From Bugula neritina (lineage: Eukaryota; Animalia; Bryozoa): a DNA stretch of 33,089 nucleotides. The number at the start of each line of letters is the position of its first letter. The stretch's first letter is position 1. Positions 1-33,089 of the stretch are shown here, piece after piece. The translations under genes were made by a program, and so were the position numbers. The stretch spans positions 175,896 to 208,984 of the forward strand of contig CAXIUT010000057.1 of the NCBI GenBank assembly GCA_964035545.1, read 5' to 3'. The notes beneath the pieces were generated by a model that saw nothing but the letters and a program-made list of their open reading frames with translations, searched no databases and was not told the origin of the DNA.

Positions 1-96
1 CCCAACCCCAACCCCAACCCCAACCCCAACCCCAACCCCAACCCCAACCCCAACCCCCAACCCCAACCCCAACCCCAACCCCAACCCCAACCCCAA
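1..96. repeat. Telomere, (CCCCAA)n = C4A2/G4T2 repeats; chromosome end
   Basis: About 16 tandem CCCCAA units from base 1, with one CCCCCAA variant near 54-60. This is the repeat known from oligohymenophorean ciliates such as Tetrahymena. Confidence 0.98.
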
Positions 97-241
97 ACCA
101 AACCTGAATCAAATTGAATCAAATGCTAAAATATTTTATTAAATTTCTATTTCAATATTAAATAATTAATAATTGATTATTTCATTATCCTAATTAAAAT
201 AACACTATTCTAAGATTCTATTGAATATTAATTATAGAAAG

Positions 242-3597
<3,356 letters not shown>

Positions 3598-4057
3598 TCT
3601 ATTTTCAAAGTAATATAAATCATATCATCGATAATTTTTGATATATTTTTGTTATATTTTAGTAAACAAAATTAATATTGAAAGAGATTTTAAAAAATTC
3701 TCATATATCTTTGTGCAAAAAGTTGGTTCGATAGTTTATCTTTCGAATGCTTTTTTATTAAAGTATTTTGAAGAAAAAGAAAAAAAAAATATCAGACTAT
3801 GAATATAAATTGAGATAAATATCGTTGAGATCGATTAATTTTTTATCCATTAATATTCAATATTTATTTTAAACTCATCATAATCTTCAATAAATAAAAA
3901 TTAATTTTTTATTCACAATAAAAATACTTTTCAAGCAATCTCAAGAAGTTCATAGACATAATTGAAATTTTAATTTATTTTATTATCCATAAACCAGTAA
4001 TTTTTTAATATTAATTATTAGAATAAAAAGAGCTTAATAATTTAAAAAACTCCCGAG

Positions 4058-5157
4058 ATGTTAGATAAAAAACTTGTCTTATCATCAGCTATAATCATCA
4101 TAGCTATTGGATCTGTAGTGAAGATACAAAATCATCAAGAAGATAGCTGTTATTGCACGACTTCTGATCCACCTTTTTAATTTTCTACTTGTACTTCCGA
4201 GGATGATAGTTCTACTTGTATCACTGGACCTGGAACTTTCTGTTATTAAGTGTTGGATAAAATAGGATCTGATTGTTCAGTAATTTTTGATCCGTTTTAT
4301 CTAAACAATGGCATTATTGGGAATTGTAAACAATATATTTCAGAAGAAAATGATGCGGAAGTAATTTATTGCTGTGGTAAGAAATGTTCTTCTCCATAAC
4401 CTCTTCCAGCTGAAGATAACTGTTTCTGCCCTATGAAGATTCAACTAACAGTGTTGATGTTTGGACTTGCTAAGATGTCAATGGAATGCCAAAATACTGC
4501 AAAAATGGTCCTGGAAGTCAGTGCAGAACTACTCTAGAAGCTAGTACTGACTCTCGTGAAGATGTTTGTTCTAACTTGGGAAGTAGTGACAGCTGTTATA
4601 GCTAGAATGGTGTTCTTTGTTGTCCTAAAGACTGTTCCTAATCTCCTCCACCACCTCTTCCAACTCCAGATGAAGACTAGAACTGTTTCTGTTCCTTTGA
4701 GAGTGGATAGAATGAGTTGGACATCTGGACTTGTGAGTCTGATGATGGTAGTGAACCAATGAACTGTGTCAAAGACTCAGACTCAGACTGTTGGAGTGAC
4801 TTGCCTTCCTTCTTGGGAATGTCTTATGAAGCTACTTGTGAAAATATGGCCATTGATTCAAGTTGTAGAAACCTGGATGGAAGTGTTTTGTGTTGTCCTA
4901 AGCCTTGTTCTGAGACTCCACCTCCTCCAATGCAAGATTGTGAGTAAAAGTTGAGTGAGAAAAGAGACTGTGCTAATAAACCCAATCCTTCTAACTGTCT
5001 TTCAAGAGTGGCTATCAGATGTGCTGTATTAGATGCAAGGAGGACTTGTCGAGAGGAAAGGAATGTGAAAAGGAATTGCAAAGGAAGATCAAACAAATCA
5101 GCAAGAAGGCGTTGCAGAAGGAATGTTCGAGAGTTTTGCAAGAACAAGTTCAACTGA
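4058..5157 (+). CDS. Secreted Cys-rich modular protein, family copy 1; carries a 1-nt deletion at ~4432 (assembly error or pseudogene)
   Basis: Signal peptide MLDKKLVLSSAIIIIAIG, three 10-Cys domains and a basic tail. Reads tgccctatgaa where the other four copies read tgcccttatgaa. Span is 1100 nt, not a multiple of 3. Confidence 0.85.
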
Positions 5158-5338
5158 TTCTGATCAATCAATCCAATCAATATCGACATTCTAACTCAAA
5201 CCATCTCAATCTTTTTTATAAAATTAATATAATTTGATTTTGGTTAAAAACCATCTAGTTTTTAGATAATTCAAAAAAAGGTTTATCTTCAATCACAGAT
5301 ATATTACATTATTTACATATTAGTTTTTTTAGTGAAGA

Positions 5339-6457
5339 ATGAAAGCAGTAAAACTCCTTTTGGTTACTTTACTCTTGACCGTGGTGGCTGGCTAGATTCT
5401 TAAATCCAACTACCATCATCAGCCTGAACCTGACTGCTTCTGTCATTAGCTATTTCCCGCTTTGGATTTGTTAACTTGCTAGTCAGTTGATGCTGCTGGT
5501 GATGGAGTAAACTGTCAAAATGGAGCTGGCAGTTTGTGTCATGACTCAGTTCAATCACTTATAGATTCTGAATCTTTTACTTTTGATTTTTATTGTCAAA
5601 CATCTGGGAGGAAAATAAACTAATTAGGTTTACCAAAATGTACATTATTCATAATTGGATAGCCATAATATTGTTGCTTTGAACATTGTTCTACACCACC
5701 TCTTGCAGCTGAAGATAACTGTTTCTGCCCTTATGAAGACTCAGCTAACAGTTTTGATGTTTGGACTTGCTAAGATGTCAATGGAATGCCAAAATACTGC
5801 AAAAATGGTCCTGGAACTCAATGCAGAACTACTCTAGAAGCTAGCACTGACTCTCGTGAAGATGTTTGTTCTAACTTGGGAAGTAGTGACAGTTGCTATA
5901 GCTAGAGTGGTGTTCTTTGTTGTCCTAAAGACTGTTCCTAATCTCCTCCGCCACCTCTTCCAACTCCAGATGAAGACTAGAACTGTTTCTGTTCCTTTGA
6001 GAGTGGATAGAATGAGTTGGACATCTGGACTTGTGAGTCTGATGATGGTAGTGAACCAATGAACTGTGTCAAAGACTCAGACTCAGACTGTTGGAGTGAC
6101 TTGCCTTCCTTCTTGGGAATGTCTTATGAAGCTACTTGTGAAAATATGGCAATGGACTCAAGTTGTAGAAACCTGGATAGTAGTGTCTTATGTTGTCCAA
6201 AGCCTTGTTCTGAGACTCCACCTCCTCCAATGCAAGATTGTGAGTAAAAGTTGAACGAGAAAAGAGACTGTGCTAATAAACCCAATCCTTCTAACTGTCT
6301 TTCAAGAGTGGCTATCAGATGTGCTGTATTAGATGCAAGAAGAGCTTGTAGAGAGGAAAGGAATGTGAAAAAAAATTGCAAAGGAAGATCAAACAAATCA
6401 GCAAGAAGGCGTTGCAGAAGGAATGTTCGAGAGTTTTGCAAGAACAAGTTCAACTGA
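5339..6457 (+). CDS. Secreted Cys-rich modular protein, family copy 2 (372 aa, intact)
   Basis: MKAVKLLLVTLLLTVVAG signal peptide; open frame (TAR=Glu) to TGA; ends ...REFCKNKFN. Confidence 0.92.
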
Positions 6458-6849
6458 TTCTGATCAATCAATCAATCAATCAATCAATATAGACATTTTA
6501 ATTTTAATACTTATTGATTATCTAACAGTTTGTATACCTAAATTCGATTCATCATTTATTTAAGATAAAAACAATTCAAAGAAATATACAAAAAGATCAA
6601 ATAAAAATACTTTGAATAGAAGAGATTATCAAGATAAGTAAAAATAAAAAAAACTATAGTTTAGATTAATATCTTCAAGTTATTTTAAGATCTTCAAAAA
6701 CAGTAGGAACTTGCTTGAATCAATTCTTTATTTAAAATATTTAAAAGCTTTCTCTTTCACTTTATCTTTATTATTTTTACCTTTTTCAATTAACTTGTTT
6801 CTTAATTTTAAAGAAAACAATAGATAGAAGAGTATTCAATCAGAATGTT

Positions 6850-7637
6850 TTCTTTAAATATACTGAAAATGAAGTGACAATTTGTAGTCTTTGTTCTGAG
6901 ATGAAGAATATTCTACTCTTTCCTTATTCTTCAGCTTTTCGCTAAACACTGAATAATATCTTTTGTACTATATTAATGAATACAAGATAAAGTATCAATG
7001 ATATTTGCCCTTTTCTTCATTAAAGTTCTTGAAATAATTATATTGATATGAGATTTATAAATCATACTTCCCAAAATATCTCTTAACTCTAAGTTTTCTT
7101 TATTGAAATATTTTGTAAATATTTTTCAACAATTATTTTAAAACAACATTAAAACAATATCATTAGTATTAACTAAGATTAAGATCATTAAAAAAATCAA
7201 TTTATTAGTTTTATAAATTTTCAGATAAATTTTCTTCATCTTGAACTAATATTAAAGCTATCAATTATCCTCTTATCATTAGTTGTATTATTAAAAATAG
7301 AACTTATCAATTGAAATATTTGCACCTTGTAGAAGAACTCTTACCGCAATAAAAACTTGATTTTGTGGAAAGTCCAAAGCTTCTTTCTTCCTTCCTGCAT
7401 ATCCTCAAAGATCGACAATGTTCTTGTTGATGACTTTTACTCCATCATGATCTCCACATAAAAAATAAAAAAGATAAATTAACCTAAAAAACACTTTTTA
7501 AAGCTTTGGAGATAACCCTAAGAAATTCTAATAAGATTTTTGTTAAGAATATTTCTATCAAAATTTTACCTGTAAGTTTTTGTGATATTAATTGATAAAA
7601 CTCAAAATAGTCCAATAATTTTAATATAAGTTTAGAG
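6850..7637. repeat. Diverged upstream spacer of the duplication unit, homologous to ~9050-9831 and (inverted) ~15265-15850
   Basis: Shared blocks such as tttattagttttata, attaaagct, tcattagtt and ccatcatgat occur in the same order upstream of copies 3, 4 and 5. Confidence 0.75.
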
Positions 7638-8750
7638 ATGCTAAGCATAAAACTTACTTTGTTCATGATCCTTATAGCTATGGCTATGGCTTAGGTGGTA
7701 AAAGTAAACTACCATTAGCCAGTAGATGGCTGTTCTTGTCCTAACTAGTAACCCTCCTTTGATTATCAACTTTGTCAAGGATTTGATGAAGTAGGAAACG
7801 GGATAGATTGTGAGCCAAGTGGACCTAATACTCACTGTACTCAGTATATTTACAATACCGGTCTCTGTTTCAGATTTTTTCTTGATGAATAATGTCATAG
7901 AGCAGAAACAATAGTAAATGAACAGGGATAAACTATATTCTTGGGGTACTGTTGTACTGAAGCATGTGTGAGCCCTCCTCCACCACCTCTACCAGCTGAA
8001 GATAACTGTTTCTGCCCTTATGAAGATTCAGCTAACAGTGTTGATGTTTGGACTTGCTAAGATGTCAATGGAGTGCCAAAATACTGCAAAAATGGTCCTG
8101 GAAGTCAGTGCAGAACTACTCTAGAAGCTAGCACTGACTCTCGCGAAGATGTTTGTTTTAATTTGGGAAGGATTGATAGCTGCTATAGCTAGAGTGGTGT
8201 TCTTTGTTGTCCTAAAGACTGTTCCTAATCTCCTCCTCCACCTCTTCCAACTCCAGATGAAGACTAGAACTGTTTCTGTTCCTTTGAGAGTGGATAGAAT
8301 GAGTTGGACATCTGGACTTGTGAGTCTGATGATGGTAGTGAACCAATGAACTGTGTCAAAGATTCAGACTCAGATTGTTGGAGTGACTTGCCTTCCTTCT
8401 TGGGAATGTCTTATGAAGCTACTTGTGAAAATATGGCTATGGATTCTAACTGCAAAAGTCTTAACCTGGATGGAAGTGTTTTATGTTGTCCTAAGCCTTG
8501 TTCTGAGACTCCACCTCCTCCAATGCAAGATTGTGAGTAAAAGTTGAGTGAGAAAAGAGACTGTGCTAACAAACCCAATCCTTCTGACTGTCTTTCAAGA
8601 GTGGCTATCAGATGTGCTGTATTAGATGCAAGAAGAGCTTGTCGAGAGGAAAGGAAGGAGAAAAGGAATTGCAAAGGAAGATCAAGCAGACAAGCAAGAA
8701 GACGTTGCAGAAGGAACGTCAGAGAATTTTGTAAGAACAAGTTCAACTGA
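7638..8750 (+). CDS. Secreted Cys-rich modular protein, family copy 3 (370 aa, intact)
   Basis: MLSIKLTLFMILIAMAMA signal peptide; open frame to TGA; same domain layout. Confidence 0.92.
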
Positions 8751-9831
8751 TCCTGATCAATAAATCTAATCCATATTGAAATTTCTATATTAACTATTTA
8801 TCCTTAATATAATAAGCTTGTTTCCTCTAAGTCAGATAAGTTATAAGAGTAGATGTCTGAAACTTAAAGAAAGAAAAACTCAAAAAAATACCAAGATAAA
8901 TCAGTTAAAAATCCTGTCAAGATTAAGAGATTTTCAAAATAGTGAAAAGAAGAAGGCTAAAACTCATCAATTAAATGTCTTCAATCTTTAAAAACTATAT
9001 TTATCTCAGAATTTTATGATTTTTTTTCTCAATTGTAAAAAAAGAATTTGATTAGAAGTGTTTAATCACAATTTTTTCTTGAAATATCTTGAAAAATATT
9101 CTATAGTTTTCAGTCTTTGTTCCGAAATGATGTATATTCTGCCATTTTCATTTTCTTCAGCTTATAGCTAACATTGATCTCTTTTTATCTTATTATTGAT
9201 ACAATTTTAAGTTAAAATAATATTTAATATTTGATTAATATAAATCATTAGGTTTATCTTTCAATGCTTTAATAGTATTTACTCGGGATACCTCTTAACT
9301 GTAAGTTTCTTGTTTCGAAAATATTTAAAATAAATTCTGAATAATTTAAATATAAACTACATAAAAACACTTTTATCTTCATAAATTAAGATGAATAGCA
9401 TCACAAAGGTCAATTTATTAGTTTTATAAAATTTTCGATAAAAATTTCTTTTTGAACTAAAATTAAAGCTGTTATTTATTTACCCTTTTCTCATTAGTTG
9501 CATTATTCAAAGATGAAAAGTACGAACAGTAATATTTCTTTTTGATATGAAATCCTTATCAAAACGATAACCTAATTTTTAGATACTCCTAAGCTTCTTT
9601 ATCCTTTCATGCCTCGTCTCAACTCCTAATAGTGTTCTCATAGATGGTCAGAAAACCATCATGATGTCCGCGGAAAAAAATAAAATATTCCGATTCATGA
9701 GAAGAATTCTAGAAGCCTTGATAAAGTTTAAGATCATCTGATTTATTCTTCCACTTTTACCATAAAGTTTGTTGCGATATAAATTGATAAACTAAAAAGA
9801 AGAATTCAATAATTTTATTTTAAGTTCAGAG

Positions 9832-10953
9832 ATGTCAAACATAAAGTTTGCTTTGTTCTTGGTCCTCATAGCTATAGCTGCAGGCTAGATAGTGAAAATA
9901 AACTACCATCAGTTAGGAACAAACTGTTGGTGTCCTGATTTGGCTCCACGATTGACTTCGTGGACTTGCCCTCAAACCGCTCTAGTAGGTGTGATTAATC
10001 GACCAGCTGATACATCCCAATGTACCACTGGACCTGGTACAGCATGCTAAACGCTCTTTAACACTCTAAATGGACAGGGAGGAGCAGGTTTTGCTTGTCA
10101 AATTTTGGAATACGACTATTCAGAAAATGAATGTCGATAAAGTAGCTCTGGTTCAACCTAATATTGCTGTCCCTTCGCTTGTCCACCACCTCTTCCAGCT
10201 GAAGATAACTGTTTCTGCCCTTATGAAGATTCAACAGATAGTGTTGATATTTGGACTTGCTAAGATGTCAATGGAGTGCCAAAATACTGCAAAAATGGTC
10301 CTGGAAGTCAGTGCAGAACTACTCTAGAAGCTAGCACTGACTCTCGCGAAGATGTTTGTTTTAATTTGGGAAGGATTGATAGCTGCTATAGCTAGAGTGG
10401 TGTTCTTTGTTGTCCTAAAGACTGTTCCTAATCTCCTCCTCCACCTCTTCCAACTCCAGATGAAGACTAGAACTGTTTCTGTTCCTTTGAGAGTGGATAG
10501 AATGAGTTGGACATCTGGACTTGTGAGTCTGATGATGGTAGTGAACCAATAAACTGTGTCAAAGACTCTGACTCAGACTGTTGGAGTGACTTACCTTCCT
10601 TCTTGGGAATGTCTTATGAAGCTACTTGTGAAAATATGGCTATGGATTCTAACTGCAAAAGTCTTAACCAAGATGGAAGTGTTTTGTGTTGTCCTAAGCC
10701 TTGTTCTGAGACTCCACCTCCTCCAATGCAAGATTGTGAGTAAAAGCTGAGTAAGAAAAGAGATTGTGCTAACAGACCCAATCCTCAGTTCTGTCTTTCA
10801 AGAGTAGCGATCAGATGTGCGAGATTAGACGCAAGGAGAATTTGCAGAAAACAAAAGAGAGAGAAAAGGAATTGCAAAGGAAAGCCAAGTAGATATGCAA
10901 GAAGGCGCTGCAGATGGAATGTTCGACGATAATGCAGGAGAAAATTCAGATGA
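9832..10953 (+). CDS. Secreted Cys-rich modular protein, family copy 4 (373 aa, intact)
   Basis: MSNIKFALFLVLIAIAAG signal peptide; open frame to TGA; ends ...RRECRRKFR. Confidence 0.92.
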
Positions 10954-11593
10954 TCCAATCAATTTATCCAATACATATTAAGATTTTGATCACAATCATT
11001 TTCTAACAAACTTGTATTTCCTCAGTTCGATATTTTTTTTGAAGAATAAATCAATGGTTTTAAAGAATAAAAATAAATTTCTAAGCTTAAAGAACAAAAA
11101 TTCAAATAAAGGCCGAAAAAAACAAATCAAAAAAAATTAAACTGAGAAGAAGAAATGATCAAGAAGTACTAAAAGAATAAATCTAATATTCAAGTTGAAA
11201 TTATTGAAGCACTTATAATACCCATAACAATAGCAGTTATAAAATTGATTAAATCCTTTAAATCAGTTATTTATTTCAAGATAGTGAGTAATTTCTTTCT
11301 CAATTACTTTTATCTTTTTGGTTCTTTGAGTTCATATCTAGAATATAATATTAGAACTTAGAAATATATTTTGTCTTCATCAAATAAAATCAATCGCTTT
11401 TAAAAATATATATAAAGACTGATAAAACTTTTTGAATTAATGTTTGTCGAATAAGATAAATAGTAAAAGGACTATGATGAAATCCAATCAAGATAAAAAG
11501 CTGATTTTTTTCTTAAATTTGAAATAAATATCTATCTTTATAATCATCTATTTCAATACCAATTAATATTCATTGATTTATCCATAATTAAAT

Positions 11594-11906
11594 ATGGAGA
11601 AGGACTATCACAAATCAAAGAAATATACCAAGTACTTCACCCTTACTAAGCGATGAACTAACCAACCTTGATATTCCATATAAATTTCGGGACTTTTGCC
11701 AATAAGACTATGCAGATTACATTTCTTGCGTGAGGACTCATCCAAGAGTATTTGAAAATTTATTTTTCTATTCGATTCCTTTCAGTGAAGGACTGTCGAG
11801 TTGTAAAGTGTTTAGACGGAAGTGGCAGAAATGCTAAGAATATCGAGAGAAGGAATTGTTCGAATAGATGAAGAAGATATACGATTTGCAAAGAGATTTA
11901 GTCTGA
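11594..11906 (+). CDS. NDUFB7: NADH:ubiquinone oxidoreductase subunit B18 (NDUFB7)-like, 97 aa; 19-nt intron at 11632-11650
   Basis: LDIPYKFRDFCQEDYADYISCVR...SSCKVFRRKWQKCEEYRE is a twin CX9C with the RDxC signature. Intron gtacttcacccttactaag joins the ATG exon in frame. Confidence 0.75.
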
Positions 11907-12190
11907 TAGAAGTTCCTTGATATTGATTAGTTTGATAAACTGATTTAAAACTTGTTTACTAAAATATATATTGAGTCAATACTCATTTTTTAAGTTTTAA
12001 AATGTTGACTACTATTCAGATAGAATCGCTATTTATATACTAAAGTATCATCCTAAAGCTAAAATTACGATTGAATAAATATTCCATATAATTAATTTTA
12101 TAAAATTGATTAAACTACCTATATATGTACATATTTATTATTCTTTTAGTTATATTTTGATAATTATACAATCAAGTATAAAGTACAAAA

Positions 12191-13827
12191 ATGCAGGAAA
12201 ACCTCTAAGGAGTCAGAATTAAATCCTATAACTTTCTAAGAGTACTAGGCAAAGGACAATTCGCAACCGTCTATGAAGCCTACAACGAACAAAACAACAC
12301 CACTGTGGCAGTCAAAGCTATATCCATGGCTCAGTTCAAACAACCCATCATCAAAGAACTAACACAATCAGAGGTCAAAATAATGAAGCTACTCAGAGAC
12401 AACCCTAACATCATCAAATTTATCGATAACTTCAAAACTGATAATTCCGTCCTCATAGTTATGGAATATTGCGAACAAGGAACTCTTGAATAGTACACGA
12501 AAAAACATGGAAGACTAACATAGGACAAAGCTACACATTTTCTCAAACAAATTATCAACGGATTCAAAGGGCTGCACTAGAAAAATGTTATCCATCGAGA
12601 CTTTAAATCAGCAAATGTACTTCTGAAAGGAGGAGTAGCCAAGATAGCTGACCTAGGATTTGCTAAAATGCTATCAAATAGTCTATAAATGGCACATACA
12701 CAACTAGGAACATCACTAACTATGGCTCCTTAAGTTCATGAAGGGAGTCCATATGGTCTAAAGGCAGATATATGGTCGCTAGGAGTGGTATACTACCAGT
12801 TGATCTACAATAGATATCCTTATTTGGGAAGAGATGATAACTAAATTTATAAAATGATGAAGTACCCTCCTAATTTTTCTGGAATTAATATCAGTGCAAA
12901 GTCTAAAGATTTTATTTCTCGATGTTTGACTTTTAACCCAGACAAAAGAATCTCATGGGCTGAGGTTTATAGACACAGATTAATTACAGAAGAAGAAAAA
13001 GCTAAATATGGAGTGATGACAGGTGTGGACATGTCAAAAAATATGTCTTTTTACGACAAATATAAAGAAAAAGATATTTCTAAAGAAAAATTATTTAATA
13101 TCAGTGAAACAGAACTCGAACTCCAGCAATAACAACAGTTAAAGGAAATATAACTCTAGAAATTCAAGTTTTTCAACTAAAAGAAAAAGAAGAATACAGC
13201 TTTATTAGAAAAATACAAGCTAATTTATCTTAACTTCAGAAACAATCATGTATTTCCTTTCAAGTATATTTTGCCTCACGTAAATACCATCCTCTCTATC
13301 AAGGCGAACCATCCTTTATATTTGTACATTATATGTAAAAAATCATACCATGACATTCTTGTCTTTTATGATCTTCTAAAGGAAAAGCCAATTTTTTGAA
13401 TCTTGAGCCAGGTTTTTAAGAATTTTCAGAGAGTCAAGTCTATAAAGAACTAAAACAGATGGTTGAATAAGATGTCTGTGTAGTTAAGTTTCAAACTATT
13501 TAGTATTTAAAATCTGTTAAGGAAGTTGATGGAGAGTCAAAAAAAGAACTAGAGTTAGATACTATAAATAACAAGCAATGGGATAAATATGTCAAATCGA
13601 TGATATAGAACTATGAATACATTTTAATGTAAAACCTCGATGTGCTGAAAGATGAATTTCAAGAGAAATTGATTCTGGTGATTGAAGCTTTGAACTATCT
13701 GAAGAATAATTAAGAAGACAAAAAGTTCGAGGTATTCGACAAAAGATTATCAGAACTAAACTTCAAGCATGCAATCGAAATAATAAATGCAAAACTAGCT
13801 TATGTTTGGAATAAATACCAGCAGTGA
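12191..13827 (+). CDS. Ser/Thr protein kinase (ULK/ATG1-like ciliate family); apparent -1 frameshift near 13355-13397 in the C-terminal extension
   Basis: GKGQFATVY, VAVK, HRDFKSANVLL, DLG, MAP(TAA=E), ADIWSLG. The kinase frame hits TGA at 13397, but a protein-like frame continues to TGA at 13825-13827. Confidence 0.88.
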
Positions 13828-14136
13828 TTGTGATTAAGTAACTTTTGATAAAAATATTATTAACTATATTTTATGATTAATTTAAATTTATGATTTGTTC
13901 GAGGATTTACTCTATATCATTCGGGTGAGTATTTCATTTCTTTGAACTAAAATGGATATCTAGGCATAAAGTCATGATTACTGTTTGAATAGCTCTAATA
14001 GATAATAAATTTTTAAAATCATTCAAAAAAACACAAAAAAGTAACAATCTAAAAGTATAGATCAAATTATTACTGAGATAATTTAAATATTGATTCTTGT
14101 AATAATTTAAAAATATATTTGTTTTATTGATCAAGA

Positions 14137-15264
14137 TCATCTGAATTTTCTCCTGCATTATCTTCGAATATTCCATCTACATCGCCTTCTTGCAAATCTG
14201 GTTGATTTTCCTTTGCAATTCCTTTTCTCTCTCTTCTGTATTCTGCAAATTCTCCTTGCATCTAATACTGCACATCTGATGGCTACTCTTGAAAGACATT
14301 TTTGAGGATTAGGTTTGTTAGCACAGTCTCTTTTCTCACTAAGCTTTTACTCACAATCTTGCATTGGAGGAGGTGGAGTCTCAGAACAAGGTTTTGGACA
14401 ACACAAAACACTTCCATCTTGGTTAAGGCTTTTGCAGTTAGAATCCATTGCCATATTTTCACAAGTAGCTTCATAAGACATTCCCAAGAAGGAAGGCAAG
14501 TCACTCCAACAGTCTGAGTTAGAGTCTTTGACACAGTTCATTGGTTCACTACCATCATCAGACTCACAAGTCCAGATATCTAACTCATTCTATCCACTCT
14601 CAAAGGAACAGAAACAGTTCTAGTCTTCATCTGGAGTTGGAAGAGGTGGAGGAGGAGATTAGGAACAGTCTTTAGGACAACAAAGAACACCACCTTAGCT
14701 ATAGCAGCTGTCACTACTTCCCAAGTTAGAACAAACATCATCACGAGAGTCAGTGCTAGCTTCTAGAGTAGTTCTGCATTGACTTCCAGGACCATTTTTG
14801 CAGTATTTTGGCACTCCATTGACATCTTAGCAAGTCCAAACATCAACACTATATGTTGAATCTTCATAAGGGCAGAAACAGTTATCCTAAGCTGGAAGAG
14901 GTGGCGGTGATGGTGGGCAATCGAAGGGACAGCAGAAGTCGCCAAATTAATTATTACCATTAGTAACAAGCTGACATTTATTTTAATTATATTGTCAATT
15001 AATAACAGAACAAACATCGAATCTTCCATCGAGCAAAATAAAGGTTTCATAGCAATATGTACCAACTCCAAAAGTACATTGAGATGCATCTGGTGGACTA
15101 TTACCCTCCCTGAGAACTGAAACAGAGCAAGTCCCCCAATTCAATTGAGGAGATAGTTCAGGGCACAAACAGTTTGTTCCTACTTTATGGTAGTTTATTT
15201 TCACTATTTAACCTACAGCCATAGCTATGAGGACCAAGAACAATGCAAGTTTTACGTTTGACAT
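14137..15264 (-). CDS. Secreted Cys-rich modular protein, family copy 5 (inverted); in-frame TGA at 14995-14997 (possible pseudogene)
   Basis: MSNVKLALFLVLIAMAVG signal peptide; 1128 nt with no frameshift; all Cys retained; one internal TGA in the variable domain. Confidence 0.85.
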
Positions 15265-16391
15265 CTCTAAACTTAAAATAAAATTATTGAATTGTTTTGA
15301 GTCAGATCAATTAATATCACAAAAACGTACTGGTAAAATAAAAAGTAAACTCAGATAATATCAAAACAGTATCAGAGCTTCTGTAATCCTTCAAGAGAGC
15401 GAAATAAAGTGTTTTTTAACTCAATAAATCATTTTTATTTTTTTCCGCGGAGATCATGATGGATTTCAGATCATCAATGAGGACATTGTTGTAGCTGGGG
15501 ATAAACAGGAACGGACAAAGAAGCTGTAGAGTCTCTAAAGATCAATTTTTCATGTTTGTAAGGATCTTCTATAAGAGGCAAATATTACTACAGTTCGTAT
15601 GTTGCACTTTTAATAATGTAACTAATGATAAGAGGATAATCAACAGCTTTAATTTTGATTCAAGAACAAAATATTATCAAAAAAATTATAAAACTAATAA
15701 ATCGACCTTCATGATGCTATTTATATCAATTCGGTGACTAAATTGTTTTATGTTGTTCAGATTAAAATTATGATATTAATTATTACAATAATATTTTTCA
15801 AAAAAACTTAGATTTAAGAGAAATATTATTCTTAAGTAAGAATTTTAACCATAGTAACCATCATAGCTTAAATAATTTCAAGGAAATAAACATTGGATAT
15901 TGAAATAGCTTTATACTTCACTCATTAATTAGATAAAAAAATATCATTCAATAGCTTAACTATAAATCAGGCTAAATATTAAAGATAAAAGGAATAATAG
16001 TCAACCGAGTTGATAAACCTTGGAAGAGACCTGAAAAAGAGTTAGTTCTGATAGTTTTAATAATATTGAAGTTTCTATCTGTATGTCCAAGTGCTCCATT
16101 GATTTGATACAATTTTTTTTTGATAAGAATAATAGTACTTTGTAGTTGTAAAAGGCTCAAGCAGTATCGAAAATAAACTTAGAAATTTAACTAAAATACT
16201 TGTTCTTTCCCACTCAGAATAGTTCTTTTAAGCTTCAATATTTGTTTTCATATTTTTTATTGAAGATATGACGAATAGATTATGATTTTAAGACTAATTT
16301 AGATAAATATCATGAAAATATAAAAAGAATAAACAAGTTAATAGTATCATGTCGAATCATCTATCATATTAAATTTGAAAATAATACAATA

Positions 16392-19300
16392 TCATTTCGA
16401 AGACTACAATTTCTTTCTTTATATTTCCAACTCTTCAATTATATTCTAAAAACCAGGCAAATACTCCTTCATTTCCTTTAAATTTATACCAAATATTCCA
16501 ACTCCTTGAATTTCCAATATATATTATCAGACCACTCAATATCACTTGTCTTTCTCGCTCCATTACTATTCATTATCTGCTTGCATACACTTTTATATTG
16601 ACTACGCAGCTTCTAAAGATAAACAGAAGTCCATTCCACAGAGATGAAGTTGGACATTTCACTGGAAGTCAACAAGATATCGTTGACATAGCCATGCGAC
16701 CTGGTAAGAACAAGTACTATCTATTCAGTTGAAGGGACAGGAAATTTTATTTGTTTGCGAGAATCAACTACCATGTTATTGATAGATTCTTTGATAGAAA
16801 TTTAAAGCACATATTGAAATTTTTTACTCAACTAACCCAAATTTCTCTTGATCTTTTCCTCAGCAATACCAGCCATAGCTTTAAAAGCAGTAATTCTTTT
16901 GCCCAATCGATCTAATACCAACCTAATCAACTTCAACTGCGAATAAGTCACTAACAGATGCTTACCCGTAATACTTTTCTTAATTTTTTAATATTTAAGA
17001 GCTCCCTTATTCAGTATTAGATCTTTGATATTTGTATTATATATCATTACATACTAGAGTATCTTCGAGAGGATACTTGATGATGTTTTACCTTGGAGAT
17101 TCTAGTCTATCCATTCAAGGTAGCCTTGTAGCTGCTAGAGGAAGTAGATAGTGGAACCGAGAAGTTTGAATTGATGAGATTCTATGTGTAAAATCGACTA
17201 TGTCAAATAAAGATTGTAATGAGTTGAAGATTATTCATTTACTTGGGCTTATTGGAAATTATTCTGTGAGTAAGTTGATGAATTTTTCTATAGAAGTAGA
17301 CTACTGGATAATAACTTTCTTTACACCATCTATTGATCTAAATAAATATATGATTACCTCTTGTAAAAGATTTTCCATAAAACAACTCACCAATAACTTT
17401 AACAAACTAACAAGGAATAGCTTTAGTTTTCCAATCCTCATCTTGCAATATCTGAGGCAAACACTCACCTGCATTATTATTATACCCCTAAATAATAATC
17501 TCCACCTTCTTCTTTCTCGATGCACTCATTTTAGGCAACAAATGCTCAACTATCAACTCCTCCGATCCGCCAAATACATCCTATTGACCCCTCTCCTGAC
17601 TATTCTACACTCGATCGGTGATAAAATGCTGCTGAAATTGAGCCCAGATGTTATGATATAGCCTACTATCTCTTACAGACTACTCCCACTCCTGCTATAT
17701 CTTGAGAATAGATCTGATGTTTTCAGATTAAGTTGGTTTTATCTTTTTATATTCGATTAAACTAGCCAATGATCCATCGATATGAGTTATGGTCAGATAC
17801 AATATTTGCATAAGATAAGAACAAATAATTTCGTATTTTTATGGTTAGTTCAACTACAAATCGATGATAACTTTTAAAGCTTTATCTATGATCGACAACT
17901 CCCTCTTCAACAACTTCTTCATCCTCTCACTCCAATGCTAGACAACTCTAATATATTTTTGCACAGTCAACTTATCAACAATCTGTTTCTTTTCACTTCC
18001 ACTATAACTCCTCTCAGCCATTTCTCCCTTCATAACAGAAAACAACCCATCCTCAGTCTTAGTCAACAACCGCTTGATCTAATCACAAATCTAATCAGTA
18101 GAATACGAACATTTATACAACCCCTGCTCGAACATACTAACTATCTAACGCTCAATATTCTTCTTGCTTATTAATTCGATCTAATCCTACTAAAAACTTT
18201 CATCAAGAAGAAGAGCAGGATCAGATAAAGTAGTTATCTTTGTTGGACTGTGAGTAGTAAATGCCTGCTTGTTTGGAGTCAGTATATTCTGGATTATTTT
18301 GATATCAATCAGAATGATCTCCCCAAGATAGCTAAATCATAAGATTTTTACTTTTTTAACGAACGGCAAAAAGAATCTTGGTATCCTCGTTATATATAAT
18401 ATGCAACATCCCAAAATTTACATAACATTTTAGGACAACAATACCCTTTTATTTCTTCATGTATTTTACAATATTCAGGATAAATAGTCAAAGCTGTCAC
18501 CTTTCCTTTAGCCTGCACCTGCGACATAAACCAATTCTACAACCTCTTCAACTTCCTATATAAAACATCTCTTACACCAACTTCTGCACAACATCAATCG
18601 ATTTCTAAATCTCTTACTTCCGCCTCCTCAACTAATTCACCCTCCGAGTCCTCTGCACCACGATCTCCTTGATCACCCCATTGTTCGCCCTCGCAGTTCT
18701 TATTTTGCTTATACTCAGATCAGCCAATTGGGCGATATTGGTAAGATAGCTAACAAAAGACATAAATATCGTTAATTTATAAGTAACTTGCTGGTTGACA
18801 TTGAATTCTACCTAAATAAACAAAAATAATACTTAGTCATACCTATCAGCCAAATCCTCCCTCCTCGCAATAGATCTCCTCTTGTCTCTGGTCAGCAACT
18901 CATTCAAAACATCTCGATCGAATTCCGCCTGAAAGTATGCAGGTTTAATATGCGTGTAACACTTATCAGTCTGCATCCTCACTATCTCCCCCATCTAAGA
19001 ATTCTATAAAGCATTATTGATATTCTCCTGGAAATACAGCATGGAATTAGTCAACTACTGATTAACTTGGTAAAACTGATTCAAATGCGGATGCTGTATC
19101 AATTCAGAGATATTCATAGTTGTCAATTTAGGTAATAATCTACTGGCTGAATGATCTATTTTTTGATATTATCAGCACCCACCTGCACAAACTTCTTCAA
19201 ACGAGCCATCGGTAAGGTAGGCATCAACTTTTTAAATACCTTTTTGCCCTTCTATTTGAATTAGGTAAATTGAGATTGCTATGATTTACGAGATGATGGC

Positions 19301-19398
19301 TGAGTATGAATCTATTATTTTTTTAGATTTGAGGGATTTTGCTATTATTTTTTATTATATGATGAAGATGGGCGACCTGAATTCTTCTGCTTTGACAT
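16392..19398 (-). CDS. VPS54: Vps54 (GARP complex subunit), ~959 aa; introns 18812-18832, 18556-18575, 18332-18351, 17338-17357, and tentative 19156-19178 and 16467-16489
   Basis: N-terminal EDLADRYDE|VEFNVNQQVTYKLTIFMSF and C-terminal KILEYVMIYNTNIKDLILNKGALKYEKIKKSITGKHLLVTYSQL resemble conserved Vps54 blocks. Removing the six introns gives a length divisible by 3. The two terminal 23-nt introns are less certain. Confidence 0.75.
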
Positions 19399-19832
19399 TT
19401 AAATTCTTTATTATTATTATAAGAATGATTATTCAGATGAAATATAGATATATCGATCAATATTCAAACCAGCTTTAGCTAGTTTATACTTGTATGAATT
19501 TACTTGTCTTCGTCAGTATGTTCTTATGCTTTTAGTAAATTCAGTGATTATGATTGGGTCGTCAAGGATCTTTCATCATTCTCGACTCACAAGGGTATTT
19601 GGTTTATCTAAGTTATGTGTTTTGAGTGATAGACTAAGTTCGATAGATAGGTTTCACTAGTTGAATGGGACAATTTGGTTGAATGGGGATAAAGTTGGTT
19701 TAATGAAGTAAACTAATTCGTTTAGAACTAAGATAATTCAAAGTGGACGATGGATTGATGGAGTCCTTTGACTCGATGGATGATTATATCAACGTGAAAA
19801 ATAAGTTAAGGCAAAAACTGCCTCATCTCTAA

Positions 19833-19981
19833 GTCAAATGACTAAACAGTCTATTAAGGTCAAATGACTCAATAGTCTTAAAAAGTCAGTAGACTCAATA
19901 GTCATAACTAACCACTAACTGATAGTCAAATGGTTATTATTGAACAGTCTTATAGTTGATAGCTGATGGTCAAAATTACTG
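19833..19981. repeat. Degenerate 26-nt tandem repeat with nested palindromes (GTCAaaTGAC / GACTnnnnAGTC)
   Basis: Units start at 19833, 19859 and 19885, with partial GTCAAAT copies at 19925 and 19969. Confidence 0.7.
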
Positions 19982-20030
19982 AGGAGTACTGAAGTAAAAT
20001 CATGCAGTGCACGACTTGGTCAAGGAGGAC

Positions 20031-21214
20031 TCATTAAACTTGCTATAAAAAAAATGGATGTCTTAAAGCATTGGCACTGTTAATCCGTCGATTGGGGTCA
20101 ATCTACAAACACTGTCCCACCAAATCCCTCAAGCCCTTCCACTTCTACAATATCTCATCACTCCGACGCATCTCTTCCACATTCTGCCACGACTCCATCT
20201 GCCTCTCTGCTTCCTCTTCGCATATACCTCCATCTCTGAATAACTTCCTCAACTTCGAACTGCCCGTCTTGTTGATCATCCACTGCGGCATTTTTCCAGA
20301 ATTTTTAACCATCATGACCAAATGCTCACTATCCCCATGAGTAGGAAACAACAAATCCCCCGTCAACAACTCAATAGCTATACATCCAACAGACCACATA
20401 TCCGCTAGTTAATTCCACTCACAACATTCCAAAATCACCTCAGGAGGACGATACTGACGAGTACAAATGATAGTACTATGACATTAGTTGAAAAGAGTCG
20501 CACCACCGAAATCAATTATCCTGATTTTGTTACTTCTAGGCAAATAGTAAGCAGATGGCTCTTATTCACTTGCAGGCTGCTCAATTAGTTCCTACTTCTA
20601 TAGAAGAATATTTTATGGTTTTAGATCTGTATGCGTATACCCAATTTTATGCAAAAATGATAAACTCTTAAATATCTGTCTCAAAAATGATTGCACTATC
20701 TTTATACCAAATCCACGATAGTTGTTCTTCTTGATCAACTCATAAAGCGACATACCCAGTGGTTGGAACACTAGACACAAATGCTAGCCATGAGTAAATG
20801 ACTGTTTATATCTGACAATACCAGCCTAATCTTTTTAATCTCTTTTATTGATATTTTTAATGATTTCTTTTTATATTTTTGCAGAATGGATGTATTTTTC
20901 AACTGGCCTTATGACCTGAATAACGTATAAGTTACCTTTATCGCATATTTCCTTCCTTTTTTCTGTCCCTAAAGCACACGTCCAAAAGTACCCTCGCCCA
21001 ATTGCCTAGTCACCTGATATTCTCCCATTATTTCTCCTATTTTGAATTAGTAGTGCTATGTAGAAGTCGATATCTTTGTCTGGTTGGAAGGAGTCGGCCG
21101 AGAATGCGAGTTCAGCAAGTAAGACGATGGCTTTTTTCTATGATAAGAAATAGAGTACATCTTGTGGGTGGAATGGTGAGGGGTGATAGGAGAAGGAAGT
21201 GGGGGGTATTTCAT
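20031..21214 (-). CDS. LAMMER/CLK dual-specificity kinase, 387 aa; 20-nt intron at 20916-20935
   Basis: LGEGTFGRV, YAIK|VIR, HTDLKP(TAA=E)NILL, IDFGGAT, TRQYRPPEVIL, and EHLVMMVK (a LAMMER motif variant). Confidence 0.94.
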
Positions 21215-21373
21215 TTGGAGTTAATGTAAATATTATAACATTTTTTGTTTAAATTGCAGCTCAGTATATGATGTAATGTCTTTGTAGTTCAGGTAGTAAA
21301 ATTCTTTGATTAACAAATAAAATAAAGAAAACATTTTGACCTTTGTTGATTACTAAATAATAACCATCAATAA

Positions 21374-21655
21374 ATGTAGCAACAGACAACTTATTTCAGA
21401 TGCAAGCAATGCCGTCTCAATCTATTCACCTCTCCTCTTCACGGAACCAATAACGAGTGCACCTCTTACTTCATCGATCCTCCAACTTGGCTCTCCAACG
21501 AATAAAACGAATCTAAACTAAATTGCCCCAAATGCAAAACCAAAATAGGATAAGTCATTTGGTCTGGCAAGAAATGTTCATGTCTGGAATGGATCACACC
21601 CGCCATCCAAGTACACCGACAGAAAGTCGATCGCATACAACCTTTAGGACTATGA
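21374..21655 (+). CDS. Stand-alone Yvh1/DUSP12-type C-terminal zinc-binding domain protein, 93 aa
   Basis: FRCKQCRLNLF...CTSYFIDPPTWL...KLNCPKCKTKIGEVIWSGKKCSCLEWITPAIQVHRQKVD matches the DUSP12/Yvh1 zinc-binding domain pattern. Confidence 0.85.
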
Positions 21656-21696
21656 TATTTTTATCAATATTTAATATGATATAGGCTATTAAAAGA

Positions 21697-22644
21697 TCAT
21701 TATCTAAGTGCGTCAAAAGAAGAAGTCATCTTGATGTTAGTAGGCCGACTGTTGTTTTTTTATTACTGAAAGAATAGTCCCTTTTCGTTAGTCTGAACAA
21801 TCGAATGTCCAAATAGACTGTTAATGCCAGGTTGGTATACCTTACTATGATCCAAATCGAAATTTACAAATCCTTGGCTTCTCAACCGAGAACTTCTTCT
21901 CAACATATCCATAGGAGGCTGCTCTTCCTCTTCATATCCAAAAATATCCATATTGTTATATTGATTTCTATCCTATATTTTCGATGATTTCAACCACATA
22001 GAACCCATATGATTCTTCTCCTATTACTCTTTCAAAGGAGACTGATGACTACGGCTAGGCTAGTATCCTTCATTATGCTTTCTTTTCTTTTTTGGCATCT
22101 ATTCATCATTGCCAGCTACGTTGTATGTTTTGGATAGTTAAAGAATTTTGTTAACGAATTGGTTATAATCTGGTTTAGGACGCTTAGGAGGCAAAGTCCA
22201 AGTGTTAAAAGTTACATTCAGATCTGGTAGACTAGCATCTTTAAGCAAACTATCAGGTCGCCAATTTTTATACAATTTTTGGAAATTTGGGATCATATTA
22301 ACCACATCAGAATCAATATTAGGAGAACTTTACTTAGCAAGAAATGATTTAACATAATACGCATTGAGCAAAATAAGCAACAAAAGTGATTTATTTTGAT
22401 CTTCTTAAAAGAAAGATATCTGACTAGAAGAAGCATCTAGCTCCCTTAAAGTAAAATTAGATCTTTTGAGAAGCCAAGCTAACAACGAACACTAAAGTAA
22501 ATTGAGCCTGAGTATTGATGAGACAGTTCTGATGACTTTACCTGCTTGAGTAGAGGTAACAACTGTATCTGGTAAGCTGTTGGTTAGTTATTTTATATCT
22601 ATCTGCGGTAGTTGTAGTTAGAAGATAGATGCAGTTATGGACAT
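21697..22644 (-). CDS. Hypothetical protein, 315 aa
   Basis: Uninterrupted ATG-to-TGA frame under TAR=Glu; helical N-terminal half, basic PKKKRK segment, low-complexity tail. Confidence 0.75.
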
Positions 22645-22733
22645 TTGAAGGACTACATGGCGGACAAATTATTATAAATATTAATGATAAATATCTCAAC
22701 TATATCTCTTTCTTTATCATTAATTAAAATATA

Positions 22734-24344
22734 TCATAATGTTACTATCAAACCCATCCGCTTCAACTCATCAATCGTCGTCTTAGCACGTCGCTAGTTA
22801 ATCTTATTACTAGACAAATTAACTATTCTCAACTGTGGTACTTTCTATCTCTTCATCAGTAAATTGACAACTGCTTAGTCACTGATCTGGTTGTGAGATA
22901 AATTAAGAGTTGTTGCAGCTGGAAGGAAATCCAACATCTTTGTCAGACCTTCACTTGTTACTCGATTTCTCATCAACTTCAATCCCTTTATCTTCTTTAT
23001 TGTTTTCACTACCCTCAAAATCTACAAAATCTACAAATCGCATAACTGCTGATTGCTAAGATCAAGTATATCCTGTTGCTTCTGGCAATACTCTTCAACT
23101 ATCTCTTCTATATTTCTTGGTATCTCGCTCATACTCTTGCCTTCTCGCTTTTATGATAATCTACTTTTACATGTATCTTTCGATGATGGTCTCTTCCTCA
23201 TCGGAGTATCGGGATCTTTGATCCTTTTTTAAGAATAAAAATTAAAACCCACATGGCATTACTCAGTTTGAAGTCTTTTCAGTTTTTTTGGAGTTCTTTC
23301 TTAAAATGAAATTTATGAAACTTTTTCCTAGTGATCACTATTTTCAATAATAACGTTGAGATAATTATAAAGAGAGTTTGATAGTTTAGTATTTTCCACT
23401 ATCTTGATTTTAGTAATTAGTTAGTCAATACTTAAGACATGCTAATCGATTTTGTTTTCCAAATCTTTTACAATGATCCCTCCCTTTCCACAGACATCAA
23501 GTGATCCATTTTGATAGAATTATATCTTATTCTATATTTTATCCTACTAATGAAGTCTTTCCAACACCTCTTTGCACCTCTTTTCCCATCCCTTGTACTA
23601 CTTGAAGCTACTATGCTCTGATTTTACTAGCTAGGTTATCTTCAAACTCACCTACTTGAATCTCTTAGCAACATCTTCATAACAATTTCTCTCGGCTAGC
23701 TTCAAGTTGTCATAAAGCTGACCAAATTTCCCTTTAATCGATGCAACCAATCCATTTTTATGTTTATTGATCTTCTATACCACTCCTTGCTTGAACTCTT
23801 AATTATTAAGTTTCTAATCTAACAAAGATTTTCTGGATCTATACTCCTAAAACTGCTACTATCGTTTATTAATGATCTGATTGATCTCTTTAACAGTCTT
23901 CAAATTATGCTAGCGATGAATGCTAAACAACGCACAATGTGCACATATTCTAGTCCGATCAGTCAAACAAACAATCTACAACTATTTTTTATGAATATAA
24001 CAATAATTTTTCTGATTAGTCGATGGCTCTGTCTTACTCTAGTAAGTCGAATTATTGCTTTATTATGTATCACCAAGCAGTTCTGATTTTTGAGAATTTA
24101 TAGTCAATCTTGGCTTGAGAACTTTATTCAATAAAACATTTTTAGGAAAATATTATAGATCTCTTTACTATAGTTTTTATTATTTTCCACAAAATGAACA
24201 AAATATTTTGATAGTTTTTGTTTCAAGAAGATGTTTAAGACAATGAGTACAACTACTATGCTGACATCCAGGCATCATACGAGGTTGACTGATAGCTGTG
24301 AAAGGATTTTTGCATAAACAACATGAAGATTACTCGATGATCAT
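22734..24344 (-). CDS. RING + B-box + coiled-coil + C-terminal LRR protein (TRIM-like architecture), 536 aa
   Basis: RING: CCLCKNPF...PGCQHSSCTHCL...FCSFCGK...FPKN. B-box: CYIHKKELEIVCLTDRTRICAHCALFSIHREH. LRR-like: LKLMRNRVT, LNLSHNQIS. Confidence 0.82.
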
Positions 24345-24422
24345 CAGCGGCTTGATTATAAGGTAGTCTGATTAACTAAATATATATAGATCGATGATTA
24401 TTCCTATATAAAGTAATCATTA

Positions 24423-26505
<2,083 letters not shown>

Positions 26506-26659
26506 AATTAAATAGTTATTATCACAATTAAGATATCAAATCTATGAAAATAGTTCAATTCATAGTATAAGGATATTAAATATCAATATCATAAACATCA
26601 AATAAGAGTTAAAAGCTACAGTTTTTATGATAAATTTCAATAAGAATTAGTTATTCAAT

Positions 26660-27471
26660 TCATAAATGATTGGACGATTGCTATCCAGGAATGCAATCAT
26701 AGTCAAATTCTTAATTCTAGCTGATCTGAGTAAATGCTTTAGTGCTATTTTTTGATGTAAATGTTTTTTAGTTGATTTGCCTTTAATAATATATTATTAC
26801 TTTATCTGATTGTAGTACTCAGGTAGTTAATGTAAAATAGTCATAATTTCATCAGGCAAATAATCTCGACCGTACCCACGCAACAGGTACTCTTTGAAAT
26901 CTTTTCTCCAATTTTTTATGTAAATCACTTTTTCTACACTATTGCTCACTTACGGAAGAGTTATATCAGATCAAGACCCTACTAGTAATATACAACAAGC
27001 ATATTTGCATTCTTGAAATAGGTATCTTGGTATTTTTGAGGAGTATTTGTATAAATTTTATTAGGTAGCACCTCAATAAACGTTCTACTAAATTTAAGCA
27101 GAGTATTTCTGAGTATATTATGCAAATTTTTAATATTACTTTATAAAGTTAACCCTACTATCTCTTGAATTGATCAATATCAGATTGCAAACGAGTCGTA
27201 CTCCATCCCTACGACAACAACTTCAACATCAACAATGAATCTTCATCACTTATTGTCTTAGATACTTTGCCTGCACTTTTTTTATTTGTCCTTCATATGA
27301 TTATGAATACTATGGAGTTTTTTAAATTTAAACTGTTTTCTTCGATTTCAAATGATTTTCATGTTCAAGGTAGATTGCTTTTGCCTTCTAGAGTTCAGAT
27401 TCTGTAAAAGAATTAAGATCAGAAGAAAGATATTGAGTTTGGGTAATTATTGACTGAATGGACTGATGCAT
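26660..27471 (-). CDS. Hypothetical protein, ~243 aa; four 20-nt introns (27291-27310, 27139-27158, 26934-26953, 26781-26800); start may lie at 27551
   Basis: Three GTA..AG 20-mers each rescue the frame from a TGA; the fourth is inferred from consensus only. Confidence 0.6.
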
Positions 27472-27761
27472 AAATGAAAAGGTTATTATGGATTTTATAT
27501 TTTATGGAAAGAATGAAAAGGCCTCCCAACGGTATTTTTATAGCTTTTCATCGGTATTTTTTATTTACTTATTATATATAAAGGCAATATAATATTTAAA
27601 TAATATTATCATAACCATAAATAACAAAAATCATCAAACAAACAACCCATCAATCAACTCATTAGACTAAAAACAAACAAAATTACAACTTTTATCTACT
27701 AACTTAAAAAACAAAAACAAAAAAAACAATGCCATGATATAAAAAAATTCATATTGAAATA

Positions 27762-29566
27762 TCAATCTCTGATCATTTGATTATTTCTCCACACTCCCTC
27801 CACTTTCACCCCATTAACAGTAGTAAACAACCCCTTCCCATTCAACAAACCCTTCTAAAAACAACCCTACATAGTCTCACCATTCGCCAACACAATCGTC
27901 CCCAAACCCTACTTGATATCCTCAATAAAATCACCTAAATTAATCAATATTTACCTTCGTATTTAACCCAACAATCTCCCAACCTGTTGAAATCACGATA
28001 GTCAAATCCTGTCTCAAGAGGATTAGGATACTAATTAAACAATACACCCCTGCCATGGAATTTGTTATTAGTCCACTCCCCCACGTATGCTGGCCGGTTC
28101 GCAGCATAGAATAGCGATCCCTTACCCTGCAACATATCGTTCTTAAAATTGCCTTAGTAATAGACCCCATCAGCATACACAAGTCTTCCATATCCATTTT
28201 TGATATTTCCCTGCATCATGCCTTCAAATCGACTTCTATCCTCATAGTTCTGAACAACAAACATACATCTATTCTCTGTAACCAACTCAGTCGACATGAA
28301 AGGATCCATATTCTACAACATCTATGTCGATTTGACTTGCTTCAACTCTGGAGAACTGATATAATTCGGTTCTTTTGGCATATTATTCATATCTCTAGAA
28401 GTAAGCACTTGATAATACGACGGCTATTGCGATTTATTTATTTTTTGTATACCACTGCGAATCAATTCAATGAGTTTGGGATCAGTAAACATATTCTATT
28501 TATCTATTTGATTATGTTTCTATTTCTGTTTTTTCATCTTCTGTAAAATACTTGGATTTCTGGGTAAAGAATGTTATTATTTTACTTAATCCTAGCTATA
28601 CTTTTTACCTCTAGATTGTTGTTTTTATGATTATCTCTATCTATGAAAAGTATCCCCACTATAAACAAGAGACAACTACTGATTTTTTATATTTTGAGTA
28701 GCCATCTAGATAGATTTACTATTAGATATCGAATCAAGTCCACTAAAATACTATCTCACCAAATGACTAACCTCATCGAAAGTAAATCTTTCACTAGCAT
28801 CAATTTTCAACATATTTTTAAGCAAATAAATCAAAGCCTAATTATAAACCCTACCCAACTCCTTGATAAAACCATGCAATTTATTACTATTAAATCTCTT
28901 ATGCGACAACTCGTAACACGATCCGGGTGATCGAAGTATGGCTGAATGCAGGATGGTCATTCCTAGGCAAAAAACAGCTTATTTTTATATTTGTTCTTTA
29001 CTTTAGAACTAAACCTGAAAATTACTAATTTTCTAAGGAGAATAATAGTAATTCTAATTATACATATTCCTATAATTTCTATCACCCAAATCTCCATGCA
29101 TAATTTTAAGCGCCCCCTCAGGAACAATAAACACAACATAGGGAGACAAACTCATCATCATCTACTCCGACAACAACCCATTCAAACAACTCTGCAATAT
29201 ACTAAACAACTACACCTCTTAGAATGGTTTATTCTACTTCTCACGAGCATTGATCTCGTCAATCAACTTCACCTTAGGATACTAGTAAATCGAATATATT
29301 TTGTACAAGTTGGAACAGATGTTGTTATGCTACTTCGACCATATTTTGACCAATTGCAGTATGTTTTAGCAATTGTTGTTGTTCCTACTTGTCACCATCT
29401 TGAAGCGGTGCTCATACTACTGCTTCACCAAAAAACATTACTCTTTTAACGCATACTGACTGTTAGTAACCCGATCCTCATACAACTTCAAATTCCTCTA
29501 CTCACCCACCAACTCATGGTTATCCAAAAGAAAATCAATCGGCTCAGAAGAACTACTTGCACCCAT
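27762..29566 (-). CDS. N-myristoylation-motif pseudokinase fused to C-terminal MORN repeats, 594 aa; 20-nt intron at 27935-27954
   Basis: Starts MGASSS; kinase-like YYYSPE and VFCLGMTIL but no HRD or DFG; MORN repeats such as FEGMMQGNIKNGYGRL, YVGEWTNNKFHGRG and YEG|DF. Confidence 0.82.
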
Positions 29567-29652
29567 TTTAAATTTACCAATTATAACGGATTTAATATCC
29601 CTATTCATCATATCATCATCATAAATATAAAAACAGTTCAGTATATCATTTG

Positions 29653-30450
29653 TCATCTCAATTGTCTTTATTTTGGTTTGTTTTTGTACATTGAAAGCTA
29701 TTGCTGCAGTTTCTGGATTATTGATTTTTGCTTATTGCGGATTGTCTATGATTTCTTTAGCTCTTTTCTTAGAGTTTAGATTGTATGGTCCTGCTTCTTT
29801 GTATTGTTCTTCATTGTTTTTAGAAGATCTTTTGATGCTGATAACCTCTCGCTACATATACTTTTTGATCGCTGGGTTTTTTAGATAGATTGACGCATAA
29901 CATGCACTTATTTCTTCAATTGAGATAGCTCCTTATTTTTGGTATTGATCTATGATTCTTATGATCTCAAACTATTCCTTGACTGCTTGCTATTCACCCC
30001 AAATACATGAGTTTTCGACCGTTTTGACTTAGAAGTCACACGAGTGTTCTGTAAATTATTACTTTTCCTCACGATCTTACCCACCTTATTCATCACATCT
30101 TCTTTGTTCTAGTTATTCACACTGATCGGTTACCTCTCCTAAAGGTACACCTTTGTTATTTTCTTTGATTGTCCAGGATTGAAAGGATTGTTGTCAAGCA
30201 ACTGCTAAGAATCTATCCTCTCCACTTTACTTTCAAGATTCTCCAATTTCAACTGAAGCGTCTCTAGCTATTTCGACACCTCTTGCTGTTTCGAATCCAT
30301 CAGCATGGTATCTCTTGGCGAGTAAAATTTCTGAGAAGTAACCGAGAAGACCAACGAATCAGTCCGTTTTCTACAAAGCGGTGAAGCCAAATTATTCGAA
30401 TCTCTACTGTCTCTATCTTGCGAGTTAAGCAAACTAAGTGGTCGAATCAT
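29653..30450 (-). CDS. Hypothetical basic coiled-coil protein, 265 aa
   Basis: Open frame from ATG to TGA under TAR=Glu; Lys/Glu/Gln heptad-like stretches. Confidence 0.7.
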
Positions 30451-30476
30451 CTATATTTAACGATATGAAATGATAA

Positions 30477-32215
30477 TCATAATTTGGCTCCATTCTATTC
30501 CAACAACTCCACCAATGGCTGTCGCACATATCTGGTGAATTCCTCACTGTTTCTCTTGTTGGCCAGACACACCTGTCTCAACTATTTGTAGAAATCCTAT
30601 TCATGCTCTCGACCGAGGATTACGTTCCTGAGATAGTCGTATTCGACTGTCTAGCGCAACTAGTTCATCCTTGGAATGATTTTCTCGTAGCATTGCTGTT
30701 TCTGAGTGTGCAATTGGTCAAAGAAATCTTGTCTTGGTATTTTTAGGAGGTCATAGTTGATAAATTCAGCTCTAGAGGAAATATACTTCAGAAGTTCATA
30801 TTAAAGTAACTGACAGTGAAGGTTATCAGCTTAATATCTGAGATCATTTTCTCTTCTATGCATGATAAAGATGCTTGTCTGCTTCAAAAATTATCTTTTG
30901 AACTCTTGAGCTCTCAAAGTCTATTTCTTCAACCGCATGTTAATACAAATCGACATGAATGTACTGAAATATTATGGATAAGAAACAAGAGGACCTTTCA
31001 CATTCATAGTCATATACTTCTATATATCTTCATTACCAGTATACATTTGCATAGCACCCAAATACTTCTTAGATAACTTAGGAAACTAACTAGACTAATG
31101 CCCCGCCCTGAAGCAAACCCTCTAGATGCAACCAGGATGCCCAGAATACTGCAAATATCCAAACCCTCCACAACACTACCTCAAATGCACCAATTCCTGC
31201 AAAATGACATGATGAGATGATAGAAGCAACTACCCGAATATACGATATGATCGTGGTTCGCTGAGAACTTTGGCATATAGATCAGATAGAGCTTAATATC
31301 GAGAAAAAGCATTGATTATGCGAGTAGATACTGCTTGGTAGGTGAGTATGCAACGTTATTGTTTGGAGTTAGGCAGGTTTTTAAATTGTTTGCGCATTGA
31401 TGTGTAGTTGATAGTAATGAAAAGACTTTTCTGAAGATCAGATAAACTATAAGCAAATTATTCAATATTCTGCTTGAAATGGATATTACTAACCTTCTTC
31501 ACTTTATTTGCTTCAACTAAATAATCATATTGATACTTTATACAATGATTTCAGGTCTAACTCCATTGAAATTATACCCAACAGCTAGATAATCTTTACT
31601 GATCGTCTCCCCAAAATCAAATACATTGATTCCTTTCTAAAACTATCCAAATTGATTTCTTATCTTAACAATAGCCAATACTATCTTATTATTATCCTGA
31701 GTTAGAAAAGCAGCATAGCTGATGTAGGGACTGGTAACCGCCGAATAGAAATAGCTATCTTTATCCATTATTATCCGATTGTTATCAATTCTGATAGTAC
31801 TCGATTTGCTAACCTTCAAATCTATATTTTTAGTCTAACTGATAAATGCACCAATAGATTCCTATTTGATCATATTTTTAACAAAAGAAAGAATCTACTC
31901 ATTTTTAAATATCTTCAATATCTCCATAAAAATGTCATTATGATGCTGCAAAACATAATTCGCATAAAAACTATTGACCGTATTATAACGTAGCTGATTC
32001 ACATTCATGTGACCTTTCTTTATCATCTACTTAACATATTTGATTTATTTGATATTACGATGATGTCGATCATTGACATCATCATTGTAGCTGTCGTAGT
32101 CACTCGAGTAGAGGATCTTACTACCTTACTGCATCTTTTTAAAGTGTTAGTAATTTTATGCAGTACCTTGATGCTCGATTGCCATCTGTCTTAGCAATAC
32201 TTTGTTTTTTTGCAT
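30477..32215 (-). CDS. Divergent acyl-CoA oxidase-like protein, 572 aa; 20-nt intron at 31517-31536
   Basis: LRECCGGFGYL (ACOX R-x-x-CGG-x-GY motif) and IRNQFGEFEKGINVFDFG (compare ACOX IR...PGI.VGDIG). Confidence 0.65.
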
Positions 32216-32281
32216 TATGACGTAAAATAGATATAAATAGATCCATAAAATTATCTATTCAAGATTTATATTGATAATTCA

Positions 32282-32994
32282 TCAAGTCTCAACCTCCTAC
32301 GGCAATAGCTGAGAACCACGCTATGATTCATTTTGATCCTACAAATACTCAGGATTCATTTTAGCATTTATACTACTACCCTTAGGCATGTCGTCCTTCA
32401 AACTTCCACTGTTAGATTAGCCATTTATACTATTACCTCCATTCACACTATTCGCCTCTTTTACACTATGGTCATTTACACTGTTATGGGAACTGATCTT
32501 CTGCCCTCCGTTTATTTTAGGTGGTATGTTATTCTGCTTTTCAAATGAAAGAAATTGGACTTCTTATTTTTGTTATTGTCTTGGCTTCTATCGTGAAATT
32601 GGTCTTGTAGATACTTTAGGGCCGATTTGCTTGTACCTGTTCTTGTCGATTGGCGGTGGAGCTATAATACTAACTTTCATACATTTATAAACTGCTTGAT
32701 CTTGCTAGCGTTTTTTTCCATAGTTCCATTGAGGCTTATCATCCTTTTTCTTCAGAGAAGGACTTCTCGCATCTTTTATTTACTCCTTCTTTACGAGTCT
32801 ATGATCTTCTCTTGAGACTGAATCGATGAATATTTACTTGAGCGTTGACGTTGAGGTGGATTCTGTGGTGATGAAGAGGTCAATGAGTTGATTTGTTGTT
32901 GTAGTTGATGGTTTTGATGTTAAAGTTGATATATTTTTTAGCGAAGAGGGTTTACAACTGCCTAAATGAGCTATATGACTTCCTGTTATTGCAT
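32282..32994 (-). CDS. Hypothetical low-complexity protein, 230 aa; 20-nt intron at 32818-32837
   Basis: ATG at 32994; intron gtaaatattcatcgattcag joins two open frames; TGA at 32282-32284. Confidence 0.68.
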
Positions 32995-33089
32995 TGATAT
33001 AAAGTTATTATTAACTTTCCGCTGAGATAAATAAAAAATACCAATGAATAAATAATGATCTTACTCATAATATAAATAAGAAGATCACG

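Follow-up and report, generated by a model that had tools for sequence, protein, structure and literature searches.

The window, the whole 33,089-nt stretch of DNA analysed here, is peritrich ciliate DNA and carries five paralogous genes 4–15 kb from a genuine macronuclear telomere. C4A2 repeats fill positions 1–105 at the left chromosome end, where the G4T2 tract of the previous chromosome is followed by 200 N and then by the C4A2 tract. This telomere is a real chromosome end, and with the cluster starting 4 kb from it, the subtelomeric position proposed in the initial annotation is borne out. The same annotation had called for translation with NCBI table 30, the peritrich nuclear code, and the window conforms to it, with TAA and TAG encoding Glu and TGA as the sole terminator. 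In fact, the neighboring P-type ATPase gene (242–3238) carries TAA at the Glu position of both PEGLP and ACETMG, GAA and TAG exchange between paralogues at one equivalent codon, and TGA ends all five genes of the cluster, which contain 9–12 in-frame TAA/TAG codons each.

All five genes delineated earlier are present, but only g2, g3 and g4 have intact reading frames in this assembly. Each gene comprises a variable first module (V), two further modules (C1 and C2) and a tail. On the plus strand, g1 (4058–5157, 1100 nt; V 4148–4387, C1 4421–4635, C2 4684–4908, tail 4939–5154) has a 1-nt deletion, of a T, at 4429–4435, directly after the junction between V and the constant part, that breaks its frame; short-read contigs end at 4427/4428, short of this lesion. 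The three intact genes lie on the same strand: g2 (5339–6457, 372 aa; V 5435–5689, C1 5720–5935, C2 5984–6208, tail 6239–6454), g3 (7638–8750, 370 aa; V 7731–7967, C1 8007–8222, C2 8271–8501, tail 8532–8747) and g4 (9832–10953, 373 aa; V 9925–10182, C1 10210–10425, C2 10474–10704, tail 10735–10950). The inverted copy g5 (14137–15264, minus strand; V 14917–15171, C1 14665–14880, C2 14386–14616, tail 14140–14355) contains an in-frame TGA at 14995–14997 within V. In this assembly two of the five copies, g1 and g5, look disabled. A search of the 216-Mb genome for more V domains, suggested earlier, returned no further member, whether queried with the tail, with a piece of V5, or with C2 itself or its profile, leaving the family at five.

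The encoded proteins (~370 aa, ~40 kDa, 38 Cys) consist of a signal peptide, the three homologous 10-Cys modules V, C1 and C2 with proline linkers between them, and a polycationic 8-Cys tail. As read from the translations, an N-terminal hydrophobic leader of 18–19 aa precedes a chain free of hydrophobic stretches, and the proteins are predicted to be secreted. Charge is arranged in blocks, with about −36 to −40 in the body and +14 to +23 over the 72 aa of the tail. Each of the 15 modules has ten Cys, no more and no fewer, spaced as CxC-x11/13-C ... CC-x3-C, in agreement with the single 10-Cys frame described initially. Profile and sequence comparisons further indicate that V is homologous to C1 and C2: a C2 query matches C1 at E ~1e-6, a V profile aligns with a C profile at 94% probability (hhalign, E = 9e-8), and for four of the five V modules the score exceeds the 99th percentile obtained with shuffled sequence.

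Beyond this frame, V is as hypervariable as had been claimed. The ten Cys are kept in every copy, but only ~22% of the other residues match and the loops differ in length. When dN/dS and dS are computed per domain, V shows a dS from 0.8 to saturation and an omega of 0.4–0.8, against a dS between copies of 0.05–0.21 in C1 and 0.14–0.38 in C2 and an omega of 0.03–0.4 in the constant part, which is under purifying selection. With dS saturated, these omega values do not formally prove positive selection on V. Module anatomy and the pattern of divergence support the layout first proposed, in which a variable first module sits on a secreted scaffold that stays constant, and with it an evolutionary pattern of variable head and constant scaffold.

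The constant block is ~0.8 kb long and covers linker 1, C1, C2, the tail and ~30 nt beyond the stop. Self-BLAST places it at 4387–5193 in g1 (88.9–95.9% identity to the four others), 5686–6480 in g2 (boundary resolved base by base), 7975–8787 in g3 and 10178–10986 in g4, all on the plus strand, and at 14104–14904 on the minus strand in g5. The initial annotation overstated its uniformity as near identity even at silent sites: the blocks are about 89–96% identical and so differ at 4–11% of sites, dS across C1 and C2 runs from 0.05 to 0.38, and the tail occurs in two subtypes. Among the 53 gap-free two-state informative sites of the block, incompatible partitions are clustered (for example 125|34 at 5857–5890, inside 12|345 and 123|45), and a PHI-like permutation test yields p = 0.0001. 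Since such mosaic site patterns point to gene conversion, we consider it shown that the block has been kept alike by repeated conversion between copies, inverted g5 included. The low dS of the tract, the clustered incompatible sites and the greater likeness of the paralogues here than in their flanks are those of concerted evolution.

The two ends of the block differ in character. The switch from variable to constant sequence is abrupt, as first described; it falls within the PPLP linker, at CCACCTCTTCCAGCTGAAGATAAC, and its position agrees to within a few bases among all five copies. The 3′ boundary decays gradually. In a Logan contig from run X4, which is labelled as a different organism, alignment to the constant block begins at 5695; upstream of that position the contig has an unrelated V end in which CC-x3-C is still present. 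By this alignment the junction between V and the constant part is also kept in another taxon.

In g3–g5, the sequence on the other side of V is also comparable. The upstream region and leader of g3 (6795–7715, plus strand) are homologous, at 71–78% in blocks, to the region upstream of g4 (9022–9972) and to that of g5 (15124–15820, minus strand); taken over the upstream DNA of these genes, blocks are 65–85% alike. Within these three genes the leader has a dS of 0.29–0.46 and the constant part one of 0.08–0.24, while dN at the non-Cys positions of V is 0.64–1.5, two- to three-fold above the dS of the adjoining leader. On these estimates V is here a deeply diverged island, flanked by a leader and promoter that are more similar and by the constant block. 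Its position between flanks more alike than itself favours selection keeping V different. The likeness upstream could stem from constraint on the promoter instead of homogenisation.

Every module contains TAA/TAG codons, and the Pfam and structure queries were therefore stop-free pieces of less than one module. Eight such pieces gave zero Pfam matches at E ≤ 10, and a PDB sequence search gave no match above noise; likewise, the curated Cys-rich domains (VWC, TIL, CBM14, EGF, granulin and others) produced no Pfam profile or solved-structure sequence match. When 1.84 billion representative proteins were searched exhaustively with HMMER, and 5.8 billion proteins in word-indexed searches, the only relative was P0001, a 70-aa fragment of a 642-bp ENA metagenome contig. 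Its tail is acidic, and the cationic anchor is therefore not a conserved feature. A second database match, P0002, was rejected as repetitive spurious sequence. JGI metagenome scans with peptide patterns and a degenerate DNA probe for NCVKDSxSxCWSD gave no match, and an ESM Atlas feature search with C2 and the tail gave top scores of 0.78 or lower. AlphaFold models of stop-free pieces (pLDDT 57 for C2, 40 for V) are too poor for any fold argument, and Foldseek with the low-confidence C2 model found no PDB match with E ≤ 0.001. The sequence databases searched contained no homologue of known function, and no account of a family like this one emerged from the literature search. The domain that went unrecognised in the initial annotation thus has no known-domain match in Pfam, the PDB, the 1.84 billion proteins searched with HMMER or the ESM Atlas; we regard the genes as a putative peritrich-restricted orphan family and the 10-Cys module as a candidate new small disulfide-rich fold.

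At what we would call even chances, we propose that this peritrich-restricted set of five paralogues combines a conversion-homogenised secreted scaffold with a diverse first module acting as a specificity-determining head. The first module would present five different surfaces on one predicted fold and would bind ligands, with a prey or bacterial surface, a mate, or a substrate or matrix as candidates; we infer a recognition function. Of the particular roles first suggested, mating, self/non-self, toxin and antigenic variation are candidates at most. The acidic C1–C2 body and the basic Cys-rich tail may serve as a common scaffold or anchor, e.g., by binding an anionic surface or matrix, while selection against conversion tracts that would overwrite V could protect its diversity. 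Against this proposal stand the disabling lesions that two of the five copies carry in this assembly and the RNA runs, none of which holds the locus. It is quite unlikely that the further details apply as well: V modules as recognition heads of a peritrich-specific system for mates, self/non-self, epibionts/symbionts or prey on an unseen 10-Cys fold, with balancing or diversifying selection on V, homogenisation of both flanks, and a charge-block scaffold by which the head docks at the surface of the cell or stalk. If true, this would amount to an MHC-like evolutionary regime in a ciliate.

Other explanations bear on the same observations. An assembly or polishing artefact, in which one or two real genes were multiplied or the constant parts were made alike by collapse or cross-polishing, would fit the De Bruijn contigs of the short-read runs, which break within the constant block and, among the contigs listed, never reproduce g1's own C1 at 4566–4615. 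It is extremely improbable, given that 4–11% of positions distinguish the constant blocks, in a structured mosaic, and that contigs of two short-read runs from the same organism reproduce the V and intergenic DNA they cover without a single difference in one run or both (g1 V has 7 differences in run X2), over a comparison that spanned 6 kb, with g5 outside it. In g1 and g2 these contigs continue into the constant block, by at most 30 nt. Collapse, which the initial annotation had raised against its own claim, was accordingly examined and rejected, since the copies differ in a structured way. We also find it unlikely that the pattern is a neutral by-product of old duplication, with conversion covering the 3′ 0.8 kb and stopping where divergence blocks heteroduplex formation, and with V an unhomogenised remainder constrained only in its disulfide frame. 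The saturated dS and omega below 1 in V agree with such an origin, as does the gradual decay at the 3′ boundary, which is what tract ends should leave, and divergence-limited conversion boundaries are self-reinforcing. However, all five copies, and the contig from another taxon too, have the 5′ boundary within the same few bases, and the non-Cys dN of V is higher than the leader dS by the factor given above. The leader and promoter of g3–g5 are also far more alike than V, so that two independent tracts would both need to end at the edges of V.

A structural or adhesive role is doubtful but deserves more weight. The proteins would then belong to a matrix such as the stalk, scopula glue, cyst or pellicle coat, as charge-block units whose V modules are subfunctionalised building blocks rather than recognition elements, and the acidic modules and polycationic Cys tail would join head-to-tail or bind anionic polysaccharide. 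The strong charge-block layout, the 38 Cys and the proline linkers suit this role, as does the chitin reported from the secreted stalk of sessile peritrichs (Jiang et al. 2025, in the form cited in PMC12411067). The stop-free pieces, however, matched no chitin-binding or matrix domain in Pfam, and the outside relative has an acidic tail. Moreover, five copies, two of them apparently broken, are few for a bulk material, and a structural role leaves unexplained why the first module alone escapes homogenisation.

Peritrichs are ecologically dominant sessile ciliates, found in biofilms and activated sludge and as epibionts, and to our knowledge almost none of their secreted proteins has been characterised. 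The locus offers a compact, testable protist case of a variable module on a constant scaffold, with a boundary defined to the base and a measurable homogenisation. If V is a binding head, one would ask next what a stalked, filter-feeding ciliate has to tell apart; if the genes encode matrix or adhesive proteins, the chemistry of the stalk or of substrate attachment may involve them. Under either reading, a disulfide module without detectable relatives is a candidate new small fold.

The immobilisation antigens of Paramecium and Tetrahymena are likewise Cys-rich exported ciliate multigene families with conserved and variable parts, often near macronuclear telomeres and with conversion between paralogues. 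Contrary to these, CxxC is absent from all 15 modules, whose short spacings are limited to CxC and CC-x3-C, and the C-terminal end is strongly basic and hydrophilic, without a hydrophobic GPI signal; the proteins described here, ~40 kDa in size and built of three 10-Cys modules plus a polycationic tail, have no Pfam or sequence match. Identity with immobilisation antigens was thus rejected, as in the initial annotation, on the Cys pattern and the missing GPI signal. The Ly6/uPAR three-finger domain has ten Cys in the order 2 + 5 + 3 and a CC-x(n)-C ending (C-x2-C ... CC-x4-C-N), and a likeness lies in the Cys order, the module length of 70–85 aa and the ending. In the modules described here the spacings are CxC and CC-x3-C, and the residue after the last Cys is S, P or V but not N, so that the CC-x4/5-C-N motif does not occur; Pfam, with UPAR_LY6 and the toxin families, gave zero matches at E ≤ 10 for the eight stop-free pieces, each shorter than a complete module. 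The three-finger fold is all-beta; the low-confidence C2 model (pLDDT 57) contains helices, but at this quality it weighs neither for nor against that fold.

In their regime, the genes recall trypanosome VSG and MHC-type systems through a divergent N-terminal module with a conserved C-terminal part, a telomere-proximal array, conversion, and a V island between similar flanks. This likeness is by analogy only, without a relationship in sequence or fold, and five copies stand against hundreds. In Euplotes, a pheromone consists of one small helical domain (about 40–100 aa), and the pheromones are encoded by alleles of one locus, in contrast to the three-module tandem paralogues with a constant part seen here; no sequence similarity to them was detected. 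The two share the character of secreted, Cys-rich, ciliate-specific proteins whose sequences diverge strongly over a single disulfide scaffold.

Translation of the five stretches with NCBI table 30 (code 30) gives proteins of 366-375 aa from g1 (4058-5157), g2 (5339-6457), g3 (7638-8750) and g4 (9832-10953), all on the forward strand, and from the inverted g5 (14137-15264). As the initial annotation had broadly described, they share one layout: a hydrophobic leader, a short conserved xVKxNYH, a first 10-Cys module (V), a PPLP linker (linker 1), a second module (C1), a SESPPPPLPTPDEDEN linker, a third module (C2), a SETPPPPMQD linker, and a 72-aa 8-Cys tail. The proposal of a single frame for V, C1 and C2 also holds, with exactly ten cysteines in 15 of 15 modules, a CxC start (CxC-x11-C in V, CxC-x13-C in C1 and C2), and a CC-x3-C end. 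A C2 query recovers C1 in the genome search at E ~1e-6, the V and C profiles align across all ten Cys (hhalign, probability 94%, E = 9e-8), and four of the five V modules exceed the 99th percentile of composition-matched shuffles with the C-module HMM. Hence V, C1 and C2 are homologous.

In a sliding comparison, nucleotide identity is ~40-55% across V and climbs to ~90-100% over only a few bases of linker 1, at CCACCTCTTCCAGCTGAAGATAAC, so the reported abrupt switch from variable to constant is real. All five V modules retain the ten Cys; their other residues are on average 22% identical and their loops vary in length, in agreement with the claim that little else is kept. The homogenised blocks found by self-BLAST span 795-810 bp, are 88.7-95.9% identical, and end ~30 nt beyond the stop codon, fading gradually thereafter. 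A (CAAT)n/ATCA microsatellite lies within this fading edge, just 3' of the TGA stop in g1 (5158-5190) and g2 (6458-6490), with two more units in g2. By Nei-Gojobori estimates under code 30, dS is 0.05-0.21 in C1 (omega 0.2-0.4), 0.14-0.38 in C2 (omega 0.03-0.13), up to 0.7 in the tail (omega about 0.15-0.4), and 0.8 to saturated in V (omega 0.4-0.7; dN 0.5-1.0). Given these values and the two tail subtypes (g1-g3 versus g4-g5), the description of C1 and C2 as almost identical even at silent sites was overstated, although V and the rest do differ in coalescence depth.

The constant block (linker 1 to just past the stop) contains 67 parsimony-informative sites at which the partitions 123|45, 12|345, 125|34, 145|23 and 134|25 coexist in spatial clusters (e.g., six 125|34 sites within 34 bp, 5857-5890). 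With the 53 gap-free two-state sites among the 67, a PHI-type permutation gives p = 0.0001. The mosaic indicates gene conversion between the copies, in which the inverted g5 participates. We note that the tandem array breaks between g4 and g5 at a 402-aa ORF (12191-13399, forward strand) whose N-terminus is like that of protein kinases (GxGxFATV ... VAVK).

In g3, g4 and g5, the leader (dS 0.29-0.46) and 700 nt upstream remain alignable, at 65-88% in blocks, and the constant block has a dS of 0.08-0.24. V, enclosed between these similar flanks, has a dS of 0.8 to above 2 and a non-Cys dN of 0.64-1.5, and is therefore an island of divergence. Selection against overwriting of V would produce this pattern. 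It falls short of proof, since dS in V is saturated, omega there is below 1, and part of the similarity upstream may stem from constraint on the promoter. That the pattern is purely a neutral by-product of conversion-tract limits seems unlikely to us. An artefact of assembly is highly improbable. Logan contigs from X1 and X2, two read runs labelled as the same organism, show no difference in at least one run over the V and intergenic DNA covered (e.g., 4000-4428, 6498-8021 and 8690-9834), and the constant blocks differ from one another in a structured manner, by 4-11%, which together rule out simple collapse. The g1 and g2 contigs extend ~30 nt into the constant block and then break off, the usual fate of repeats in de Bruijn graphs.

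The proteins are charge blocks, with a net charge of about -36 to -40 for V, C1, C2 and linkers against +14 to +23 for the tail. This layout speaks for a further reading, a structural or adhesive matrix protein made of such blocks, which we regard as possible but rather doubtful. An environmental relative has an acidic tail, so tail charge is not conserved within the family. At about even confidence, we favor a lineage-specific secreted family in which the N-terminal module, different in each paralogue, would likely act as the binding head, borne by a shared scaffold that is kept uniform through gene conversion. The protein family is new; the kind of evolutionary design is already known.

The 216-Mb assembly holds these five members only. 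Searches of Pfam with stop-free pieces, of PDB sequences and of ESM-Atlas features returned no match to the family, consistent with the unit having gone unrecognised as a known domain, and Pfam and ESM Atlas gave none for the tail. Among 1.84 billion representatives searched exhaustively with HMMER there was one relative, P0001, from a 642-bp ENA metagenome contig (L013). Under code 30 this contig encodes the end of a C1, an identical SESPPPPLPTP linker, a C2 with 59% identity, and, at 429-641, an acidic Cys-rich tail of different Cys spacing in place of the polycationic one. Two JGI metagenome scans yielded no relatives. X4, a run labelled as another organism, contains a constant block ~90% identical and also a contig that matches from 5695 onward, preceded by unrelated sequence ending ...EFCCGFPCS. 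The latter belongs to another V, with the CC-x3-C ending and the position of the junction both retained. Hence the family is present in a few peritrichs at least, and its V/constant junction is conserved.

Recoded stop codons in every module restricted folding to stop-free pieces, for which the predicted models reached a pLDDT of 57 (C2 piece) and 40 (V piece); Foldseek found no match with E <= 0.001. Ly6/uPAR three-finger domains have a 2 + 5 + 3 Cys order and a CC-xn-C ending, which the family resembles, but it differs from them in motif details, and its stop-free pieces give no profile match. Unlike immobilisation antigens, the proteins have neither CxxC periodicity nor a hydrophobic C-terminal GPI signal; this candidate, already set aside in the initial annotation on the same grounds, is ruled out. 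No RNA run holding the locus was found. The tail of g2 (6239-6454), like those of g1 and g3, has a regular C-x7-11-C series that includes two Cx9C pairs and recalls disulfide-stapled helical hairpins. Candidate promoter elements of the g3-g5 subfamily are upstream blocks ~80-86% identical among the three (6795-7640, 9022-9832 and, on the reverse strand, 15264-15820), which sit about -450 to -350, -200 and -50 from the ATG and are absent 5' of g1 and g2.

Two copies carry lesions in this assembly that the initial annotation had missed. In the 1100-nt g1, a single T is missing from CCCTTATG (4429-4435), just behind the V/constant junction, and consequently the frame of the gene breaks; read contigs over g1 end at 4427/4428, short of this site. 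In g5, a TGA lies inside V (14995-14997). In the constant parts, substitutions private to g1 or g5 show no excess of replacements, so the lesions either arose recently, are errors, or are hidden by continuing conversion. In X2, which comes from another sample, the sole contigs over the g1 promoter and V (4000-4427) differ at 4 and 7 places, and ~3 kb of adjoining unique DNA is without any difference; possibly a second haplotype exists here, confined to the V of g1.

The window is a single 33-kb piece of scaffold G000:C66 (175896-208984). It begins with a macronuclear telomere of C4A2 repeats (1-105). Directly before these come 200 N and, ahead of the gap, another chromosome's G4T2 end; the left end of the window is thus a genuine macronuclear chromosome end, 4 kb from the gene cluster. 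The right side has no telomere, position 33089 adjoining a 200-N gap (window end plus 1-280 of the flanking stretch L014), so the chromosome is at least 33 kb and incomplete. Along the scaffold, macronuclear chromosomes or contigs follow one another with exactly 200 N at each join, where telomere tracts face each other (G4T2 ... N200 ... C4A2; 4700-5100 of the flanking stretch L011), and an additional internal C4A2 tract lies at window coordinate ~44479. A P-type cation ATPase gene of the plasma-membrane Ca-ATPase type (242-3238, forward strand) begins 240 nt from the telomere, with Pfam Hydrolase and Cation_ATPase_C matches from pieces and DKTGT, TGDN and GDGTND motifs. It has 57 in-frame TAA/TAG codons, and TAA stands at two invariant Glu positions, in PEGLP (1301-1315) and in ACETMG (1391-1408), which makes the gene a clean indicator of the peritrich code. 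Each family gene contains 9-12 in-frame TAA/TAG codons and terminates in TGA, and at one paralogous position four of five copies have GAA and the remaining one TAG; with the ATPase Glu positions, these bear out the table 30 code that had been assumed.

Follow-up and report, generated by a model that had tools for sequence, protein, structure and literature searches.

Gene conversion as the probable cause of a homogenized constant region in five cysteine-rich paralogs of a peritrich-type ciliate

Five cysteine-rich paralogs, clustered near a ciliate telomere, share a 3′ island of identity within which synonymous divergence is lowered, trees are discordant along the gene, and two copies (c3 and c4) carry an identical tract. 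We consider it probable that interlocus gene conversion repeatedly homogenized the 3′ ~790 nt of all five copies while the N-terminal variable module (V) drifted. The data comprise one genome and one haplotype.

The gene cluster and its ciliate host

The window (the whole stretch of DNA analysed, 33,089 nt of contig CAXIUT010000057.1 in assembly GCA_964035545.1) comes from a contaminant peritrich-type ciliate within an animal assembly. The contig opens with a (CCCCAA)n telomere (12 matches to the telomeric 18-mer, 0 in shuffles), the five-gene cluster sits 4–15 kb from this telomere, and 200-N scaffold gaps flank the contig on both sides. Bacterial and standard genetic codes gave no ORFs and were dropped; ciliate code 6 opened the genes, and its reading of TAA/TAG as Gln was dropped in turn because conserved-protein motifs indicate Glu. 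TAA/TAG (asterisks) stands at invariant Glu positions in TG*S, P*GLP, VAK*A and AT*PP, which we take to be P-type ATPase motifs, and likewise in AP*, presumably a kinase motif. TGA is the sole stop and terminates all five paralogs. The nuclear code is of the peritrich type, with TAA and TAG translated as Glu, a code already known according to the part of PMC4967479 that cites Sanchez-Silva 2003.

Features of the cluster, as positions in the window:
1–94, no strand assigned: (CCCCAA)n telomere at the contig start
4058–5157, + strand: copy c1; constant block 4394–5174
5339–6457, + strand: copy c2, intact, 372 codons; constant block 5693–6481
7236–7448, − strand: small ORF upstream of c3, in divergent orientation
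7638–8750, + strand: copy c3, intact, chimeric; constant block 7980–8767
about 9261–9503, − strand: relative of the small ORF, upstream of c4
9832–10953, + strand: copy c4, intact; constant block 10183–10969
14137–15264, − strand: copy c5, inverted; constant block 14120–14907
15456–15737, + strand: relative of the small ORF, upstream of c5

Each paralog encodes a protein of ~370 residues, in which a signal peptide is followed by three modules of ten Cys each (V, which has diverged, and the constant C1 and C2) and by a basic tail with eight Cys; proline linkers join the three modules, and the C-terminus is hydrophilic as well as basic. Only 181 nt separate c1 from c2 downstream. Two copies are broken: c1 has a 1-nt deletion relative to the others (at ~4432, a 1-nt length change within a short run) that puts the reading frame out 38 nt after the constant block begins, and c5 has one in-frame TGA in its V domain (codon 90). 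A tiny intron removing this TGA was rejected as unsupported (the sole GT..AG candidate is 36 nt long and would delete a Cys). Relaxed constraint was not seen among the private changes of either broken copy (synonymous to non-synonymous, 5:2 in c1 and 13:11 in c5). The relatives of the small ORF upstream of c3, c4 and c5 point to an old duplication unit larger than the gene, now at ~70% identity. Neither further V, C or tail copies nor an alternative haplotig or collapsed copy of the cluster was found in the 216-Mb assembly, and a family of only five copies argues against an outside donor.

The family is an orphan, without named relatives and not described before. Among stop-free pieces, Pfam returned no family at E≤1 except noise, PF01508 (the Paramecium surface-antigen cysteine repeat) gave no match, a word search found no relative, and the ESM Atlas gave scores of ≤0.78 only; metagenome scans by exact DNA 41-mer and by protein alignment produced no match. 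Among protein representatives a single genuine relative turned up (P0001, a fragment of 70 aa that is 59% identical and lies on a 642-bp contig), a second match being dismissed as false because it was repetitive. AlphaFold modelling of the C2 piece reached a mean pLDDT of 53.5 and was judged unusable.

An identity island between saturated flanks

The constant block (alignment columns 781–1575, 780 of them ungapped) differs between pairs of copies at 3.9–12% of the 780 sites. A sequence-only reading had confined exchange to the 3′ ~750 nt, and we obtain much the same limits: a block of ~790 nt at 88–96% identity, between saturated flanks. Downstream, identity is 40–60% from ~45 nt after the stop; upstream of the genes, K between copies is 0.36–0.85. 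The dS values are 0.06–0.27 in C1/C2, 0.12–0.71 in the tail and 0.73–2.2 in V, an approximately ten-fold deficit of C1/C2 relative to V to which the stronger codon bias of C1/C2 could by itself contribute somewhat. Fisher tests of the core against the signal peptide plus V gave p values from 3e-6 (c4–c5) to 4e-11. The signal peptide, V and flanks are, as had been proposed, far more diverged than the constant region. A GC-biased signature is a frequent, not an obligatory, mark of conversion; it is absent here, with four-fold GC of 0.09–0.12 in C1/C2, below that of V (0.20) and, in turn, of neighbouring genes (0.26–0.33).

The inverted copy also belongs to the island. The C1+C2 core of c5 has a dS of 0.14–0.24, and its flanks have a K of 0.36 to c4 and 0.6–0.85 to c1; the core is hence younger than the flanks around it, which only indirectly suggests that c5 took part in exchange. 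The earlier suggestion of conversion into the inverted copy has no more than this behind it: the C1 diagnostic does not need such an event, and no tract involving c5 was individually significant in GENECONV-like or triplet tests. The companion suggestion, that V domains are shuffled onto scaffolds, finds no support: divergence of V mostly goes hand in hand with that of the signal peptide and the upstream flank, and beyond the five genes the assembly contains no V, C or tail sequence.

Discordant trees and the c3/c4 tract

Six diagnostic motifs, in C1, C2 and the tail, were all located at the places claimed for them; they are given here with the best-supported conversion tract:
CSNLGSSDSC (C1): c1 4567–4596, + strand; c2 5867–5896, + strand; c5 14704–14733, − strand
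CFNLGRIDSC (C1): c3 8154–8183, + strand; c4 10357–10386, + strand
DSSCRNLD (C2): c1 4855–4878, + strand; c2 6155–6178, + strand
DSNCKSLN (C2): c3 8442–8465, + strand; c4 10645–10668, + strand; c5 14422–14445, − strand
NVREFCKNKFN (tail): terminal in c1, c2 and c3
RRECRRKFR (tail): terminal in c4 and c5, given Glu for TAA
c3 8047–8347 = c4 10250–10550, + strand: 301-nt identical tract, holding CFNLGRIDSC

The three diagnostics had been taken as mutually conflicting. That is true of the C1 motif; the C2 variants (DSSCRNLD and DSNCKSLN, differing by a 6-nt indel) and the tail variants are compatible, fit one tree and track the physical gene order. Since the C1 motif (1/2/5 versus 3/4) lies inside the tract at which c3 and c4 are identical, one event between c3 and c4 suffices to account for it.

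The broader claim that no single tree fits is correct. The constant block has 58 informative sites, with the splits 45/123 (27 sites), 12/345 (12), 34/125 (7), 23/145 (4), 25/134 (2) and 13/245 (1) and five three-state sites; 34/125 is incompatible with 45/123, and the best tree, ((1,2),3,(4,5)), takes 160 steps, 15 more than the minimum of 145. The PHI test gave p≤1e-4 when the window held 5 or 10 informative sites and p=4e-4 when it held 15, and a single breakpoint at columns 1260–1269 lowers the count from 160 to 155 steps (segmentation permutations, p<0.001). Maximum-likelihood trees group c3 with c4 over columns 841–1268 (97% bootstrap) and c4 with c5 over columns 1269–1575 (100% bootstrap). 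For AU tests on segments picked after inspection of the data, the (3,4) tree is rejected on the right (0.0003) and the (4,5) tree only marginally on the left (p=0.054).

The c3–c4 tract itself is significant in a home-made GENECONV-like test (p=0.0002), and its 5′ edge, at column 848, falls within the constant block. Around it, c3 is c4-like at 8047–8467 and c1/c2-like from 8468 to ~45 nt past the stop, and c4 is c3-like at 10250–10670 and c5-like from 10671, such that the same breakpoint is seen from both copies. In a triplet test, sites at which c3 matches c1 versus c4 stand at 3:20 and then 42:8, with the switch near column 1269 (Fisher, 8e-9). The variant shared by c3 and c4 comprises five synonymous and five non-synonymous changes, which argues against parallel selection.

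A chimera of this kind, with a c4-like 5′ part and a c2-like 3′ part, might also arise through unequal crossing-over, as one product in the birth and death of chimeras. Tandem arrays often change through unequal exchange, the switch of parent in c3 near column 1269 would suit it, and c2 and c3 retain ~70% identity 360–540 nt downstream of the stop. We nevertheless regard this origin as improbable: the whole downstream flank should have travelled, whereas the likeness of c3 to c1/c2 gives way to background just beyond the ~45 nt; the c3/c4 tract has a 5′ limit within the constant block as well; and a simple unequal crossover cannot explain exchange with the inverted copy.

We give similarly little credence to an assembly artefact, in which merged reads of near-identical repeats, two alleles or heterogeneous macronuclear copies gave rise to spurious mosaics and might account for the frameshift of c1 and the stop of c5 as well. 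The provenance of the contig (a contaminant ciliate in an animal assembly, scaffolded by 200-N gaps) would favour such errors, as would the short-run context of the c1 frameshift. The copies are, however, 4–12% apart with unique sequence within ~1 kb of each block, a situation with which long reads can normally cope; the boundaries of the mosaics form a coherent picture, with tracts of hundreds of nt and one breakpoint common to c3 and c4; and the assembly holds neither a second haplotig nor a collapsed copy.

Strongly disfavoured, to the point that we assign it almost no weight, is a single duplication tree ((c1,c2),c3,(c4,c5)) without exchange, in which purifying selection and codon bias keep the block and all conflicts are homoplasy or clustered multi-nucleotide mutations: 39 of the 58 informative sites agree with that tree, which also matches gene order, codon bias is stronger in C1/C2 with dN/dS low there (0.04–0.28), and the scattered 23/145, 25/134 and 13/245 sites could be homoplasy, but six of the seven 34/125 sites, both synonymous and non-synonymous and each needing two hits, cluster inside 34 nt, c4 differs from its supposed sister c5 at 12 sites within the 301 nt that it shares unchanged with c3, conservation extends over ~45 nt of non-coding 3′ UTR next to saturated flanks, and in 2000 data sets simulated with one tree and regional rates neither the observed run nor the number of sites nor the triplet switch ever arose.

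Proposed route of homogenization and comparison with known systems

Interlocus gene conversion thus remains our preferred reading, with the diverged sequence on either side of the tracts arguing for conversion over crossover. The starting state would have been a set of old tandem duplicates of a secreted-protein gene, one of them inverted, among which non-reciprocal homologous repair would have copied stretches of a few hundred nt between neighbours after duplication. Copying would have been limited to C1, C2, the tail and ~25–45 nt of 3′ UTR, with the middle of the block covered most often, leaving it nearly uniform in all five copies, and with the tail homogenized only inside {c1,c2,c3} and inside {c4,c5}. 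The V module, the signal peptide and both flanks would now be too diverged for pairing, such that tracts stop at the V/C1 linker, and V is probably held different by selection. Conversion rather than crossover, the direction of copying, a germline-nucleus setting and selected V diversity are inferred; what the data show is the identity island, the lowered synonymous divergence, the discordant trees and the c3/c4 tract. A more elaborate scheme is a long shot: a small V–C system, in which a sessile ciliate would use the protein for recognition or adhesion, selection would keep V diverse, conversion reaching even the inverted copy would keep the scaffold uniform, and the broken c1 and c5 would persist as donors, allowing new V/scaffold combinations to arise, possibly somatically during clonal growth.

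The cluster offers a compact and statistically clean case of partial concerted evolution, joining a homogenized scaffold and a free-running N-terminal module in one gene, from a ciliate lineage whose genomes have hardly been described. It could be used to estimate how long tracts are and how much identity ectopic repair requires in ciliates, and to address whether the germline or the somatic nucleus is the site of repair.

Textbook cases of concerted evolution through interlocus gene conversion include the primate gamma-globin genes, human RHD/RHCE and the arms of Y-chromosome palindromes. The ciliate cluster resembles these in its islands of high identity between old, diverged flanks, in lower synonymous divergence inside the island, in mosaic tracts of a few hundred nt with trees shifting along the gene, and in exchanging most between neighbours; inverted copies can participate in the textbook systems too. 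It differs in its host, which has germline and somatic nuclei, in that the island is confined to the constant two-thirds of a secreted protein built of modules, and in showing no GC bias.

The variant-specific surface proteins of Giardia have a variable N-terminal part, a conserved C-terminal part and a short basic tail. Our paralogs share this layout in a cysteine-rich secreted or surface protein (for a Giardia cysteine-rich variable antigen, see PMC2188815), but have no transmembrane segment, no CXXC periodicity and no detected sequence similarity, and come from an unrelated organism. In the subtelomeric surface-antigen (SAg) family of Paramecium tetraurelia, duplicates or pseudogenes have been proposed to feed variation by way of gene conversion (PMC4235209). 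Common to both are a ciliate host, cysteine-periodic secreted or surface proteins, a location near telomeres and intrachromosomal duplicates; unlike SAg, our proteins have no Pfam match among the stop-free pieces, are ~370 residues long rather than thousands, end in a basic hydrophilic C-terminus rather than an anchor-type one, and carry their variable part at the N-terminus, with conversion that homogenizes and does not diversify. Segmental gene conversion serves antigenic variation in the VSG genes of Trypanosoma brucei (according to the summary in PMC4235209) and in the ves genes of Babesia bovis (PMC7485966); in these systems large silent archives supply variable segments, which are copied to an expression site during the life of a clone. 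The cluster recalls both in the segmental, mosaic transfer among members and in its two broken copies of five, reminiscent of pseudogene donors; unlike them, it excludes the variable domain from exchange and consists of five copies, with no archive of donor cassettes in the assembly. Set against these systems, the cluster is a known mechanism in a new family: clear but ordinary concerted evolution rather than a new mechanism.

The contig, its genetic code and the paralogs

The window is one entire contig of 33,089 bp within a scaffold (C66) of the 216-Mb assembly and is flanked on both sides by 200-N gaps; a (CCCCAA)n telomere occupies its start (1–94), with none found at the opposite contig end. 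Since several telomere-capped ciliate contigs are joined here by 200-N gaps, the scaffold does not represent a single chromosome. Open reading frames are nearly absent under the bacterial or standard code, and long genes open once TAA and TAG are taken as sense codons, with TGA, the terminator of all genes, as sole stop. Reassigned codons fall at invariant glutamates in two genes with Pfam matches:

2..3238, P-type Ca-ATPase (matched in pieces; reassigned codons in TG*S, P*GLP, VAK*A and AT*PP)
12191..13399, protein kinase (reassigned codon in the AP* (APE) motif)

These positions, together with TGA as the only stop, identify the code as peritrich-type, in which TAA/TAG encode Glu; it is already known from Sanchez-Silva et al. 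2003 (cited in PMC4967479). With glutamate at these invariant sites (TGES, PEGLP, ATEPP, APE), it is not the Gln code usual in ciliates.

Read in this code, the window holds five paralogs of a cysteine-rich protein.

Paralogs c1–c5, with the constant block of each
4058–5157, + strand, c1; block 4394–5174
5339–6457, + strand, c2; block 5693–6481
7638–8750, + strand, c3; block 7980–8767
9832–10953, + strand, c4; block 10183–10969
14137–15264, − strand, c5 (inverted); block 14120–14907

Each copy runs from a signal peptide (SP) through a diverged 10-Cys module (V) and two constant 10-Cys modules (C1 and C2, ~40% identical to one another) to a basic tail of 75 residues that contains 8 Cys and lacks a hydrophobic end, the modules being connected by proline linkers. 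V retains the 10-Cys count and weakly matches a C1/C2 profile, so the protein is one module repeated three times plus a tail. We infer a secreted, disulfide-rich, modular protein with putative specificity in the N-terminal module; the basic tail may bind an anionic partner or matrix. Two of the five carry a break. In c1 the frame is shifted by the loss of one base at ~4432 relative to the other copies, 38 nt inside the constant block; in c5, codon 90, within V, is an in-frame TGA (~14995–14997). Replacements are not enriched among the private substitutions of these two copies, which still appear to be under constraint, so each break arose recently or is a sequencing error. With TGA as the only stop, long antisense open frames cover constant blocks (4521–5195, 5821–6471 and 8108–8980, all − strand), probably a by-product of code and composition and not genes. 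A (CAAT)n microsatellite opens the 3′ UTRs (5158–5185; 6458–6492), the c2 version being seven bases longer than the other four. Upstream of c3, c4 and c5 lies a divergently oriented small ORF, duplicated along with them (~70% identity between units):

7236–7448, − strand, small ORF at c3
~9261–9503, − strand, small ORF at c4
15456–15737, + strand, small ORF at c5

These ORFs have a common conserved peptide (…INSFNF.S…YKTNK.TF.MLFI…); the frame at c4 is interrupted, for which tiny introns may account.

Incompatible groupings along the constant block

The constant block extends from the V/C1 proline linker to ~25–45 nt beyond the stop (alignment columns 781–1575); copies differ pairwise by 3.9–12% over 780 ungapped sites, 58 of which are informative.

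Groupings of copies at informative sites
45|123: 27 sites
12|345: 12 sites
34|125: 7 sites, six of them inside 34 nt
23|145: 4 sites
25|134: 2 sites
13|245: 1 site
Three-state: 5 sites

The sequence-only reading held that motifs in C1, C2 and the tail could not share one tree. Each motif lies at the position claimed, the 6-nt C2 indel is confirmed in the alignment, and more than one tree is indeed needed, but owing to the C1 motif alone (CSNLGSSDSC in 1/2/5, CFNLGRIDSC in 3/4): the tree ((1,2),3,(4,5)), which matches gene order, accommodates the grouping in C2 (12|345) as well as that in the tail (45|123), and it is the C1 split (34|125) that is incompatible with 45|123.

The discordance exceeds chance. 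PHI gave p ≤ 1e-4 when windows held 5 or 10 informative sites and p = 4e-4 when they held 15. The most parsimonious single tree takes 160 steps (minimum 145); placing a breakpoint at columns 1260–1269 cuts this to 155, with (1,2)|(3,4) to the left and (1,2)|(4,5) to the right (site-order permutations, p < 0.001 with anywhere from 1 to 4 breakpoints). By maximum likelihood (ML), columns 841–1268 group c3 with c4 (97% bootstrap; AU p = 0.054 for the (4,5) tree) and columns 1269–1575 group c4 with c5 (100%; AU p = 0.0003 for the (3,4) tree). The c3–c4 relationship includes 301 identical nucleotides (c3 8047–8347, c4 10250–10550), a stretch over which 12 sites separate c4 from c5 and 11 separate c3 from c1 (GENECONV-like permutation for c3–c4, p = 0.0002; 0.002 corrected for ten pairs). 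Sites at which c3 matches c1 or c4 number 3:20 at columns 848–1268 and 42:8 at 1269–1575 (Fisher p = 8e-9); the mirror triplet for c4 (matching c3 or c5) shifts from 15:4 to 13:35 (p = 2e-4). Among 2000 data sets simulated on the single ML tree, with a separate rate for each region, no c3–c4 identical run was longer than 259 nt, 34|125 sites numbered at most 5 (7 observed) and the triplet p was at least 5e-5.

A bounded island of identity and the inverted copy

Synonymous divergence separates the block from V.

Pairwise dS by region
C1: 0.06–0.21
C2: 0.11–0.27
Tail: 0.12–0.71
V: 0.73–2.2 (rough, V alignments being uncertain)

Independent non-coding yardsticks agree with this contrast between block and V: upstream K is 0.36–0.52 among c3, c4 and c5 and 0.6–0.85 to c1, and background identity is reached ~45 nt past the stop. 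Unequal crossover, as a source of the homogenised block, would bring a flank along; the island is bounded on both sides, which favours non-reciprocal conversion. The block centre is near-uniform in all five copies (columns 986–1240, 3–9 differences per pair in 255 nt) and the tail just within {1,2,3} and within {4,5}, a pattern that overlapping conversion tracts with variable ends would yield. A GC-biased conversion signature is absent. The core has a somewhat stronger codon bias, which may lower its dS a little but can explain neither the tree discordance nor the c3–c4 tract.

Conversion had also been claimed to reach the inverted copy. The alternative C1 motif sits within the c3–c4 tract, so the motif common to c1, c2 and c5 requires no event in c5, and none of the c5-specific tracts is individually significant. 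Between c4 and c5, dS is 0.137 in the core (C1 + C2), 0.37 in the tail and 0.28 in the signal peptide, with upstream K of 0.36 (core versus tail, p = 0.02; core versus SP + V, p = 3e-6); c5–c1 core dS is ~0.19 against flanking K of 0.6–0.85. These values indirectly suggest a c5 core younger than its surroundings, which makes exchange with the inverted copy likely, although the claim as first put exceeds the data.

Proposed mechanism and comparison with known systems

Segmental conversion in the constant region, the core of the earlier interpretation, stands on the discordant trees, the bounded island and the c3–c4 tract; the c1–c5 cluster is a classical case of paralogs evolving in concert through interlocus conversion. 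Ectopic homologous repair between adjacent paralogs is the most likely route, and we hold it with good confidence: heteroduplex would be restricted to the region still holding long identical stretches, with V and flanks excluded by loss of pairing and, for V, probably also by selection against uniform modules. The proposed shuffling of V domains onto scaffolds goes beyond the data, as the assembly contains no cassette archive; nor did the whole assembly yield copies of the C block, tail or tested V pieces beyond the five.

Stop-free pieces found no relatives in Pfam, word search or Atlas, and two metagenome scans gave no matches. A full search of protein representatives returned one relative (P0001, 59% identity to C2), a 70-aa ORF fragment from a 642-bp contig of an ENA assembly, presumably a related ciliate's gene call truncated by TAA/TAG codons. 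It shows the long C2 indel form and Lys after Cys, as in c3, c4 and c5, so the short form of c1/c2 is probably derived, again in agreement with the backbone tree. Structure prediction for a C2 piece (pLDDT 53.5) was too poor for use.

The nearest ciliate parallel is the Paramecium subtelomeric family of cysteine-periodic surface antigens, in which intrachromosomal duplicates are proposed to serve as sources for conversion (PMC4235209); membership in that family is unsupported, stop-free pieces having no Pfam match. The cluster differs from the antigenic variation of VSG and Babesia ves (PMC7485966), where conversion diversifies the variable part out of an archive.
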